Shown: positions 1 through 64,000 of the stretch, piece after piece
How the letters are laid out: every line of letters begins with the position of its first letter
Position numbering within the stretch: the stretch's first letter is position 1
Origin: Candidatus Thorarchaeota archaeon
GTDB taxonomy: Archaea > Asgardarchaeota > Thorarchaeia > Thorarchaeales > Thorarchaeaceae
Assembly (NCBI GenBank): GCA_048882045.1
Contig: JBHLRZ010000013.1
Span: 21,365 to 85,364 of the forward strand
DNA length: 64,000 bases
Direction: 5' to 3'
Notes under the pieces: generated by a model
Told to the model about the DNA's origin: nothing
Databases searched by the model: none
Seen by the model: the letters and a program-made list of their open reading frames with translations, nothing else
Position numbers and translations under genes: made by a program

Positions 1-2
1 GT

Positions 3-923
3 TCAGATGTCTACTACAATCCAGGGTATAACTATGGACTTGCCAAGGAACTCGCGGCTACTATAGGTGCTTGTATGGGGTACACTATGGGAAGGACATT
101 TGGCAAACCAAGACAAATCAATACATCAATCATCATTGAGAATGAGAGTGTAGAAACATTCTACATTCCTATTACAACACCGACAAATCTGGAAGTCATA
201 TGTAGATGGTTTGGTGGGCCAGCTAGTTTCTATCTCAGGGACCCAAACAACGCACTCATTGGAATTGCAGAGTTCGATGAACCGTCAGCCTGGGAAGCAG
301 TCAAACTCTTTGATATACCCGTTTCAGTTGAAGGTCTGTACTCACTATCTATTGTAACGGGTCATGAAGATGTCGGGTTTGAGATGTCCTATACCTTTGA
401 TACAGATATTGATGGAAATGGTGTTCTAGACCGTAATGAGTTTTGGTTGGATCCAGTCTACTTCGTTACTGACCTAGATGGAGATGGATTATCTGCTGCT
501 GATGAGCTCTTCCTAGGCACTGATGATGAGAACATAGATTCAGATGGCGACTCCATGGATGACAAGTTCGAAGTGGATAATGGTTTTGACCCTACAAATC
601 CTTCAGACGGCGCTGGTGACGCGGATCACGATGGTCTAACTAACACAGCGGAGTATTTAATGGGTCTGAATCTATTCTCAGCGGATTCGGATCAGGACCG
701 GATGGATGACCTTTGGGAGGTTGAGAACGGACTGAGACCACTATTTGATGACTCAATGCTCGATGCTGATGGCGATGGCAAGACCAATCTGCAAGAGTAT
801 CTGGAGGGAACTGATCCACAAGTTGAAGAAAAAGAAGATGTGCCTGTAATCTGGTTAGTCGCACCATTTATTCTGATTGCAGTCATCGCAGGGTTTGTTT
901 ATGTTGGAAGGGATTATTTCTGA
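3..923 (+). CDS. 5'-partial M28-family peptidase paralog; C-terminal part with TSP3-like (DxDxDG) Ca-binding repeats and a C-terminal membrane anchor
   Basis: Frame is open from position 3 (SDVYYNPGYNYGLAKELAATIGACM...) and aligns with QDRWDNTLYNYTIGIEVVKAIGACF of the next gene. Repeated D-x-D-x-D-x-x-x-D-x-x-E-x-x-x-G-x-x-P motifs; hydrophobic C-terminus. Confidence 0.8.
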   Translation, partial: SDVYYNPGYNYGLAKELAATIGACMGYTMGRTFGKPRQINTSIIIENESVETFYIPITTPTNLEVICRWFGGPASFYLRDPNNALIGIAEFDEPSAWEAVKLFDIPVSVEGLYSLSIVTGHEDVGFEMSYTFDTDIDGNGVLDRNEFWLDPVYFVTDLDGDGLSAADELFLGTDDENIDSDGDSMDDKFEVDNGFDPTNPSDGAGDADHDGLTNTAEYLMGLNLFSADSDQDRMDDLWEVENGLRPLFDDSMLDADGDGKTNLQEYLEGTDPQVEEKEDVPVIWLVAPFILIAVIAGFVYVGRDYF

Positions 924-945
924 CCGAAGAATCTGAGGTTTTTCA

Positions 946-2766
946 ATGAAAAGGGTTCTAATGATAATCATCTTCGTGTCGCTTGTAGTGACACCTGTTG
1001 ATTTCGCAGCCGCCACAACTATTGAGAGAGGACCTGCAACCTCGAAAATAGTTGTTGAACCTCTTTCTCAGACGAGGGTATATGGCGAAGACCTGTCTGA
1101 AACGATATTCAGAGGTATTTCAGTTGACTCCTTCAGAGACTTCTTGATACAGCTCACGGAGAATGGCTCACGGTGGATTACAGGTCCAGATGGAAGGAGC
1201 GATGCAAACAGAGAAGCTCAGGATTGGATTGCTGAAGAGCTTATCAGAGTATCAGACGGGAGAATAGAAGTCGAGATCATCGGGGACCACCATTCTGTCG
1301 TAGGAAAGTTGCCAGGATATTTCCCCTACGAAGCTCCTGCACTGCTTGTAGGTGGACATTATGACAGCGTTGTTGAATCACCAGGAGCAAATGACGATGG
1401 GGTTGGAGTAGCAACAATGCTTGAGCTTGCGCGTGTTTTCTCTCAGTATGAGTGGCCACTTGATGTGTACTTTGGAGCTTGGAATGCAGAGGAAATCGGC
1501 TTAGTTGGAGCAAGAGAGGTTGCACAGGAGTTTCAGGACAGAGGGATTGACATCCTGGTCTATTACAATATCGACATGCTGCTAGTCAGAAACCCCTATG
1601 CACCAGACAGTCGCGCTGTTTTGATGGCATATCCGGACATGGCGTATCATGATGGTCAATATTGGGCTGAACTGGCAATGCTCATGAGCAGACAATATGG
1701 AAACGGATTGATCCTTCCCATTTCTTCAAGTAGTTTCTCAGGGTGGGAACGCTCAGATCATTGGGCATTTATTACAAAAGGGTATGAAACCTCACTCTTC
1801 GCCCATGAGAGTGGTTTTGAATATGACGCGGCATATCATACTAGTCAGGACAGATGGGACAACACGTTATACAACTACACAATAGGAATAGAAGTCGTCA
1901 AAGCAATTGGTGCATGTTTTGCATACATAATGAGTAGAGAGTATCAAAAGCCCGTTACAGAAGAGATTAGGTTCATTCTTCATGAAGGGGAAGAACGAGT
2001 CTTCTATCTACCTGTGACTACTCAGACATCAGTCAATGTTACATGTCGTTGGTGGGGAGGATATGCAGATTTCCTTCTGAGAAACCCATCGGATGTACTG
2101 ATAGGTGCCTCCTATAACAGTGAGAGTTCAGCTTGGGCACCAACAAACGTGATGAATCCAAGTGTTTCAGAATTTGGAATACACACACTCACTGTATTCA
2201 ATCCAGGACATGAAATGACTGGATTTGAACTCTTGTTTGAATATGAGTCTGACATCAATCGCAATTTCGTTCCGGACAGCCAGGAGTTTTGGTTTGATGC
2301 ATCTTATTTCTCTCTAGACTCTGACTCAGATTTACTCAGTGATGCTGACGAGTACATCATTGGAACCAAACCAGACTCCCCAGATTCGGACTCAGATACA
2401 ATGCTGGATTCATGGGAGCTCGAGTTTGGGCTAAACCCTCTCTTTTCTGGGGATGCTGAACTGGACCCTGACTCAGATGGGGTCTTGAACAGAGACGAAT
2501 ACACCAATAATACCAATCCCCACTCACAGGATTCAGATCAAGACGAAATCCCTGACAAATGGGAGATAGATAATAATCTTGATCCAATGTACAATGACGC
2601 CCTGGAAGATCCTGATAATGATGCAGTAACTAACCTTGACGAGTACTTAGAAGGGACGAATCCGCACTATGCAGAACTCAGGCTAGAAAGATATGTTATA
2701 CCCATCTCAGCAGTTGGCATTGCTGTTGTTCTTTTCGTTTCATATGTAGTTCGACGAAGAATTTAA
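946..2766 (+). CDS. Secreted M28-family metallopeptidase with TSP3-like repeats and a C-terminal TM anchor
   Basis: Signal peptide; M28 motifs GGHYDS, GANDDGVG, AEEIGL, NIDM, SDH, YHT; DSDxD repeats; TM helix followed by RRRI. Confidence 0.88.
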   Translation: MKRVLMIIIFVSLVVTPVDFAAATTIERGPATSKIVVEPLSQTRVYGEDLSETIFRGISVDSFRDFLIQLTENGSRWITGPDGRSDANREAQDWIAEELIRVSDGRIEVEIIGDHHSVVGKLPGYFPYEAPALLVGGHYDSVVESPGANDDGVGVATMLELARVFSQYEWPLDVYFGAWNAEEIGLVGAREVAQEFQDRGIDILVYYNIDMLLVRNPYAPDSRAVLMAYPDMAYHDGQYWAELAMLMSRQYGNGLILPISSSSFSGWERSDHWAFITKGYETSLFAHESGFEYDAAYHTSQDRWDNTLYNYTIGIEVVKAIGACFAYIMSREYQKPVTEEIRFILHEGEERVFYLPVTTQTSVNVTCRWWGGYADFLLRNPSDVLIGASYNSESSAWAPTNVMNPSVSEFGIHTLTVFNPGHEMTGFELLFEYESDINRNFVPDSQEFWFDASYFSLDSDSDLLSDADEYIIGTKPDSPDSDSDTMLDSWELEFGLNPLFSGDAELDPDSDGVLNRDEYTNNTNPHSQDSDQDEIPDKWEIDNNLDPMYNDALEDPDNDAVTNLDEYLEGTNPHYAELRLERYVIPISAVGIAVVLFVSYVVRRRI

Positions 2767-2831
2767 CCAATCATCGGCCAAAGATTCAAATTCTCTAGAC
2801 CTACGGATTTCGTGGAATTGGTGAGTAGTGG

Positions 2832-3707
2832 TTGTACATTCCAAGTAGGCGTGCACTCAGACTTGTTGAAATCCAAGAGAGTGTACTCCCTGAGGATGAA
2901 TGGTTGATTGGTGTTTCAGACCTTGGATACTTCAAGGGTATGGGATACTCAATGCCCATAGTTGATGATTCTGACGAATCTGAGAGCTCAGGTAAACTCT
3001 ATGCATTCCTTCCAGGTCTTTTCTATTGTTCCTCACAACAGACATCTGTTGATAGCGTACTTATTGAAGTGAGTCACAAGGAAATTTCTGGCGTGACGTT
3101 GCCTAGTTTTCGACCAGAGGACGTACGAACATTTGATGTTGGAAAAGGGATGACTTTGAGTGATAGTGGGAATCTCCAACCTATAGACATCACGATTGAC
3201 TCATTGGGTAGTTTCGGTGTCGAGTCATTCCTCAAAGACACAGGATTGAATTACGAGTTTCTCAACTTCAAAAGAGAGATGCAAATAGCGGTTCATCTTG
3301 CAGAGATGATTCCACTAGCTAATCTAAAGAAAGCCTATGTATCCAGTTCTTTTCTTAGAGCGAGAATCACCAAACTCCTCGATGACATTGAATTCTTTGG
3401 GCTTAATCCGAGAAGAAGGCTCTATATTCGAAACGACAAGTACCCCTATGGTTCAGTTATTGATGTGAAATATCCTGGTCTCGGAGATAATCTAGATATG
3501 TACACTGGTGCTGGAATCATCTGTCCTGATGACCCAGAACTGGAAGAAGAAATTGGCAAACTATCATTCTCCAAGCTCGTAGACTCGGGGGTCGAAATAG
3601 ATGTGGAAAGGGCAATCCTCGATATGCTCCTATACATCAGATTTGAGTTCGAGGGGAGCACTTCACATGGTGATGTCCTACAGGCTTTGTTTGAGGAGGG
3701 TGAGTGA
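2832..3707 (+). CDS. Hypothetical protein
   Basis: 291-aa ORF with TTG start after a GGTGAG RBS; overlaps the next start. No recognisable motif. Confidence 0.75.
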   Translation: MYIPSRRALRLVEIQESVLPEDEWLIGVSDLGYFKGMGYSMPIVDDSDESESSGKLYAFLPGLFYCSSQQTSVDSVLIEVSHKEISGVTLPSFRPEDVRTFDVGKGMTLSDSGNLQPIDITIDSLGSFGVESFLKDTGLNYEFLNFKREMQIAVHLAEMIPLANLKKAYVSSSFLRARITKLLDDIEFFGLNPRRRLYIRNDKYPYGSVIDVKYPGLGDNLDMYTGAGIICPDDPELEEEIGKLSFSKLVDSGVEIDVERAILDMLLYIRFEFEGSTSHGDVLQALFEEGE

Positions 3708-5242
3708 GGATGGAGAGCTGGGCACACACTACAAAAACGATTGTTGAAAACCTCCACAACACCTGGCTTTATCGAACAATAGAGGAATGGACAAGAAGAG
3801 ACGCTCTTGAAATTCGCGAAGAACTCGGATTAGAGAGCTTTTCGGTAACATCCTCGGATTCTGTCGAGATGTATTCAAGTATCAAGCAGCATATTCTATC
3901 CAAAACAATTCACGACAAAGAAACGTTGGACTTCTTGATGAAGGTTCCAAACTGGGTCGGTTTCAGTCTTGATGAAAACGAGTTCAGGTCTGGGCAACAA
4001 GTCATCGGAGCTGCAAGGGAAGAAGCTATAGCCATGCTCTGGTTGATGGCACTTCCAAAGATCATCATTAGTCCAAAAACCATGCCTGAAGAATATCCAA
4101 TTGATGCGATTCATGGCTTCATAAAGAGAATCCTTGATTCAGATGCGTCTAGAACTAAGCTGAGGAAACAGATGTCAACGGAAATGGAACGTCGGGGTAT
4201 ACCGGATATCGTCTTTAATCCTAATCCGATTGGTAGAGGCTACGTTATTGACGAATCAATGAGGGAACAGCGCCTCAGAGCTCTCATTGCCTTGGTTGTG
4301 ATGAAATCTAGTGGGTGTCCATTCGATCTAGATGCTGTCTTCTCATTGGATGAAAATGAGATAGTTGAAGAAGCGACAGCAAACATTGTAACAATGCATG
4401 CACAGAATATGCTGAATAATCAAATTACTGGTGGAGGTGGAAGACGTCCGTTTGATTGGCCTCTTATTGGAAATCCTGAGATTTGTGCGAGATTGTTTGT
4501 GACTCTGGACATTCTTGCTCAATCAGCTACAAAGATGACTTCGTGCTCCATGTTTTCCTCTACCATAAATGCTCAGAAAGCAAAATGGAGAGATTTGGAC
4601 TTCATAGCTTTCCTTGTCGAAGAGTTAGTTACTCATTATGCTGAGATAAAACGTACTCGACTAGGAAGGGGGCAGAACCACGAGCTGTCCCTCTTTGTAG
4701 ATCTAATCAATGAAGAGAAACTTGAGATTGCTGCACGACTACTTGAATCAGATAAGATTGGACAGGACCTTTTTGATGAACTCACAACATATAAACAGCG
4801 AGCAAAGACTGGCGAAAGACCTGATATTAGTCCCGAACGGAGATTCGGTGCTGTTCTATCTAACTTGAAACAGAGCCTTGAAGAAGAGAAGCTGGAGAGC
4901 ATAGACCGAGAAACAATCATCGACCAAGTGGATAATATTTTTGATGCCCTTGTTGAGGTGGTTGAGAGCCACCTAGACTCTCTTGGTGAAGAAGCCGAAA
5001 GATTCACACAGGCACTCTGTTTTGAAACCTCCATAAGACTCATTCAATTACTAGGTCTAGGAGAGGCTTTGATGGATTTGCCATGGGTTTCGCGCTTCAT
5101 TGCTGAGGAGTCAGCACGAACCGATATCACTGAAGGAGACTTGACTAAGCTTGATGACGAACACCGAATCAAGAGGATTGTTTCCGCATATGCAGGAGGA
5201 GTGACCTACGTGATCCTCCAGTTTCAAAGTAATCTCAAGTGA
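3704..5242 (+). CDS. Hypothetical helix-rich protein
   Basis: 512-aa ORF coupled to the upstream gene (GTGA overlap); Leu/Glu-rich; no known motif. Confidence 0.78.
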   Translation: MRMESWAHTTKTIVENLHNTWLYRTIEEWTRRDALEIREELGLESFSVTSSDSVEMYSSIKQHILSKTIHDKETLDFLMKVPNWVGFSLDENEFRSGQQVIGAAREEAIAMLWLMALPKIIISPKTMPEEYPIDAIHGFIKRILDSDASRTKLRKQMSTEMERRGIPDIVFNPNPIGRGYVIDESMREQRLRALIALVVMKSSGCPFDLDAVFSLDENEIVEEATANIVTMHAQNMLNNQITGGGGRRPFDWPLIGNPEICARLFVTLDILAQSATKMTSCSMFSSTINAQKAKWRDLDFIAFLVEELVTHYAEIKRTRLGRGQNHELSLFVDLINEEKLEIAARLLESDKIGQDLFDELTTYKQRAKTGERPDISPERRFGAVLSNLKQSLEEEKLESIDRETIIDQVDNIFDALVEVVESHLDSLGEEAERFTQALCFETSIRLIQLLGLGEALMDLPWVSRFIAEESARTDITEGDLTKLDDEHRIKRIVSAYAGGVTYVILQFQSNLK

Positions 5243-6140
5243 AGGTTCTCATCACAGTATCCCAGCGATGCTGGATGAACGCTTCGAAATCAGCTATCTT
5301 CTTGTCATCTCGTTTAGGTTTGAAGAGATGCGAGAATCTACCCTGAAGTTTCAGGAAATCATCGATTGGTTTCCTCTTCTCCGGGTCTTGGAATCTCTTA
5401 CTATGTCTTCCAAGTATGAACTCATCACCAATCCTCTCCCATTGAATCCAATATCCGGTTTCAACTGCAAGTTTTCCGATCTCAACGCCCTTCTCAACTG
5501 GATAGTTCCAAGCTTGCGGACATGGAAGGAAGATATGTCCAAATTTGGGACCTTCATATTCTCGTGCCTTCTGGAATTTTTCAAACAGGTCTCTAGGATA
5601 GGATGTGTTCGCAGTGAACTGATACACAGGCTCATGGGCTGCGACAATAAGATCGAGCATTTTCTCAGGCTCAGTCTTACCAAACCAAGTAGTTGTTGTC
5701 TTTGCATGGAGGGGAGTAGCTCCGGAACGCTGTGTGCCCGTATTGCTGTAGACCTGGTTGTTGTAACAGATATAGAGAAAGTCAGTCCTACGCTCCAATG
5801 CCCCACTTAGAGCCTGAAGACCAATGTCAAATGTTCCACCATCACCAGCCCAGACCATCACCATTGTGTGGTCGTTTCCTTTTGCTTTCAGTGCTGCTTT
5901 TACTCCAGAAGCTGTTGCTCCAGAAGCCATGAATGCTGTGTTCAGAACAGGAATCCCGAGTCCACTCTTTGGCCAGAGTGATTGCACGACACTTGTACAA
6001 CAGGCAGGTACTACTTGGATGACATCACCCTCGAGAGCTTTGTGAGCATGTCGAAGAGCTACCATGTCTTGACAACCTGCGCAAGCGGCATTTCCTTTCA
6101 GTACGTATTCTTTGAGTGGCATATCTTTCGTTGCTACCAT
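5235..6140 (-). CDS. porB: Pyruvate/2-oxoacid:ferredoxin oxidoreductase beta subunit (TPP-binding)
   Basis: ACAGC, ACCT, GDGG...NN TPP motif, YSNTGTQRSGATP, PCP. Start moved to MVATK just after the porA stop. Confidence 0.92.
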   Translation of the reverse strand: MVATKDMPLKEYVLKGNAACAGCQDMVALRHAHKALEGDVIQVVPACCTSVVQSLWPKSGLGIPVLNTAFMASGATASGVKAALKAKGNDHTMVMVWAGDGGTFDIGLQALSGALERRTDFLYICYNNQVYSNTGTQRSGATPLHAKTTTTWFGKTEPEKMLDLIVAAHEPVYQFTANTSYPRDLFEKFQKAREYEGPKFGHIFLPCPQAWNYPVEKGVEIGKLAVETGYWIQWERIGDEFILGRHSKRFQDPEKRKPIDDFLKLQGRFSHLFKPKRDDKKIADFEAFIQHRWDTVMRTFT

Positions 6141-6142
6141 CT

Positions 6143-7324
6143 TCACTCCTCCATTAGGTTGTGCCAAGTCTCTTCGGGATCTAGCTCTCCGCTCTCAACC
6201 GAGTTGAATGTGTCCAGGATTACAGTCTTGATATCAGGAACTGTCATGTCCCGACCTCCTAGGCCACCGATGTAGCTCTTAATCATCGGTCGATACTTAG
6301 TATGATACATCGAGGATCTTATGTCATTGGCAACAGGACCACCAAATCCATACGACACTCCGCGGTCAAAACTGGCAAACGCCTTCACCCGACTTCCGAG
6401 TTCACGTATCTTCTCCACGGGGAATGGGCGAATCATTCTCATCCTGGCGTTTCCTACTTTGTATCCTTCCTCCCTCAGTTCGTCGATGGCATCCTTTGCC
6501 TCAGCACCAATAGAGCCCTGTGAGGTGAACACAACCTCAGCATCATCACATCTGTAACAGTCGATAGGTCCTCCAAAATGCTTGCCAAAGAGTTTCTTGT
6601 AGTCCTTCTCAACTTCTTCATAGACCTTGAGAGCATTCTGTGTCCCCTCATGCATCATGTATCTGAACTCCTGGTAGTGCTCAGGAAAAACTATGTTGCC
6701 ATGTGACACTGGATTCTCAGGATCCATGACCCAGTGTGGAGGAGTATATGGTGGAAGGAACTTGTCGACTTCCTCTGCCTCAAGATAATCAAAGGTTGAA
6801 AGCGTGTGACTGAGTACAAAACCATCTGCGTTGACCATCACTGGCATGAGGACACGCTCATCTTCTGCAAGTTTGAAGGATTGAATGATTGTGTGGTACA
6901 ACTCGTCAACACTTGAAACATAGAATTGAATCCAGCCGGTATCACGTTTGGAGTAGGAATCATCGTGTGTCACATGAATGTTCCAGCTAGGTGAAACAGA
7001 CCGATTAACATTGTTCAGTACAATAGGCAGTCTGGCTGCAGCGGCCCAGTGCAAAGCCTCATCCATTAGAAGAAGTCCATTGGATGATGTTGCAGTGAAA
7101 GCTCTTGCTCCGGTTGAGCTTGCTCCAATGCAGGCAAACATCGCAGAGTGCTCAGACTCAACCCTGATGAACTCGCCCTTGAAAATACCCTTCTCATTCA
7201 GCAGTGCAATCTGTTCTGGTACGGTAGTCGCTGGTGTGATTGGGTATGCAGCAACCACCTCTACCCGAGCTGAAACCACAGATCTTGCGGCAGCATAGTT
7301 TGCACTCATGAGTTCAGTTTTCAT
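6143..7324 (-). CDS. porA: Pyruvate/2-oxoacid:ferredoxin oxidoreductase alpha subunit
   Basis: AAYPITP, VESEHSA, FTATSS, DGFVLSH and GLGGRD motifs. Confidence 0.94.
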   Translation of the reverse strand: MKTELMSANYAAARSVVSARVEVVAAYPITPATTVPEQIALLNEKGIFKGEFIRVESEHSAMFACIGASSTGARAFTATSSNGLLLMDEALHWAAAARLPIVLNNVNRSVSPSWNIHVTHDDSYSKRDTGWIQFYVSSVDELYHTIIQSFKLAEDERVLMPVMVNADGFVLSHTLSTFDYLEAEEVDKFLPPYTPPHWVMDPENPVSHGNIVFPEHYQEFRYMMHEGTQNALKVYEEVEKDYKKLFGKHFGGPIDCYRCDDAEVVFTSQGSIGAEAKDAIDELREEGYKVGNARMRMIRPFPVEKIRELGSRVKAFASFDRGVSYGFGGPVANDIRSSMYHTKYRPMIKSYIGGLGGRDMTVPDIKTVILDTFNSVESGELDPEETWHNLMEE

Positions 7325-7599
7325 ACTTCACCAGTCCTCCTCTTTCGCTCATCAGTTCTGAGCATCTCGATACAATGCTTCGGACAGACCTGGGCGCAAA
7401 TGCCGCACCCCTTACAATAGTCATAGTCCGTGTGAGGAGTTCCATCCTCATCCAAGCTGATGACAGCCTCGGGGCAGTGGAGCCAACATGTGCGGCATCT
7501 GTTACACTCATCATAGTCCACAACGGGATCAAAAGTGCGCCAGCTGCCAGTCTTACCTGTAGCACCAATGGTGGGTTTGGAGTAAGATGTCTTTGGCAT
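7321..7599 (-). CDS. porD: Pyruvate/2-oxoacid:ferredoxin oxidoreductase delta subunit (2x[4Fe-4S])
   Basis: KTGSWR..P motif and two CxxCxxCxxxCP motifs (YDYCKGCGICAQVCP). Exact start uncertain (ATG 7599 or a little upstream). Confidence 0.9.
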   Translation of the reverse strand: MPKTSYSKPTIGATGKTGSWRTFDPVVDYDECNRCRTCWLHCPEAVISLDEDGTPHTDYDYCKGCGICAQVCPKHCIEMLRTDERKRRTGEV

Positions 7600-7789
7600 T
7601 TCCTTCCTGCTCTTTGGCTCGGTATTTACCTCGTTTACCAACCAGATCCACGTCCACTGAAGGCCTACATGGGCTCGCGTTAACACAGACAATTAAGCGT
7701 TATGATACTGTTGATAGGGGAACTACATGATTCGGTTGCCTTATCAGATTGAAAGCCTACGAGAGTATAATCAACGAGGTTGATTTAGA

Positions 7790-8593
7790 TTGGAGTTCAC
7801 TATTACTCATGTCCAAATGCCCTGTGAGGAGGGAAATCGAGAAGGCAACTTCAAACGTGCAATGTACCTTTTGGAACAGCGGAAGGCAGGAAAAGGAATT
7901 CAATTCATTCTTCTGCCCGAGTTGTTTGCAATTGGATTTCGTCATGAAGACTATGGGAAAGAGGGACAAGGCGTTCCAGGTCCAACTGCAGATTTCATTT
8001 GTTCAATCGCGGAAGAACATCAAGCCTACACAGTCGGTACTGGAATTGAGAAGACTGGAGAAAAGTATCACAACACACTCGTGATGGCAAAACCCAACGG
8101 TGAACTTCACGGGACCTACAGCAAGATACACCCCTTCCAGGAAGAGAAAGATGTCTTCGAAGGTGGAGATACTATTGCCATGTTTGAGTGTTCAGGCATC
8201 AAGGTAGGAGTCGAGATTTGTTATGACATAAGATTCCCTGAAGTCACACGAAAACTTGCACTTGAGGGTGCTGAGATAGTACTTGTTCCTGCAGCATTTC
8301 CGGATCCCAGAAGTGAACACTGGAACACCCTGGTTCGAGCACGAGCAATTGAGAATCAGATTTTTGTCGCTGCGACAAACCGTATTGGGTTTGGATTCGA
8401 TGGGAAAACCTACTTCGGACACAGCCAGACCGTTGATCCCTGGGGAGTGGTTCTTAACAGGCTGAACACAGAGGAACGTTTAGTCGCAACTCAATCGGAT
8501 ACTGATATGATAGAGAGTGTAAGGTCTCAGATCACCTGTTATGCTGACATCGCTCCTTCAGGATATGAGAGAGTCGTTTGGTTCAAAGAATAG
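7790..8593 (+). CDS. Carbon-nitrogen hydrolase (nitrilase superfamily, Nit/omega-amidase-like)
   Basis: E-K-C triad motifs LPELF, YSKIHPF and EICYDIRFPE; RARAIENQ; DPWG. Confidence 0.92.
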   Translation: MEFTITHVQMPCEEGNREGNFKRAMYLLEQRKAGKGIQFILLPELFAIGFRHEDYGKEGQGVPGPTADFICSIAEEHQAYTVGTGIEKTGEKYHNTLVMAKPNGELHGTYSKIHPFQEEKDVFEGGDTIAMFECSGIKVGVEICYDIRFPEVTRKLALEGAEIVLVPAAFPDPRSEHWNTLVRARAIENQIFVAATNRIGFGFDGKTYFGHSQTVDPWGVVLNRLNTEERLVATQSDTDMIESVRSQITCYADIAPSGYERVVWFKE

Positions 8594-8656
8594 TGTGAGA
8601 AACACAAGCGTTAAGTGAATGACCTGGTGTGCCTATAATGATTGGAGGAGTAATAG

Positions 8657-9166
8657 TTGAGCAATCAGACAGACCTCATCAGAGAATCTATTCGTGACTG
8701 GTTCTCTCGTGAGGGAATCAAAGTAGAAACCATCAAGAATCCAAAGGCGGAGTTCTTGTTCAAGGTCAAGTTCCTCAGATTCTTCTTTACAGTGGTTCGA
8801 CCCAATGACCAGAGGTTCGTTCAGTTCGAGTCACAAATAATGATATCACCTCAGCATCAGCAGCTCCTCAATGTAGAGAAGATGCGAGAGTTCCAGATGA
8901 ACGCCATGAAGTTCTCATTCCAGGAGGGCTTTAACATGGGATTCGTGCAGCCAAGACCTGGACAGCCGGGACCACAACCCCCAGGTCCAGGATTCGTCAT
9001 TTCTGACCGAATCTACGATGATGGATTCACAGAAGACCATCTATGGAGAATAATGCGTAAACTTCACGGGGCCATTGACATGGTAATTGCAATGCTTAAC
9101 GATGTCACAGGACAGATTGGTGGAAAACCAGATACCACTGACACTGGACCTACGTACTATACATAA
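8657..9166 (+). CDS. DUF2299-like archaeal protein with a Pro/Gly-rich insertion
   Basis: I..W..EG, ISPQHQ and IYDDGFT pattern; TTG start after GGAGGAG. Confidence 0.6.
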   Translation: MSNQTDLIRESIRDWFSREGIKVETIKNPKAEFLFKVKFLRFFFTVVRPNDQRFVQFESQIMISPQHQQLLNVEKMREFQMNAMKFSFQEGFNMGFVQPRPGQPGPQPPGPGFVISDRIYDDGFTEDHLWRIMRKLHGAIDMVIAMLNDVTGQIGGKPDTTDTGPTYYT

Positions 9167-9188
9167 TGTGACCAGCTCGATTGTTTTT

Positions 9189-9220
9189 AGAGACCTATAC
9201 ATAGTAGCTCTCCTTTTTTT
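9189..9220 (+). terminator. Weak hairpin plus T7 tract after the DUF2299-like gene
   Basis: agagacctatacatagtagctctc followed by ctttttttg. Confidence 0.45.
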
Positions 9221-9276
9221 GAATCAGAGGAATTAACAAGAGCGCTGGTACAACTGCGGATTAGCTGTTACGCCGT

Positions 9277-12200
9277 TTGAGGAAGAGGTTTTCGATGATG
9301 GCTTGGTTTGCAAAAAGGAGAAGGAAACTATCGCATAGGCGTCAAGGAAAATTAATCATACCAGTTCTAATGGTCACGATACTATGTTTCAGTCTACCTG
9401 TTCTGCTGACAAATCAGGATATGATCGTTTCTGAATCAACACCTCAGTTCCCCTTTTCCTTTAACAGCAAATCATTGCCTTCTGTAGGCAGCAGTGGCAT
9501 TGACATTTCTTCGGAATTACGGTATACACGAGAATTCCAGGGACTGGACATTTCGTTGATGAATAGCTTCGCTGATACAGCAACTCATCAGAATACATTG
9601 GATTTCTCAGCGTATCAAATTGCTGGATGGTCGCTATATGAGGTCCTGATTTCGACCTCTAGAGTTGTTGCACTGTCAGAACGCGAAGTTGTTGGGACTA
9701 GTAGTAGTCCAACCTATTCGAACTTCAACATCTCTGAAACCCCTATTGGAAACAAGTATTATGATCAACTAGCTCAGGGATTCTACAACCTAGGTCATGA
9801 CGGAAAATTGGAAAACATCTCTATATTATATGACAGCGACTACTATGATCCGTCAAACCAGAACTACGCATACTTCGACATCAGGTCGGACTATCAAGAT
9901 GGGAGCACCAACTTGGTGTCATCAGTCCAGTTGGCACACGTAGGACTCACTGCTACTTGGGCACATATAACAGAGTCTACTATTCTTGATGCAGACACGA
10001 CCTATTATGCTGTAATGAATGGTACCAAGTTAGTTGAGTATTTTGACATCTATCCCGTGATTCGTTGGTATTATCAGAATACCGCAGGATCATTTCTGAC
10101 TCGAAGGTATAGTACTGAGTTTAGTGCATGGAGTTCGGATAGACCGTATGAAGCGCTACTCAACTATACATATACACCGTGGAATACTACCAGTAATTTG
10201 GCTATGGAATACAGTAATCCAAGTAATGTATCACTCCAAGCAAATTCATCCTCTCTAAGCGGAACAGAGTGGCTCTTCAGTTCCACGACGAATGTTTCGC
10301 AAGTACAGTTTTCGTCCAATCAATCAATATCTATAGAGTACGACCTGACGCTCAGATACAAAAAAGGCATATCGTCGACAACCAGTTGGTATGTGGGTTC
10401 ATCCGGATTCGATGTCACATGGAATGTCACATCCGTTGCAGATTTTCCCGAACTGAGTGGGTCACTGGATAAAAACCTAACACTGGCCTTACCCAATGAT
10501 TGGACAGCTAACCATCTCTTCAACATCACAAGTCCAACACAATATTATGATTACTTCAGTCAAGATGGTTCCAACGTTGTTTGTAGTCTGTTAGGAGATG
10601 AAACGTGGATATTGGAGTGTACATCACCAAACTATCTCCAGTCAATCTCAAAGTTTGATAGTAGTGATGACAGTGTGATCACCGACCAAGTATCAGTTTT
10701 AGTAACGATGGACATCAATAGCACAATTGAAAGTCCTTTGTCAGTCATAGCAACAAATGGAGACGCTAGCCTAAGAGTGTTCTATCAAAGTTCAGTTGAG
10801 TATGAAGAGAACTATACCGTAGCAGCTGGTAAGTCATACCATCAGTGGGACATATCAACAGACTCCTCATCGAATGGACTACACACAGTTGAAATCTACT
10901 GGATGAATGGAACTGAGGCAGGATACCGAACAAGTGATGTCTTGGTTTACTATGAAACAACACTAGTAGCAGATGATTACAGCATCAATGCTTTCACAGA
11001 CAATACTTTCTATATTGGAATTGACTTTGATAGAGTCTTTCCGGTTGGAGGTTTAGATGGTTCTGTATCTGATCTGACGTATTCCTTTGGTGCTGTTGTA
11101 AATCAATCATTAACTGATCAAAGCAATGGCCGTTGGGATGCGACTGTTTCAACAACCAGTATGTCCCCAGGGACATATGACCTGTATGTATATGCAGAAG
11201 GCTATGCTCTTGAGAACAGGAGTCTTACTATTCAGATCTCACTCACTCATGACACAGAGGCTCTGACTTTCGCATGGTCCAATACAAATGACATCACCTA
11301 CATCGAATCCACTGAATTATCAGTCTACTACAACAGGGTGACTGGATCAACTCCAATTCCTGATGCGATAGTCAATGTCACAATTGGTGTAAAGACATGG
11401 AATCTGACATGGGATGGTTCAACTGCATACAAAATCACCTTCAACGGGACTGATGTGCCCCCCGGTTTTGGATTGCATGATTTAACCATAGAAGCCTGGA
11501 AAGCAGGTCATGTGGCAAGGTCAGACACATCACTGACTCTGAATATTCAAGCGGAACCTACAACCATGACTTATGAATGGTCTAATGGAGATGTCATTAC
11601 ATACATAGAATCTACAACTTTGATCGTGAACTACACGATGAGTGATGGTTCACCAGTTTCTGGGGCAGCTGTCAATGTTACAATTGGTTCGTTAGATCCG
11701 TTCATTCTTACATTCAATGGCTCAGTATACAAGTATGTGTTTGATGGAGATGCTGCATTACCAGGCATAGGTACCCACAGTCTGAATATCGCAGCTGGCA
11801 GATTTGGTTTTGATTACAAGGATGCGATTTCAGTCCCATTGACCGTATCCTTAGAGCCTACAACTATGACTTACGAGTGGTCCAATGGGAATGTCATTAC
11901 ATATGTAGGGTCTACGACAATCATAGTGAACTACACGATGAGTGATGGACTCCCTGTTTCTGGTGCAGCTGTCAATGTTACAATCGGATCCATGGATCCC
12001 TTTATTCTCACATTCAATGGTTCAGTATACAAGTATGTGTTTGAGGGTGATACAGCACTTCCAGGTCTTGATGTCCACAGTCTCACGATTTTCGCTGGCA
12101 AACGTGGTTATGAAAATAAAACTACAACATCTGTTCCTCTGACAATTAATGAGGAACCCACAACTCTTGTTATAACTTGGTCAGCAAGTAACAACGTTTC

Positions 12201-15200
12201 CTTCATTGGAGAAACCTATCTCATAGCAAACTACACAATGAGTAATGGTTCAGCGGTGTTAGGAGCGACGATCAATGTCACTATTGGTGCATATCCTCCA
12301 TGGGATCTTGTCTGGGATAATCCATCCCAAACCTATAGAGTTCTGTTTTCAGGAACCGATGACCCTCCAGGTCTTGGAGTACACACCCTGACCATCCTTG
12401 CAGATAAGTTTGGATATTCTGAGAAGAACAATGTATCCCAAATGATTCTCCGCGAGGAATTCACAGATTTGGTCCTTGGTTGGTCGGACGGGAATAGTAT
12501 AACCTACATAGGACAGACTATTTTGTCTGCATATTATACAATGGAGAACGGAACAGCAATTAGAAATGCTATGGTCAATGTCAGTGTTGGAGGTGCATCA
12601 GCTCTAATAATGACCTGGCATGAAGCCTCTCAGACATATCGTATCGTTTTCTCTGGATCAGATAATCCTCCAGGATTTGGCAATCACAGTATACTTGTTC
12701 TTGCAGATATATTCGGATATAGGGATCAATCAGAGGGATCATATCTAAACATCACTGTGGAACCAACAACAATAGACATCACATGGTCGAATGGAACTAC
12801 TATCACCTATGTTCAGCAAACCACACTCACAGTAACATATCGGAGGGGAGATACAACACCAATAGCTGACGCTAATGTAACAGCTTTGGTGGGAACTACT
12901 CTGTTCAATCTCACCTGGAATCCTGGTAGTTCAGCGTATGAAATTACTTTCAATGGGACAGACAATCCGCCGGATATAGGAACATATAACGTAATAATTG
13001 GAGCAAACAAGTTCGGATTCCAGAGTCAAAACAATGACACATATTGGCTCACTATTAACATTGAAACTACCTTCTTAGAACTATCTTGGTGGGTGTCCGA
13101 TACAATTTCATACGTTGGCCAAACGGTGTTGTATGCAAACTTCTCGATGAGTGATGGATCACCTGTCCTAGATGCCTATGTCAATGCATCAATAGGAACA
13201 CGAGAATGGATTTTCGAGTGGAACGAGTTTCAACAGATGTACATGTTGATACTGAGTGGAAATCATCCTGACATTGGTGTCGGCGTTTTTCCGGTAATCA
13301 TTAATGCAACTCTGTATGGATTTGCATCGCAGAGTAACACCACAGAAACATTGACAGTGAACGAAGAGATAACAAATCTGGAAATCAGTTGGTCGAATGG
13401 TTATAATTTGACATATTTTCACCACACTCTCCTTTCTGCTGATTATCACATGAGTAATGGAACACCCATCACAAGTGCAACCTTGATTGTCATAATTGGC
13501 ACGGATACATGGGATATGGTGTGGAATGAGACTGCATTATTGTATCAGGTCAGGTTCAATGGTTCTGATTCAACGCCAGGTGTTGGTGAACACAGTCTGA
13601 CAGTCCAAGCTTCAAAATACGGGTACATCTCACAGACAAATGACACACTGACACTGATCCTTCCAGTCATACCAACAACAGTTGAGATTACTTGGTCTAA
13701 TGGTCCGACAATTACCTATATCGAGCAGACAACATTGATTGTCACCTATTCCATGTATAATGGGACTAGAGTCGAAAATGCCATAGTATACCTCTCGATT
13801 GGGGCGGTGATATATCCATGTTCTTGGAATGGCGACTCATATGAACATACGTTCTTTGGAACCGATGATCCACCGGGTTTTGAGAATCACAGTACAGCGA
13901 TACATGCTATGAAGAATGACTTTGAATCACACCTAATTTTAGACCAATACCTGACAATCAGTGAAGATCCAACTACTCTTGTCATCAACTGGTCTAATAG
14001 CAACAACATAAGCTATGTGAGTGGGACAACATTATCAGTCAGATATCAAGACAGCTACTCCAATCCAATTCAAGATGCTCTTGTAAATGTCACAATCAAT
14101 GGAAGATTCTGGAATCTCAGTTGGAATCTAACCAATCAAACATACGAAATCTATATTGCAGGGGATGAAAACCCACCAGGTTTCGGAAATTACACTGTTC
14201 AAATTCTGGCATCAAAATATGGATATGTTGCACTAAATGATACATCTCAGGAATTCACAATTCATTTGGAGGAAACTCGCTTTGAATTCGTATGGGAACC
14301 AAGTGACACAATCACGTATGTTGAGCATACAACGATTAAGATCTTCTATCTGATGAGTAATAATACACCAATTGAAGGAGCTGTTGTAAATGTAACATGG
14401 GGACCATTTAGATGGGACGCTCTTTGGAATAATGACACAAAAGCCTATGAGATTACTTGGCTTGGAAATGATAATGACCTTGGCAGTCCAACCTCACATT
14501 CATTGGTAATCAGAGCATGGAAGATTAACTATGTTGGATTAACAAACTTTTCTCAGGTGTTGACAATCATTGAAGAACCAACTGCGATTTCGGCAAGTTG
14601 GACAAATGGCAACTCAATCACATTTACTGAATCAACAACACTCCTGGTTAATTATACTACAAGTAACGGAACTGTAATTCCATATGCAACCGTAGATGTA
14701 ACCATAGCAGGAACAGGGCCTTGGCTGCTAAGTTGGAATTCGACCAGCAAGCTGTATTGGATTGCTTTCAATAATGAATCTGCAGCCTGGCCTGGACTTG
14801 GTACTTTCGGTCTCTCTATCAGAGGATGGGATGTGGGTTATGAAACCACTGTCAACAACAGTCACACACTAACGATTCTCAGTGAGGAGGTTAGCATAGA
14901 GAGTAAACTACTTGGAGGAAATACGATAACCTATGTTGGTTCCACAGTTCTTCAGGTCAACTATACTACAACTAGTGGACTACCAATAGCTGGAGCCACT
15001 GTAAACGTAACTATCAATGGTTCTCTCTGGGATCTCAGGTGGCATGAAGCAAGCCAGACCTATCGAATTCAGCTCAATGGCAGTGATCCTCTGCTGGGAT
15101 TCGATACATTCAATCTAATAGTCAATGCATCAGCCTATGGATTTGACCCCTATCCTGATACGTCATTGTATCTAACAATCATTCTAGAACCCACAACTCT

Positions 15201-18200
15201 TGTCGCTACATGGGGGTCGCCGAATTTTAACAGTGTGACATATTTTGATTATACAATACTCTATGTCGAATACAGGATGGAGAATGAGTCAGTTATTCTT
15301 GGTGCTAGTGTCAACGTTACAATCGGAGCGTATCCACCATGGTCATTGAATTGGAATGCATCTGCAGGTGCATACTGTATCAGATTCAATGGAAGTGATT
15401 CACCTCCAGGGTTTGGCACACACACATTATCTCTCGAGGCCTCACTCTATGGATACTTAGATGCATTTAATTCATCAAGTCTCACTTTGGCCAGAGACCC
15501 AACAACTATAGATGTGTCATGGATAAAGGGCAACAACATTACCTATGTCGAGTATACAATCCTCTCAGTTGTTTATAGGATGAGTAATGGATCAAATATT
15601 CTTGAAGCTGCAGTCAACGCAACTATCGGAGCGTATCCACCATGGTCATTGAATTGGAATGCATCTGTTGGAGCTTATCAGGTCCGCTTTGATGGGAACC
15701 AAATTCCTCCAGGACTAGGAACATTTACTATAGATATACAAGCTTCCTCACCAGTCTTCGAAGCACAGTTTACATCAACCTCGTTGACTCTGAGAACTGA
15801 CAGCCCAACAGTAACACCATCGTGGTCATCAAATACATTCGACTGGACTGAGAGTGTAGTCCTTTCGTTTGACTTCGTGGATTCTCAAGGCAAACTCATT
15901 GAAGACGCCACTACGAAACTTGTCTTTATAGACGGTGTAGATTATGTTCTCTATGGAACCAATGGCACTTACTGGATTGAGTTTAACAGTACTTTTGATC
16001 TGGGACTCCACACCGTTTGGGCTAATTTCAGTAAGTATGGCTATGATCCAACTTCTGTAACATCAATAGAGTTCACAATCAACAAGGCTCTGACAGGTCT
16101 GACTGTAATCTGGTCATCAACGACGGTTGACTATCTGGAACATATCGATCTCACAGTCGATTATTACTACATTGGAACAGGTGTTACTGTCCCGTCTGCT
16201 GGTGCAGTCGTTAACATAACAATTGATGGAACTTTCCCACTTGATCTTGTCTTCAATGGAAGTCGATGGATAGGCACTCTCACCAGAAGCAACCTGAGCT
16301 TGGGCATTCATGATGTCGATATCAGAGCTCAAGTATACGGATATGAATACAGCGAATCCCTGGACATAGTTCTCACAGTAAACAACGTTGCAACAGACGC
16401 ATTAGTTGTGACTTGGGTTCCATCCAATGGCACAATTGAGTATACGGACCTACTAAACCTGACCGTGGATTACACATTCTATGGAGGAGATGTGCCTGAC
16501 ACAGCTTGGGTTAACGTGAGTGTTGATGGACGACTATACAATCTGACGTATTCAGCTGGATTGTGGAGGGTGAGTATTCCAGGTGAAGAGCTAGGTCTAG
16601 GACCTCGGACTGCAACGATATCTGCATGGCTTTACGGTTACCAATACAAGACTAATATCACTGCAGGAATAAACGTTACAGCTGCAGCCAATGCGTTCAT
16701 TCCGACATGGGAACCATTTGGTCTTCAAGCAAGCTACCTTGACACGATTAATCTAACGGTGTTATACCAGGAGGACTTTGTTTCTATAGATGGAGCGACA
16801 GTTAAACTATCAATCAACGGAACAATTTACACTCTTGAATACAACGACACTACTGAGTTGTGGCACTTCAGCATGAAGGCAAGTGACATCGGATTAGGTG
16901 TGTGGAATGTTACTGTCACAGCGAACAAGACTGGTTATGCTGATGGCTGGAATTCTCGTCTATTGACCATTTCATTAGCTCAGACAAATCTCACTGTGGT
17001 AAGTTCGTACACAACCATCTATTATGACGAGGTCGTGACACTCAGCATATACTATCAGCTCCTGAATACAAGTGTCGTTCCAGGAGCAAGTTGCACAGTA
17101 ATCTTGGACAGTGTTCTGCAATCAATCTCTTGGGTTACGGATCACTGGGTTGTAACACTGAGTGGAGCAGTAATGGGCCTTGGAGTCCATTCGGTGAGTA
17201 TTGATGTTGACGCCTATGGTTTCGAGTCCGATAATGACTTGTTCGATGTGACTGTGAATATCATTCCAACAAGTGTGGTTGTAGATAGTGCAATCTACAA
17301 TGTATATCCATATGATTCAGTTTCTGTGTCATTCACTTGGATTGATGATAAGAATGCTGTTGGCATTGACGGATATTCTCCGACCATAGAGTGGCCAGGT
17401 ACATACTCTGTCGTGGAATATGGAAACGGGATATATAGTATTGAACTAACTACTGATGCTCTACACGTAGGTATCTATCATCTGAATGTGACATTCACCA
17501 GGACAGGATATGTCGAAGGGACGAGTACCGCACAGATTGAGATGGTCGAACTGCCTATCGTTCTTACCTACGATAATGAGATCTTGCAATACGAAAACGA
17601 AACCATTACCATATCCATCCAGATCTATGATGGTCCTCATGCAACCATTGTTAATTGGGGAGAGATTGTCATTGACTTGGAGGGCGTTGAATACACACTG
17701 ACATATCTTTCCGGAACTCAGGAGTACTCAGTTGACATATGGTTAGGGACATTGACACCACGCACCTATTCTCTGAATTTCACCGCTTCAGCGACTGATT
17801 GTGAAACAGAAACAGGTGAAATCCAACTAGTGATAGAACCAAAATCACTGTATGACATTGTAGTTGATGCAGACGAAGAAATACAGGCTGGACAATCAAT
17901 CCTGATATCAATTCAAGTGAACGATGGTTCAGAAATAATCGAAGGATTTGAAGTAACCTTACATATCGTTGTTGACAGAGTAGTAGGTCAACCGCAAGAG
18001 TACGTCGAATCTAGAAGCAATTCATTTGAATTTACTGTCCCATTAGACGCAACTCAGCTGACCATTTGGGCAGAATTCGATGGTTCAATAGAGGAATGGC
18101 CAGCTGTTTCCAATACTATCACTAGAGAAGTGACTTCTAGTGGCATTCCATTTGGAGATCCAATGACACTGATAATGATAGTTGGAGGAGCTGGTGGAGG

Positions 18201-18255
18201 AGTCCTCGTAGTATTGTTTCTCATCAGAAGAAGATGGAAAAAATCCAGTTCTTGA
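9277..18255 (+). CDS. Giant (~2990 aa) cell-surface glycoprotein/adhesin: N-terminal head, ~24 tandem ~100-aa Ig-like repeats, C-terminal TM and a short basic tail
   Basis: Basic then hydrophobic N-terminus; repeats xPTTxxxxWSNGxxITY...A.VNVTI...W...Y...G.D.PPG.G...GY; very many N-x-S/T sequons; LIMIVGGAGGGVLVVLFLIRRRWKK anchor. Start may be ATG 9295 or 9298. Confidence 0.88.
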   Translation: MRKRFSMMAWFAKRRRKLSHRRQGKLIIPVLMVTILCFSLPVLLTNQDMIVSESTPQFPFSFNSKSLPSVGSSGIDISSELRYTREFQGLDISLMNSFADTATHQNTLDFSAYQIAGWSLYEVLISTSRVVALSEREVVGTSSSPTYSNFNISETPIGNKYYDQLAQGFYNLGHDGKLENISILYDSDYYDPSNQNYAYFDIRSDYQDGSTNLVSSVQLAHVGLTATWAHITESTILDADTTYYAVMNGTKLVEYFDIYPVIRWYYQNTAGSFLTRRYSTEFSAWSSDRPYEALLNYTYTPWNTTSNLAMEYSNPSNVSLQANSSSLSGTEWLFSSTTNVSQVQFSSNQSISIEYDLTLRYKKGISSTTSWYVGSSGFDVTWNVTSVADFPELSGSLDKNLTLALPNDWTANHLFNITSPTQYYDYFSQDGSNVVCSLLGDETWILECTSPNYLQSISKFDSSDDSVITDQVSVLVTMDINSTIESPLSVIATNGDASLRVFYQSSVEYEENYTVAAGKSYHQWDISTDSSSNGLHTVEIYWMNGTEAGYRTSDVLVYYETTLVADDYSINAFTDNTFYIGIDFDRVFPVGGLDGSVSDLTYSFGAVVNQSLTDQSNGRWDATVSTTSMSPGTYDLYVYAEGYALENRSLTIQISLTHDTEALTFAWSNTNDITYIESTELSVYYNRVTGSTPIPDAIVNVTIGVKTWNLTWDGSTAYKITFNGTDVPPGFGLHDLTIEAWKAGHVARSDTSLTLNIQAEPTTMTYEWSNGDVITYIESTTLIVNYTMSDGSPVSGAAVNVTIGSLDPFILTFNGSVYKYVFDGDAALPGIGTHSLNIAAGRFGFDYKDAISVPLTVSLEPTTMTYEWSNGNVITYVGSTTIIVNYTMSDGLPVSGAAVNVTIGSMDPFILTFNGSVYKYVFEGDTALPGLDVHSLTIFAGKRGYENKTTTSVPLTINEEPTTLVITWSASNNVSFIGETYLIANYTMSNGSAVLGATINVTIGAYPPWDLVWDNPSQTYRVLFSGTDDPPGLGVHTLTILADKFGYSEKNNVSQMILREEFTDLVLGWSDGNSITYIGQTILSAYYTMENGTAIRNAMVNVSVGGASALIMTWHEASQTYRIVFSGSDNPPGFGNHSILVLADIFGYRDQSEGSYLNITVEPTTIDITWSNGTTITYVQQTTLTVTYRRGDTTPIADANVTALVGTTLFNLTWNPGSSAYEITFNGTDNPPDIGTYNVIIGANKFGFQSQNNDTYWLTINIETTFLELSWWVSDTISYVGQTVLYANFSMSDGSPVLDAYVNASIGTREWIFEWNEFQQMYMLILSGNHPDIGVGVFPVIINATLYGFASQSNTTETLTVNEEITNLEISWSNGYNLTYFHHTLLSADYHMSNGTPITSATLIVIIGTDTWDMVWNETALLYQVRFNGSDSTPGVGEHSLTVQASKYGYISQTNDTLTLILPVIPTTVEITWSNGPTITYIEQTTLIVTYSMYNGTRVENAIVYLSIGAVIYPCSWNGDSYEHTFFGTDDPPGFENHSTAIHAMKNDFESHLILDQYLTISEDPTTLVINWSNSNNISYVSGTTLSVRYQDSYSNPIQDALVNVTINGRFWNLSWNLTNQTYEIYIAGDENPPGFGNYTVQILASKYGYVALNDTSQEFTIHLEETRFEFVWEPSDTITYVEHTTIKIFYLMSNNTPIEGAVVNVTWGPFRWDALWNNDTKAYEITWLGNDNDLGSPTSHSLVIRAWKINYVGLTNFSQVLTIIEEPTAISASWTNGNSITFTESTTLLVNYTTSNGTVIPYATVDVTIAGTGPWLLSWNSTSKLYWIAFNNESAAWPGLGTFGLSIRGWDVGYETTVNNSHTLTILSEEVSIESKLLGGNTITYVGSTVLQVNYTTTSGLPIAGATVNVTINGSLWDLRWHEASQTYRIQLNGSDPLLGFDTFNLIVNASAYGFDPYPDTSLYLTIILEPTTLVATWGSPNFNSVTYFDYTILYVEYRMENESVILGASVNVTIGAYPPWSLNWNASAGAYCIRFNGSDSPPGFGTHTLSLEASLYGYLDAFNSSSLTLARDPTTIDVSWIKGNNITYVEYTILSVVYRMSNGSNILEAAVNATIGAYPPWSLNWNASVGAYQVRFDGNQIPPGLGTFTIDIQASSPVFEAQFTSTSLTLRTDSPTVTPSWSSNTFDWTESVVLSFDFVDSQGKLIEDATTKLVFIDGVDYVLYGTNGTYWIEFNSTFDLGLHTVWANFSKYGYDPTSVTSIEFTINKALTGLTVIWSSTTVDYLEHIDLTVDYYYIGTGVTVPSAGAVVNITIDGTFPLDLVFNGSRWIGTLTRSNLSLGIHDVDIRAQVYGYEYSESLDIVLTVNNVATDALVVTWVPSNGTIEYTDLLNLTVDYTFYGGDVPDTAWVNVSVDGRLYNLTYSAGLWRVSIPGEELGLGPRTATISAWLYGYQYKTNITAGINVTAAANAFIPTWEPFGLQASYLDTINLTVLYQEDFVSIDGATVKLSINGTIYTLEYNDTTELWHFSMKASDIGLGVWNVTVTANKTGYADGWNSRLLTISLAQTNLTVVSSYTTIYYDEVVTLSIYYQLLNTSVVPGASCTVILDSVLQSISWVTDHWVVTLSGAVMGLGVHSVSIDVDAYGFESDNDLFDVTVNIIPTSVVVDSAIYNVYPYDSVSVSFTWIDDKNAVGIDGYSPTIEWPGTYSVVEYGNGIYSIELTTDALHVGIYHLNVTFTRTGYVEGTSTAQIEMVELPIVLTYDNEILQYENETITISIQIYDGPHATIVNWGEIVIDLEGVEYTLTYLSGTQEYSVDIWLGTLTPRTYSLNFTASATDCETETGEIQLVIEPKSLYDIVVDADEEIQAGQSILISIQVNDGSEIIEGFEVTLHIVVDRVVGQPQEYVESRSNSFEFTVPLDATQLTIWAEFDGSIEEWPAVSNTITREVTSSGIPFGDPMTLIMIVGGAGGGVLVVLFLIRRRWKKSSS
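11554..12153 (+). repeat. Recent intragenic tandem duplication, 300-bp period
   Basis: Units starting at 11554 and 11854 both encode EPTTMTYEWSNG.VITY..STT.IVNYTMSDG.PVSGAAVNVTIGS.DPFILTFNGSVYKYVF and share long identical DNA runs. Confidence 0.9.
15322..15667 (+). repeat. 43-nt exact direct repeat in adjacent protein repeats
   Basis: atcggagcgtatccaccatggtcattgaattggaatgcatctg at 15322-15364 and 15625-15667. Confidence 0.9.
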
Positions 18256-18496
18256 ATGCAATAATGGAAAAATGACTCATAGATCTAAACCACGAGTGTG
18301 TATTGAAGTGACACCCACAGTTTATTGATATGGCTAAATGTCAGTGTTAACATACTCAACAAGAGGTTCTTGGCACATCTTGAGATTGTTGAAAAGAAGA
18401 CTAAATGGTCCAGACTTTGGCTGAAGAAAGTACATTAAGCCAAGGAATACTGTGCTGAGATACTCCATCATAGCGAGTCACCATCGAGGTCAGAAC

Positions 18497-21400
18497 ATGA
18501 GAAGAGCAATTATCTCGATTATCTTTATACTTTCACTAATCAGTTTTACATCTCCAACGGTAACTGCTCCTCTAGGAAATCCTTCATCAGAAATATCCAA
18601 CTCACCGACAATGGATGATATGTTAATAGCAGACATCCTAAGTTCAGGAGCCATTGTTCCCATTATTCAGCATCTCAACAGATCGTTCACAAATCAGTTA
18701 ACAACACTATCAAACAGTTTTGCACTTCTAGATACTCATCAAAACACGGTTGATCTTTCATCTTATCAGATACCTGGTTGGACCTTGTCCAAAGTGATTA
18801 TTGAAAATGATAATATCACTGCAATACCTGAAAGAGAAGTAGCTGGCTCAAGCGCATCACCGAGTGCAACGTTGTCCTTTGCGATTTACGAAACAGGCAT
18901 TGATGTGTACATCAACCAGCTCGCTCAAGGATTCTATAACATGAGTCATGACGGGCAATTGCAAAACATTTCATTGTTGTACATGTCCCCATCATATGAC
19001 CCTCCAAATCATGACTACGCATACTTTGACATCAGATCCGATTATCAGGATGGGAGCACCAATATGGTTTCATCTGTTCAACTGGGATATGTTGGCATCT
19101 CTGCTACTTGGGCTAATGTGACTGAGCCGGTTGTTTTGGATGCGCACAATGTATACTATGCAGTGATAAATGGGACCAAACTATTGGATGTAAGTGGAAG
19201 TTATCCTCAGATACGATGGTTCTATGAGAATAATCCAGGGAGTTTTCTTACTAGTCGGTATTCTACTGAATTTGGTTCTTGGGGATCTAATTCCTTTGAA
19301 GCAATTCTAAATTATACATATATCCCCTGGAACAAAACATCGAACTCTGCACTCGTGTATTCGAGTCCTAGTCTTATTGACACAAGAATAGATGGAACAC
19401 CTGTGTCAGGGTCTACATGGATTGTGACATCCACGAATAACATCACATCATTCACTATTGCTACAAATCAATCTGTCAATTTATACTATAATCTTACATT
19501 GTGCTACACAGAAGATACTATTGGAAACACCCTTTGGGGAACTGATGTTTCAGGTGCGCCTATTGAGTGGAATGTTACTACTGACCTCACATTCCCAGCT
19601 GTATCCAATGTGATAGCTCGGGGTATGGATATCACTAATATTCCATTGGACTGGACTGGGACAGGCCTCTACCTTGGTGCAGCTCCAGCAGGCTCCTACT
19701 CAAAATCAGGTACGAATGTAACTTGTACCGGATTGAGTGATGGATTATGGACGTACACTTCTACAGCTCCAAACTATGTTGTAGATTTATCACTCTTTGA
19801 TACATCTGATGACTCTGCAATACCTTACAAGGTTGCAAACACAGTTATAATTGACGCCAATGCAACGATAGAAAACGGAGTTGGAACACCACAGACAGGA
19901 GGCGCCGCAAATCTATCAGTTCTGCAATCTTCAACTCTCATCTATTCACCCTTAGAGATTCCTGCAAACTTAGGAGCAGCTGATTTTCAGTGGGATATCA
20001 GGGCAACAACAAACGGGAATAGCACTCATTCTGTTGAACTATATTGGATCAGTACAAATCAACTTGAAGCTGGATACATCACCCAAGAGGTCTTTGTCTA
20101 TCATTCAACAACTTTAGTTGCGGATGAAGTAAATATAGATGCTCTCACTGAGGTTCCATCAGCATTCACTATTGGTATCAATTTCGATAAGATTAGTCCG
20201 ACGCAAGGACTGGAAACTGGTACCGCAGATGTGACCTATTCTTTCGGAAGCACTGTAAACCAAACCTTGATTGATGAAGGTGGAGGTAGATGGACCTGGG
20301 TTGTAGATACAACAGGCATGGAAAACGGAGTATACCCCCTCACAGTTTATGCTGAAGGATTTGCATTGGAGAATCAGAGTCTTGTAATCATGGTAAATCT
20401 TGCTCATCAAACTAGTGCTCTCAATTGGAGCTGGTCCAACACAAACGATATTGCCTATCTGGAAAGCACTAATCTTTCTGTCACGTATCGATACTTGCTT
20501 AATGAAACACGAATTAATGGAGCAACTGTCAACGTAACATTCCAAGGTTCAACGTATAACATGGCGTGGGATTCAATTTCTCAGACATATTGGATTGAAC
20601 TGACTGGTGCGAATTTCACAGGAGTTCCAGGAACATTCTCACTAACTGTCAGTGCGTGGAAAGTTGGATTTGCGCCGCAATTCAATGACACAAATATGAT
20701 CACAATAGGAAGCCAGACTGGTGAAGTATTCAGCGTAGAATATAGTCCATCAACTCTGAACATATCATACATCGAGAGTCTGTTTATTCAGGTTTCGTAT
20801 AACTACAGTTCTGTGCCAATTGATAGTAACACACTCGTGAGGATTACTTTCAATGGTTCAGCACAAGTTGATCTCGTATTCAACTCCACATCAGCAAAAT
20901 GGGAAACCACACTTCTTGGAGTCGATTATCTTGGTGCATGGGATATCATGGTGAGAGCAACGGCTGATGGCTATACAACCCGAAATGATACAGCCCTTTT
21001 CACAGTGTTTGAGGATACACCAATTCTAATCAGTGATTGGCTGCTCAACTCTTCAACTACAGACTATGCAACCAATGCGCCACTGATAATCATTCTCACT
21101 ATGTCAAATGGAACTCCAATCACAGATGCTACTGTGACCTTTACTGCATTTGGAACATTCTATCCTTCACCAGCAGGACCTGGAGGCCAGTACACATTCA
21201 GTATTGATCCTACTGAAACAAGAGGAGTTGAAACGTTCATAGTTACTGTTGTGAGGACGGGATTTGTTACTTCGCAGATAACACTAAACCTGACAGTAGA
21301 AGCTACAACTACTCTCAATTTCAGGAACTATGTGAGTTCAGAATATGAACAGTGGAATGTGACAGTTGAAGCAAGGTATTGGGATTCGTTCCATAGCGAA

Positions 21401-22954
21401 TCAATTGTGAATGCAACCGTCATTGCAACGCTGGATGGTACTGACTATATTCTTCAATATGATTCTGTGGAAGAAATATACTACATAGAAATAATTCTCG
21501 ACATCAATCCAGGAGATTACATCATCTATATCTCAGCCTCAGCGCAATATGCAGTATACGCAACCAATCAAGCCGATTTCACTGTGAGACCGAAGACTCA
21601 TGTCTACCTAGAAATCACATTTGACGGCGACCTGACTGCAGGACAATTCATGGAGATTCGAGCAACGCTAAGAGAAAATGGCACTAATGATGCAGTTCCG
21701 GGAGAGCCAATTCGATTCGAAGTTTGGGTGTACTTCGATAATGGTACAGTCATCCATTATGCAGATGGCTCAATGGCAGACAATACCAACTCCGCAGGTG
21801 TTGCAGCCCTAGGATTTGAGGTTCCTTTTGGCAACATCAACAAACTGGTTGCTCATGTGATATTTGATGGCTCTCAGTTTCTATGGGCTACACAGCTTAT
21901 TGAAGAAACAGGTGTTGGAGTAAGTCCACTCTCACTCCTACTAGCGTTCTTCCTTTCCGATGTCGGACTTTTAATGATAATTTCAATAGCTCTGCTTGGT
22001 ATTGTTGCCGCTGGATATAACAGAGGAGTCAAGCCCAAGAAGAGAGCAGCCAGAAAGGGTCTGGAAAACCAGCTTCAAATGTTCAAGGACCTCGAAACTG
22101 TCCAGCATTTCATGGCAGTGTATCTCGATCGTGGGACATGTGTGTTCTATCATCCGTTTGCAGAAGACAGAATCCAACCAGATTTGATCAGTGGTTTCAT
22201 AGCTGCCATCACCAGTGTATATGGCGAGATCAAAGGAGATGGCGTGCGTGGAACTCTTGAAGAGATTCAGTATCAAGGACTTCGACTAAACAGTTACAGT
22301 GGTCAATATATCATCGGAATTCTGATTCTTGGTGGAGAGATGACTCCACTTCTAAGGGAGAGGCTGCAGTTCTTTGTTGAGTTGTTTGAGAATCAATATG
22401 ACCATGACCTCGATGGTTGGACTGGAGTCGTGGACTGCTTCGACCCTGAGTGGGTTGTGTCAACACTCAACTCAGCTTTCAACTATTCCTGGCACCTACC
22501 TCATAGATTCGGACCAACTCAAAAAGTGTCAAAGGATGACGCTAGGATACTGGACTACATTGGTGCAGTAAGAGATGAGAGAAACGAGTTCTACATCAAA
22601 GACCTCCTGACACCCTTGGCTGAGATGTTGGACAAGACTCCAGCTCAAGTGCTAGATAGACTCCTTTACTTGCAGGATAAAGGTGTCATAGTTCCAATTG
22701 GAATTCAGACTATTCTTCAGAGACAAGGACTAGCGCTGGTTGATGGTACAGAGGAGTGGCAACCACCGGCTAAGGAGGAACCTGTTGAGGAGCTTGAGTA
22801 CGAACTGGAGGCACCACCAGATGAAGAGATAGAACCTGAACCTGTGGAAGAAGAAGCTGAGGTTGATGAACTAGAAGCATTCGTTCAAGATGTCGAATCA
22901 CTTCTTGAAAAGGAAGCCGAGAAAGAGAAGCCAGAAGAGGATACTGAGAAATAG
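18497..22954 (+). CDS. Single-pass receptor-like surface protein: head paralogous to the giant protein, ~6 Ig-like repeats, TM, cytoplasmic longin-like domain, wHTH-like segment and acidic tail
   Basis: ATG after GAGGT; signal peptide; shared head (QLAQGFYN..HDG.L.NIS.LY, YAYFDIRSDYQDGSTN.VSSVQL); TM at ~21930-22020; G.C.F ... DLISGFIAAI ... RLQFFVELFENQY longin pattern; E/P-rich C-terminus. Confidence 0.82.
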   Translation: MRRAIISIIFILSLISFTSPTVTAPLGNPSSEISNSPTMDDMLIADILSSGAIVPIIQHLNRSFTNQLTTLSNSFALLDTHQNTVDLSSYQIPGWTLSKVIIENDNITAIPEREVAGSSASPSATLSFAIYETGIDVYINQLAQGFYNMSHDGQLQNISLLYMSPSYDPPNHDYAYFDIRSDYQDGSTNMVSSVQLGYVGISATWANVTEPVVLDAHNVYYAVINGTKLLDVSGSYPQIRWFYENNPGSFLTSRYSTEFGSWGSNSFEAILNYTYIPWNKTSNSALVYSSPSLIDTRIDGTPVSGSTWIVTSTNNITSFTIATNQSVNLYYNLTLCYTEDTIGNTLWGTDVSGAPIEWNVTTDLTFPAVSNVIARGMDITNIPLDWTGTGLYLGAAPAGSYSKSGTNVTCTGLSDGLWTYTSTAPNYVVDLSLFDTSDDSAIPYKVANTVIIDANATIENGVGTPQTGGAANLSVLQSSTLIYSPLEIPANLGAADFQWDIRATTNGNSTHSVELYWISTNQLEAGYITQEVFVYHSTTLVADEVNIDALTEVPSAFTIGINFDKISPTQGLETGTADVTYSFGSTVNQTLIDEGGGRWTWVVDTTGMENGVYPLTVYAEGFALENQSLVIMVNLAHQTSALNWSWSNTNDIAYLESTNLSVTYRYLLNETRINGATVNVTFQGSTYNMAWDSISQTYWIELTGANFTGVPGTFSLTVSAWKVGFAPQFNDTNMITIGSQTGEVFSVEYSPSTLNISYIESLFIQVSYNYSSVPIDSNTLVRITFNGSAQVDLVFNSTSAKWETTLLGVDYLGAWDIMVRATADGYTTRNDTALFTVFEDTPILISDWLLNSSTTDYATNAPLIIILTMSNGTPITDATVTFTAFGTFYPSPAGPGGQYTFSIDPTETRGVETFIVTVVRTGFVTSQITLNLTVEATTTLNFRNYVSSEYEQWNVTVEARYWDSFHSESIVNATVIATLDGTDYILQYDSVEEIYYIEIILDINPGDYIIYISASAQYAVYATNQADFTVRPKTHVYLEITFDGDLTAGQFMEIRATLRENGTNDAVPGEPIRFEVWVYFDNGTVIHYADGSMADNTNSAGVAALGFEVPFGNINKLVAHVIFDGSQFLWATQLIEETGVGVSPLSLLLAFFLSDVGLLMIISIALLGIVAAGYNRGVKPKKRAARKGLENQLQMFKDLETVQHFMAVYLDRGTCVFYHPFAEDRIQPDLISGFIAAITSVYGEIKGDGVRGTLEEIQYQGLRLNSYSGQYIIGILILGGEMTPLLRERLQFFVELFENQYDHDLDGWTGVVDCFDPEWVVSTLNSAFNYSWHLPHRFGPTQKVSKDDARILDYIGAVRDERNEFYIKDLLTPLAEMLDKTPAQVLDRLLYLQDKGVIVPIGIQTILQRQGLALVDGTEEWQPPAKEEPVEELEYELEAPPDEEIEPEPVEEEAEVDELEAFVQDVESLLEKEAEKEKPEEDTEK

Positions 22955-23019
22955 ACCTCAGAACTTCGAGCAAAGAACACTTATCAATCACACATCAGGG
23001 ACAGAGGCAGGGCTCAGTT

Positions 23020-23322
23020 ATGCCATGGGATATACTTACTTACAACATCATTGACAAACGCATTCTCAAGGTGGAGATTGCAACCCCCCTAATAGAGTTC
23101 ATTTACCTCAAAATCGATGACGTCAAGGAAGCCTGGTTAGAGATGTTGGGTCAGTTTGTAACTGAACAGCCTGGTATTGACATGTCCTGGGAAATGGAGC
23201 CAAAGGGAGAGGATGCTCTAGTTACCATAAAGATAGCAAAAATTGGGGAACTTCCTGAGTTCAGTCCGGAAGAAGCTCGAGGGGCAATTTCTGCAGTCGA
23301 TGCCATATTTGACAAGAAGTAG
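23020..23322 (+). CDS. Hypothetical protein (100 aa)
   Basis: ATG ORF filling the gap between genes; plausible composition; no motif. Confidence 0.65.
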   Translation: MPWDILTYNIIDKRILKVEIATPLIEFIYLKIDDVKEAWLEMLGQFVTEQPGIDMSWEMEPKGEDALVTIKIAKIGELPEFSPEEARGAISAVDAIFDKK

Positions 23323-23323
23323 T

Positions 23324-24580
23324 TTACTTGATATCGAAAACAGGTACTGCTCTAATCCCATTAGGGAGGACTGCAACCCTATTTGAAGATGCTAGAAGAC
23401 TTTTAGCAATCTCAAGTCCTTCTTGAGGGTCTTTCACTGAGGTCGAGTGGAATCTTTCCTCCACGAGAGACCGTCTCAGTCTGCTGCAAATCACGAGTTT
23501 TCTGGAATCAAGAACATGCCAGAGAAACTTGGCCTTATCATAACCGAGTGCAAAACTAGTTTCTGCCGCGATAGTAACCTCTTCTGGGGAGGAAAAATCG
23601 GAAACACCACGAAGGAATCCATTTGGTCCTACATCATCTTTGCACTCCGCAACCAGTACTATTGCCCCACCAATCTCGGTGACCTCGCAAGCAGCATATA
23701 GACTGTCAACAGCATCATAGAGTGTTAGATCACAAGGAAACCCACCAGCACTAACGATAGCGATGTCAGCCCTCCGGGTAAAATCAGCTCGAGCCAAAGG
23801 TTTTGCGGCTTCTACACCTGCTTCCCAGGTGGAGTAAGGATTCCCTGCGAATATATGTGCAACATGTCCTTGCCAATCTGCAACATAGTTTGCAATAAAA
23901 TCAAGCCCCCCAAGTTGGGATGCCTCAATCATATCGATACAAGAGGGTGTCGATGTGAAAAATGGAGCAGCATCTTGAAGCAGCCGGAGCTTCGCGTTCC
24001 GACGAATTGTCCTGTTGGCAGACACGTAAGGTAGGACAGACATGCGACCACCAGTAGCACCTGAGAATACGTCAGGACGAATTTCGCTTAATCCAATCTT
24101 CACATCAGCACAAAGAAACCTCTCGTTTGCTACAACCGGAGTGGAATGACTCGGGGTTTCTCCAACAAACTTGTGATTCTTAGAGCTGGCATCATGCAAT
24201 ACAAGGGAATGTCCTCGTGATTGAGGTGACCCAAGCATTTCGTCAATTACTTCTGGAGATACTCTCTGATCAGGATCGATAGAATAGAGAATAGTGATGT
24301 CATCAGGGTTGAAGGAGAATGTTTCCACACTGTTCAGGAGGAAATGCAGCAGATCCTGAACCAATTGAGTGTGTTCAATTCTGTTCACAACAATCGATAT
24401 CGAGTTAGCCTCTGAAACTATCTCTGAGAGGGGTCGTGAGTTTATTGGGTGCTCCAACACTCGCAGGAGCTCCGCGGATGGATGGGGGTGACCTTCCACA
24501 GTTTTTGGTTCTACGGCCTTTGTAGAAGAGTCCAGCTCAATTGGGAGAGATCCGTCTCCATACCGTAGATCTACTCTCAT
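23324..24580 (-). CDS. LarA/lactate-racemase-family (DUF2088) protein with degenerate catalytic motifs
   Basis: L.YG N-terminus, L..PI.S..L, G.TGGR.S.LP, ADIAIVSAGGFP.D.TLY and GGAIVLVAEC motifs. Confidence 0.85.
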   Translation of the reverse strand: MRVDLRYGDGSLPIELDSSTKAVEPKTVEGHPHPSAELLRVLEHPINSRPLSEIVSEANSISIVVNRIEHTQLVQDLLHFLLNSVETFSFNPDDITILYSIDPDQRVSPEVIDEMLGSPQSRGHSLVLHDASSKNHKFVGETPSHSTPVVANERFLCADVKIGLSEIRPDVFSGATGGRMSVLPYVSANRTIRRNAKLRLLQDAAPFFTSTPSCIDMIEASQLGGLDFIANYVADWQGHVAHIFAGNPYSTWEAGVEAAKPLARADFTRRADIAIVSAGGFPCDLTLYDAVDSLYAACEVTEIGGAIVLVAECKDDVGPNGFLRGVSDFSSPEEVTIAAETSFALGYDKAKFLWHVLDSRKLVICSRLRRSLVEERFHSTSVKDPQEGLEIAKSLLASSNRVAVLPNGIRAVPVFDIK

Positions 24581-24690
24581 TCTCTCAAATCCTGAAGTGA
24601 TGTTATCTATTCACCTCTTAAAGTTACAGCAGAAAGGTGAAATACCTTCATAACTTGCCACAGAAGAAAAACGTGGTGGACTCTAGCACA

Positions 24691-25413
24691 ATGAGAAGAT
24701 CAGACCAGTTATTGATTCTATCAGTAGTAGGACTTCTTGTCTATTTCATCCTAGGTCTGCTTTTTCCAGAGTTAGCTAGTCCATTTGCTGTGGTATACGA
24801 CATACTCTTAGACATCTCCTTCGCACTTGGATATACAGGAGCCCTCATTATTGCGTTCCTAGGCAATGCTACAATTCTATTTCCATTTCCTTACATTGGA
24901 ATTCCTTTCATTTTAGGAGGATTGACAGATGAGATGACCTCTTTGTTTGTTTTCGACCCTTGGCTTATTGGATTAGTTGCGGGCATAGGAGCCCTGGCTG
25001 GAGAAATGACTGGATACTTCATTGGTTATGGTGGTGGAAAGCTTATCGATCAAGAGAAGACAGGTTCGTTCAAGAATTTCATAGATTCACATCCGAAGGC
25101 TACACCACTGGTCCTTTGGTTTCTTGCAGCAACCCCAGTACCAGATGATATTCTGATAGTCCCACTTGGTGCTGCGAGATATCCGTGGTGGAAGGTTGCA
25201 CTTCCCCAGTTTATCGGAAAGACCATGTTCATGACTGCCATTGCGTGGGCAGGGAGATTTGGACTCGATATCGTTGAGAACATATTTGGGGGAACGAACC
25301 CATTGAGTCTTGTTTCGAGAGCATTGGAGGTTGCAGCACTGCTCTCTGTGATAATTGCTGTCTACCTGCTTGTTCGAATCGATTGGGACAAACTGATTTC
25401 AAAGACAGATTAG
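24691..25413 (+). CDS. DedA/VTT (SNARE-associated) family membrane protein
   Basis: GIGALAGEMTGYFIGYGG, LAATPVPDD..PLG and GK motifs; several hydrophobic segments. Start taken at ATG MRRSDQ. Confidence 0.85.
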   Translation: MRRSDQLLILSVVGLLVYFILGLLFPELASPFAVVYDILLDISFALGYTGALIIAFLGNATILFPFPYIGIPFILGGLTDEMTSLFVFDPWLIGLVAGIGALAGEMTGYFIGYGGGKLIDQEKTGSFKNFIDSHPKATPLVLWFLAATPVPDDILIVPLGAARYPWWKVALPQFIGKTMFMTAIAWAGRFGLDIVENIFGGTNPLSLVSRALEVAALLSVIIAVYLLVRIDWDKLISKTD

Positions 25414-25465
25414 GCGTGAGAAGCTTCATATTGTGCGTATCGGAGTTTGACACTGGTTTCATCCG

Positions 25466-26215
25466 ATGAGAACTGCAGACAAGGTGTTCATTGTATCTAT
25501 GGTCTTGATATTCATATACTGGGTCAGTCTGCTCCTCGTCCCAGACATTGCAAGTCCATTGACTCTATTCTTCGATTGGATGACACAGACATCGATAATT
25601 CTTGGATATCCTGGTGCTTTTCTTGCATGCTTTCTTGGGAGTGCGAGTGTGGTAATCGAAGTACCATTCGCAGGTGTACCATTCGTAATGGGGGCTTTAA
25701 CAGAAGGAGTTGGACAATATGTCTTTAATCCATGGTTTCTTGGGTTGGTTTGTGGAATTGGAGCAACTGTGGGAGATATGACGAGTTATGCATTGGGCTA
25801 TGCAGGGAGGAGGTTTGTCGATGAGGCTTCTACAAGTGGTTTTAGTAAATTCATCGAGAATCATCCACGTGCAACACCACTTGCAGTTTTTGTGTTGGCG
25901 GCAACACCGCTTCCTGTAGATCCAGCACTTGTATCTCTGGGTGTCGCTAGGTATTCAATTTGGAAACTGTTCATACCGAGTCTATTCGGAGAGATAATCT
26001 TTCTCACGGGGGTCTCTTGGGCAGGAAGGTTGAGCCTTGGGTGGTTGATGGATATTCTTGGGATTGGAGGTCCTACAACACCAGTGTCTAGTAGTCTAGA
26101 AGTTTTAGGCATCGTCATACTCATAGTCACAGTCTACGCAGTTGTCAGGTTTGATTGGACACAGAAGGCTCAGTCAGTTTGGAAACGCAGACAGGAACAA
26201 GTGATTGAAGAGTAG
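25466..26215 (+). CDS. DedA/VTT family membrane protein, tandem paralog
   Basis: GIGATVGDMTSYALGYAG and LAATPLPVD; colinear with the upstream paralog. Confidence 0.85.
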   Translation: MRTADKVFIVSMVLIFIYWVSLLLVPDIASPLTLFFDWMTQTSIILGYPGAFLACFLGSASVVIEVPFAGVPFVMGALTEGVGQYVFNPWFLGLVCGIGATVGDMTSYALGYAGRRFVDEASTSGFSKFIENHPRATPLAVFVLAATPLPVDPALVSLGVARYSIWKLFIPSLFGEIIFLTGVSWAGRLSLGWLMDILGIGGPTTPVSSSLEVLGIVILIVTVYAVVRFDWTQKAQSVWKRRQEQVIEE

Positions 26216-26218
26216 TTT

Positions 26219-27223
26219 CTAGTCTTCACTGTGGAACCCGTCAAGAAGTGCGGCGCCAGCTTTTGTAAGTGTCACGAACCCATCACGTAGTAATGCACCA
26301 ATTGCTCCTAGATCAATTCCACCTGATGTCAACAATCCAGAAGGCATCTTTACCATACCGATGTCATTCATCTCACCAAGGAGCTGTAAGAATGCGCCAA
26401 GTCGGTAAAGTGCGAGAAGTCCAACACAGTTAGAAAAGGCCCTCTTGATTCCTTCAATCACACCTTGTTTGGGATCTTTGAACTCTGATAGTGCTTTCTC
26501 AATTTGAAGGAACGAACAACACATTGTCTGGGAGTTTTCGTCTGGTTCGTCCATGAAATGCCCGGGAGCTTCCATCAAGAAAGGATCACGAATGAACCCC
26601 TCCACCTTCAATCGAGATTCTTCGTCAGGTATTGACCACCATGAATGCAGATGTTGATCTGAGAGAGGGCGAACCTCCAGACCTTTGTCGATCTCAGAGA
26701 CAGATAATTCAGCTGGGAAGAATGAGTGCCACCCAGGAATCATCCGAAATCCGACCTTGTCTTTTCCAGGTTTTTTGAGTTCTACTTGTCGCGAACAATA
26801 GTGGACGAGGTCATAGATAGCATACCTTCTCGAACCATCAAGATAGACAAAGATTGGTTCATAGTCTCCCTCGTGTGCAGGTACAGCCTGATAGTCCCAG
26901 ATATAGAAGTATTGAAGGCATACATCACTTCCATGTCGGACAACACGACCAAAGACACCAACAAAGTCTGTTGCACGAAGTGCATCACGAGTACCATCAG
27001 GAATCACTCCGTCAAGGGAGTTAGCTAGTGCCTTGTCACCTGATAGAACCCCGGATGTCAAGGGTAGATGTTTCTGAAGCAGAGCTTTGTCAAACTCTGC
27101 TGAGAGCCCTGGTTCGTGTTCATTGAACTTCATCTCATGAGGGGGTACGAAAACTCGAATTCTGTCCGAATGATTCTTTTCAACCAATACGTGCGCCTCT
27201 CTTCGCGATTGTATAAAAAGCAT
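26219..27223 (-). CDS. Hypothetical protein with a Vps62/NPP1-like LQYF...HEGDYE motif
   Basis: VCLQYFYIWDYQAVPAHEGDYEPIFVYL, followed by H and GWHS motifs. Confidence 0.6.
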   Translation of the reverse strand: MLFIQSRREAHVLVEKNHSDRIRVFVPPHEMKFNEHEPGLSAEFDKALLQKHLPLTSGVLSGDKALANSLDGVIPDGTRDALRATDFVGVFGRVVRHGSDVCLQYFYIWDYQAVPAHEGDYEPIFVYLDGSRRYAIYDLVHYCSRQVELKKPGKDKVGFRMIPGWHSFFPAELSVSEIDKGLEVRPLSDQHLHSWWSIPDEESRLKVEGFIRDPFLMEAPGHFMDEPDENSQTMCCSFLQIEKALSEFKDPKQGVIEGIKRAFSNCVGLLALYRLGAFLQLLGEMNDIGMVKMPSGLLTSGGIDLGAIGALLRDGFVTLTKAGAALLDGFHSED

Positions 27224-27285
27224 TTAGAGGTTCTGCAAAAAGAAAGCATCATCAGAGAAGGGGTCTCGATTGACCCCATTTCTGA

Positions 27286-27675
27286 TCATGCAGGTTTGAA
27301 AGCAAGATAGGTCTTGCCAGATTTGCCTTTCTCATAGTCGAGTTTCAGTGGGATGCCTAGTTTGACCTCTTTTGGTTTCAGGGGATCAAACCCGAGAAGT
27401 CTTGCACTGATTCTGGTTCCTTCTTCCAACTCAACGATAGCAATAAAGTAAGGAGCCTCATTTGCAAATTCATCAGGTGCAACATGGATCACTGTGAAAG
27501 AAACAAGTTTCCCTTTGCCACTTACTTCAGCCCATTGCATGTTGCGGCCTCCACAGTCATAGCAGGACCCTGAGGGTGGAGCAATGATCATTCCACAGTC
27601 CACACAACGATAGGTCTTGAACTGCCTCAGTTCGATATTCTTGAGATATTCTTCTATTGTCGGTTTTTCACTCAT
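27286..27675 (-). CDS. DUF35 Zn-ribbon/OB-fold protein (thiolase partner)
   Basis: CVDCG..PP..CYDCG, SGKGKLVSFTVIH and PY..AIVELEEG; overlaps the thiolase stop. Confidence 0.92.
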   Translation of the reverse strand: MSEKPTIEEYLKNIELRQFKTYRCVDCGMIIAPPSGSCYDCGGRNMQWAEVSGKGKLVSFTVIHVAPDEFANEAPYFIAIVELEEGTRISARLLGFDPLKPKEVKLGIPLKLDYEKGKSGKTYLAFKPA

Positions 27676-28844
27676 GCATCTCCCCTCCTCAAGACTGTGA
27701 CTACACACGTGGCACCTGTCCCGCCAAAGTTGTGGATTACAGCTTTGTCGTGGTTAGGAACCTGGTTGGGACCAGCGTCACCAGTGAGCTCACGGTACGC
27801 AACTACGACTTGCTTGACTCCAGTGGCGCCTACTGGGTGTCCAACTGCTTTCAGACCGCCCATCGGATTGATTGGTCTATCACCGTCTAGAGCAGTGATT
27901 CCTTCCCGGACTGCTCTTGCACCCTCACCCGGCTTGAAGAGGCCGATGTCCTCACTGGCAATGATTTCCGCGATTGTGAAGCAGTCATGAACCACTGCGA
28001 AGTCCATGTCATCTGCTGTAAGTCCAGCCATCTTGTATGCGGCTCTACTAGCATCAACAGAAGAACTGAATGACGTGAGGTCATCTCTATCACAGAGATT
28101 CATGGATGCAGATGCCTGACCGGAACCAATAATCTTCACGGGAAGGTCAGTATACTGTTTTGCCTTGTCATTAGAGGTTAGCACCAGTGCTGCAGCTCCG
28201 TCCGAGATGGGGGAGCAGTCGAACAGCTTCAATGGCCAAGCAACCACAGGAGGTCTCAACGCCTTCTCCATATCAATGGGTTTCTGGAACTGCGCCAAAG
28301 GATTGGTTGAAGCATTCTTGTGTGCCTTTATAGCAACTCTAGCCATGTCTTCCTCTGTCGTTCCATACTTGTGCATATGCGCAACAGCAGCAATAGCAAA
28401 GACTCCTGGAAAAGTCAGGCCGATGCTTGATTCAAATTGGTCATCTGCAGCTGCGGCAAGAGCTTCGGTCACCTCAGGAGTGGTTGATGAAGTCATCTTC
28501 TCAACTCCAGCAACAAGTACTGTGTCATACATTCCTGACTCAATAGCCATGACTGCAGCCCTCAAAGCAGTCGCACCGGACGCACAAGCTGCTTCGTGGC
28601 GTGTTGCGGGAAGTCCTTTCAGACCTGCAAAGTCGAGAAGTAATGGTGCAGTGTGACCTTGATGTATAAGCATCTCAGGGATGAAACTCCCGATGAAAGC
28701 AGCTTGAATATCTTTCTTTGGAATCCCAGCTTCTATCGTCGCCTTGTCTACAGCCTCAGCAAACATCTCACGCTGTGTGATTCCTTCAAGCTTTCCAAAC
28801 TTGGTTTGAGCACCGCTCACGATATTCGTATTTTTGAGGGGCAA
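27672..28844 (-). CDS. Thiolase (archaeal/SCP2-type acetyl-CoA C-acyltransferase)
   Basis: EAACASG, GVEKM, DCSPISDGAAA, HDCF and GHPVGATG. Probable TTG start after GAGGTG. Confidence 0.93.
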   Translation of the reverse strand: MPLKNTNIVSGAQTKFGKLEGITQREMFAEAVDKATIEAGIPKKDIQAAFIGSFIPEMLIHQGHTAPLLLDFAGLKGLPATRHEAACASGATALRAAVMAIESGMYDTVLVAGVEKMTSSTTPEVTEALAAAADDQFESSIGLTFPGVFAIAAVAHMHKYGTTEEDMARVAIKAHKNASTNPLAQFQKPIDMEKALRPPVVAWPLKLFDCSPISDGAAALVLTSNDKAKQYTDLPVKIIGSGQASASMNLCDRDDLTSFSSSVDASRAAYKMAGLTADDMDFAVVHDCFTIAEIIASEDIGLFKPGEGARAVREGITALDGDRPINPMGGLKAVGHPVGATGVKQVVVAYRELTGDAGPNQVPNHDKAVIHNFGGTGATCVVTVLRRGDA

Positions 28845-28982
28845 TCGTCGAAACACCTCGTCTAAATGCACACCCCGCCATAAAATACGAGTACAAAAGT
28901 TTAGGGGCCTGAGAGCTTTTTCCTTTACTTAGGTAGCTAACCTTAATTCATCAATTCAGATACTCTCTCTGAGGTGTAACAG

Positions 28983-29366
28983 ATGATTTTACCGATGATT
29001 GTTGGTTTCGTCATCGGAAGGGTGGTTAGTAGAAAATCATTGGTCTTAACAACTGCGCTCCTGATAGGCGCAGGAGTAGGATTGATTGCGAGTTACATGT
29101 TCATTCCCCTGCTGTATCCAATCTTCGCTGGAGATGCAGGATTAGTAGTTGGTCCTGAATTTCATTCCATTGGAATAATGATTCTTACGGAGAATTTTGT
29201 GATCTACAAGGAAGCAGTCTATATGATGACAAGATCCTATGTCATAGATTTAGTATTCATAATGACTGGTGGTATTTTCTCTGTAGTTGGAGCGTGGGAG
29301 GGAACCAGAAACAATTTGGTTCATCTTGAGGGGAAAAACGAATCAATATGGAGTTTTAACAAGTAG
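28983..29366 (+). CDS. Small membrane protein (paralog 1)
   Basis: GAGGTG RBS; about 3 hydrophobic segments; similar to the next gene (ILP..G..IGR.V.RK, PLLYP). Confidence 0.7.
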   Translation: MILPMIVGFVIGRVVSRKSLVLTTALLIGAGVGLIASYMFIPLLYPIFAGDAGLVVGPEFHSIGIMILTENFVIYKEAVYMMTRSYVIDLVFIMTGGIFSVVGAWEGTRNNLVHLEGKNESIWSFNK

Positions 29367-29418
29367 ATCGTGCTTGCTAAGAGCGCTATTAAAACAGAGA
29401 ATTGAGGTTGATATAAAA

Positions 29419-29799
29419 TTGATACTACCCTTTGTGTTAGGACTAATGATAGGCAGATTTGTTGGAAGGAAATTGATAGCTGCACTCATGGGATTGTCTT
29501 TCGGATTAGTATTAGGATTTATTTCAGGTTTTGAGGTCTTTCCTCTATTGTATCCATTTACGATAGTGCAAATTCCCTGGGTCGGTGTCCCAGAAATTCG
29601 GCGAGTGGGGATTTCACTGGCTATACCAGACTTTATCCTCCTTCAAGAGTCCATTCATTTTCTATCCTATTCATTGACTTTCATGTCAATCCTCGTTGTG
29701 GTCAGTGTCATTGGAGCAATAATTGGAGTAATCATAGGTAGGAAATACAATCCAAGCGATTTGGACTCACCTTGGAGTGGATTGGATAGGGAACTGTAG
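29419..29799 (+). CDS. Small membrane protein (paralog 2)
   Basis: TTG start after GAGGT gives MILPFVLGLMIGRFVGRK, colinear with 28983..29366. Confidence 0.7.
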   Translation: MILPFVLGLMIGRFVGRKLIAALMGLSFGLVLGFISGFEVFPLLYPFTIVQIPWVGVPEIRRVGISLAIPDFILLQESIHFLSYSLTFMSILVVVSVIGAIIGVIIGRKYNPSDLDSPWSGLDREL

Positions 29800-29849
29800 T
29801 CGTTCCCAAGACATAAAAGTCAGTCAACAGTGAACAGTTCTGATTGACA

Positions 29850-31052
29850 ATGGACTTCTCACTATCTGATACAGAGCAGAAACTATGGGAACGGGCAAAG
29901 GAGTTTGCCAGCGAGCACATCACTCCACGGGCTCATGAGCTCGAAAAGAAGAACGAATTTCCAAAGGATGTTGTTCAAAAAGCCTATGAAGCAGGTCTGA
30001 TGAACTTACATATCCCACGTGAGGCAGGAGGACCAGGACTATCCTTGCTAGCAGAAACCCTCGTTTCTGAAGCAACAGGATACGGATGTGCAGGTATGGC
30101 CACCTCTATCATGTGTAACAATCTAGCATTCGCACCTCTCGTGATTGGAGCTACAACTGAGCAACTGAAGAAGTATGTTGAACCCTTGATTACAGGAAAA
30201 GATGCGAAATTCGGTGCATTTTCATTGACTGAAAGGAAGGCAGGTTCAGATGCAGCTGCAGTGGCTACTAGAGCTGTGCGTGATGGAGACGAGTACGTAA
30301 TCAATGGTATGAAGTGTTGGATCACAAATGCTCCAGTGGCATCCCTCTTCACAGTCTTTGCGTCAACTCAACCAGATCTGAAGCACAAAGGGCTTTCAGT
30401 GTTCATGGTACCAAAAGGGAAAGGTGTGAAGATTGGGCACATTGAGAACAAAGTAGGTCAGCTCAATTCAATTCAGAGCGAAGTCATTTTTGAAGATGTT
30501 CGGGTACCTTCAGATTGCCTGGTTGGAAAGGAGGGTGATGGATTCAAGATCGCAATGATGACCCTCGACAAGACCCGGGCAGGAATCGCAGCTATTGCGA
30601 CGGGAGTAGCTCAGCGAGCAGTTGACGAAGCAGCGAAATTTGCCAATATCCGTCACCAGTTTGGACAACCAATAGGTAAATTCCAAGGTATTAGCTTCAC
30701 CCTGGCAGACATGGGTGCAAAGACAGCTGCAGCACGGTGGCAGACAAGATACGCAGCATGGTTAGCTGACCAAGGTCTACCCAACTCCAAAGACTCTGCA
30801 TTTGCCAAATTCTTTGCATCAGACACAGCGATGCAGAATGCCATTGAATGCATTCAGATCATGGGTGGCTATGGTTATGTCAACGAGTATCCAGCTGAGA
30901 AACTGATGCGAGATGCCAAACTCCTTCAGATCTATGAGGGTACAAACCAAGTCCAGCGTTTGGTAGCTGGAAGTGCGATTCTCAAGGAGTCTGTCAACCT
31001 AGATACTGGTTTCCGATTCAAGTATGATGGGCGTGATGCCCCAATTCTTTAG
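29850..31052 (+). CDS. Acyl-CoA dehydrogenase
   Basis: FSLTE..AGSD, NGMKCWITN, R.QFGQPI..FQ, IQIMGGYGY and QIYEGTNQVQR. Confidence 0.95.
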   Translation: MDFSLSDTEQKLWERAKEFASEHITPRAHELEKKNEFPKDVVQKAYEAGLMNLHIPREAGGPGLSLLAETLVSEATGYGCAGMATSIMCNNLAFAPLVIGATTEQLKKYVEPLITGKDAKFGAFSLTERKAGSDAAAVATRAVRDGDEYVINGMKCWITNAPVASLFTVFASTQPDLKHKGLSVFMVPKGKGVKIGHIENKVGQLNSIQSEVIFEDVRVPSDCLVGKEGDGFKIAMMTLDKTRAGIAAIATGVAQRAVDEAAKFANIRHQFGQPIGKFQGISFTLADMGAKTAAARWQTRYAAWLADQGLPNSKDSAFAKFFASDTAMQNAIECIQIMGGYGYVNEYPAEKLMRDAKLLQIYEGTNQVQRLVAGSAILKESVNLDTGFRFKYDGRDAPIL

Positions 31053-31060
31053 ACTGTTGT

Positions 31061-31098
31061 GACCGTGTAGTCAATACACGGTCCTACATACTCTTTTT
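31061..31098 (+). terminator. Hairpin plus T-tract after the acyl-CoA dehydrogenase
   Basis: gaccgtgta-gtcaa-tacacggtc (9-bp perfect stem), then ctacatactcttttt. Confidence 0.6.
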
Positions 31099-31166
31099 CA
31101 CAATGGGTTACTTACTTAAGACCGAAAGACTCCAGCCAACTCAACACTGACTGGAGTATAACAACC

Positions 31167-31913
31167 TTGGGCGAGAATGAAACAATTCACACTATCAAGA
31201 ATCGCCGAGCCATAAGGGACTATGACACAAGCAAAGATGTGCCAGATGAACTTGTGTATCAGGTGATTGAGGCTGGTGGATATGCACCCAGCGCTGAAAA
31301 CCAGCAGCCATGGAGGATTATTGTTGTCAGAGACAAAAAGCTGCAAGAGTTCATCGGGCAGAAGGCTGTCGATAGGACAATCGAGCTCTTCGGTCGTGCA
31401 ACACCCAGAGAGGAACTCGAGCGAAGACTTAGCTATATCAAGTCAAAAGCTAGTCTTGAGCGCACCATTGACATCCTAATCTCAGGGGAACGCTTTGAGT
31501 ACATCAAGGGAAAACCTGAAACTTATGGTGCACCTGTACTTCTAGTCCTAGCAGTGGATCAGACACATGTTGGAAACTCACAGGCAACTCTTAGGGGAAC
31601 CGGTGGAGTCTATGGTTGGTCTTCACCTAGACATGCTGTTATTGCAGGTGCAATGATGATGCAGAACATGACACTTGCAGCTACGGCACTGGGACTAGGC
31701 AGCTGTGTATCATCAGTCCAGCTGGATCACTTCGACGATGTAGGAGCTATCTCAGAGAAACTGGGCATCCCTTATCCACACTGGGTGCCAATTCTATGCT
31801 TAACTCTAGGTTATGCGCTGAACGAAAGGACTCTCGGACCGCCACGGCAACCGCCGGAGGAGATTGCTTTCCTCAATAAATGGGGAGATGCATTCAAGGG
31901 GGGTAAGAAATGA
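31167..31913 (+). CDS. Nitroreductase-family flavoprotein
   Basis: RRAIRDY, APSAENQQPW, QNMTLAATALGLGSC and LGY. Confidence 0.9.
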   Translation: MGENETIHTIKNRRAIRDYDTSKDVPDELVYQVIEAGGYAPSAENQQPWRIIVVRDKKLQEFIGQKAVDRTIELFGRATPREELERRLSYIKSKASLERTIDILISGERFEYIKGKPETYGAPVLLVLAVDQTHVGNSQATLRGTGGVYGWSSPRHAVIAGAMMMQNMTLAATALGLGSCVSSVQLDHFDDVGAISEKLGIPYPHWVPILCLTLGYALNERTLGPPRQPPEEIAFLNKWGDAFKGGKK

Positions 31914-32458
31914 ACGATCTAAATATACTGAGAACAAGCTTTGTTGCGCTTCTTGATGGTCTATGGTGGGGATTGAGGGATAATACTGGTCCTCTCTCTA
32001 TGTACGAGGGTTATGCCCGCGGATTCAAACAGATGGGTCTCGAAATTGCAGAGATGGCAGGGGGAAAAGGTGCTATTGCTGCAGCGGAGATAGCTGGCAA
32101 GATGTTTAGTGCCATAGGTCTCGATGTGGATGTAGATGAAAAGGAGATCATCGTGAAGAAGTGCCCCGTTTTAAACAGGATTCAAGAACGTGGGCTCGAA
32201 TTTGCCTTTCATGTTGAAGAGATATGTTGGATGCCGATGCTTGAAGGGATAGGTGAGAAGACCGGGGCGAAGCCAGAAATGGAAATATCACTACGGCTTG
32301 CTCAATTAGAGGCTGCGAAAATTTCTTACAAGAAAGGGAAGGCCAAGACCGCCTTAGAAAGAGGAAGCATCACAAAAGAGCAGTATGACAAGGAAATAGT
32401 TATGCTGGATGAGTCCTTAGAAAAAGCACCAACATTTGGCCATTATCGATTCAAGTAA
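31910..32458 (+). CDS. V4R/H-NOX-like (DUF6125/ATC-hydrolase-like) protein with an inserted helical segment
   Basis: LDGLWW..L, IIVKKCP...IC..M.EG and terminal HYRF pattern; ATGA overlap with the nitroreductase. Confidence 0.5.
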   Translation: MNDLNILRTSFVALLDGLWWGLRDNTGPLSMYEGYARGFKQMGLEIAEMAGGKGAIAAAEIAGKMFSAIGLDVDVDEKEIIVKKCPVLNRIQERGLEFAFHVEEICWMPMLEGIGEKTGAKPEMEISLRLAQLEAAKISYKKGKAKTALERGSITKEQYDKEIVMLDESLEKAPTFGHYRFK

Positions 32459-32477
32459 GAGAGGTAGGCAAGAGGAA

Positions 32478-33743
32478 ATGGAAAATCTAGAGAAGGCAGG
32501 ACTTGCTTTCAACTACAATAAAGTACCAGATACAAAGTCTAAGTCCCTTCCGAAGCGAGTATATATTTGGGATGAAACTCTTCGGGATGGTGAACAAACT
32601 CCAGGAGTGGCCCTTACTATAGATGAGAAGATTGAGATAGCAAAGAAGCTTGATGAAGTGGGTACAGCCATTGTAGCAGTTGGTTTTCCAGCAGTCAGTA
32701 ATGAAGAGAAGAAAGCAGTTAAAGCCATAGCAAAAGAGGGTCTCGACAAGGCTGTTGTTGCAGCTCCAGCGCGGGCTGTTAGGTCTGATATCGATGCCTG
32801 TATCGAAGCAGGAGTCGACGAGGTTCCAGTTTTCATTGCAACTTCTGATTTTAGGTTGAAGTATCAGTTGAGAATGTCTAGAGAACAGATGCTTGAACGA
32901 TTGACAGAGTGCATTGAGTATGGTAGAGAGCACGGTCTCACAATTGACTACATCGCAGAAGACTCAACTCGAAGTGATATGGACTTTCTCTGTAGTGCCT
33001 ACAGGACAGCAATCGATGCAGGAGCTGACAAAATCTGTGTCGCGGACACTGTAGGCTTTGTACGACCTGAAGTGATGAAATTCATCGTTCGCGGAATCAA
33101 GGAACGACTCTGGACCAAGTCCAAGTACAAAGTACCTATGTCTGCTCACTGCCATGATGACTTCGGGTTAGCGACTGCAAACACTCTTGCAGCGATAGAG
33201 GAAGGAATCACATATCCCCAGGTCTGTGTCAATGCCTACGGAGAAAGGGCAGGGAATGCAGCTTTCGAGGAGGTAGTGATGACCTTGGAGGAGCTTTACG
33301 GAATTGACACAGGTGTAGAAACCGAGAAGCTCTTTGGACTCTCCAAACTTATTGAGCGACACTTTGTGGTACCGCTACCTCTCCACAAGGCAATAAGTGG
33401 GGACAATGCCTTCACTCACTCTAGTGGTATCCACTCCCATGGCCAGCTTACACATTCAATGACCTATGAACCGATCAGCCCAACTCTTGTAGGACGACGG
33501 CGGGAGTTTCACCTGGGGAAATTTGTAGGAAGACACTTTGTTGAATACTTGCTAAAGATGGGTGGAGTAAAAGCAACTCCTGAGCAAGCTAGAGAGATAA
33601 CTGAACGAGTGAAACGCACACATGAAGAAAGAAAGAAAACCCAGTCCAAAGTAGCATTTGACAAGATCAAGGGAGACCTCAAAGCTCTCAGGACAGGGGT
33701 TACTGAACGTGAGTTCTGGGCTATTGTCTTCGATGTGATTTGA
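32478..33743 (+). CDS. 2-isopropylmalate/homocitrate/citramalate synthase family (DRE-TIM) enzyme lacking the LeuA regulatory domain
   Basis: DETLRDGEQTPG, AEDSTR, DTVG, HCHDDFGLATAN, GERAGN, HSSGIH and YEP; only about 420 aa. Confidence 0.9.
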   Translation: MENLEKAGLAFNYNKVPDTKSKSLPKRVYIWDETLRDGEQTPGVALTIDEKIEIAKKLDEVGTAIVAVGFPAVSNEEKKAVKAIAKEGLDKAVVAAPARAVRSDIDACIEAGVDEVPVFIATSDFRLKYQLRMSREQMLERLTECIEYGREHGLTIDYIAEDSTRSDMDFLCSAYRTAIDAGADKICVADTVGFVRPEVMKFIVRGIKERLWTKSKYKVPMSAHCHDDFGLATANTLAAIEEGITYPQVCVNAYGERAGNAAFEEVVMTLEELYGIDTGVETEKLFGLSKLIERHFVVPLPLHKAISGDNAFTHSSGIHSHGQLTHSMTYEPISPTLVGRRREFHLGKFVGRHFVEYLLKMGGVKATPEQAREITERVKRTHEERKKTQSKVAFDKIKGDLKALRTGVTEREFWAIVFDVI

Positions 33744-33745
33744 AA

Positions 33746-34465
33746 TCACTCAAGAGACTTGCTAAGATTTCTCCTCATCAACACTCCAAAGTTCATTATC
33801 ATAATCCCAAGCAGGAATGCAAGACCAAAACAATAGAGGACGATAATTTCTAATTCAGCTGTTGCAGGATTAAGACCCGAGAGCCAGTGACTCATCGTGA
33901 GATAATAGAGAACCTCTGTAATTAGAAACAGGGTAGCAATCACCATAGCCATTGTGATACCTCTTCGAAAGACAGTTGTGGCATGGGATGCTTCTTTGGT
34001 GACCTCTCCAAGTTGGTCCTTTACTGGTAGCGACTCGATTTTAACAAAGTGCCCCTTCAGGATCTGCTCTTTGACGAAGTTGTCTAACTTGGGCAAATCC
34101 ATCTTTGTGTGGTCTGCTTCGATGAACGTCCCCCTCACGAATTTGAATGCGGCACCTCCACTGAAGATGGCTAAGACAAATAGAACTATGGCAAAAACAA
34201 CGACTTGCCAGAATGCAAAGAGGGCGAGTATGATTACTACTAGGGTAAACATGACCAACATCTCAATTATCCCACCAGAGCTCTCAACACCGCCACCAAA
34301 GAGGAAACTGAGTTGTTTCAGGGCGTTAATTGCTATCCAAGTCTGGTAGAAGCTCTCGTCACTAAGATTGAGATTACGTTCAATAGATTCCTTTACGTCA
34401 TCTCGTTTTCCACCATAGATGGCAATCTTCATGGTAGGTTCGAATTCTTCATTCGACGTGCTCAT
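33746..34465 (-). CDS. Hypothetical membrane protein (~4 TM)
   Basis: GGAGGT RBS; several long hydrophobic segments. Confidence 0.75.
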   Translation of the reverse strand: MSTSNEEFEPTMKIAIYGGKRDDVKESIERNLNLSDESFYQTWIAINALKQLSFLFGGGVESSGGIIEMLVMFTLVVIILALFAFWQVVVFAIVLFVLAIFSGGAAFKFVRGTFIEADHTKMDLPKLDNFVKEQILKGHFVKIESLPVKDQLGEVTKEASHATTVFRRGITMAMVIATLFLITEVLYYLTMSHWLSGLNPATAELEIIVLYCFGLAFLLGIMIMNFGVLMRRNLSKSLE

Positions 34466-34566
34466 TCAATGATACCTCCCAACGCTATGGATTTCCGATG
34501 AATACTGTTTGATATAACAGTATCTAGACCGAATTCCTTTTCCGTGAATATGATGGTTGAGGGCAT

Positions 34567-35277
34567 ATGACAGACGCGTGGAGCGAAATCATGAAGGATG
34601 CCGCTGACGGAGTCGAGGGTGAGTACTATATTGAGCGAGATGATGGCAGGGTTGAAACGCTCCAAATCCTGGACTACATCAAACCGTTTTCAGAATGGTC
34701 AGAACCTGAAAAGCTTGCATTGAAGCATGCCAAAGGTAAAATTCTTGACATAGGTTGTGGCCTTGGGAGAGTTGCTATTCACCTTCAGAATCTAGGATTC
34801 CAAGTGGTGGGAGTAGATCTTGCCAAAGGAGCTATAGAAGCCTGCAGGAAACTTGGATTAAGAGAAGCGTATGTCATGTCAGCTGACAATCTTGATTTTC
34901 CTGATGCTGAGTTTGATACTGTTCTGCTTTTTGGCAACAACTTCGGAATTCTGGGGATTGAGGACAAGGTTGTTGAGATGCTCCGTACATTGCACAGAAT
35001 GACCTCCAAAGAAGGAGTTATACTGGCAGGAACAATAGATGTTGAGCATACAGAGGATTCTGAGCATCTCGAATATCACAAATGGAATCTGTCCCGAGGA
35101 AAACCAAAAGGTCTGGTCCGAATACGGGTCAAATACAAAGGCTGTGTTGACGACTGGGGCGATCTGTTTCATGCATTACCACGTGAGATGGAAACAATGG
35201 CGAACAAAGCAGGGTGGATATTGAAGAAAAAGTACCAGACTGGATCAGCCTACGTGGGTGTTTTGACAAAGAGTTGA
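34567..35277 (+). CDS. Class I SAM-dependent methyltransferase
   Basis: IERDDG, ILDIGCGLGR, GVD and FDTVLLFGNNFG. Confidence 0.9.
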   Translation: MTDAWSEIMKDAADGVEGEYYIERDDGRVETLQILDYIKPFSEWSEPEKLALKHAKGKILDIGCGLGRVAIHLQNLGFQVVGVDLAKGAIEACRKLGLREAYVMSADNLDFPDAEFDTVLLFGNNFGILGIEDKVVEMLRTLHRMTSKEGVILAGTIDVEHTEDSEHLEYHKWNLSRGKPKGLVRIRVKYKGCVDDWGDLFHALPREMETMANKAGWILKKKYQTGSAYVGVLTKS

Positions 35278-35282
35278 GAAAT

Positions 35283-35810
35283 ATGACAATCTATGAACTT
35301 GGAAATAAGAAACCTGAGATCGCAGAATCAGCGTATGTTCATCCTCAAGCTTCCGTCATTGGTGACGTGAAGATTGGAGAACGAGTGTTTGTAGCACCAA
35401 TGGTGTCTATTCGTGGAGACCGTGGAAGAATCGTGATTGGGGATGAAACTAACCTACAGGATGGAGTAGCAATACATTCCGATCCTAGCTTCACGACCAA
35501 GGTTGGTCGTCGAGTGAACATAGGACATAATGCTACAATTCATGCTGCGGCAATAGGCGACAATGCGGCTATAGGAATGGGAGCTGTGCTTATGCTTGGG
35601 AGTAAGGTCGCAGATGGAGCGATGATTGCCAACTCCGCCCTATTGCATACCAAAACAAAAACTGAGTCCAACAAGATTTATGCTGGAGTTCCTGCAAAGT
35701 ACATGAGAGACCTCGATCCTGAAGGAGAAGCTAGGAAGGCAATAGATGACTACATAGACTCATACATCGAAAACACGAGGACATACAAAGCAGAACTGGA
35801 AGAGGTTTGA
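35283..35810 (+). CDS. Gamma-carbonic anhydrase family (hexapeptide repeat)
   Basis: VIGDV.IG, IRGD, NLQDG..IH, IGHNATIH (three Zn-binding His), IGMGA and GVPAK. Confidence 0.92.
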   Translation: MTIYELGNKKPEIAESAYVHPQASVIGDVKIGERVFVAPMVSIRGDRGRIVIGDETNLQDGVAIHSDPSFTTKVGRRVNIGHNATIHAAAIGDNAAIGMGAVLMLGSKVADGAMIANSALLHTKTKTESNKIYAGVPAKYMRDLDPEGEARKAIDDYIDSYIENTRTYKAELEEV

Positions 35811-35908
35811 TGCTAAATTTCAGCAATTGGTTAGCACTGAGAGACCCTCGATTGCTCTGATGTACCATGTTATACAGGATTTTCTCAGGTATTTTGTGGC
35901 GAAACACA

Positions 35909-36139
35909 ATGGAACGAGCAATTACTGGTTCTATCATCTCAGCCCAATTGGGCAACCTTGGTAAGAAGAAATATGGATTCATCGGAGTAAAGACTGAAGA
36001 TTTGAAGGAATTCAAGATCAAAGTGGCTGCTGAAACGAAGTATGAAACATTGGACGTCGGGTCAAGAGTCCATATCGTAGCTGAACTAATTGGCGATATG
36101 GGAATCATGACTGCCAAGTCAATTATGTTTGTCCAGTAG
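35909..36139 (+). CDS. Small OB-fold / cold-shock-domain-like protein, copy 1
   Basis: TGSIIS..LG...KKYGFIG...YETLDVGSRV; paralogous to the next two ORFs. Confidence 0.7.
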   Translation: MERAITGSIISAQLGNLGKKKYGFIGVKTEDLKEFKIKVAAETKYETLDVGSRVHIVAELIGDMGIMTAKSIMFVQ

Positions 36140-36210
36140 TTTACATGGCTAGATGTAAAATCAAATGACAGTACCCATATCTTTTTGAGTATTTTAACAA
36201 TAGTTAATGT

Positions 36211-36492
36211 ATGAAGCAGGTAAGTGGTAAGATAATCTCAGCAGACCTGGGACAGTTCTCAAAGAAAGAGATTGTCTATGGATATATTGGAATTGAGCTT
36301 CCAGATAAGTCCCACATCAAAATCAAGATAGATAGCTACACTTGGTATGAAACATTATCAATTGGTGACGAAGTGGTTGTGGAGGTTGAGAAACTAGCCA
36401 ACACGGAGATTCTTGTGGCAAGGAAAGTCCGACTCGAATCAAGCCTGGAGATGGAGAGCAAAGATAGGAAGCATGTTGAAACATCTGCATAG
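36211..36492 (+). CDS. Small OB-fold / cold-shock-domain-like protein, copy 2
   Basis: SGKIISADLG...YGYIG...YETLSIGDEV. Confidence 0.7.
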   Translation: MKQVSGKIISADLGQFSKKEIVYGYIGIELPDKSHIKIKIDSYTWYETLSIGDEVVVEVEKLANTEILVARKVRLESSLEMESKDRKHVETSA

Positions 36493-36555
36493 CACATTGC
36501 ACAGACAGATTAGGTTATACGTGAATCGAATTGGCGAGCAGACAGGCGAATTTCA

Positions 36556-36789
36556 ATGGCAGAGAAGATTTTCACCGGATCAATAATTTCAACCCAATTG
36601 GGTAGCATGGGAAAGAAGGCCTATGGATTCATTGGCATTGAAACCGAAGAGAAAGAACATCTCAAACTCAAAGTAGCAGCTTTCACTGAATACGACACTC
36701 TTGAAATGGGTCGTCGAGTTCATGTAGTTGCTGAACACATCGGAAACATGGATGTACTCACAGCCAAGACAATCTTTCTCGCAGAGTAG
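36556..36789 (+). CDS. Small OB-fold / cold-shock-domain-like protein, copy 3
   Basis: TGSIISTQLG..GKKAYGFIG...YDTLEMGRRV. Confidence 0.7.
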   Translation: MAEKIFTGSIISTQLGSMGKKAYGFIGIETEEKEHLKLKVAAFTEYDTLEMGRRVHVVAEHIGNMDVLTAKTIFLAE

Positions 36790-36860
36790 GAACAGAGATA
36801 CGCAGTATACTTTTAGAGGCTGATGTACATAATCAGTCAGTCAAGAAGAGAGGTAGAACT

Positions 36861-37238
36861 ATGCCAGACCTTCCATTGCGTTACTACTGTTATGTCTGTG
36901 GACACATCAATGACCTGATGCTGGAAGTACCACTTGCTCCTGAACTAGAAAGGAGTGAAATCAAGTGTGAGAACTGTGGTGATGTCACCCATCTACTTGT
37001 GACTGCATGTCCTGAATGCCAGCAAGCTTTCAGATACTTCCTTTCGGATCTTGATTTTCCCAATGAGATTATTCAGCTTTCTGCAGCATATGTGAAACTG
37101 ATTGAGGGAATCAGGGATAGTATAGCCAACCATATCGACGAGTTCAATGTTCCTCTTCCTGGAAAATGGTCAGTCAAACTAAACTGCGAGTGTGGGAAGG
37201 AATACCAGGCTGAGATTCCTCTGCCCAAAATCTCCTAG
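36861..37238 (+). CDS. Multi-Zn-ribbon hypothetical protein
   Basis: CYVC, CENC, CPEC and CEC; GAGGT RBS. Confidence 0.75.
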   Translation: MPDLPLRYYCYVCGHINDLMLEVPLAPELERSEIKCENCGDVTHLLVTACPECQQAFRYFLSDLDFPNEIIQLSAAYVKLIEGIRDSIANHIDEFNVPLPGKWSVKLNCECGKEYQAEIPLPKIS

Positions 37239-37243
37239 TTTGT

Positions 37244-37681
37244 TTAACCAACTTGAATTTCTGTTTCGAGACGAACAGGAGTCAAGAGCGAGTTGCTAAT
37301 GGGACAAGTCGTATGAGCCATATCTATGGCTTTCTGGACCTTATCACGGTAGGATTCATCTTCTATCACGACATGAACCTTCAGGAGAATCTCATCGAAC
37401 CTCCAAATCCCATCATGTTCTCCCATAATTCCTGTAGCATCAATAGTGGCATCTTTGAAGCTGGTGTGTAGCACAGCTGCAGTTCGAAACATCATAACAA
37501 GTTGACAGGATGCTGAAGCTGCAAGAAGCATGCTATGCGGAGTATGAAATCCCTCAGGAGCATCTGGCCACCAGTCAGCAGATGTTGTGACCTCAAACTC
37601 TTCCATATCATGCATCTTAACTCCAGCAAACATCGGACGAGTTACACGGGCGCGTAGACTATAGACATGCTCATCTATCAT
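37244..37681 (-). CDS. OsmC/Ohr family protein
   Basis: TP..MLLAASASC and AHTTCPISNSL (two catalytic Cys). Confidence 0.88.
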   Translation of the reverse strand: MIDEHVYSLRARVTRPMFAGVKMHDMEEFEVTTSADWWPDAPEGFHTPHSMLLAASASCQLVMMFRTAAVLHTSFKDATIDATGIMGEHDGIWRFDEILLKVHVVIEDESYRDKVQKAIDMAHTTCPISNSLLTPVRLETEIQVG

Positions 37682-37721
37682 GTTAATAACTTATTTATAT
37701 TTATTAATAAGTTATTTGATA

Positions 37722-38171
37722 CTACCCAATTACGACCTCAGAGTTTAGATAAACCGGGCACTTCATGGAGTTGGCTACGAGACAATATCTGTGTGCCCTC
37801 TCTGCAGCCTTCTCCATTTTCTTCCTGTCTTTCTCGTTTGTCACAATGATCTTTGAATTCATGGTAATTTGATTGAACTCCCAACCGTACTCAGCCATAG
37901 CAAGAGTACCTGTTGCACTGATATGAAAATCCTTGAACTCCGCGTGGTAACGCTTTGCCACTCCAGACAATGAGACTCCATAGCAAGCCACAGCTGATGC
38001 AACAAACAGATCCTCTGGTGAGAGGAGTTCTTTTGGACTCTCAGGCCAAAAGTCAGGAGGCGTGGCAATGTGGAATTCTTCTTTTCCTTCAATGTCAATC
38101 GTAACAATCTTCTCTTTGACCCATTTACTAGTCAGTGTGTATACATGTTCTTCTTCTGAATTATCGGACAT
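37722..38171 (-). CDS. OsmC/Ohr family protein, tandem paralog
   Basis: TPPDF, SPEDLFVASAVAC and AHRYCLVANS. Start 38171 or 38195. Confidence 0.88.
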   Translation of the reverse strand: MSDNSEEEHVYTLTSKWVKEKIVTIDIEGKEEFHIATPPDFWPESPKELLSPEDLFVASAVACYGVSLSGVAKRYHAEFKDFHISATGTLAMAEYGWEFNQITMNSKIIVTNEKDRKKMEKAAERAHRYCLVANSMKCPVYLNSEVVIG

Positions 38172-38221
38172 GGAAACTTCCCCATCCCTACTCATTGAAT
38201 AGCATTGCGCTAGGGCAAATC

Positions 38222-38440
38222 AATGAAGTGTAACACTCTACACTTCCAAGGGTGAGGCTTATTAGGAACTTCTTCATTAGAAAACTTGGTGGTCAGGCGG
38301 CTGATGAGGCAATATTTTCTGTAACATGCCCTCATAAGCCTGAGGAGACTTCCTCCTGGCTGAGGAAAACTCCCCCCCTCCTACCATTTGCCTTTCGGCT
38401 CTGGCCACCAACCTATCGGGGGGTGTTACAGAAAGTAACT
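38222..38440 (-). ncRNA. Candidate structured RNA (multi-stem with pseudoknot and alternative pairings) in the osmC leader region
   Basis: 11-bp 38316-38326/38424-38434; C7/G6; GCC-GAAA-GGC on the minus strand; 38286-38296/38401-38411; 38255-38262/38334-38341; hairpin 38225-38246. Strand not certain. Confidence 0.55.
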
Positions 38441-38460
38441 CATTCTATGTTAGAGTTTTC

Positions 38461-38495
38461 AAAAAGGAGAAAGTGGTGCTGCTGGATGCAGCACC
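38461..38495 (-). terminator. Hairpin plus pyrimidine tract ending the vWA gene
   Basis: Minus strand reads ggtgctgc-atcca-gcagcacc then actttctccttttt, 8 nt after the stop codon. Confidence 0.7.
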
Positions 38496-38503
38496 TTAGG
38501 AGA

Positions 38504-39397
38504 TTATTTTCCTGACTTCGATTTTAACTGTCGAACAGCTTCTCGTATGTCATCCTCATCGATTTCCTGTTCTTCCACAGCTAAATCTTCCATTCGTGCT
38601 GCAGGTGCGGAAGCAGACATTGTGCCCATGGCTCTCTTCTTGACACCCTTAGCTTGGACTCTCGCAACAATCTCAGAGATTTTATCCTCAGTGAATTCTT
38701 CGTCAGCAGGGAATTCGTCCATGCCAACTCCGAGGTCTTCAAGGATTGACTTCTGAATTGCAATCTTGTCAATTTCCTCCACTGCAAGACCAGTGATGAT
38801 TTTGACAAGTAACTCAGCTTTCTCCAAGGGGATGAATCTCCCCTGAGAGTCAGCAGCAATTTTCTCGTAAGTTTGCACACCTTTCTCGTAAGAGGCTATC
38901 TCTGGGAAGCATCCAACAGTGTGGATCACTATTCCCTTTCCGAATGCTCTCTTTGCCTCTTCAGTCCATTTGGCCCCATCAGGTGTTCCCTTTGGCCATT
39001 GGTCTCCAGATTCAACTCCATGTGGCGGCGCATCGCCGATGAGCACTGCAATCTTAGCGGACTCATTGAGAAATTCCATCTTGTTCATGACTTGTAGTGC
39101 AGTTGAAATAGCCTCAGGTCCGTCGCCACCGCCTGATGCATCCATCTGCATGACATAACTCTCAATCTTTGAAGTGTCAGGCGTGAGTTCATATTTCTGA
39201 GTGACATAGGTTGTTTCCTGAGGAGGATGGTCGCGGTATGAAACTAGACCAACTCTCAGTCTGTGGACCATCTCCTCCTTCTTGATTGTACGAATAATCT
39301 CCAAAATCTTTGTTTTGACGTTCTGTATGTATGGCCCCATAGATCCAGTATTGTCCACGACGAATACTAAGTCAAGTTGCCCTAATTTTTCTGACAA
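38504..39397 (-). CDS. vWA-domain protein (MIDAS-type, of the kind associated with alpha-kinases)
   Basis: DLVFVVDNTGSM, VSYRDH, GGGDGPEA and IGDAPPHG; TTG start after AGAGGAG. Confidence 0.88.
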   Translation of the reverse strand: MSEKLGQLDLVFVVDNTGSMGPYIQNVKTKILEIIRTIKKEEMVHRLRVGLVSYRDHPPQETTYVTQKYELTPDTSKIESYVMQMDASGGGDGPEAISTALQVMNKMEFLNESAKIAVLIGDAPPHGVESGDQWPKGTPDGAKWTEEAKRAFGKGIVIHTVGCFPEIASYEKGVQTYEKIAADSQGRFIPLEKAELLVKIITGLAVEEIDKIAIQKSILEDLGVGMDEFPADEEFTEDKISEIVARVQAKGVKKRAMGTMSASAPAARMEDLAVEEQEIDEDDIREAVRQLKSKSGK

Positions 39398-39534
39398 TTT
39401 TAACTCCTCTTTAGCATGCTATTGAACTGCAAAAACAAAGTAGTGGTTGCAGACAATATTGGCGGATTCCTGTCGTGAGTACTGATAAGTCTTGGCACAA
39501 GTTTCCTACAGTTTAAAGGCGTTAAATCAATCAA

Positions 39535-40236
39535 ATGGCCATGCAGATATTCAGCGAGCAACCAATTAGGGATTTCATACTAATCCACGTTATCTTCGCA
39601 ATCCTTGCAGCCATAACTCTTCTAGTGCCCATTCCAACTGCTACAATCAGCGGCAAGATGCTTGTATTAGTGCTAGTCTATAATGGTTTAGTTGTCCTCG
39701 AATTCTTTGGAAGAGGGTATGAGGACTGGAAGAACATTTGGATCTTTGTGTTCATTCTGAGTCTTCTCATGGTATTTCCAGACTGGTATCTTGCAGAAAC
39801 ACTGGGAGCTCTTCAATTTCCAGACGACGGATTTCCTATGATTGGAGGAGCCATCCCTTTCTATATGGCTGGACTGTGGGCGATTCCATTCTTCATTATC
39901 GTTTTCTTGGGGAAAGAGGTTCAGAACAGGAAATCTCAGTCACTCGCATATGTTGTTGTGTCTGTGGTTTCAGTCCTAATATTCGTCATGGCAGAGCTGA
40001 TACTGGTGAACCTTCCCTCTTGGTCAGCGACTGTGATCGGTATGACTGGGAACCTTGCATGGTACATCATCATTCCAGAGTTGATTCTTGGCCTGTCAAC
40101 CTTCATTTGCTATAACATTGTGAAGGACTCTGGGATATGGATGAAGATAGTAGGTGCATTTACAGTAATGATCTTCTATCTTGGAAACGCGAGTTTCTTC
40201 TACTTCATTATTGAGAAATTGTTACTCGGTAGCTAA
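39535..40236 (+). CDS. Multi-TM membrane protein (DUF6989-like)
   Basis: About 7 hydrophobic segments; FPDW.L...LG.L.FP.DG and MAGLWAIP. Confidence 0.7.
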   Translation: MAMQIFSEQPIRDFILIHVIFAILAAITLLVPIPTATISGKMLVLVLVYNGLVVLEFFGRGYEDWKNIWIFVFILSLLMVFPDWYLAETLGALQFPDDGFPMIGGAIPFYMAGLWAIPFFIIVFLGKEVQNRKSQSLAYVVVSVVSVLIFVMAELILVNLPSWSATVIGMTGNLAWYIIIPELILGLSTFICYNIVKDSGIWMKIVGAFTVMIFYLGNASFFYFIIEKLLLGS

Positions 40237-40238
40237 GG

Positions 40239-41903
40239 TCAATCTCTGAAATGATTGACAATCGGCATCTTCCAGCCCATCCCGAATGACTTTTTGGTAA
40301 TACGGATGCATGGAGGTGCCTGCCACCTTTTGTACTCAGACAAACGGATTCTTCTGTAGACATCTTCGACCATTTCTTTGGGATAACCCATTTCCAGAAG
40401 CTCTAGCTTCCCTCGTCTGTTTTCCACAATCTCATCAACCATCGGACTTACAATATCAAAGTCAAATGGGTCAAATTGGTCCTCCTTTAATTCAGCAGAG
40501 GGTTTCTTGGTGATTGAGCCCTCTGGAATAACTTGTTTCCCTGCTTTTCGGTTAACATATTCTGAGAGATCATAGACTTCAAGCTTGCTAACATCTCCAA
40601 TAGCACCAACTCCCCCAGTCATATCGCCATAAAGAGTACAATACCCTAAAGCAATCTCAGTTTTATTACCTGTATTGAGAACAAGAATTCTGAGTTCCTT
40701 TAGTCGATTGGATATGTCCATCAATATATTTCCCCGAGTTCTTGGTTGAATATTCTCATCTGCAACAGGGTCATCTTGAGAGATGTCAATACCAAAATGA
40801 CTACGCAAATCAGCTAGTGGAATATTCCATGTTGAATGGTATGTATTGACAATTTCTTGGATTGGCATTTGGATGTACTTGATCCCAAGATTTTCTGCTA
40901 GCAACTCAGCATCGCTCTTTGAATGACCACTGGAGTATTTGGATGGCATTGATACACCAATCACATTCTCAGGACCTAACGCATCCACAGCTATGCAAGC
41001 AGTTAACGAAGAATCAATTCCTCCACTAAGCCCAAGAACAGCTTTTTTGAATCCAGTCTTTCTGAAGTAGTCTTTGATTCCCAAGACCAAAGCATTGTAC
41101 ATCTCTGCATCTTCATCATAACTTGGTCTAGTAATTGGTACTCCTTCACCTGTGTTGATATCCACATCTGTCACAACGAGGTCTTCCTCAAACTGAGAGC
41201 CAAGAGCAATTAGATGGCCCTTAGAGTCAACAGCCACACTACAGCCATCAAATACAAGCTCATCCTGCCCTCCGACAATGTTGACAAGGAAAACTGGTGT
41301 CTTGTTCTTTGTGGCCTTGTCACGAACTAATCTTTCACGTTCGAACTGCTTTCCAACATGAAAAGGGGAGGAGGAGATATTGATGATTAGCTGCGCACCT
41401 TTGGAACAGAGAATATCTGTAACTTTTTCATCATAAGCTTCATCCCAAAGATCTTCACATATTTCAACACCAAGAGTTAGCTCTAATTCTTTGGTTTTGA
41501 CCTTGACGGGAGTCATGCTCTCACCCGGCTCAAAATAACGCTCCTCGTCAAACACATCGTATGTTGGGAGCAGTGTCTTATGAATAACATACTGTAAACT
41601 ACCATTCTCAAATACTGCGGCAGCATTATACAGAAGACCTTCGTCATCAGAGTCTACGAAACCAACTATTGCAATGGTCCCATGTGTAAAATCTGCCAAA
41701 GATTCGATAGCATCATGATTTGCTGTAATGAAGGCACTCTCATGCAACAGGTCTTGGGGAGGATATCCTGTAATAACCATCTCAGGAAATGCTACGATAT
41801 CAGCATCTAGATCTTTACTCTCCTTGAGCTTTTCAATGACTTTAGCGAGATTGCCCTTGATATCACCGACGATTGGATTGATCTGAGCCATAGCTACCTT
41901 CAT
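40239..41903 (-). CDS. nadE: Glutamine-dependent NAD+ synthetase
   Basis: N-terminal nitrilase domain (FPEM, KTLLPTYDVFDE.RYF, ICEDLW) plus GLSGGIDS, ENIQ.R.RG, TGNK.E..GY.TLYGD, PSAEL and EYKR.Q. Confidence 0.96.
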   Translation of the reverse strand: MKVAMAQINPIVGDIKGNLAKVIEKLKESKDLDADIVAFPEMVITGYPPQDLLHESAFITANHDAIESLADFTHGTIAIVGFVDSDDEGLLYNAAAVFENGSLQYVIHKTLLPTYDVFDEERYFEPGESMTPVKVKTKELELTLGVEICEDLWDEAYDEKVTDILCSKGAQLIINISSSPFHVGKQFERERLVRDKATKNKTPVFLVNIVGGQDELVFDGCSVAVDSKGHLIALGSQFEEDLVVTDVDINTGEGVPITRPSYDEDAEMYNALVLGIKDYFRKTGFKKAVLGLSGGIDSSLTACIAVDALGPENVIGVSMPSKYSSGHSKSDAELLAENLGIKYIQMPIQEIVNTYHSTWNIPLADLRSHFGIDISQDDPVADENIQPRTRGNILMDISNRLKELRILVLNTGNKTEIALGYCTLYGDMTGGVGAIGDVSKLEVYDLSEYVNRKAGKQVIPEGSITKKPSAELKEDQFDPFDFDIVSPMVDEIVENRRGKLELLEMGYPKEMVEDVYRRIRLSEYKRWQAPPCIRITKKSFGMGWKMPIVNHFRD

Positions 41904-42030
41904 CTCAGGACCACCATTCTTTACGGCATCACAAACGAGTAAAGACTTTTGTCCTGAGAGAGGTAAGTGGAAGACTTCCAGTTGGAAGAGATTCTACAGA
42001 AATACAACATAAACCAAGTCTGCGTTGAAT

Positions 42031-43095
42031 CTAGCTGGCCCTAGGTAGCCAAAGACGAAAAGCAGCACCCTGTGAATAATCACCCTCTACCCGATCAAGA
42101 ATATCAAAATACCCTCTATATTTATTGGCAATCTGAATGCATTGGAGTATTCCAACCCCGCCTGCACGACGATCAGGATTCATCAGATTCCTTTTATGGT
42201 CATCAGTGATTCCTGGGCCATTGTCTGAAATTGTCAACTCGTAGCCATCACCTGATTCTCTCAAGTAGACCCAGATCTGTTTCTCATCAGACTCATTATG
42301 CTTCTCTGCATTAGAGAGAACATTTGTAATCAAATGACTTAGAAAATTATCAGCCTGAGTCACAGCCTTCTTTACTTCTATTTTGGTATCAATTGCCACT
42401 CCTTTGTGGAGTTCCTTGAATAACTCAATGCAATTCTTCAATGTGAAATCGATAGATGTTATTTCCAAAGGTGTAGTGAGTAAAGATGCGGTGGTTTGAA
42501 CAGAACGGATCAAATCACTGCATGCAGTGACTGACTCTGCGATATTATCGAGAAGATCGAGTTTGTTAGAATCGGTTTCATCGACAGAGAGAAGATCTGA
42601 TGCGATAATAATAGCCTGAAGATAGTTTCTGATGTCATGGCCAGTTATGTCTTGATAAAGAAGGGTAACATTGTGTGCTGCACGGAGTGCTTCTTCTGCA
42701 GCTCGCCTTTTCCTTCTCTGATCTGCCTCTTCAATTTCACGCTCAATAGCGGGGACAAGTCGACTTAGATTGTTCTTCGTGAGATAGTCATGAGCTCCTG
42801 ATTTCATAATCTTGACAGCGATCTCATCTGAGATAGTCCCTGAAACTATGATGAATGGTATATCCAAGTTCCGATGAGTAAGCTCGTTCATGGCATCAGG
42901 AATACTGAACTCAGGCATCATGTAGTCACAAAGAATTACATCCCACTTCTCTTCATCCAAGGATTGTTTCATCTCATCTGCCTTGCTGATCCGTTTTATA
43001 GTTGGATGCAATCCGTCCTTACGGAGGGCTCTCTCAATCAGGAGAGCGTCATCTTCTGAATCTTCAATAAGGAGAATCCTGACATCCTCAGTCAC
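42031..43095 (-). CDS. Hybrid receiver-histidine kinase (REC-HisKA-HATPase)
   Basis: LLIEDSEDD, CDYMMP, GA.DYL.K; HDIRN; N box NAEKH, DNGPG and GGVG. Confidence 0.9.
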   Translation of the reverse strand: MTEDVRILLIEDSEDDALLIERALRKDGLHPTIKRISKADEMKQSLDEEKWDVILCDYMMPEFSIPDAMNELTHRNLDIPFIIVSGTISDEIAVKIMKSGAHDYLTKNNLSRLVPAIEREIEEADQRRKRRAAEEALRAAHNVTLLYQDITGHDIRNYLQAIIIASDLLSVDETDSNKLDLLDNIAESVTACSDLIRSVQTTASLLTTPLEITSIDFTLKNCIELFKELHKGVAIDTKIEVKKAVTQADNFLSHLITNVLSNAEKHNESDEKQIWVYLRESGDGYELTISDNGPGITDDHKRNLMNPDRRAGGVGILQCIQIANKYRGYFDILDRVEGDYSQGAAFRLWLPRAS

Positions 43096-43543
43096 AAGAA
43101 TCAGGACCTCCTGTGGGACTTACATTCAAGACCAGCCAGTAGAGGCCTAACGTTTTGATAGCCTGGACAAATTGATCAAAATCGACAGGTTTCTGAATGT
43201 ATGAATTTGCACCAAGATGATAACTCTCACAAATGTCCCTGTCTTCCTTTGATGAGGTCAAAATCACAACTGGCAGAAATTTCAGGATATTGACGTTTCT
43301 AATCTTCTCGAGAAGTTCCAAGCCACCCATCCGAGGCATTTTAAGATCTAGGAGAACCACAACAGGCATATCGGTCTTATCCCGTCCGGCGTATTGACCT
43401 GTGGAGGTGAGATAGTCGAAGGCTTCGATTCCATCCCTCGCAACAACGACCTCGTTCAGAATGTTTGCACGTTGGAGGGCTCTCAGTGTCAAGAGGACAT
43501 CATCGGTGTTATCTTCAACAAGTAGTATCTTCTTCGATGACAT
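43088..43543 (-). CDS. Single-domain response regulator (Rcp1-like)
   Basis: LLVEDN, LLDLKMP, ILTSS, GANSYIQKP and YWL. Confidence 0.93.
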   Translation of the reverse strand: MSSKKILLVEDNTDDVLLTLRALQRANILNEVVVARDGIEAFDYLTSTGQYAGRDKTDMPVVVLLDLKMPRMGGLELLEKIRNVNILKFLPVVILTSSKEDRDICESYHLGANSYIQKPVDFDQFVQAIKTLGLYWLVLNVSPTGGPDSCD

Positions 43544-43556
43544 CGTAGGTCACTCC

Positions 43557-46500
43557 TCATTCAGGTATGGTGAAGTAGAAAGTTGATCCTTTGTCAACAA
43601 CACTTTCCGCCCAGACCTTACCTCCATGGCGGTTTATAACTCGTTGGACTGTAGCTAGCCCAATCCCAGACCCTTCGAAGTCATCGACTGAATGCAATCG
43701 TTGGAATGGGACAAACAATTTGTCACTATAGCTCATATCAAAGCCTGCTCCGTTGTCTTTGATATAGAAGTGAGATTCTCCATCCTCCTCGATAGAGCCA
43801 AATACAATTTTAGCGTTTGGCGTCCTATTTGTGAACTTCCAAGCATTATCGAGAAGGTTTTGAATGACGAGTTTGATCAACCTTCGGTCACAACGAACTG
43901 ATAATGAGTCGTCAATCTCTATATCGACTTCTCGTTCAGGATCAATATTCCGTAACTCCTCAATATGTGATTTGGCTATTTCAGACAAATCCACATAGGT
44001 GCGGTCCATCTCTGCTCGTGTCACTCTTGAGAGAACAAGTAGATCTTCAATCAATGAACCCATTTGTTTTGCAGCAGCACGTACACGACGGAGAAAGTCC
44101 TGACCTGTGTCATCTAGCGATTCAGAATAGTCCTCTAGAAGAGCTTGACTGAAACCATCGATTGTTCTCAGTGGAGCTCGGAGATCGTGAGAAACAGAAT
44201 AGGAGAATGCCTCTAGTTCTTTGTTTGCTGCAGCTAGCTCTGCTGTCCTTTCTTCGATTTTTCGAGCAAGTCCTTCGTTAAGCCTTTGTATTTCGAGTTC
44301 AGCTTTCAAACGTTCAGTGATATCGGTGATTATGGCAACTGTACCACTCACTTGACCGGAATCATCACGGGAGGGGACCGCTGACACCCGTACTGTCCTT
44401 ACTTCACTATTTTTTCGGATGAACCTGTGTGTATAGGTAGATGTTTCACCTTGACGTCTGATTTCCGTTTGCGACAAGACCTTCTCGACATCCTCAGGAT
44501 GGATCAAGTCAAGAATGCTAGTTCCAATAAGTTCCTCAGAGGAATAACCTAATAGCTCAGCAAAAGAATTGTTCACAAAGAGAATACACTCATCTAAGCC
44601 TACTATTCCAATTCCTTCTGACATGTGTGTTAGCAGCTCTCGATAGCGGCGTTCACTTATTAGCAGGGCTTCTTCCGCTTTCTTTCGTTCAAGCACAGCA
44701 CCCAAAATATTGGCTATTGCAGGGAAGAATTTCTTGTCAGCATCTGAAAAGATTCTTTGAGTTCGATTTGCTAGACTCAAAACACCAAGGAGATTCGTGT
44801 CATCATCCAGAATTGGAATAACTAAAACTGACGTGGCATTCAGATCTCGGAGTCGACCTAAATATGAAGCGTCCAAAGATTCCTTCCCCAGATCTGAGAT
44901 ATACATAGCAGATTTACTCAGTGCGGAATAGACAATGATATACTGCTTGGCAAATTCCTCATCTACAGGAAGCTCGTCTATCGTGTCTTCAATCTGAGTA
45001 CCAAGAAGAGCGCTGTACTGTAAGACATTTTTCTTCTCATTGTATATCCTGAATGTTCCAAAATCAAAGTCTAATGATTTAATGATAGTATTGAGAAGTT
45101 CTCGACTCAGTTCACTAGTATCTTTGACTTGGATTGCACACTCAGTAAGGCGTCGGAATAGATTCCTTTCTCTTCTTAGAGCCATCTCGGCTTCGTATCG
45201 CTTTGTGATATCCAAAATTGACACTTGGACTGCGCGCATTCCAGAGTACTCGATTCCTCCTGCTGATACTTCAGTCCAAATCTGGGATCCATCTTTATGA
45301 CGCATCCTTACTTGGATTGGACTTCCAGTCAGTGATTTGCGTAGACATTCTCGTAAATAGTTGAGAAGTTTATCTCTATCTTCCTGATGGATTATCTCCG
45401 AAATGGTTTCAGAGTCCATATCTAGAAGTTCACCAGAGGAATATCCGAGAATTTCAGCAAACTTCTTATTGGCGAAGACTATGTCCATGGGACCTTCCGG
45501 GAGAATTACTATTCCCATCAGAGATTGCTCAACAATAGTTCTATACCTCGATTCTTGCTCCCTTAGTAGATGTTCAGCTTCTATGCGATCAGTAATATCA
45601 AGTAAGGTACCTGTTGCTCTCTTTGTCCCGCCCTCATCGTTTAGCTCCACAACTTTCCCTCTCTCTAGAACCCACTTCCACTCGCCAGTCTTCGTCATCA
45701 TTCGATGTTCAGAGGAATAAAAGTCCGATATGCCATCAACGTGAGCGTTCCATCTGGTTTCCATCAACTCAATATCTTCTGGATGAACCAACTTCTCCCA
45801 TCCTGCATAGCTTGGCTCAATCTCATCCACTTTGTATCCAAGGATTTCAGCCCATCTATCTGAAAAGATCATCACGTCTTTTTCAGCATTCCAGTCCCAA
45901 ACCCCTAGATCTGCACCTCTCAAGGCCAGTTCGTATCGTTCTCGAGTTTCATCGAGAGCGGCTTGAGTACGTTTTCGTTCCGTTATATTTCGAAAAACAT
46001 TTTGAATGTGAATAGGATTCGCCTCATCATCTTTCACTAGAGACACATTCTGTTCAACTGCAATCTCCTCACCATCTCGACGCAGCATCATCCTTTCGAA
46101 GATCGGTAGAGATATCCCATCCATCAAAGCTTCAAATCGACTGATACTCTCGGCCAGTTCTGTTTCGGGAACAGTAACAGAGAATGGCATACCAACCAAA
46201 TCTTGAGGATCATCATATCCTAATAATTCGGAGCCCTTCGTATTGACTTGAAGCACTTTTCCCTCAAGATCAAACAAGAGGACTCCATCGTTACCCTCCT
46301 CGAACAAAGCACGATATCGGGTTTCTGAAGTTCTTCTCTCCTCATCCTGCTTCATCTGTTCCGTGGTGTCCCAAAGAAATGAGCAGAACATGAATCCTTT
46401 TGAGGTCGGTATCCGAAATGAGGTCTGGCCGAATGTCTTAACCAATCCATCAGTCGGATGGGTGTAGGTTCCATGTGTTATTCTTTCAAGCCATGGAGCG

Positions 46501-47450
46501 GTTCCGTCCGCAAAGAATTTGATGAGGTCATTCTTCAACGATTCGACCTGTTCTGGTGACCTTGCCTCCAATGACAGAATAGATGACTGGAACTCCCATA
46601 TCGGTATGCCGATTACTGATTCTCTTGTTATTCCAAACTGTTTTTCTAACGACTTGTTTACTTCCAGTACATTTCCCTTTTCATCTGCAAGCACAATTGC
46701 ATCATTTGCGTGATCAAAGACCCCCCTAAATTTCGCCTCACTCTCCCTAAGGGCTTGCAGAGCATTCACTCGGTCTGTAACATCGTAACCCGCAATCACA
46801 GCTCCTGTGATTTCATCACCCTCCTTAATTGGGCCGATTCGTAGGACATGCCATGTTGCAGGTCGATCTTCATTCTTTTCAGAGAACTCAAACTCTTGGT
46901 TTGTTCCTTTCGTGATGGCGGTCGTCAATTTCTCACGGAATTCATCGCGATATTGGGGCGCCACACCATCTGTGACAAGTGTCCCCAGCATCTCACTCGG
47001 ATCTTCGCGAAATGCAGGATTCACATATGTAATGCAGAGGTTTGTGTCAACTGCAACCATTTTTAGGAATGCGCTGGACAGAATTTTCTTGAAATCAGGA
47101 GACTGCTCAGTTATAATCAAGCAATGGCCCTTAGATTCCTGTTCGTCCATAAGACCTAGAGACCTCACTTGAATCTGTTTTTTCTCCCCGCTACGAGTAA
47201 CAATCGATAGTGACACAGATTGTCCTCGGTCATCGGAAATGTGCACTGACAGTGCTCCCTTCTTTTCCTCAATAACAAAGTCGTCAAAATGGTGATCAAT
47301 CAAGTCACCAGCAGCATAGCGCAGATGGTCTGCAAAAGCCTGATTGGCATGAATGATGATACCTGAATTATCGAGAACAACAACGCCTTCATCAAGAAGA
47401 TCAAACAGACGGTTGACCTGAATAGTACTAGTCCATGGGAGCTCCGACAT
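43557..47450 (-). CDS. Cytoplasmic multi-PAS/GAF sensor histidine kinase
   Basis: About 7 PAS/PAC repeats, a GAF domain, FSYSVSHDLRAPLR, NAWKF, DNGAGFD, FQRLH and GSGIGLA; no TM segment. Confidence 0.93.
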   Translation of the reverse strand: MSELPWTSTIQVNRLFDLLDEGVVVLDNSGIIIHANQAFADHLRYAAGDLIDHHFDDFVIEEKKGALSVHISDDRGQSVSLSIVTRSGEKKQIQVRSLGLMDEQESKGHCLIITEQSPDFKKILSSAFLKMVAVDTNLCITYVNPAFREDPSEMLGTLVTDGVAPQYRDEFREKLTTAITKGTNQEFEFSEKNEDRPATWHVLRIGPIKEGDEITGAVIAGYDVTDRVNALQALRESEAKFRGVFDHANDAIVLADEKGNVLEVNKSLEKQFGITRESVIGIPIWEFQSSILSLEARSPEQVESLKNDLIKFFADGTAPWLERITHGTYTHPTDGLVKTFGQTSFRIPTSKGFMFCSFLWDTTEQMKQDEERRTSETRYRALFEEGNDGVLLFDLEGKVLQVNTKGSELLGYDDPQDLVGMPFSVTVPETELAESISRFEALMDGISLPIFERMMLRRDGEEIAVEQNVSLVKDDEANPIHIQNVFRNITERKRTQAALDETRERYELALRGADLGVWDWNAEKDVMIFSDRWAEILGYKVDEIEPSYAGWEKLVHPEDIELMETRWNAHVDGISDFYSSEHRMMTKTGEWKWVLERGKVVELNDEGGTKRATGTLLDITDRIEAEHLLREQESRYRTIVEQSLMGIVILPEGPMDIVFANKKFAEILGYSSGELLDMDSETISEIIHQEDRDKLLNYLRECLRKSLTGSPIQVRMRHKDGSQIWTEVSAGGIEYSGMRAVQVSILDITKRYEAEMALRRERNLFRRLTECAIQVKDTSELSRELLNTIIKSLDFDFGTFRIYNEKKNVLQYSALLGTQIEDTIDELPVDEEFAKQYIIVYSALSKSAMYISDLGKESLDASYLGRLRDLNATSVLVIPILDDDTNLLGVLSLANRTQRIFSDADKKFFPAIANILGAVLERKKAEEALLISERRYRELLTHMSEGIGIVGLDECILFVNNSFAELLGYSSEELIGTSILDLIHPEDVEKVLSQTEIRRQGETSTYTHRFIRKNSEVRTVRVSAVPSRDDSGQVSGTVAIITDITERLKAELEIQRLNEGLARKIEERTAELAAANKELEAFSYSVSHDLRAPLRTIDGFSQALLEDYSESLDDTGQDFLRRVRAAAKQMGSLIEDLLVLSRVTRAEMDRTYVDLSEIAKSHIEELRNIDPEREVDIEIDDSLSVRCDRRLIKLVIQNLLDNAWKFTNRTPNAKIVFGSIEEDGESHFYIKDNGAGFDMSYSDKLFVPFQRLHSVDDFEGSGIGLATVQRVINRHGGKVWAESVVDKGSTFYFTIPE

Positions 47451-47620
47451 ATTAAGCCACATCCCTTCAGTACACCTAGCACCCTTTGGAAGGTTCTAGT
47501 GAACAATGAGGCTCTGTTTAGGCCCCTTTATTATGTTTCTAGTAAGTACGGAAAAATTCCATGACCTCTTACCAGCATCAATCCGAACTAAGAAGTTCCG
47601 ATTTGCGAGGTTTTGAAGTC

Positions 47621-47679
47621 TATTTTGAACGAAAAGAGTTTCTACTTAGATACGTAAGTAGATATTCTTTTTCAAAATA
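47621..47679. repeat. Long imperfect AT-rich inverted repeat
   Basis: tattttgaa/ttcaaaata, aaaagagt/attctttt and tctactta/taagtaga around a gatacg loop. Confidence 0.7.
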
Positions 47680-47858
47680 ACAGGAATTGGTGTTGGAAAG
47701 TTGGCATTCGCTAAACTTAGGAAGAAAATTAAAAGTGAACCAGACTTGGAAGCCCACCTCAGACTTAAGTCTCAGGTGCGCACTGATGTTTACAGGACAT
47801 CGTTCCAGAGGTAACCATGGTGTCATTCATCTCAGCTGGAATGTGCAAATTTGATACT

Positions 47859-47881
47859 TGGTCGTGCACATAGCACGACCA
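47859..47881 (-). terminator. Hairpin just after the TPR gene stop
   Basis: tggtcgtgc-acata-gcacgacca, 9-bp perfect stem. Confidence 0.5.
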
Positions 47882-47890
47882 TGCTCTCTT

Positions 47891-48400
47891 TTACTCATTA
47901 GATTTCAAAAGTTCCTGGAATCGTTTGTCAGTTTTCAAGGATTCAAGATCGGAATCATCCTTTGCCCAATTTCGGATTGATTCGTCCTTTTCAAATGCTC
48001 TACCAAGATACACTAAAGCTTCATCCGTTCTCCCTGCTATGCAATTGTAGCATCCTAGATTGTATAATGCAGAACCAATTTCACCGGTTTTTGTTGCTAG
48101 CTTAGTAGCCTTTAGAGTTACATCAATAGCTTCATCAATTTGATCAAGCTCTTTTCTTGTATATCCTAGACTCAACCAGAGCCAGAACTCATCTGGGTTT
48201 AGTCTAGTAGCTGTTTCAAAAGAAACAGCGGCTTCCTTGAAATTACCATTGGCATTGAGTACATGTCCTAATTGGTTCCAGAGCTTCCACGCTTTGTCTT
48301 CCTCCTGAATTGCATCACGGAGGATCCTCTCTGCTTCATCAAAGCGATGATTTTTTCGTAGCTCAACAACTCTACTTGAAATCTCATCCACATCAATCAT
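47891..48400 (-). CDS. TPR protein
   Basis: W..LG..L...G...EA..F..A..LNP repeats; YNLGC...G..DEA..L..A and D.DL.SL C-terminal motif. Confidence 0.88.
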   Translation of the reverse strand: MIDVDEISSRVVELRKNHRFDEAERILRDAIQEEDKAWKLWNQLGHVLNANGNFKEAAVSFETATRLNPDEFWLWLSLGYTRKELDQIDEAIDVTLKATKLATKTGEIGSALYNLGCYNCIAGRTDEALVYLGRAFEKDESIRNWAKDDSDLESLKTDKRFQELLKSNE

Positions 48401-48483
48401 ATTTACTCACACCGCATACTAATATACTATTAACAATTGTTAAATATCTTATTGATACTACAGTAAACAGAGGTGACTACATT

Positions 48484-49344
48484 ATGAGAGCGCCAGAGCT
48501 CAAAAAAACAATATTGAGGATGGCTGGGAAGAGGGAGTTCTATGGATATGAGATGCACAAGAAGCTTGAGGAAAATAAAATCAATATAGGAATTGGCAGA
48601 CTCTACTCAATTCTAGGAGAGATGAAAAACGAAGGATACCTAGAGGACCGTTGGGCGAAAAGCGATAGCGGACCAAAACGTCGTATCTACCAAATTAGGA
48701 AAAAGGGCGAAGAAGCTCGTGAGCGTATTTTAATGGAATCAATCAAAACTGTTCATGAATTCTACACTGAATACCTTATGGATCTCCCACCTGCACTTAG
48801 TGTGTTTAACACCATCAGTGATTTGCTGACGAAAAAATTGCCTAAAAATGCGAATGTTGGATACGCAGCTGATAGATTTTCAGGGCCAGCTAAAAAACTG
48901 ACAGAGAGTCTTCGAAAGAGATTCGATGGGAATTTCTACACTATTCAACCGCGTGAGAACGGGATTGATCTGGAAATTGATGACGTTTTAAATCTGAACG
49001 GAACTCTAGAAGATATTCCTGTGAAGGACGGTTATCTAGATCTTCTTGTATTGAATGGAAATATCAAGAGTGATTGTTTGAATTCTTGCCTTAACGAATG
49101 GAACAGAGTCGTTACTTTGAATGGGACAATGGCTATTGTTAATCCTACTGCTGTTCTCGCAGATTACAGAGATCCTTTAGATATCGGCGAATTCATAGAG
49201 AAACGAGAACATCCAAGACTCGAACCAGTTGAATCATTAAATCTTGAGAGTCTTTCGGAGGAAATTAAGAAATACTTCCAGAAAGTCGTCATATCAAAAG
49301 TGGTGCACATTACTGTAATTCGTGGAACCAAACCAATAAAGTAA
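48484..49344 (+). CDS. PadR-family regulator fused to a methyltransferase-like domain
   Basis: GAGGTGA RBS; YGYE, G.LY..L..M..EG.L...W, GPKRR.Y; C-terminal EDIP..DG..DL...L.EWNRV...G pattern. Confidence 0.8.
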   Translation: MRAPELKKTILRMAGKREFYGYEMHKKLEENKINIGIGRLYSILGEMKNEGYLEDRWAKSDSGPKRRIYQIRKKGEEARERILMESIKTVHEFYTEYLMDLPPALSVFNTISDLLTKKLPKNANVGYAADRFSGPAKKLTESLRKRFDGNFYTIQPRENGIDLEIDDVLNLNGTLEDIPVKDGYLDLLVLNGNIKSDCLNSCLNEWNRVVTLNGTMAIVNPTAVLADYRDPLDIGEFIEKREHPRLEPVESLNLESLSEEIKKYFQKVVISKVVHITVIRGTKPIK

Positions 49345-49464
49345 CCAGAAGAATCACTATATCAATTTGGAACTATACATATTTCTCGATAGCTGCTTAT
49401 ATTGAATCGATTCATTACACCCTAGAAGAGAATCAGGTCGATTGATCAGATTTCTCTTGGCTAG

Positions 49465-49527
49465 AAGAAAAGGAAGTGTAGTACACCTTTCTTTGAGGGA
49501 GTGGACTGACTCTGCTCCCTCTCACCA
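49465..49527 (+). repeat. 63-nt two-hairpin element, copy 1
   Basis: aagaaaaggaagtgtagtacacctttctttgagggagtggactgactctgctccctctcacca; direct repeat of 50883-50945. Confidence 0.88.
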
Positions 49528-49681
49528 AATTCTCATTTTGTCAAAACTAAGCACTTTCGTCCTTCTATATTCAAATGAGTACTATAGCTTGTTCACGATA
49601 GTATCTTAATACCATTTTTTGCGTTCCAAAAGTCCACTGCGGAAATATTATCGCACTGGTTGAGTGAGGATTGAATATTCA

Positions 49682-50791
49682 ATGAATAAGAAACTATCAA
49701 GTATGATACTAGTGATTGGGTTTGTCGTCACTATAATGTTTGCATCTCAGAATGTGATTGCACTCCCTGATGGAATTACCTTAGCACCTACCAGCACGAG
49801 CAACACCATCACTATAGATGGGCAGATGATAGAATCAGATTGGGACAACGCAGACATTCTCATTGTTCCAAGTATTCATGATTCTGGAATAAACGTAGTG
49901 TTGCGTTCACTTATTGATGATTCCTACATCTACATTTTTGCTGCATGGAATGATAGTACGAAGGATGACACTCGCAAAGCGTGGTCATATAATGGTACTC
50001 ATTGGGAAAATGTTGGAGGTAATGAAGATAGGATAGAATTGGTTTGGAGTTTGGGAGCAAATATTGTGTGTGGACACAATCCAGCCACTGCAGACACTAT
50101 GCTTTTTGATGTGTGGCACTGGAAAGCGTCTAGAACAGCTCCAGCAGGATGGGCTGATGACAAATATTGGGATGGTTCAGGTAGACAATCTGATGCAAAA
50201 ACTGCTGGAGGGTACTCTGATAATTCTGTTGTGATTCAAGCAGAGAACTCTTCAGTGATCACAACTGCACTGGGAAACAGTTCCAACGTTGTTGCGTTCA
50301 GTAATGATGATCGACCATTCTGGGACAACAGTGGCGCAGAAATTTCTTGGACTGCAGGTGTCAATGCCACACCTGTTGGCGATCTGATTAATGGTTACAA
50401 AACTGTTCTACCAACTGGTAGTCGTGGAGATGTACTTGCTGAGTCAGTTCATAATGGAACAGCGTGGAATGTTGAATTCAAACGAGCTCTAGACACAGGC
50501 AACGTCGATGATGATGTAGCATTTGGTGCTGGTTCAACAACACCATTCTATCTTGCTGTTCATAACAACTCAGGAGATGCAAATCACTTCGTTGCAGGTG
50601 GCTTTTCATCACCGACAACATTCCAGTTGAGTATACCCGCCGTAAGTACAACACCTACTACTACAACCACCAGTCCCCCAACTACTCCAACAACACCTGG
50701 CGCTGGTCTGGATCAGACTTTGATTATCGGAGCAGCAATCGCGGGGATACTAGTGGTATTGGTTATTGTTGTCTATGCGCGGCGAAGATAG
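49682..50791 (+). CDS. Surface-anchored DOMON/CBM9-like (ethylbenzene dehydrogenase gamma-like) protein with a Thr-rich linker and C-terminal TM
   Basis: Signal peptide; ITIDG...DW, W.DST, EDR, DVWHWKA.RT and W.VEFKRALDT; T/P-rich linker; TM followed by RRR. Confidence 0.75.
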   Translation: MNKKLSSMILVIGFVVTIMFASQNVIALPDGITLAPTSTSNTITIDGQMIESDWDNADILIVPSIHDSGINVVLRSLIDDSYIYIFAAWNDSTKDDTRKAWSYNGTHWENVGGNEDRIELVWSLGANIVCGHNPATADTMLFDVWHWKASRTAPAGWADDKYWDGSGRQSDAKTAGGYSDNSVVIQAENSSVITTALGNSSNVVAFSNDDRPFWDNSGAEISWTAGVNATPVGDLINGYKTVLPTGSRGDVLAESVHNGTAWNVEFKRALDTGNVDDDVAFGAGSTTPFYLAVHNNSGDANHFVAGGFSSPTTFQLSIPAVSTTPTTTTTSPPTTPTTPGAGLDQTLIIGAAIAGILVVLVIVVYARRR

Positions 50792-50882
50792 AAATGCACT
50801 GTTAACAATAGTTAAATGTATTATCGTGGAGATGTGTCATGTAGTCTATTTGTCCATTGTCGGTTCAAGAGGCTACAACTAT

Positions 50883-50945
50883 AAGAAAAGGTAGTGTAGT
50901 ACACCTTTCTTTGAGGAAGTAGACATTTTCTACTTCCTCTCACCA
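50883..50945 (+). repeat. 63-nt two-hairpin element, copy 2
   Basis: aagaaaaggtagtgtagtacacctttctttgaggaagtagacattttctacttcctctcacca. Confidence 0.88.
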
Positions 50946-50961
50946 TTTGTATTCTAAATGT

Positions 50962-53346
50962 CTAAGTCATGAGGCGTTCTCGGATGACTTTGTCGATTTC
51001 GATCGTTCGAAGTCTACGTGCCGCAGGCAATGATGCAAGTATTGCAGTAAAAACTGTGAGAGCTCCAATACTCAAGAACATCGCAATGTCAAAAGATGGT
51101 GCATAGAATGGAATGTAAGTTCTCATGAAGCCATTCAAAAGCCCTGTAAATAGCTGACCAATAGGAACTGCCAATATCATTCCAAACAGACTGACTATTA
51201 GGACTTCGACAAACAGGAGACGTGTGAGTGAATTCCTTGACCATCCAATTGCTTCAAGTTGAGCAAGTTCAGGAGTTCTCTCACTTGTGCTGATAGCCAC
51301 GATGTTCCAGACTACAGCGAGTAAAAGTGCCATGGCCATTCCAGCCATTCCTATAGCAATCATTTGCCCTTGGGACTCACTGATAACACCGGATGATGCC
51401 TGAGATTCAGTCATGGCATTTTCGACATCATCAAGTGAGAATATCTCATCAGCAACAAAGTCAGATTCACTTCCAGCAATGATCTTTACAAAGCACCCAC
51501 TAATCATCTCTTGACCAAGATATCTAATCCCCTCTTGGAAATCGATATAGAAAACATTCAGTGGAGAACTTACAACTCCAACAACTGTGAACTCGATACT
51601 GGAATTACCGAGAGTCAGGTTGACTACATCATTTTGTTGTATTCCGAACGAACTTGCGACCGTGACATCAACAAGGAGTTCATGGTCTCCTTGAATAGTT
51701 CGTCCAGATTCAATATTGAAGTTGTGCAAAGATCCTGTCGTGTTCAGACACAACAGACTTGAAAGCTGTTCTTCATCAGAGAAGGACACAATTGTTCCAA
51801 GTTTCAAATAGGGTTCGTATTGTTCAATTTGGCTGACAGAACTAAAGATAACTTCCACCTCAGTGGAATTCATTGGTTGCTTGAAATCAACTAGAAGGTC
51901 CCACAGCTCATATTGATCCATATAGTTTGCAATACTACTGTTATATCCTCCTACCATCGATGTCCCCATGAATGCAACACCTGCCCCCAATGAAATTCCA
52001 ATGATAAGCAGAGCTGCCCGAGTCTTGTTGAGGGACATACTCCTGACGACATACTTGAAACCATAACCAGAAAGCCCAATCCTACGTCCAATCTTCTCAA
52101 GAATAGTTTCCTCAACATAGCCCTTCTCCATCATCCAACCTCGAATCGCACGAATCGGTTCATAACTGGTGATTCTTCTTGTTGGAAGGTAAGAAGCAAG
52201 AAGTACAGAGAGAGGTCCAACGAAGAGGGCAATCAAGTAAACGATTGGGTCCAAAACAGCTGGTTGAGCTTCCATTGAATACATCGTTAGCATTGCACTA
52301 ATGAAACCTTGGCCACCTACTTCCCCAAGAGGTATTGCAATCAGTGTTGCGATCATTGCCCATATACCAAGCCATAGCAGGTAGGCACGTTGGATAGCTG
52401 TGTCAGAATAACCCAAGGATTTTGTGATTCCGATAGTCCGGGAATTAGACTGAATAATTCTACCCACAGTGGAGTACACAACAAATGAACTGATAGCAAA
52501 TATCAAACCTGAGAAAAGGACAATCGCGTCATCAGCAATTTCGAACCGTTGTAACTCTGCGCTTCTCAAATCGGATACATCAAGCGTTGTAACGATCGGG
52601 AATGGTTCGATTTCACTAAGAATCGATGCCTTGATTAATGTTTGATTATAGCCTTCTTCGAATCGGACAAGAATTTCATTCACTACATCCTTCTCACCGA
52701 CACCGGTATATGCAAAGTCTTGCAAAACGGATATGTCAATCCAAATAGGAGCAATAGTTGCAAACGTAGCTCGAGATGGAGCATGTATTAGTTGTTTAGG
52801 ATTTCGATGTGGAAAGAGATGTTCGAGAGAATTAACAATACCTACAATATCTGCATCGAAGTTGGTGCCAAAGACGGAAACCGTGAGATGTGAACCCAGA
52901 GTCAGGTCATGTGATGCAGCAAATGACCTCTCAATCAGCACACTCTTGTTGTCCGACGGATCTAGGTATGTTCCCTCTTCGACAATCAGTTTGAACACAT
53001 CTGGTGGCGAGTGTGGGTCAACACCATATATGTCAGCAGGATTATTATCTTGACCTAGGAAACTGATTTCTCCAAATAAGTGGTATCGACTTGCAAAGCT
53101 ATCGACACCATCAATGCTACCTATACCAGATATGTGATCCCGAGGAACAGAGTATGCCACTGCCATAAAGTCAGGAGATGCATATGTTTCATAGGTTGCA
53201 TCAATACTGACCCTCATGACTGGGAACATCGCAGAAAAAGCCACGAAACAAAATACGCCAATGAATACAAGAGTAAGACTGCTGAGTACTTTTCCTTTCT
53301 GGCTGAATATCTCTTTCCGCGTCTTACGAAGTAATGTACCAGCCAA
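50962..53346 (-). CDS. FtsX/MacB-like ABC permease (duplicated domains)
   Basis: Two extracytoplasmic plus TM modules; IG..KSLGYS and ERT.ELA.L.AIGWS motifs. Confidence 0.9.
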   Translation of the reverse strand: MAGTLLRKTRKEIFSQKGKVLSSLTLVFIGVFCFVAFSAMFPVMRVSIDATYETYASPDFMAVAYSVPRDHISGIGSIDGVDSFASRYHLFGEISFLGQDNNPADIYGVDPHSPPDVFKLIVEEGTYLDPSDNKSVLIERSFAASHDLTLGSHLTVSVFGTNFDADIVGIVNSLEHLFPHRNPKQLIHAPSRATFATIAPIWIDISVLQDFAYTGVGEKDVVNEILVRFEEGYNQTLIKASILSEIEPFPIVTTLDVSDLRSAELQRFEIADDAIVLFSGLIFAISSFVVYSTVGRIIQSNSRTIGITKSLGYSDTAIQRAYLLWLGIWAMIATLIAIPLGEVGGQGFISAMLTMYSMEAQPAVLDPIVYLIALFVGPLSVLLASYLPTRRITSYEPIRAIRGWMMEKGYVEETILEKIGRRIGLSGYGFKYVVRSMSLNKTRAALLIIGISLGAGVAFMGTSMVGGYNSSIANYMDQYELWDLLVDFKQPMNSTEVEVIFSSVSQIEQYEPYLKLGTIVSFSDEEQLSSLLCLNTTGSLHNFNIESGRTIQGDHELLVDVTVASSFGIQQNDVVNLTLGNSSIEFTVVGVVSSPLNVFYIDFQEGIRYLGQEMISGCFVKIIAGSESDFVADEIFSLDDVENAMTESQASSGVISESQGQMIAIGMAGMAMALLLAVVWNIVAISTSERTPELAQLEAIGWSRNSLTRLLFVEVLIVSLFGMILAVPIGQLFTGLLNGFMRTYIPFYAPSFDIAMFLSIGALTVFTAILASLPAARRLRTIEIDKVIRERLMT

Positions 53347-53348
53347 AG

Positions 53349-54056
53349 CTACTCCTCCTCAGAAGATCCCGATATGCCATAGACCTGTCCAGATCTTAGG
53401 AATATCGATCTGTCCGCAACTTTGGACACGGATGTCTGATGAGTGACTGCAATGATTGTGGTTCCTGTTTTCTGGTTCAGCTCTTTGAGTAAAGTCCAGA
53501 TAGCGTCCGAGGTTTCCGCATCGAGATTTCCAGTGGGTTCATCTAGAATAAGGATAGGAGGCTCTTTTGCTAGCCCCCTTGCAATGGCAACCCTCTGCTG
53601 CTCACCTCCAGACATCTGAGATGGATAATTATTGGCCTTGTCTAAGATTCCAACCAGCTCCAGATATTTCATAGAACGTTCACGGAGTTTGGTCTTGTCC
53701 TTGATGTCCATAGCTATTCCAATTTCGATGTTTTCCACAGCAGTGAGTGTGGAAAATAGATTATAGAATTGGAACACTAGACCGGTCTTTGTTCTTCTGA
53801 AGGAGGTTCGCTCGTCCCGGCTCATCCTAGAAACATCGATGCCAGAGATAATCACTCTTCCTGACGTGGGCACATCGAGAGCTGCTATCATGTTTAGGAG
53901 GGTTGTTTTTCCAGAACCAGACTGTCCGAGGATGGCAACAAACTCACCTTGCATTATCTCTAGAGTTACACCACGCAATGCATACACTCTCGTTTCTCCG
54001 AGAGGATATTCTTTTTTCAAATCTTCAACACGAACAAGTGAAGTTGAAGTTGTCAT
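53349..54056 (-). CDS. ABC ATP-binding protein (LolD/MacB type)
   Basis: GQSGSGKT, VFQFYNL, MSGGEQQRVAIAR, DEPTGNLD and VTH. Confidence 0.95.
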   Translation of the reverse strand: MTTSTSLVRVEDLKKEYPLGETRVYALRGVTLEIMQGEFVAILGQSGSGKTTLLNMIAALDVPTSGRVIISGIDVSRMSRDERTSFRRTKTGLVFQFYNLFSTLTAVENIEIGIAMDIKDKTKLRERSMKYLELVGILDKANNYPSQMSGGEQQRVAIARGLAKEPPILILDEPTGNLDAETSDAIWTLLKELNQKTGTTIIAVTHQTSVSKVADRSIFLRSGQVYGISGSSEEE

Positions 54057-54202
54057 GTTAACTGCACCACCCTGCAATGTGTGTTCAAATGCATATGAAC
54101 TCGAACACAAACGCATCCTGACGAGGATAGGGAAACTGTTTCTTTACGCTGAAGTAATAGTACATAAAGAACTGTTTACCTATTATCGAAGAGCGTGAGA
54201 GG

Positions 54203-54790
54203 ATGGATCTTACCAAGATTTCCAAAGCACTGTCAAACCCAACTAGAGTGAGGCTTCTAGATTATCTATTACAGAAGCGAATGGTGAATAAGGGGGACCT
54301 AATGCTGGAGATGAATCTTGAACGAGCTGCCTTGGACCATCATCTCAAACCGCTAATAGATGCAGGACTCGTAGAAACGATGGATGTAGTGATAGACCGG
54401 GTAAAAAACTGCCTCTGCTTTCCATTGTTCTCAGTCGAATTGGAGAAGAAGCAGGAGATAAACCCAGCAGTTGTACAAGAAGTTGTAGGGCAAGAAATAG
54501 AGAGTGACATTAACCATGATGAGATTCAAAACAAAGCCCAGAAGGAGGTCGAAAAGGGAAATCTGAACCAAGAAGATGCAGTTGCAATCGTTCGAACTCT
54601 GTTTGAACATAGAGGGCGGGGTACAAAGAATATGTGTTCAGTTTGTGGTAGAATAAAGAAGATGGCTAACCTCTCTCTATGTGACCATTGTTTTAGGCCC
54701 GTTTGTTCAAACTGTCATCGTGTGATTGAGAAGAATGATGAGAAGAAGGAACTACTTTGCGACAGATGTGTTTCCCAATTGTTTAGCTAA
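54203..54790 (+). CDS. ArsR-type wHTH fused to a C-terminal 8-Cys Zn finger
   Basis: KALSNPTR..LL..L and HHLK.L..AGLV; CSVC-x9-CDHCFRPVCSNC-x14-CDRC. Confidence 0.8.
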   Translation: MDLTKISKALSNPTRVRLLDYLLQKRMVNKGDLMLEMNLERAALDHHLKPLIDAGLVETMDVVIDRVKNCLCFPLFSVELEKKQEINPAVVQEVVGQEIESDINHDEIQNKAQKEVEKGNLNQEDAVAIVRTLFEHRGRGTKNMCSVCGRIKKMANLSLCDHCFRPVCSNCHRVIEKNDEKKELLCDRCVSQLFS

Positions 54791-54802
54791 ACTATAAAGA
54801 AA

Positions 54803-54826
54803 GTTGGAGGCCTATCTACCTCCAAC
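54803..54826. terminator. Hairpin between convergent genes
   Basis: gttggagg-cctatcta-cctccaac; the minus strand continues tttctttat. Confidence 0.55.
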
Positions 54827-54838
54827 ATTTAGAATGGA

Positions 54839-55642
54839 CTAAGGTTCAAAGATGCATGATGTGAAGCTTTCCAATACTATGGGAGTGCAATCAGAACAAG
54901 ATGCAATATCATCTCCGTATGAAAGAACGAATAGTTCAGCAGATACAAATGCCGAATGTATAGGGATGAAGTGATCTGGTTGGAGTTTATCAATTGCATC
55001 GACCACTTCCTCGTCTGTCATTGCCTGACATCCAGGACCTAATGGAAGGAGTGCGACATCAATCTGCCCTGCAATATCCTCGTATTCTGTAATGTTCTTG
55101 GAGTCACCTGCATGAAAGATTTTGAAACCATCGATGTCTATGATGTAACTCGTCCAATTGGCTTCAGATGGATGGCTAGCAAACCTCTCGCCATCAATCC
55201 AAATCTCAGTGTACATGTAGTATGCTGTGACAGTGATGGTTCCAACCTGAACCGTGTCACCCGGTTTCACACCAACACCAGAGTATATTGAAACTGCATC
55301 CGTCATATTGGCTGGAAACACGTTGATTGTTCCAGTCTTCTGAAGCATGTCAATCATCGTTGTGTTGTAGTGATCACCATGTGGGTGTGTCACAAGTACA
55401 GCATCTGCAGGCCCATCTGAATAATTAGCTGGAAGTTCATAAGGATCAATATAGATACGGAGTCCCTTAGCTTCAATCATGACTCCAGCATTTTCGAGCA
55501 ATTTTACTTTGATAGAATCGTCAGGGGGGAGGTTATTGGTATTGTTGTTGAGTAGTGAGAGCCCCACATATGCTGATGCACCTATGACAACTGTTGCAAT
55601 AGCAGCAAGAGCTATTGCTTGGGGTTTACTCGCTAGTTGCAT
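54839..55642 (-). CDS. Membrane-anchored metallo-beta-lactamase-fold hydrolase
   Basis: N-terminal TM; IYIDPY, THPHGDH, HAGDS and IPIH. Confidence 0.88.
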   Translation of the reverse strand: MQLASKPQAIALAAIATVVIGASAYVGLSLLNNNTNNLPPDDSIKVKLLENAGVMIEAKGLRIYIDPYELPANYSDGPADAVLVTHPHGDHYNTTMIDMLQKTGTINVFPANMTDAVSIYSGVGVKPGDTVQVGTITVTAYYMYTEIWIDGERFASHPSEANWTSYIIDIDGFKIFHAGDSKNITEYEDIAGQIDVALLPLGPGCQAMTDEEVVDAIDKLQPDHFIPIHSAFVSAELFVLSYGDDIASCSDCTPIVLESFTSCIFEP

Positions 55643-55759
55643 ATTTCAACGAGAAGCGCTGAGGGCATAATTAAGGGATAGGGTCAACGCAGGTATTGGG
55701 TGGAATGGTGTATCGCCAACCTTATGATGGAAAAGATGATTTCTAGATTTGTTGATATC

Positions 55760-56092
55760 ATGAACGCCAATGAAGCCTTTGCGCTTGGAAGACAGGAGAT
55801 GGCATCTGGCAGACTTGAGAAGGCAATACAGGCTTTTGAACAATCGACAACTCTTGCGCCATCTTCTTTCGACGCTTGGTGGGCCTTGGCAAGTACGTGT
55901 AATCTTTTTGGTACACAACTCGAAGGTGAAGGAGACTACAAACGAGCGAACATGTTCAAGATAAAGGCGGCATACTCATTTGACAGAGCCACTCGAGCAG
56001 ATTCAGCTGATTCAAGAGCCTCAAAGGCGAAAGCGTATGCAGAAACAATCAGGAGTGCTCAAGCCAAGAAGAAAGAGGCCGGTTATTTCTAA
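55760..56092 (+). CDS. Short TPR protein
   Basis: A..LG....SG..EKA..AFE....LAP...AW..LA. Confidence 0.72.
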   Translation: MNANEAFALGRQEMASGRLEKAIQAFEQSTTLAPSSFDAWWALASTCNLFGTQLEGEGDYKRANMFKIKAAYSFDRATRADSADSRASKAKAYAETIRSAQAKKKEAGYF

Positions 56093-56095
56093 GCA

Positions 56096-56950
56096 TCATT
56101 TCACATCTGGTGGACCAGCTCTGATCCTTTCACGTAGTTCTTCTATCTCAGCACGCATACCATTGATGTTTTCTAGGAACCAGGTAGCACCTATCTGTAT
56201 CCAGGGTTCTACTACCCCCCAATCCTTTTCCGAGTGAGTTCCTGTTGTATCACCACAGACGACAACGTCGTAGTCATTCAGATTCCCTCTCTCAGCAGTG
56301 ATGATTTCCAAGACATCCTTGAGATGTTCTGGAGTGACCGGTTCTGGCCATGCAGAATGGACAGGAGCAACTCCATCGAATTTAGCCGCTCTTCTGAAGG
56401 GAGACTTGTGTGGAATACCTCCACCAATCCATAATGGAATTCTTGGTTCTTGTTTGGGTTTAGGGAGGAACGCCATCTCCTTCAGTTGGTAGTGTTTTCC
56501 TTCATGTGAGAATAGTTTGCCTGACCATGCACTTGTGATAATGGCAAGCCCTTCTTCCAACATCTCAGCACGTGTTTTGGCATCACTTACTTCTCCAAAG
56601 TAATCAAACTCTACTTCTGGTGGAGCCCCGATTCCCAGACCTAGTATCAGCCTTCCATTTGAGAGATGGTCTATTGAAACAGCCTCCCTAGCTACTTTCC
56701 ATGGTCGTCTCCGAGGGATTGGAGTGATCAATGGACCCAGTTTCAGCTTCTCTGTGTTGCAAGCGATGGCTGCAAGAGCAATCCACGGGTCCACGAACGG
56801 GAGCACCATGTCCTCATGCTTGAAGACCATCATATGGTCCCATAGGAAGAATCCATCCCATCCAGCATCTTCGGTTTCAATGGCAATCTCGACTAGTGTA
56901 TTAATATCTCCAAACCACCCAAAGTTTGGAAGGTTTATTCCATATTTCAT
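56096..56950 (-). CDS. LLM-class flavin/F420-dependent oxidoreductase
   Basis: AGWDGFFLWDH, DPW..LAA, RRPW, D.LSNGRL.LG.G.G, P.P.Q.PRIP and RRAA..DG. Confidence 0.92.
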   Translation of the reverse strand: MKYGINLPNFGWFGDINTLVEIAIETEDAGWDGFFLWDHMMVFKHEDMVLPFVDPWIALAAIACNTEKLKLGPLITPIPRRRPWKVAREAVSIDHLSNGRLILGLGIGAPPEVEFDYFGEVSDAKTRAEMLEEGLAIITSAWSGKLFSHEGKHYQLKEMAFLPKPKQEPRIPLWIGGGIPHKSPFRRAAKFDGVAPVHSAWPEPVTPEHLKDVLEIITAERGNLNDYDVVVCGDTTGTHSEKDWGVVEPWIQIGATWFLENINGMRAEIEELRERIRAGPPDVK

Positions 56951-57142
56951 CTCTTAACCTCGAATACTGGCACTCACAATCAAACTCCAATTTGTAGACA
57001 TTGCTCGGAGTTCACGAGTGAATTGTCAAGAAGCCATTTGTTTTTTGATTTATATTCAGGGCAAGAGCAGTCGACAGCTTGGAGAAACCGGAAAGAGTTC
57101 AGGCATCTTGATTTATATCTAAGCATTGGTTCAGTTTGTAGG

Positions 57143-58612
57143 ATGAAGCCACTTGGAGCAATCACAAAGTTCTATCCTTTCTTGAGTGATGAAACCATCG
57201 TGATAATCGAAGACATCGTAGAAAGATCAGACTCTCTTCATGATATCACCGTAGGTCTTGTAGAGGAATATGCCAAGCATTCTATGGACTCGGATATGGG
57301 GATTCTGGCTACATTATTTGCTATAATCTATCCTGATACCTGGCTCTCACTTCTCACACTTAAAGAGAAATCCATCTTGACCTTGCCACTGATGATGTAT
57401 ATTGATGGTCCTAGTCTAAGCAACGAGAATCAGGATCTTTTCAAAAAAATACTAAAAGAAGCAATTGATTCAGAACCTGAAGATTGGATTCTCTTCTATC
57501 TATACTTAGCAGGAACATTGTTTCTACCAAATCCAGAGGCGGCTGGATACATAGAACAGGCTAGGAAGCTAGTTGAAATCAATCCTGATATTAGGAGGTT
57601 CTTGCCATTCGTTGCACAGGTCGAAGCCTATAGTCTTCGAAGTGAGGGGGACATACAAGGAGTGTTCAAGATATGCGATGAAGCTCTAGAGATCGCGAGA
57701 GAATATGATGATTTCCTCTCGATTTCGATTATTCTAATCGCGAAAGCAAACACAATAAAGGACCTTGACCCTCAAAAAGGATTAGAAATTCTTGAGGACG
57801 TTTATTCTCTCATTTTAGGAATATCCGGTAAGGAAGAAGCAAATTACTTTGTAGCACAACCCATGGCGCTTCCATATTATGCGATGGGAGAGTATGATAT
57901 GGCATTGGAGCTGATTCGTGAGAGTTATAATGTATTCATAAAATACTCTGAGAATGTTCCAATCTGGGAGGCCCTAGTATTTGCTAGAGTCTACAATGAT
58001 CTCGAGATGCCCAAGGAGGCGCTAGACTGGCTCTATGTATATTCAAGTGAGCTAGAGTTTTCAGAGGGACTTCCTAACTGTATCACAGCGTGTACATTCA
58101 CACTCCTTGAGCAGCTTGACAAGGCAGCAGTGTTTTTGGAAAAAGCTCGTCAGTATGCCTTTCAATCTGGATTTGACGGGGATGTGGGCAACTACCAGTT
58201 TGTGCAAGGGATGTATTGTCTCAAGGCTGGAGACATCTCTGCCGCAGTTGATTGTTTCGAACAATCATTGAATCTTTCGGACCCTCAATTCCAAGTTCAG
58301 GTGAACAGCTGTCTGAAAGCACTGACTCGGGTGGAAATAGCCAAAATAGATGTTAAAGCTGAAAATGTTGCTGAAACTTCAGGACCATGGATGACTCGTT
58401 TGAAAAAGCACGCATACGGGAAGAACTACCTGGGAATAATGATGGAGTATGCCCTACTGAAGGCAGAGTATCAGATAATGATTGGTGAGCACGAGGCAGC
58501 CAAGCAGACACTCACTGATGCTCTTGAGATCACAGACTCAGTGACAGTGAAGACTCTGAGGAAGAGAATCACTGACAGACTGAAGGAAATTCAAAAAGCT
58601 CAGGTCTCATAA
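57143..58612 (+). CDS. TPR-like helical repeat protein (MKPLG-start type typical of Thorarchaeota)
   Basis: MKPLGAITKFYPF N-terminus, TPR-like helices and a SGPWM..L...A C-terminal motif. Confidence 0.75.
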   Translation: MKPLGAITKFYPFLSDETIVIIEDIVERSDSLHDITVGLVEEYAKHSMDSDMGILATLFAIIYPDTWLSLLTLKEKSILTLPLMMYIDGPSLSNENQDLFKKILKEAIDSEPEDWILFYLYLAGTLFLPNPEAAGYIEQARKLVEINPDIRRFLPFVAQVEAYSLRSEGDIQGVFKICDEALEIAREYDDFLSISIILIAKANTIKDLDPQKGLEILEDVYSLILGISGKEEANYFVAQPMALPYYAMGEYDMALELIRESYNVFIKYSENVPIWEALVFARVYNDLEMPKEALDWLYVYSSELEFSEGLPNCITACTFTLLEQLDKAAVFLEKARQYAFQSGFDGDVGNYQFVQGMYCLKAGDISAAVDCFEQSLNLSDPQFQVQVNSCLKALTRVEIAKIDVKAENVAETSGPWMTRLKKHAYGKNYLGIMMEYALLKAEYQIMIGEHEAAKQTLTDALEITDSVTVKTLRKRITDRLKEIQKAQVS

Positions 58613-58726
58613 TCATTCACGATTGTGTGAATAAGCTGAGTTTCTAAACATCTTTATACAAGGAGTGGTAGAGATTATAGTTGGCAAATTACTGTAATTT
58701 GCAATATGTAATTAGAGGGATGCAAT

Positions 58727-59671
58727 GTGACAAAACAAAGGATATTCTTAGTCCTAGTTATCTGTGCAATATTAGGATTCATGGCAGTCCCAAACGCTCG
58801 AGCAGACACAATAACAGAGCAATATTTCGAAGGAACAATCACTGAATTCTATAACTACTATGATGAATACGGAAACCCCGTGCCAGAAGCGACCATAGAG
58901 TTTGACCTAGATGAAGGATTGGTAGAGATCGAGTTTGGTTGGAAGCCCTTCAAATTCGATATGGATGCATACATGTACATGGATGGAATGTGGATACCAT
59001 GGTGGGAAATCGATCTAGCTACAGCTGGAAATCCCGAGAGGGATATCTACTATGCTGATGCTGGCCACTATACTCTTGATCTTGAATTTTGGGTAGCGCA
59101 ACTTTATGAGCCTTGGAATATGGCACCACCTGATAAGACGGACTGGTGGGTCATCGTTCGGCAACCACCAGAAGGGGATGAAAGAACCGGTGGGACAGTC
59201 CATGCTTTTCCACATGTACCGCGCAGGATGCATGAAAACAACCTTCCCATGTCAGAAACCAACATCGTCTATCCGAAGCAGGTCATCAGCCACATCTCAC
59301 TTAATGACATGACTGGTTATGCAACTCATGAATTCCTAGCGAACGAAGCTCATGTTGTTGGACTATTCGCCTACGGGATTAATCCAGCATATTTCGAATC
59401 TGACAAGGAAACAAAAGCATGGTTGGATTCATGGACGTACTCCATCTATATCGATGGACAACCACTAGAAAGTCTAACGCAAGTCAAGGATGGACCAATC
59501 CGAAAGGACCATACAAATGGGCTTTACTATAAACGGTATGAACATGGCATCTTTAATGCAGGCGAGCTAGCCGGTCTAATAGGAACTGGAGAGCATACCT
59601 ATCGTATCGTGGAGTACCAATATGGTGTCGAAACTGGTTGGTTCTTCGAATCATACTTCTGTCTCGTGTAA
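58727..59671 (+). CDS. Secreted hypothetical protein
   Basis: Signal peptide ending ARA; aromatic-rich, beta-strand-like sequence; GTG start. Confidence 0.72.
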   Translation: MTKQRIFLVLVICAILGFMAVPNARADTITEQYFEGTITEFYNYYDEYGNPVPEATIEFDLDEGLVEIEFGWKPFKFDMDAYMYMDGMWIPWWEIDLATAGNPERDIYYADAGHYTLDLEFWVAQLYEPWNMAPPDKTDWWVIVRQPPEGDERTGGTVHAFPHVPRRMHENNLPMSETNIVYPKQVISHISLNDMTGYATHEFLANEAHVVGLFAYGINPAYFESDKETKAWLDSWTYSIYIDGQPLESLTQVKDGPIRKDHTNGLYYKRYEHGIFNAGELAGLIGTGEHTYRIVEYQYGVETGWFFESYFCLV

Positions 59672-59689
59672 CAGCTTGATAGAATAAAA

Positions 59690-59740
59690 GCCGCAGTCAA
59701 GACACTCCGGAAGAATTGCCTTGGCTGCGGTCCCCTTTTT
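59690..59740 (+). terminator. Hairpin plus T-tract
   Basis: gccgcagtcaag ... cttggctgcggt, then ccccttttt. Confidence 0.6.
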
Positions 59741-59981
59741 CAACCGATGCTCGTATGATTCATACTGAGAGGTGTAGACATCCTTGGTGATAGCGATCAA
59801 CGCAAAGTGATGTACTTGAGATTTAAACTAATAAAACATAGAACAATACAAAAAATAATAAACTACTCAATTGATGATAATATTGATATAGAAGTGACCA
59901 CATCATGAATATAGGAATCGCGGACCAGATTCCTCGATCTTATTTAGATTGTTGGTATGAAAAAGACGGGGTTTATTCGTA

Positions 59982-60686
59982 ATGAGTAGAATACATAATA
60001 TTCTGTCTCTCAGTGTAGTGTTGATACTGGTAGCAAGTCTGTTTGCTCCACTAGCTGTCAACGCTGCATACGTGTGGACAGATAATTTCAATGATGGAGA
60101 TTACAACAACTGGACAGTTTTGTATGGAACTTTCTCAGCTACAAGCTTTGAACTCAATACGTTCGCATCTCCGGGTGGAATAAACACAATTTACCATGAT
60201 AGTCTTTGTGTCTACGGTAATTGGGTTTTCGAACTATGGGAGAATGAAACTGACCAGGATGTATTTTTCATAAGTACTGACTGGAATACAAACTTGACTG
60301 ATGCGTATTCTATCAGTCTTGAATATGGAACCACTTCTTATGTCAAATTGTACATATGGGATGGTTTGAGCAGCACAGAGTTAGATAGTGCAGTAATAAC
60401 ACCAGAATATCCAGGAGGATACCATTACTACAACATAACACGATCAAGTACGGGACACTTCGATGTCCTTCGAGATGGGATTCTTGAACTTACAGCAGAT
60501 GATAACACCATTACAACATCGAAGTATTTCATTTACTCTCTCAATGGCATAGGTGCTATAGACAACATCTTCGTATCATGTGACCTAGGATCAGAATGCG
60601 GTACGACACCCTGCATTTACATTATTATCATAATCATACTAGTGATAATAGTCATCGTGCTCATTTGGAGATGGCGTCCAAGATAG
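59982..60686 (+). CDS. Surface-anchored beta-sandwich (LamG/concanavalin-like) protein
   Basis: Signal peptide; WTDNFNDG.Y..W, ITRS..G.F.V..DG and IDNI; Ile-rich TM followed by WRWRPR. Confidence 0.65.
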   Translation: MSRIHNILSLSVVLILVASLFAPLAVNAAYVWTDNFNDGDYNNWTVLYGTFSATSFELNTFASPGGINTIYHDSLCVYGNWVFELWENETDQDVFFISTDWNTNLTDAYSISLEYGTTSYVKLYIWDGLSSTELDSAVITPEYPGGYHYYNITRSSTGHFDVLRDGILELTADDNTITTSKYFIYSLNGIGAIDNIFVSCDLGSECGTTPCIYIIIIIILVIIVIVLIWRWRPR

Positions 60687-60770
60687 AATGGAAGGTTCAA
60701 TCTAGAACACTGCCTTAGAGGAACAATATGTTCCATATTTGCATAGGAGAAGGGAGTAGTTGGAATTAGG

Positions 60771-60798
60771 TATCGCCCCCCATGAATTAGGGGTGATA
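60771..60798. terminator. Hairpin between convergent genes
   Basis: tatcgcccc ... ggggtgata. Confidence 0.45.
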
Positions 60799-60812
60799 AA
60801 AATGGTCGGTAA

Positions 60813-61271
60813 TCAGGAATCAGATGTTCGAAGAGCCATTAGATGTGTCTTTGCCTTAAAGCCCTCAGATTCGTACAAAGGTTTTCCATGTTCCGAGGCA
60901 TGAAGGAAGAGGAGTCCAATCCTTTCCTGCTTGCAGACATCAATGACGTGTTTGAGTAGTTTTCTTCCAACACCTTTTCCTCGGTGTTCTCGTTCCACAA
61001 ACATATTGGAGAGATATGCATAGACTCCTTTGGGTTGAGAAACCTGTGGTGGAACTCTGAAAGAACTTATCCCACAGCCTCCGATAACATCACCGTTTGC
61101 TTCAACCAGAAAGTATCGATAGTCTTTGGTCCAGTCACCCTCTAGATATTTGTTAGTCAGTTCTATGGTCCCTTGTATATAGTCATCAGGTTCACCCATA
61201 TCCGTGAACATCCCGATTCGATGATGGAGGAGCCACTTTCCATCGTCCTTTGTCGCTTCACGAATCTTCAT
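60813..61271 (-). CDS. GNAT acetyltransferase
   Basis: IREAT, NMFV..EHRGKGVG..L and LHAS..G..LY...GF. Confidence 0.92.
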   Translation of the reverse strand: MKIREATKDDGKWLLHHRIGMFTDMGEPDDYIQGTIELTNKYLEGDWTKDYRYFLVEANGDVIGGCGISSFRVPPQVSQPKGVYAYLSNMFVEREHRGKGVGRKLLKHVIDVCKQERIGLLFLHASEHGKPLYESEGFKAKTHLMALRTSDS

Positions 61272-61332
61272 CTGAACAACTCTCAGTTGAGTGTGTTCAG
61301 TGGTTGAGCAATAAGGATTTGCAGATGCGCAG

Positions 61333-61545
61333 TTATTGCTTCAACATGCCAATGACTTGGTCTTTGTTGATTCTTCTTCCTTTGCCCTTGGCCACTTCCT
61401 GAAGTGGGTACACCATGCCGCAACCAGTACACTTCATGGCGGAGTAGACAACACTGCCACCACCAAATCCACCGCCTCCAACGACAACCTCATGGATTGC
61501 CATCTTGAAGTCTTCGGATCCACACATCTCACATGAAACTTTCAT
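61333..61545 (-). CDS. Small Zn-ribbon protein
   Basis: CEMCG ... CTGCG with a Gly-rich loop. Confidence 0.7.
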   Translation of the reverse strand: MKVSCEMCGSEDFKMAIHEVVVGGGGFGGGSVVYSAMKCTGCGMVYPLQEVAKGKGRRINKDQVIGMLKQ

Positions 61546-61579
61546 ACTTCACGCTTGGAATCAAGAAAGATAAACTCTG

Positions 61580-62386
61580 TTAAAATCCAAGGAGCGATTC
61601 CCGTTTTGCCACAGAATCGAGAACTCCTCCGCCATCAACATTGATGACCGTACCGACTATGTAACTAGCTCCTTCAGATGCAAGGAAAACCACTGTTTCA
61701 GCAATGTCTTCAGGCTCACCGACTCTCTTCAGAGGAACCTCCACCTCTATGTAGCGCTTGACCTTTTCAAGAGTCCAACCGGTTGCCTGTTGAGCCATTT
61801 CCTCAGGCTCCCAAGTACGTATCAATCCAGGAGTTATACAATTCACATTGATTCCATGAGGTGCAAGGTCCCCCGCTAGGCCTAAGGTCAGTCCGATGAT
61901 ACCTGCCTTACTCGCAGGATACTGAACACCTGAAGACAGACTTCCATCTGTTCCTGCACCACTAGAAATGTTGATGATTTTTCCGTACTTTGCAGGAATC
62001 ATCTTCTTGGCTACTGCTCTTGCACAATTGAAGTATCCAGTCAGGTTGACTGCAATCACCTTATCCCAAGTTTCCTGAGTGGTTTCAGTGACAATCGCGT
62101 ATCCACCAGATATGTAGGCATTGTTCACAAGGATATCTATACGTCCAAACATCTTGTAAACATCCTCGACCATCTCATCGACGGCTTTTACATCTGAAAC
62201 ATCCACTGTATATGACACTGCATTGAATCCTTTTGCTTTGATATCCTCAGCAGTTTTCTTGGCACCCTCAACGTTGATATCCACAATCACAGAGATTGCG
62301 CCTCTCTTTGCAAAAGCCCAAGCTGTGGCAGCTCCAATTCCTCTGGCGGCTCCGGTCACAATGGCTACTCTGTCTTTGAACTCCAT
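61580..62386 (-). CDS. Short-chain dehydrogenase/reductase (FabG-like)
   Basis: TGAARGIG, NNA, NISS, YPASK, VNCITPG and VDGG. Confidence 0.94.
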   Translation of the reverse strand: MEFKDRVAIVTGAARGIGAATAWAFAKRGAISVIVDINVEGAKKTAEDIKAKGFNAVSYTVDVSDVKAVDEMVEDVYKMFGRIDILVNNAYISGGYAIVTETTQETWDKVIAVNLTGYFNCARAVAKKMIPAKYGKIINISSGAGTDGSLSSGVQYPASKAGIIGLTLGLAGDLAPHGINVNCITPGLIRTWEPEEMAQQATGWTLEKVKRYIEVEVPLKRVGEPEDIAETVVFLASEGASYIVGTVINVDGGGVLDSVAKRESLLGF

Positions 62387-62508
62387 CAGACTCACTCTTC
62401 TTCAATAGGATGCAATCCACTATTAGAGAATAACTAATTGGGTCTTCTATTCCTCATCTTTGATGCACATGCGAAGGTTCAAGATGTAGATTGTCTGCTC
62501 ATCAGAGG

Positions 62509-63684
62509 ATGGTGTTGTTGAAGGACAAAGTAATCGAGTACATCGACGAGTTCAGTAGTCTATTTACTGATGTCAGTGACGAGATTCATCGAAATCCTGA
62601 GCTAGCGTTCAAGGAAGTACTTGCCTCAAAGCTCTTAGCCACTGAGTTGGAGAAAGCAGGATTTGAAGTGGATCTGGGTGTAGCAGGTCTAGAAACAGCA
62701 ATATTAGCAGTCCATCCCGAGAAGTCAGAGGGACCAACAATTGCAATTCTTGGGGAGTATGATGCTCTTCCTGAGATTGGACACGCTTGTGGTCACAATC
62801 TCATTGCTGGTGCTGCGCTTGGAGCATGCCTCGCGCTTGGATCAATAAAGAAGGAGTTGCCTGGGAAGCTGGTGTTCATGGGCACACCAGCTGAGGAGGA
62901 TATTGGCGGAAAAATTGCTATGATTGATGCGGGACTGTTCAAGGATGTTGACGCTGCTATGATGTTCCATCCTTCTGCAGGATACACTATGGTAGGTCGA
63001 AAGAGCCTAGCTCTAACAGAGGTCAATATCGAGTTTCATGGAAAACCAGCCCATGCAGCTGCAAGCCCTGAAAAGGGGATCAACGCACTCGATGCTATCA
63101 TACAGACCTTCAATGGAATCAATGCTCTGCGTCAACACATCATTAGCTCTTCAAGGATTCACGGTGTAATCACCCATGGAGGAGTAAAACCCAACATTGT
63201 TCCGGAGTTTGCATCTGCATCTTTCTATGTGAGAGCTGAGAAGGATGAATACTGCAAAGAACTGGTTAAGAAGGTCGAGAAATGTGCCAAAGGAGCAGCA
63301 GAAGCAACTGGAGCCAAACTGAAGTTTAAGGTAGTTACTCCATCATATCAAGCTAGGAATGTGAATAAAACCATGGGAAGCGTCTTTGTTAAGAATCTAA
63401 AGATTCTCGAAGTTTCCATCAATCCATTGCCAGAGGGAAGTGGAGCAGGATCAAGCGATATAGGAAATGTGAGCCAGGTCGTTCCAGCAATCCATCCATA
63501 CATCTCTATTGCTGATGATAGTGTGGCAGGACATTCACAGGAGTTTACAGAAGCAGCAGCTTCATACCATGGACACAGAGCAATGCTGGTTGCCGCCAAA
63601 GCCCTAGCAATGACTGCAATCGATTTCTATACAGATACGGAACTAATGTCAAAGGTGAAAAACGAGTTTAGTAAAAAATCATGA
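62509..63684 (+). CDS. M20-family amidohydrolase (AbgB/PM20D2-like)
   Basis: IH.NPEL.F.E, EYDALP.IGHACGHN, GTPAEE, MMFHP, GSSD.GNVS and GHS. Confidence 0.92.
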   Translation: MVLLKDKVIEYIDEFSSLFTDVSDEIHRNPELAFKEVLASKLLATELEKAGFEVDLGVAGLETAILAVHPEKSEGPTIAILGEYDALPEIGHACGHNLIAGAALGACLALGSIKKELPGKLVFMGTPAEEDIGGKIAMIDAGLFKDVDAAMMFHPSAGYTMVGRKSLALTEVNIEFHGKPAHAAASPEKGINALDAIIQTFNGINALRQHIISSSRIHGVITHGGVKPNIVPEFASASFYVRAEKDEYCKELVKKVEKCAKGAAEATGAKLKFKVVTPSYQARNVNKTMGSVFVKNLKILEVSINPLPEGSGAGSSDIGNVSQVVPAIHPYISIADDSVAGHSQEFTEAAASYHGHRAMLVAAKALAMTAIDFYTDTELMSKVKNEFSKKS

Positions 63685-63691
63685 TTTGGAA

Positions 63692-64000
63692 TTATCCGTT
63701 CGAATCGCTCCAAGACCAGACGTCCTCAATTATCGAACCAGACCTGAGAGTTCCCTCTCTATCTACATGTTCTCTCAACATGTCAGAACATTTCTGATAA
63801 TGGCTGAAGGCGTTCTCGATAGATGATTCATCAGCCTTGTCATATTCAACAATCATGAGTTGAAAGATTTCCATGTGCTCTGAGATGTCTGGTTCTAGAC
63901 CATGAAGGAATAGAATCGTTTCAGATGCGTGGTTCCTCACAAGGTAATCTGGATCCTTAGCCACGGTTTCATACAATGCTTCTACTACTTCCTCTGTAGG
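63692..64000 (-). CDS. 5'-partial protein, possible HEAT-repeat C-terminus
   Basis: Frame is open to the window edge (PTEEVVEALYETVAKDPDYLVRNHA); D.D..VR..A HEAT-like motif. Confidence 0.5.
   Translation of the reverse strand, partial: PTEEVVEALYETVAKDPDYLVRNHASETILFLHGLEPDISEHMEIFQLMIVEYDKADESSIENAFSHYQKCSDMLREHVDREGTLRSGSIIEDVWSWSDSNG

Follow-up and report, generated by a model that had tools for sequence, protein, structure and literature searches.

TraA of Myxococcus is a kin-recognition receptor whose compatible alleles are 95–100% identical in the variable domain; this domain is N-terminal and lectin-like, is carried on a conserved repeat stalk and moves horizontally, all within a single locus (PMC6372800). 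In Dictyostelium, TgrB1 and TgrC1 form a linked, polymorphic pair of Ig-like membrane proteins reshaped by recombination (PMC11088635; 10.1101/2025.08.01.668227), and the receptor TgrB1 has a near-invariant cytoplasmic domain (PMC11088635). The archaeal paralogs mtrA-1 and mtrA-2 lie in one locus and share one homogenised domain, while the remainder stays distinct (PMC4632066). Periscope proteins and fibrillar Ig-repeat adhesins present a ligand head on a tandem-repeat stalk, and the number of repeats in periscope proteins varies within populations (PMC9704523). Asgard cells have no ordered S-layer and display unidentified surface densities that are thought to mediate cell contact (PMC9834061).

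A pair of surface-protein genes in a 64,000-nt stretch (the window) of a Candidatus Thorarchaeota archaeon genome is analogous in part to each of the systems above. Every ingredient of the pair has a precedent, but the combination, with two heads 7 kb apart that switch together, was not found in the literature searched. The search, chiefly of papers available without subscription, returned no description of the architecture or of the long–short pair. The reading that we favour, at somewhat better than an even chance, is a two-height surface recognition locus with matched tips, whose short member is receptor-like and carries a longin tail.

The long gene, L (9277..18255, forward strand), encodes 2992 amino acids comprising a signal/anchor (aa 26–44), a head, about 24 Ig-like units, a transmembrane (TM) helix and a nine-residue tail; its reading frame starts at TTG, with an alternative ATG at codon 7. 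The short gene, S (18497..22954, forward strand), encodes 1485 amino acids counted from the ATG at 18497 (the open frame spans 18452–22954), namely a signal, a head, about six Ig-like units, a TM helix, a longin, a winged helix, an acidic linker and a terminal helix. The two genes are in tandem, with 241 nt between the L stop and the S ATG. An earlier note had described adjacent co-oriented genes with a common colinear head, and the comparison bears this out: BLASTP aligns both proteins colinearly with 39% identity over 1019 columns (E=0), and the motifs that it quoted, QLAQGFYN and LNYTY.PWN among them, lie where it placed them. No third full head is encoded elsewhere in the genome. Neither protein has a Pfam match above the cut-off, and a PDB sequence search with the head and tail profiles gave no significant match. 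Four sequencing runs from two studies, three of which may be the source, yield contigs that span both the L stop and the L–S spacer with 0 differences, which rules out an assembly artefact as the origin of the short L tail. The membrane topology is supported by the N-glycosylation sequons, with 36 in the S ectodomain against one in the S tail; L has 105.

The L stalk (10963..18126, forward strand) consists of Ig-like units of about 101 aa, mostly 60–80% identical to those of the sister genome G045, and it tracks the species tree. A repeat HMM detects 20 strong units in L (aa 661–2650) and four in S; the totals of about 24 and six, which agree with the earlier count, add a weaker first unit and divergent membrane-proximal units counted by length and alignment. 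One 303-nt in-frame unit (15322..15624, forward strand), flanked by a 43-nt exact repeat, is missing from one contig of run X5. This loss is a stalk-length variant within the population, as in periscope proteins (PMC9704523). Unlike the highly identical repeats of those proteins, the L repeats have diverged (59% DNA identity around the missing unit), and the anchor is a TM helix associated with cytoplasmic domains. In L, the helix and the short basic tail occupy 18163..18252 (forward strand; TM at aa 2963–2983, then nine residues), the position after which a winged-helix tail follows in most orthologs. The S helix (21935..22012, forward strand; near aa 1147–1172) has some 310 residues beyond it. 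Both endings are as first described.

The heads of L and S, 48% identical over 585 profile columns, have one common fold, as the shared-head proposal had assumed. The L tip domain (9670..10197, forward strand; aa ~132–307, limits approximate) is of type A and 64% identical to the S tip (18824..19345, forward strand; aa ~110–283), which is predicted to be a lectin-like beta jelly-roll. The S tip model matches the lectin-like domain of Cwp84 (PF18560 type) with Z 10.4 and rmsd 3.3 Å over 147 aligned residues, a middling score from a four-domain model. The lectin-like call has an Atlas feature score of 0.87, all Atlas leads being under 0.9. Whole-head Foldseek searches against viral and PDB structures returned generic beta-rich matches only (TM about 0.2). 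The modelled head is all-beta, with a probably lectin-like tip. In S and L, as in TraA, the N-terminal variable domain has a history at odds with that of the remaining sequence, an analogy and not homology. Homology to TraA was not detected, and PA14-like domains, cysteine-rich repeats, MYXO-CTERM, TraB and an outer membrane are all absent here; the S ectodomain has two cysteines, and a TM helix with a cytoplasmic tail stands in place of the TraA-type end. The longin tail and the two matched copies are further differences, as are tips much less alike than compatible TraA alleles.

Tip domains fall into deep types that disregard the species tree and cross genus lines. In 26 of 27 distinct loci, the L and S tips are of one type; the exception, G010, arose by a separate duplication and has kept a complete tail like that of S. 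Tip identity between L and S is 58% within genomes and 36% across them. In a permutation test of 17 pairs, the observed value of 56.8 exceeded the highest of 100,000 shuffles (51.8). The types come from a clustering of these very sequences; neither the permutation test nor the AU test depends on this typing. Unlike the tips, necks and stalks remain paralog-specific: every L neck of the focal genus falls in a single clade (support 99), while monophyly of the L tips is rejected (p-AU 2.6e-44). A stalk-and-tail tree of 23 loci requires at least 12 changes of tip type, each common to L and S. Between the close relatives L113 and L114, DNA identity is 84% over 8.2 kb of the L stalk and 88% over the S stalk and downstream region, whereas both heads are only about 30–40% identical in protein; G000 and G045 show the same pattern. 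Close relatives thus differ in both heads and have the 7-kb stalk between them in common. Since this stalk follows the species tree, transfer of L plus the S head as a single block is ruled out, and two separate segments were swapped. The earlier proposal that one head is displayed at two heights emerges stronger than it was first put, as the tips stay matched while the types turn over.

One domain groups by genome and the rest by paralog, and DNA conversion tracts are present, as in mtrA-1/mtrA-2. In locus L115, the L and S genes are 87% identical in DNA over 764 nt, restricted to the tip region, and L118 has a tract of 78%. Such real tracts, together with the domain-restricted, long-lasting conversion known in archaea (PMC4632066), fit neutral concerted evolution, in which tandem paralogs of a structural coat glycoprotein homogenise one domain without selection for matched specificity. 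After recent switches, however, each head resembles same-type heads of its own paralog (L with L, S with S), and L–S tip identity remains 57–63% (L113, L114), so conversion did not copy L into S or the reverse. Homologous flanks would also allow the replacement of a single head, yet mismatches are almost absent, and we regard the neutral account as improbable. The mtrA case is an enzyme without allelic types, while here it is the most variable domain that is homogenised, and its type changes from lineage to lineage. Across loci, L and S tips are only 46–85% identical, not closer to each other than to same-type tips of other genomes. In the focal genome, recent L–S conversion was rejected, the tip DNA being just 70% identical with a longest exact match of 14 nt. 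The matching is best read as the outcome of selection for matched specificity: L would hold, and S would report, the same ligand.

Turnover also takes place in singleton lineages, which swap tips too, so L is dispensable, and inside a species, where two head alleles share about 6.8 kb at 99–100% DNA identity and differ in the first ~350 aa (23–47% identical). If viruses or DPANN-like parasites docked at the tip, turnover of types by frequency-dependent selection would be expected, and matching would arise since displaying two types would expose a cell to two classes of enemy. This would account for the matching without tip–tip binding, and the most exposed domain is indeed the most divergent between types. 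The types are nevertheless few, old and common to several genera rather than continuously new, and enemy pressure leaves the conserved tail and the two heights unexplained; as the main driver it appears unlikely. Pressure of this kind can coexist with the two-height recognition reading.

The deep types crossing species and genus lines and the two alleles in one species also speak for self/non-self (greenbeard-like) recognition, in which each tip would bind a tip of its own type displayed by another cell. Contact would be S–S in singletons and L–S where the genes are paired; L would serve as ligand and tether, and S as an allele-specific receptor that reports a match through its longin to a small GTPase. 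A lectin-like variable domain that moves horizontally, as in TraA (PMC6372800), and a near-invariant S tail, as in TgrB1 (PMC11088635), point the same way. A head–head complex model scored 0.59 against 0.00 for the best control, with runs agreeing in 100% of contacts and partner pLDDT of at least 89. Among 80 solved pairs, 58 passed the mark, as did two of 110 mismatched pairs; at 0.60 or below, only seven of the 80 solved pairs pass, along with both mismatched ones, and a pass in this range is more often wrong than right. The predicted contact is therefore a weak pointer, both to self/non-self recognition and to the two-height reading; it may also be in cis or an artefact of cutting the head. 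The L and S tips here are 63–64% identical, against 95–100% for compatible TraA alleles (PMC6372800). By analogy with TgrB1/TgrC1, L and S are adjacent, polymorphic Ig-like partners that co-vary, and the receptor-like member has a conserved tail. The TgrB1/TgrC1 genes diverge, while L and S are in tandem, have no TIG/IPT Pfam match, carry homologous and homogenised tips, and bind only putatively. We know of no aggregation or kin behaviour in Thorarchaeota, which also counts against self/non-self recognition, and we consider it possible but doubtful. If true, Asgard archaea would have their own equivalent of TraA and TgrB1/TgrC1.

S is a core single-pass protein of Thorarchaeota, and L is its upstream duplicate, found in four genera. 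The expectation that the pair is conserved in relatives thus holds as synteny in these genera and fails as a universal rule, other lineages having 12 loci with a single S gene of intermediate length. The median length of S is 1515 aa when paired and 1884 aa when single, in loci that are not phylogenetically independent. A cytoplasmic tail is kept in 32 of 34 distinct L C-termini and is missing only in the focal genome and G049, so the notion that L is designed as a pure tether is not supported, and the description fits only the focal lineage. The series runs from a longin-like domain plus wHTH, through wHTH only (about 90 aa of winged helix in the sister copy, G045), to nothing in the focal genome, whose lineage lost the tail recently. 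The suspicion that L is a recently truncated copy carrying the S domain in close strains was half right: the loss is recent, yet the lost part is L's own winged helix, not the domain of S. The two winged helices do not match (best E 0.19), and tblastn found no remnant of the lost tail in the L–S spacer. A profile search for further L proteins, covering lengths up to 2975 aa, returned few.

The claim that the short protein is wired to the cytoplasm is supported by a predicted, truly folded module of a longin and a winged helix. The longin domain (22097..22495, forward strand; aa ~1201–1333) is modelled with pLDDT 85 in the longin order beta-beta-alpha-beta-beta-beta-alpha-alpha, and its top matches (Foldseek, VIA) are longins, the best with Z 13.0 and rmsd 2.9 over 124 aligned residues. 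Matches of Z 12–13 include CPLANE, AP, TRAPP and a Lokiarchaeal longin; across AP sigma/mu-N, TRAPP sedlin/synbindin, Sec22b/VAMP7, CPLANE and NPRL2 the fold is the same, with rmsd of about 3 Å over ~125 residues and 6–15% sequence identity. The model thus assigns to the S tail a eukaryote-like longin fold. Asgard NPRL2-like longins (Liu et al., 10.1101/2020.10.19.343400) combine the longin with an NPRL2-specific C-terminal domain; in S, too, a small helical domain comes after the longin. A longin behind a single TM helix and an 1100-aa ectodomain was not found in the passages of the longin literature covered. The GATOR1 chain 8fw5_B matches residues 24–222 of the tail model with Z 9.4 but rmsd 10.4, and the tail has no Pfam match. 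The winged-helix-like domain (22502..22723, forward strand; aa ~1336–1409) is assigned on the basis of its secondary structure and of weak Pfam matches to HTH families among homologs. A conserved terminal motif, F-x-x-[DE]-V-E-x-L-L (22880..22906, forward strand), recurs within the final 70 aa in 96 of 113 S proteins. Conservation across the family is 46–90% in the S tail and 31–69% in the head. The tail would most likely dock a cytoplasmic partner, a small GTPase or another longin/roadblock protein; no small GTPase gene lies beside the locus among the annotated neighbours.

Matched, swapped tips combined with a longin tail make the locus a candidate cell-recognition system. On the two-height recognition reading, the family-wide ancestor would be a receptor-like S whose exchangeable lectin-like tip sits on an Ig stalk; inside its single TM helix, the tail of longin and winged helix would dock its partner and cluster or signal upon binding. 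Tandem duplication of S would have given rise to L, whose stalk lengthened to about 24 units and whose tail eroded, S being reduced to about six. The tip would set binding specificity and pass between lineages through recombination, selection and occasional L–S gene conversion holding both tips to one type. L could then capture a surface ligand at long range, and S engage the same ligand close up. Counting against this reading are the limited identity of L and S tips, the swapping of tips in singleton lineages, the unmatched locus G010, the middling lectin-like match and the absence of a GTPase gene among the annotated neighbours.

Contact-based models for the origin of eukaryotes require partner choice, and the locus provides named candidates for Asgard surface contact proteins. 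It also offers a natural experiment, with several tip types matched at two heights, and a putative receptor tail with a fold used by eukaryotes around small GTPases.

As for the surroundings, a scan for sigma-70 promoters and terminators stayed at chance level, the sigma-70 model being unsuited to archaea. A DUF2299 gene (8657..9166, forward strand) is the usual upstream neighbour and serves as a synteny marker. Directly after S lies a 100-aa ORF (23020..23322, forward strand) of no Pfam family, which is conserved in pair and singleton loci and may belong to the system.

The long gene L (window 9277-18255, + strand, 2992 aa) and the short gene S (18497-22954, + strand, 1485 aa) are the only genes with a full head in the focal genome, and their products share 39% identity over 1019 aligned columns. 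What the earlier note claimed about the two ORFs, with their common motifs, numbers of units, membrane helices and tails, holds, and public contigs corroborate the L stop codon and the L–S spacer. The names of homologs assign the genome to Thorarchaeota. The predicted S head (model pLDDT 95) consists almost entirely of beta structure. The domains nearest the membrane are Ig/macroglobulin-like (Z about 11), and the N-terminal part resembles the Cwp84 lectin-like domain (Z 10.4); for that part the Atlas also pointed to lectin-like, DUF4082 and PHR domains. The tip, defined as S aa ~110-283, is a putative sugar binder that would be placed distally.

Tips fall into deep types, with identity of about 25-40% between types and 50-70% within them. 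Within a genome, L and S carry one tip type at 26 of the 27 distinct loci that were left from 28 once a duplicate was set aside; the sole mismatch, in genome G010, involves an independent duplicate, which has a complete S-like tail. Mean L–S tip identity is 58% within genomes versus 36% across them, and none of 100,000 shuffles of 17 pairs reached the observed within-genome value. The trees of the upstream and downstream flanks agree in topology, whereas the head tree disagrees with both. In the focal genus, the neck sequences form two clean clades, one of L and one of S, and forced monophyly of the L tips is rejected (p-AU 2.6e-44). A 23-locus tree of the S stalk and tail requires at least 12 tip-type changes, every one in both genes. 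As read from these alignments and trees, the tip behaves as an exchangeable cassette, matched between L and S.

Compared with the sister genome G045, focal L is 28-49% identical over aa 100-600 and then mostly 60-80% along the stalk; S is 32-54% identical over the head and then 58-94%. Loci L113 and L114 match at 84% DNA identity through 8.2 kb of the L stalk and at 88% beginning with the S stalk; in both genes the heads reach about 30-40% protein identity. A single-block swap is ruled out, since the conserved L stalk separates the two diverged heads. An L head at these loci resembles L heads of its own type, and an S head S heads of its type, and L–S tip identity is only 57-63%; the heads were therefore acquired or retained together, not copied between L and S. 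L–S conversion does nevertheless occur: at locus L115, 764 nt covering S aa ~74-328 are 87% identical between the two genes, the remainder giving no DNA alignment. Neutral conversion like that of mtrA (PMC4632066) explains part of the tip pattern but leaves the paired acquisition of L and S heads unexplained, and is improbable as the full account. Two assemblies (loci L057, genome G001, and L117), 99-100% identical over ~6.8 kb, differ in the head of what is otherwise one S gene; the two heads are alleles within one species, unless one assembly is chimeric, so tip turnover runs without L too. Mismatched tips are nearly absent despite homologous flanks for single-head replacement, from which we infer selection.

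We lean slightly towards a mechanism in which the two tips recognise one and the same surface ligand. L would bind it at long range and S nearby, with S transmitting the event through its longin tail to a cytoplasmic partner; the ligand could be a same-type tip or a partner or substrate glycan. That the ligand is a same-type tip is possible but doubtful. The head–head model, which hints weakly at homotypic contact, scored 0.59 against 0.00 for the best control, with 100% contact agreement between runs and pLDDT of at least 89; the mark was reached by 58 of the 80 solved pairs and by 2 of the 110 mismatched ones, although at 0.60 or below by only 7 of the 80 and both mismatches. On paper the locus works like TraA and TgrB1/TgrC1, but it belongs to neither family, and identity between compatible TraA alleles is 95-100% (PMC6372800), which argues against strict homotypy. 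Virus pressure on the tips, which likewise predicts matched L and S tips, is rather unlikely. These readings, the common ligand included, overlap. Stalk unit number varies within the population, as in periscope proteins.

By predicted fold, the S tail is a longin. Its model (pLDDT 85) has the longin element order, after which comes a small helical domain containing a short pair of beta strands, and structural searches returned longins throughout (CPLANE, Z 13.0; AP-5 and synbindin, 12.4; a Lokiarchaeal longin, 12.3). The second domain gave weak HTH matches, from homologs, and the acidic linker terminates in an F-x-x-[DE]-V-E-x-L-L helix conserved in 96 of 113 proteins. Our literature search found no description of the S architecture or of the L/S pair. 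A stand-alone soluble 348-aa protein (L066:5638-6681, G018:C6) is 38% identical to the S tail. About 27 kb upstream of L, a soluble 396-aa protein (L110:3011-4201, +) has an N-terminal longin-like domain and matches no Pfam family; about ten relatives have similar ~400-aa matches at 10-30 kb from their head gene.

L had been read as a pure tether, which does not hold as a design: only 2 of 34 distinct L C-termini are tailless, and most have a tail of ~90-160 aa that includes a winged helix, preceded by longin-like sequence in six. In the membrane-proximal tree, focal L is sister to the tailed G045 and the tailless G049 is placed elsewhere, so the tail was lost twice, independently and recently.

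Of 86 family genomes, 67 have a single S-tail ortholog (E below 1e-59), and the S-tail profile matches 138 of 201 phylum genomes at E<=1e-15. The expected long/short synteny was borne out in part: L occurs in four genera, in the usual order nitrilase, DUF2299, [L], S, 100-aa ORF, larA-like, but S stands alone at 12 loci, where its median length is greater (1884 aa, against 1515 aa for paired S). The 100-aa ORF (window 23020-23322), assigned to no family, is conserved at 56-82% identity in pair and singleton loci. At locus L071 (G028), a focal-genus S is preceded by an unrelated gene instead of an L tail; L may have been lost or moved. In two relatives L is divided between a pair of abutting ORFs, at L075 (G019:C86; 1004+1853 aa, with an N gap nearby) and in G046 (2738+716 aa), and one genome has a third head copy (L085, G040:C95), whose tip type matches that of the genome's L and S.

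Beyond the focal family, the full head occurs in only one neighbouring family; neck and tail homologs are widespread in Asgard archaea. In another Asgard family, arrays of three tandem single-pass giants of 1400-2300 aa (L101, L102, L104; G132, G145, G190) have neck domains as in L/S and helical, non-longin tails; in genomes of another Asgard family, proteins of 1887 and 2246 aa (L106, L107; G259, G227) combine neck, Ig stalk, TM and longin/wHTH with a different distal head. The focal genome itself encodes three further single-pass giants of 1354, 1789 and 1566 aa (L111, G000:C4:64321-73859; L112, G000:C23:31591-36288), with a weak neck match and ~250-aa tails that are longin-like by eye; the first two are in tandem, with 24-48% ectodomain and 57-69% tail identity. 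It also has 14 ORFs of at least 2000 aa, the longest of 5898 aa (contigs C47, C3, C28), several with weak repeat-HMM matches.

Follow-up and report, generated by a model that had tools for sequence, protein, structure and literature searches.

A multicopy gene of Thorarchaeia for a predicted small non-coding RNA with a near-invariant C-rich loop

A small RNA gene on the plus strand

The window (the whole 64,000-nucleotide stretch of Candidatus Thorarchaeota DNA that was analysed) contains, between a vWA-domain gene and two osmC-like genes, what comparative sequence evidence indicates is a real and uncatalogued gene for a standalone small non-coding RNA, located on the plus strand behind its own promoter, from which we infer that it is transcribed (Table 1). 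The best explanation, held tentatively and at a little below an even chance, is a trans-acting, sibling-type small RNA, multicopy and Thorarchaeia-wide, that pairs with Shine-Dalgarno sites. The original prediction had placed a structured RNA on the minus strand of a 219-nt region, either as an aptamer with an expression platform 5' of osmC or, as a fallback, as a standalone non-coding RNA or ribozyme. The standalone RNA is the reading that holds, given the RNA's own promoter and a covarying stem on the plus strand.

The region is indeed structured: on either strand the 219 nt give a more stable fold than their shuffles do (z -2.3 for minus and -2.8 for plus), and the 128-nt plus-strand unit has a fold z of -4.1, with 0 of 200 shuffles as good. 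Only the part from about 38251 to 38414 is conserved in the alignment of relatives. A covariance model matches this copy at G000:C13:59651-59779 (E 9e-20, the copy itself being in the training set), and the RNA is ~127 nt long here versus ~97 nt in most relatives.

The covariation in relatives that was proposed as a check is found on the plus strand and is lacking on the minus strand. Of the 20 pairs in the plus-strand consensus, 7 have changes on both sides, and 92.8% of the cells are paired; 32 cells are changed on both sides, compared with 11.4 in shuffles that ignore phylogeny (0/500), and the stem covariation far exceeds that of slid controls. None of the 14 pairs of the minus-strand consensus covaries. 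The remark that some G-U wobbles favour the plus strand also proved correct, as reading on that strand gives 104 G-U versus 14 A-C cells. Covariation is cleanest in one of the three subtypes described below, type C, where 12/14 terminal-stem pairs have changes on both sides and 88 cells are double-changed, against 21 in shuffles (which again ignore phylogeny). An ACC tail follows the terminal stem in most copies.

On the plus strand, each copy begins with a TATA-like word; a spacer that is free in sequence and nearly fixed in length follows, and then GGUGG. The RNA is predicted to start 29 nt after the TATA box in this copy. In type A, 47/48 copies have the start of the TATA-like word 26-31 nt ahead of the stem, and in type B 34/38 have it 28-33 nt ahead; in type C, whose copies have an added 5' leader, the word is shifted to about -52 to -81. 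This shift along with the leader is the best evidence for a promoter and for a standalone RNA. Boxes like that of the small RNA are also present at tRNA genes of the same genome. We also rejected the possibility that the TATA word belongs to the RNA and pairs with its loop, since in type C the word shifts along with the leader, and it precedes protein-coding genes as well.

A promoter-like TATTCA box occurs 29-31 nt upstream of the osmC ATG in 19/21 loci in which such a box was matched. With its box ~30 nt before the ATG, the osmC mRNA is predicted to be leaderless and thus to exclude the RNA element, so a riboswitch is unsupported. The osmC and small RNA genes are predicted to lie back to back and to be transcribed in opposite directions.

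Table 1. Features of the locus, in window positions unless a contig or locus is named
Feature	Position	Strand	Remarks
Predicted small non-coding RNA, type A copy	38288..38414	plus	covariance-model match, fold z; ends inferred from promoter and stem
TATA box CTTATTAG of the small RNA gene	38258..38265	plus	purine-rich BRE-like stretch before it
Terminal (panhandle) stem, 5' strand	38288..38312	plus	consensus pairing
Terminal stem, 3' strand	38388..38409	plus	then short A(A)CC tail; pyrimidine-rich tract in most relatives
Motif I, CAUGCCCUCA	38325..38334	plus	predicted mostly unpaired; in type C, apical loop of inner hairpin
Inserted hairpin between motifs I and II (P3 of the original prediction)	38338..38367	plus	lineage-specific
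Motif II, AACUCCCCCCCUCCUACC	38368..38385	plus	single-stranded (predicted)
Separate BRE/TATA-like box of the osmC genes	38194..38211	minus	neighbour, outside the RNA
First osmC-like gene	37722..38171	minus	PF02566, E 4e-15; divergent from the RNA; predicted leaderless
Second osmC-like gene	37681-37244	minus	
vWA-domain gene	39397-38504	minus	flanks the interval on one side
Type C example context	G000:C14 copy; Tes-like gene L037:1878-3032	minus	

Fate of the minus-strand model

The minus-strand pairings can be drawn on the sequence but fail as a conserved model, since P1, the C6 run, P3 and the final hairpin are not conserved. The 11-mer of P1 does occur at 38316-38326 (+) and 38424-38434 (-), with 0.09 matches expected by chance, but its outer arm is missing in 25/25 relatives compared (best 6-8 of 11). 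The C6/G7 helix called P2 is private to this genome; the C6 run is absent in relatives, where the longest run is 1-2. The P1 arm and the C6 run together make up 38418..38434 (+), six G followed by TGTTACAGAAA, a genome-specific inverted copy of part of the loop. What was proposed as a GNRA loop belongs to the 3' strand of the stem and changes together with its 5' partner. The P3 hairpin is present here as a lineage-specific insertion, found at this site in 2/27 aligned copies (unrelated hairpins occupy it in two more genomes). In the supposed UUGGUGG/CCACCAA pseudoknot, the terminal stem of the plus-strand RNA had been read on the wrong strand; the 'invader' of P3, AUAAGCCU, is the reverse complement of the small RNA's BRE/TATA region. 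The final hairpin before osmC is variable among relatives and, as drawn, private to this genome. No conserved pseudoknot or multi-helix junction was found in any of three alignments.

This copy has two folds at -49.0 kcal/mol, one of which hides motif I. The equal energies give the idea of a switch a local basis, but it needs substitutions and an insertion that are absent from most relatives.

Several features of the surrounding DNA were also recorded. The stretch at 38418-38434 (+), just past the RNA and in this genome only, is an exact inverted copy of 11 loop nucleotides plus six G and probably arose by inverted duplication on the spot; in a read-through RNA it could pair with the loop, but the predicted fold pairs it locally. 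The palindrome at 38225-38246 lies between the two back-to-back promoters and could be an operator (it is unconserved in relatives). The vWA terminator noted nearby corresponds to a terminator-like site, a hairpin and T tract past the vWA stop codon at 38475-38495 (-). A small Cys-rich zinc-ribbon-like gene at 36861-37238 (+) is convergent on the osmC pair, and where osmC is absent type A copies lie directly downstream of a homologue of this gene.

Family, subtypes and distribution

Under strict filters, the covariance model matched 86/87 genomes of the order, with 1-8 matches each, and none in a phylum sample of about 123 other Asgard genomes. A second model, built from the most distant subtype, matched 40/40 genomes of the class and 0/124 genomes outside it, also under strict filters; as the genomes outside the class are samples, these results read 'not found' rather than 'absent'. 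A BLAST-level search found the element in 26/36 genomes of the family. Genomes carry 1-9 copies, and this one has four; a fifth motif I match in it (C9:51831) lies inside a coding frame and lacks motif II, and was set aside as chance. Motif pattern matches in named genomes are almost all from Candidatus Thorarchaeota. Strict-pattern matches were found in 0 viral contigs, and four relaxed matches there fail the model.

The 174 distinct copies fall into three subtypes (A 49, B 41, C 84). The proposed check on whether homologues stay 5' of osmC comes out positive for most of type A, where a divergent osmC is next to 41/49 copies, but not for the 125 type B and C copies, which have other neighbours. 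Gene contexts are mixed in type B. Type C copies are often downstream of a radical SAM gene like that for tetraether lipid synthase (Tes; 45 loci), and often before a PhzF-family gene. Paralogues adjoin unrelated genes in all orientations, with no fixed neighbour, and there are three long-lived paralogous loci that are kept in place across genera.

Genome G015 has four extra copies (L094, L095, L096 and L098) that share exactly one unit, which starts immediately ahead of the TATA box and ends with the ACC tail; their flanks are unrelated, and one copy lies directly against an IS607-like transposase fragment. Promoter and RNA together thus seem to form a mobile cassette. Tandem RNA gene pairs ~330-400 nt apart occur at L107 / L197, L317. 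A typical type C copy is present in a record titled Hermodarchaeota (L134), which is possibly misnamed or a mixed bin.

Loop motifs

Two C-rich motifs make up the near-invariant interior of the RNA. Motif I, CAUGCCCUCA, is identical in 171/174 distinct copies, and motif II, AACUCCCCCCUCCUAC, is matched in 166/174; the copies were collected by their motifs, and these counts therefore lean high. BLAST-derived and model-derived alignments show the same invariance of both motifs. The median unpaired probability of motif I is 0.77-0.87, and that of motif II is 0.89-0.97. Near-universal presence in Thorarchaeia genomes, in several copies and with ~30 invariant bases predicted to be unpaired, points to strong selection.

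Motif II contains CCUCCUA, which is identical to the 16S rRNA 3' end (anti-Shine-Dalgarno), as read from the 16S ends of relatives; the 3' end in relatives is GAUCACCUCCU and terminates in CACCUCCU. CAU immediately precedes motif II in 44 of the 49 copies of type A and in 25 of the 41 of type B; this anti-AUG is present in 0/84 type C copies. Where CAU precedes motif II, the loop complements GGAGG at -13/-14 together with AUG, a spacing within this genome's peak. In the assembly itself (93% complete) no 16S or 23S rRNA gene was found, and the 5S gene is on C2. The 16S matches of 2.3-2.4 kb at G035:C2:589938-592348 and G014:C73:13812-16104 suggest large insertions or introns.

Proposed function and alternative explanations

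For the favoured trans-acting small RNA, we propose that the terminal stem would protect the RNA ends and present the loop, and that the loop would pair with the G-rich Shine-Dalgarno regions of many mRNAs (CCUCCU with AGGAGG, CCCUCA with UGAGGG). Such pairing may dampen translation initiation, as with bacterial sibling small RNAs that have C-rich seeds, and different copies could bring different promoters to one shared output. Free stems, an invariant C-rich loop and several copies are the pattern of the cuckoo and LhrC families, and thus favour a sibling-type RNA. The genome does use Shine-Dalgarno sites, with a GGAGG peak at -12 to -16. Pairing with motif II is found for 8.1% at -20..0 versus 1.6% in coding sequence (five times), a value equalled by 9/40 shuffles of motif II; the preference of motif I is equalled by 6/40 shuffles. 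The Shine-Dalgarno preference of the motifs is mostly composition. Long pairing with the best-scoring targets, a FAD-binding oxidase gene and an hdrB-like gene, is lost in their orthologues (16 and 30 loci). That type C has no anti-AUG also speaks against the pairing role.

Alternatively, the RNA may bind protein, as a decoy or ribonucleoprotein scaffold, with the invariant loop recognised by a single conserved protein or complex. Such a partner might be an initiation factor or a C-rich-RNA-binding protein to which the loop looks like a copy of the 16S 3' end. We regard this as possible but on balance doubtful. Both motifs are near-invariant over 17 genera and three paralogous loci, and the positions ACAUG, AAC and UACC are as invariant as the remaining motif positions. 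Pairing with mRNA would not fix them, so their invariance fits a fixed protein partner better. Consistent with protein binding are also the conserved ACC tail past the stem, the tolerance of hairpin insertions between and inside the motif borders, and the lack of a conserved mRNA target or of any complement above shuffles in 16S, 23S, 5S, tRNAs, SRP and RNase P RNA. Overall, a fixed protein partner accounts for the invariance of the loop about as well as small RNA pairing does. Against it, there is no fixed neighbouring gene, a search of 87 genomes of the order gave no Ro60/TROVE, and the type C leaders point to base pairing. Complements of the two motifs are over-represented in these leaders (47% and 56% of cases at z<-1.64, using simple shuffles and related sequences that are not independent), so the loop can serve as a pairing surface; the enrichment also suggests that the leader is a built-in latch.

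A broader reading, which we think unlikely, is that of a class-wide housekeeping RNA of a kind undescribed in archaea. It would act as the RNA component of a ribonucleoprotein, or mimic the 16S rRNA 3' end as a decoy, and globally tune Shine-Dalgarno-led versus leaderless translation in this Asgard lineage, with some copies carrying an antisense leader as an on/off latch.

The remaining explanations are improbable. A selfish or DNA-level cassette with no RNA function (a MITE-like repeat or single-strand DNA hairpin) would explain the up to 8-9 matches per genome and the four copies in one genome that consist exactly of promoter and RNA, with unrelated flanks and one by an IS607-like fragment. 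It does not explain the G-U-biased covariation or the three loci that stay in place across genera, the invariant interior with free stems is the reverse of a transposon end, and no family member was found among the viral pattern matches; we consider it improbable. Very little probability attaches to a Cys-rich leader peptide on the minus strand (MRACYRK...) with a strong Shine-Dalgarno site, which would attenuate osmC or form a toxin-antitoxin pair with the plus-strand RNA as silencer. GGAGG, a spacer, ATG and MRACYR are indeed found on the minus strand in most type A copies, but the frame is anywhere from 3 to 203 codons long, synonymous changes are all but lacking, type C copies do not have this reading, and in this genome an insertion parts the Shine-Dalgarno site from the ATG.

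A self-cleaving ribozyme or a guide or template RNA is just as improbable: an invariant core of ~30 nt would be compatible with catalysis or templating, but no core of a described ribozyme class was matched, Rfam gave no ribozyme, C/D or H/ACA match, a conserved pseudoknot or multi-helix junction is lacking in three alignments, and the complementary word is not in excess in the genome (11 occurrences, 4 of which are the genes). Least probable, and largely refuted, is a minus-strand riboswitch or thermosensor in the osmC 5' leader, for even though the minus strand beats shuffles in folding and type A copies are mostly 5' of osmC, that strand has no covarying pair and the G-U bias favours the other one, the osmC box lies downstream of the element, P1, C6/G7 and the final hairpin are unconserved, no Rfam class matches, and the other two subtypes have other neighbours.

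Comparison with known systems

The statement that the RNA matches no known class was upheld: Rfam searches at gathering and E-value thresholds returned nothing relevant. A weak RsmY match corresponds to the end of the vWA gene and its terminator. None of the papers searched describes a family of conserved regulatory small RNAs from Asgard archaea, and the main text of a bioRxiv atlas of intergenic clusters mentions neither Thorarchaeota nor Asgard. The family is a ready Rfam entry and a class marker; in the genomes searched it was not found outside the class. It offers a well-defined starting point for work on post-transcriptional control in close relatives of eukaryotes. The RNA is short and easily made, so its partner and mechanism are testable in vitro without culture.

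Several housekeeping RNAs were considered and rejected. A divergent RNase P RNA or SRP RNA was set aside because this genome already has both elsewhere: the RNase P RNA gene is on C1 (E 1e-49), and C11 carries an SRP-like RNA whose match (E 3e-18) is under the cut-off. For a box C/D or H/ACA guide, the alignments have no conserved boxes, the tail is ACC, and no rRNA or tRNA complement exceeds shuffles.

Y RNAs are ~100 nt long, with paired 5' and 3' ends, a pyrimidine-rich loop, several paralogues and Ro60 as partner. The Thorarchaeia RNA resembles them in its paired ends around a pyrimidine-rich loop, its length of ~100 nt and its several paralogues, but has no Rfam Y RNA match, and Ro60 (TROVE) was found in 0/87 genomes of the order (control genomes were positive in 2/14). 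A search for major vault protein gave no match in this genome, nor in any control genome.

The Asgard SECIS element lies in the 3' region of selenoprotein genes and has an AUGA_GA core (PMC11227280). It was rejected, as the small RNA has its own promoter and its flanking genes vary in identity and orientation.

The LhrC sibling RNAs of Listeria monocytogenes (LhrC1-5, Rli22 and Rli33-1) are multicopy (PMC8079631). Shared with them are multiple copies of ~105-120 nt, a pair of C-rich motifs, of which one sits in a hairpin loop and the other is single-stranded, and the possibility of Shine-Dalgarno pairing. LhrC, however, folds into two distinct stem-loops that bear UCCC motifs, plus a terminator hairpin, whereas the Thorarchaeia RNA has a terminal stem of 14-25 bp; it also has longer invariant motifs, is archaeal, lacks an Rfam match, and its targets are predicted only. 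The cuckoo family of Alphaproteobacteria (CcsR/RSs0680, SmelA075, SmelA099) consists of 2-4 adjacent hairpins, each with CCUCCUCCC (PMC4615179). Several copies per genome, freely covarying stems and an invariant anti-Shine-Dalgarno-like loop are common to both; the Thorarchaeia RNA differs in being a single panhandle whose two motifs are unlike each other, and it lacks CCUCCUCCC.

RsaE/RoxS and other UCCC-motif small RNAs of Bacillales have unpaired C-rich seeds and are mostly single copy. The Thorarchaeia RNA is likewise a conserved small RNA with unpaired C-rich seeds, but these RNAs are bacterial, mostly single copy and of another fold, and there is no sequence match. Our best guess from these comparisons is that the Thorarchaeia RNA would work like the known C-rich sibling small RNAs, yet fails membership of each.
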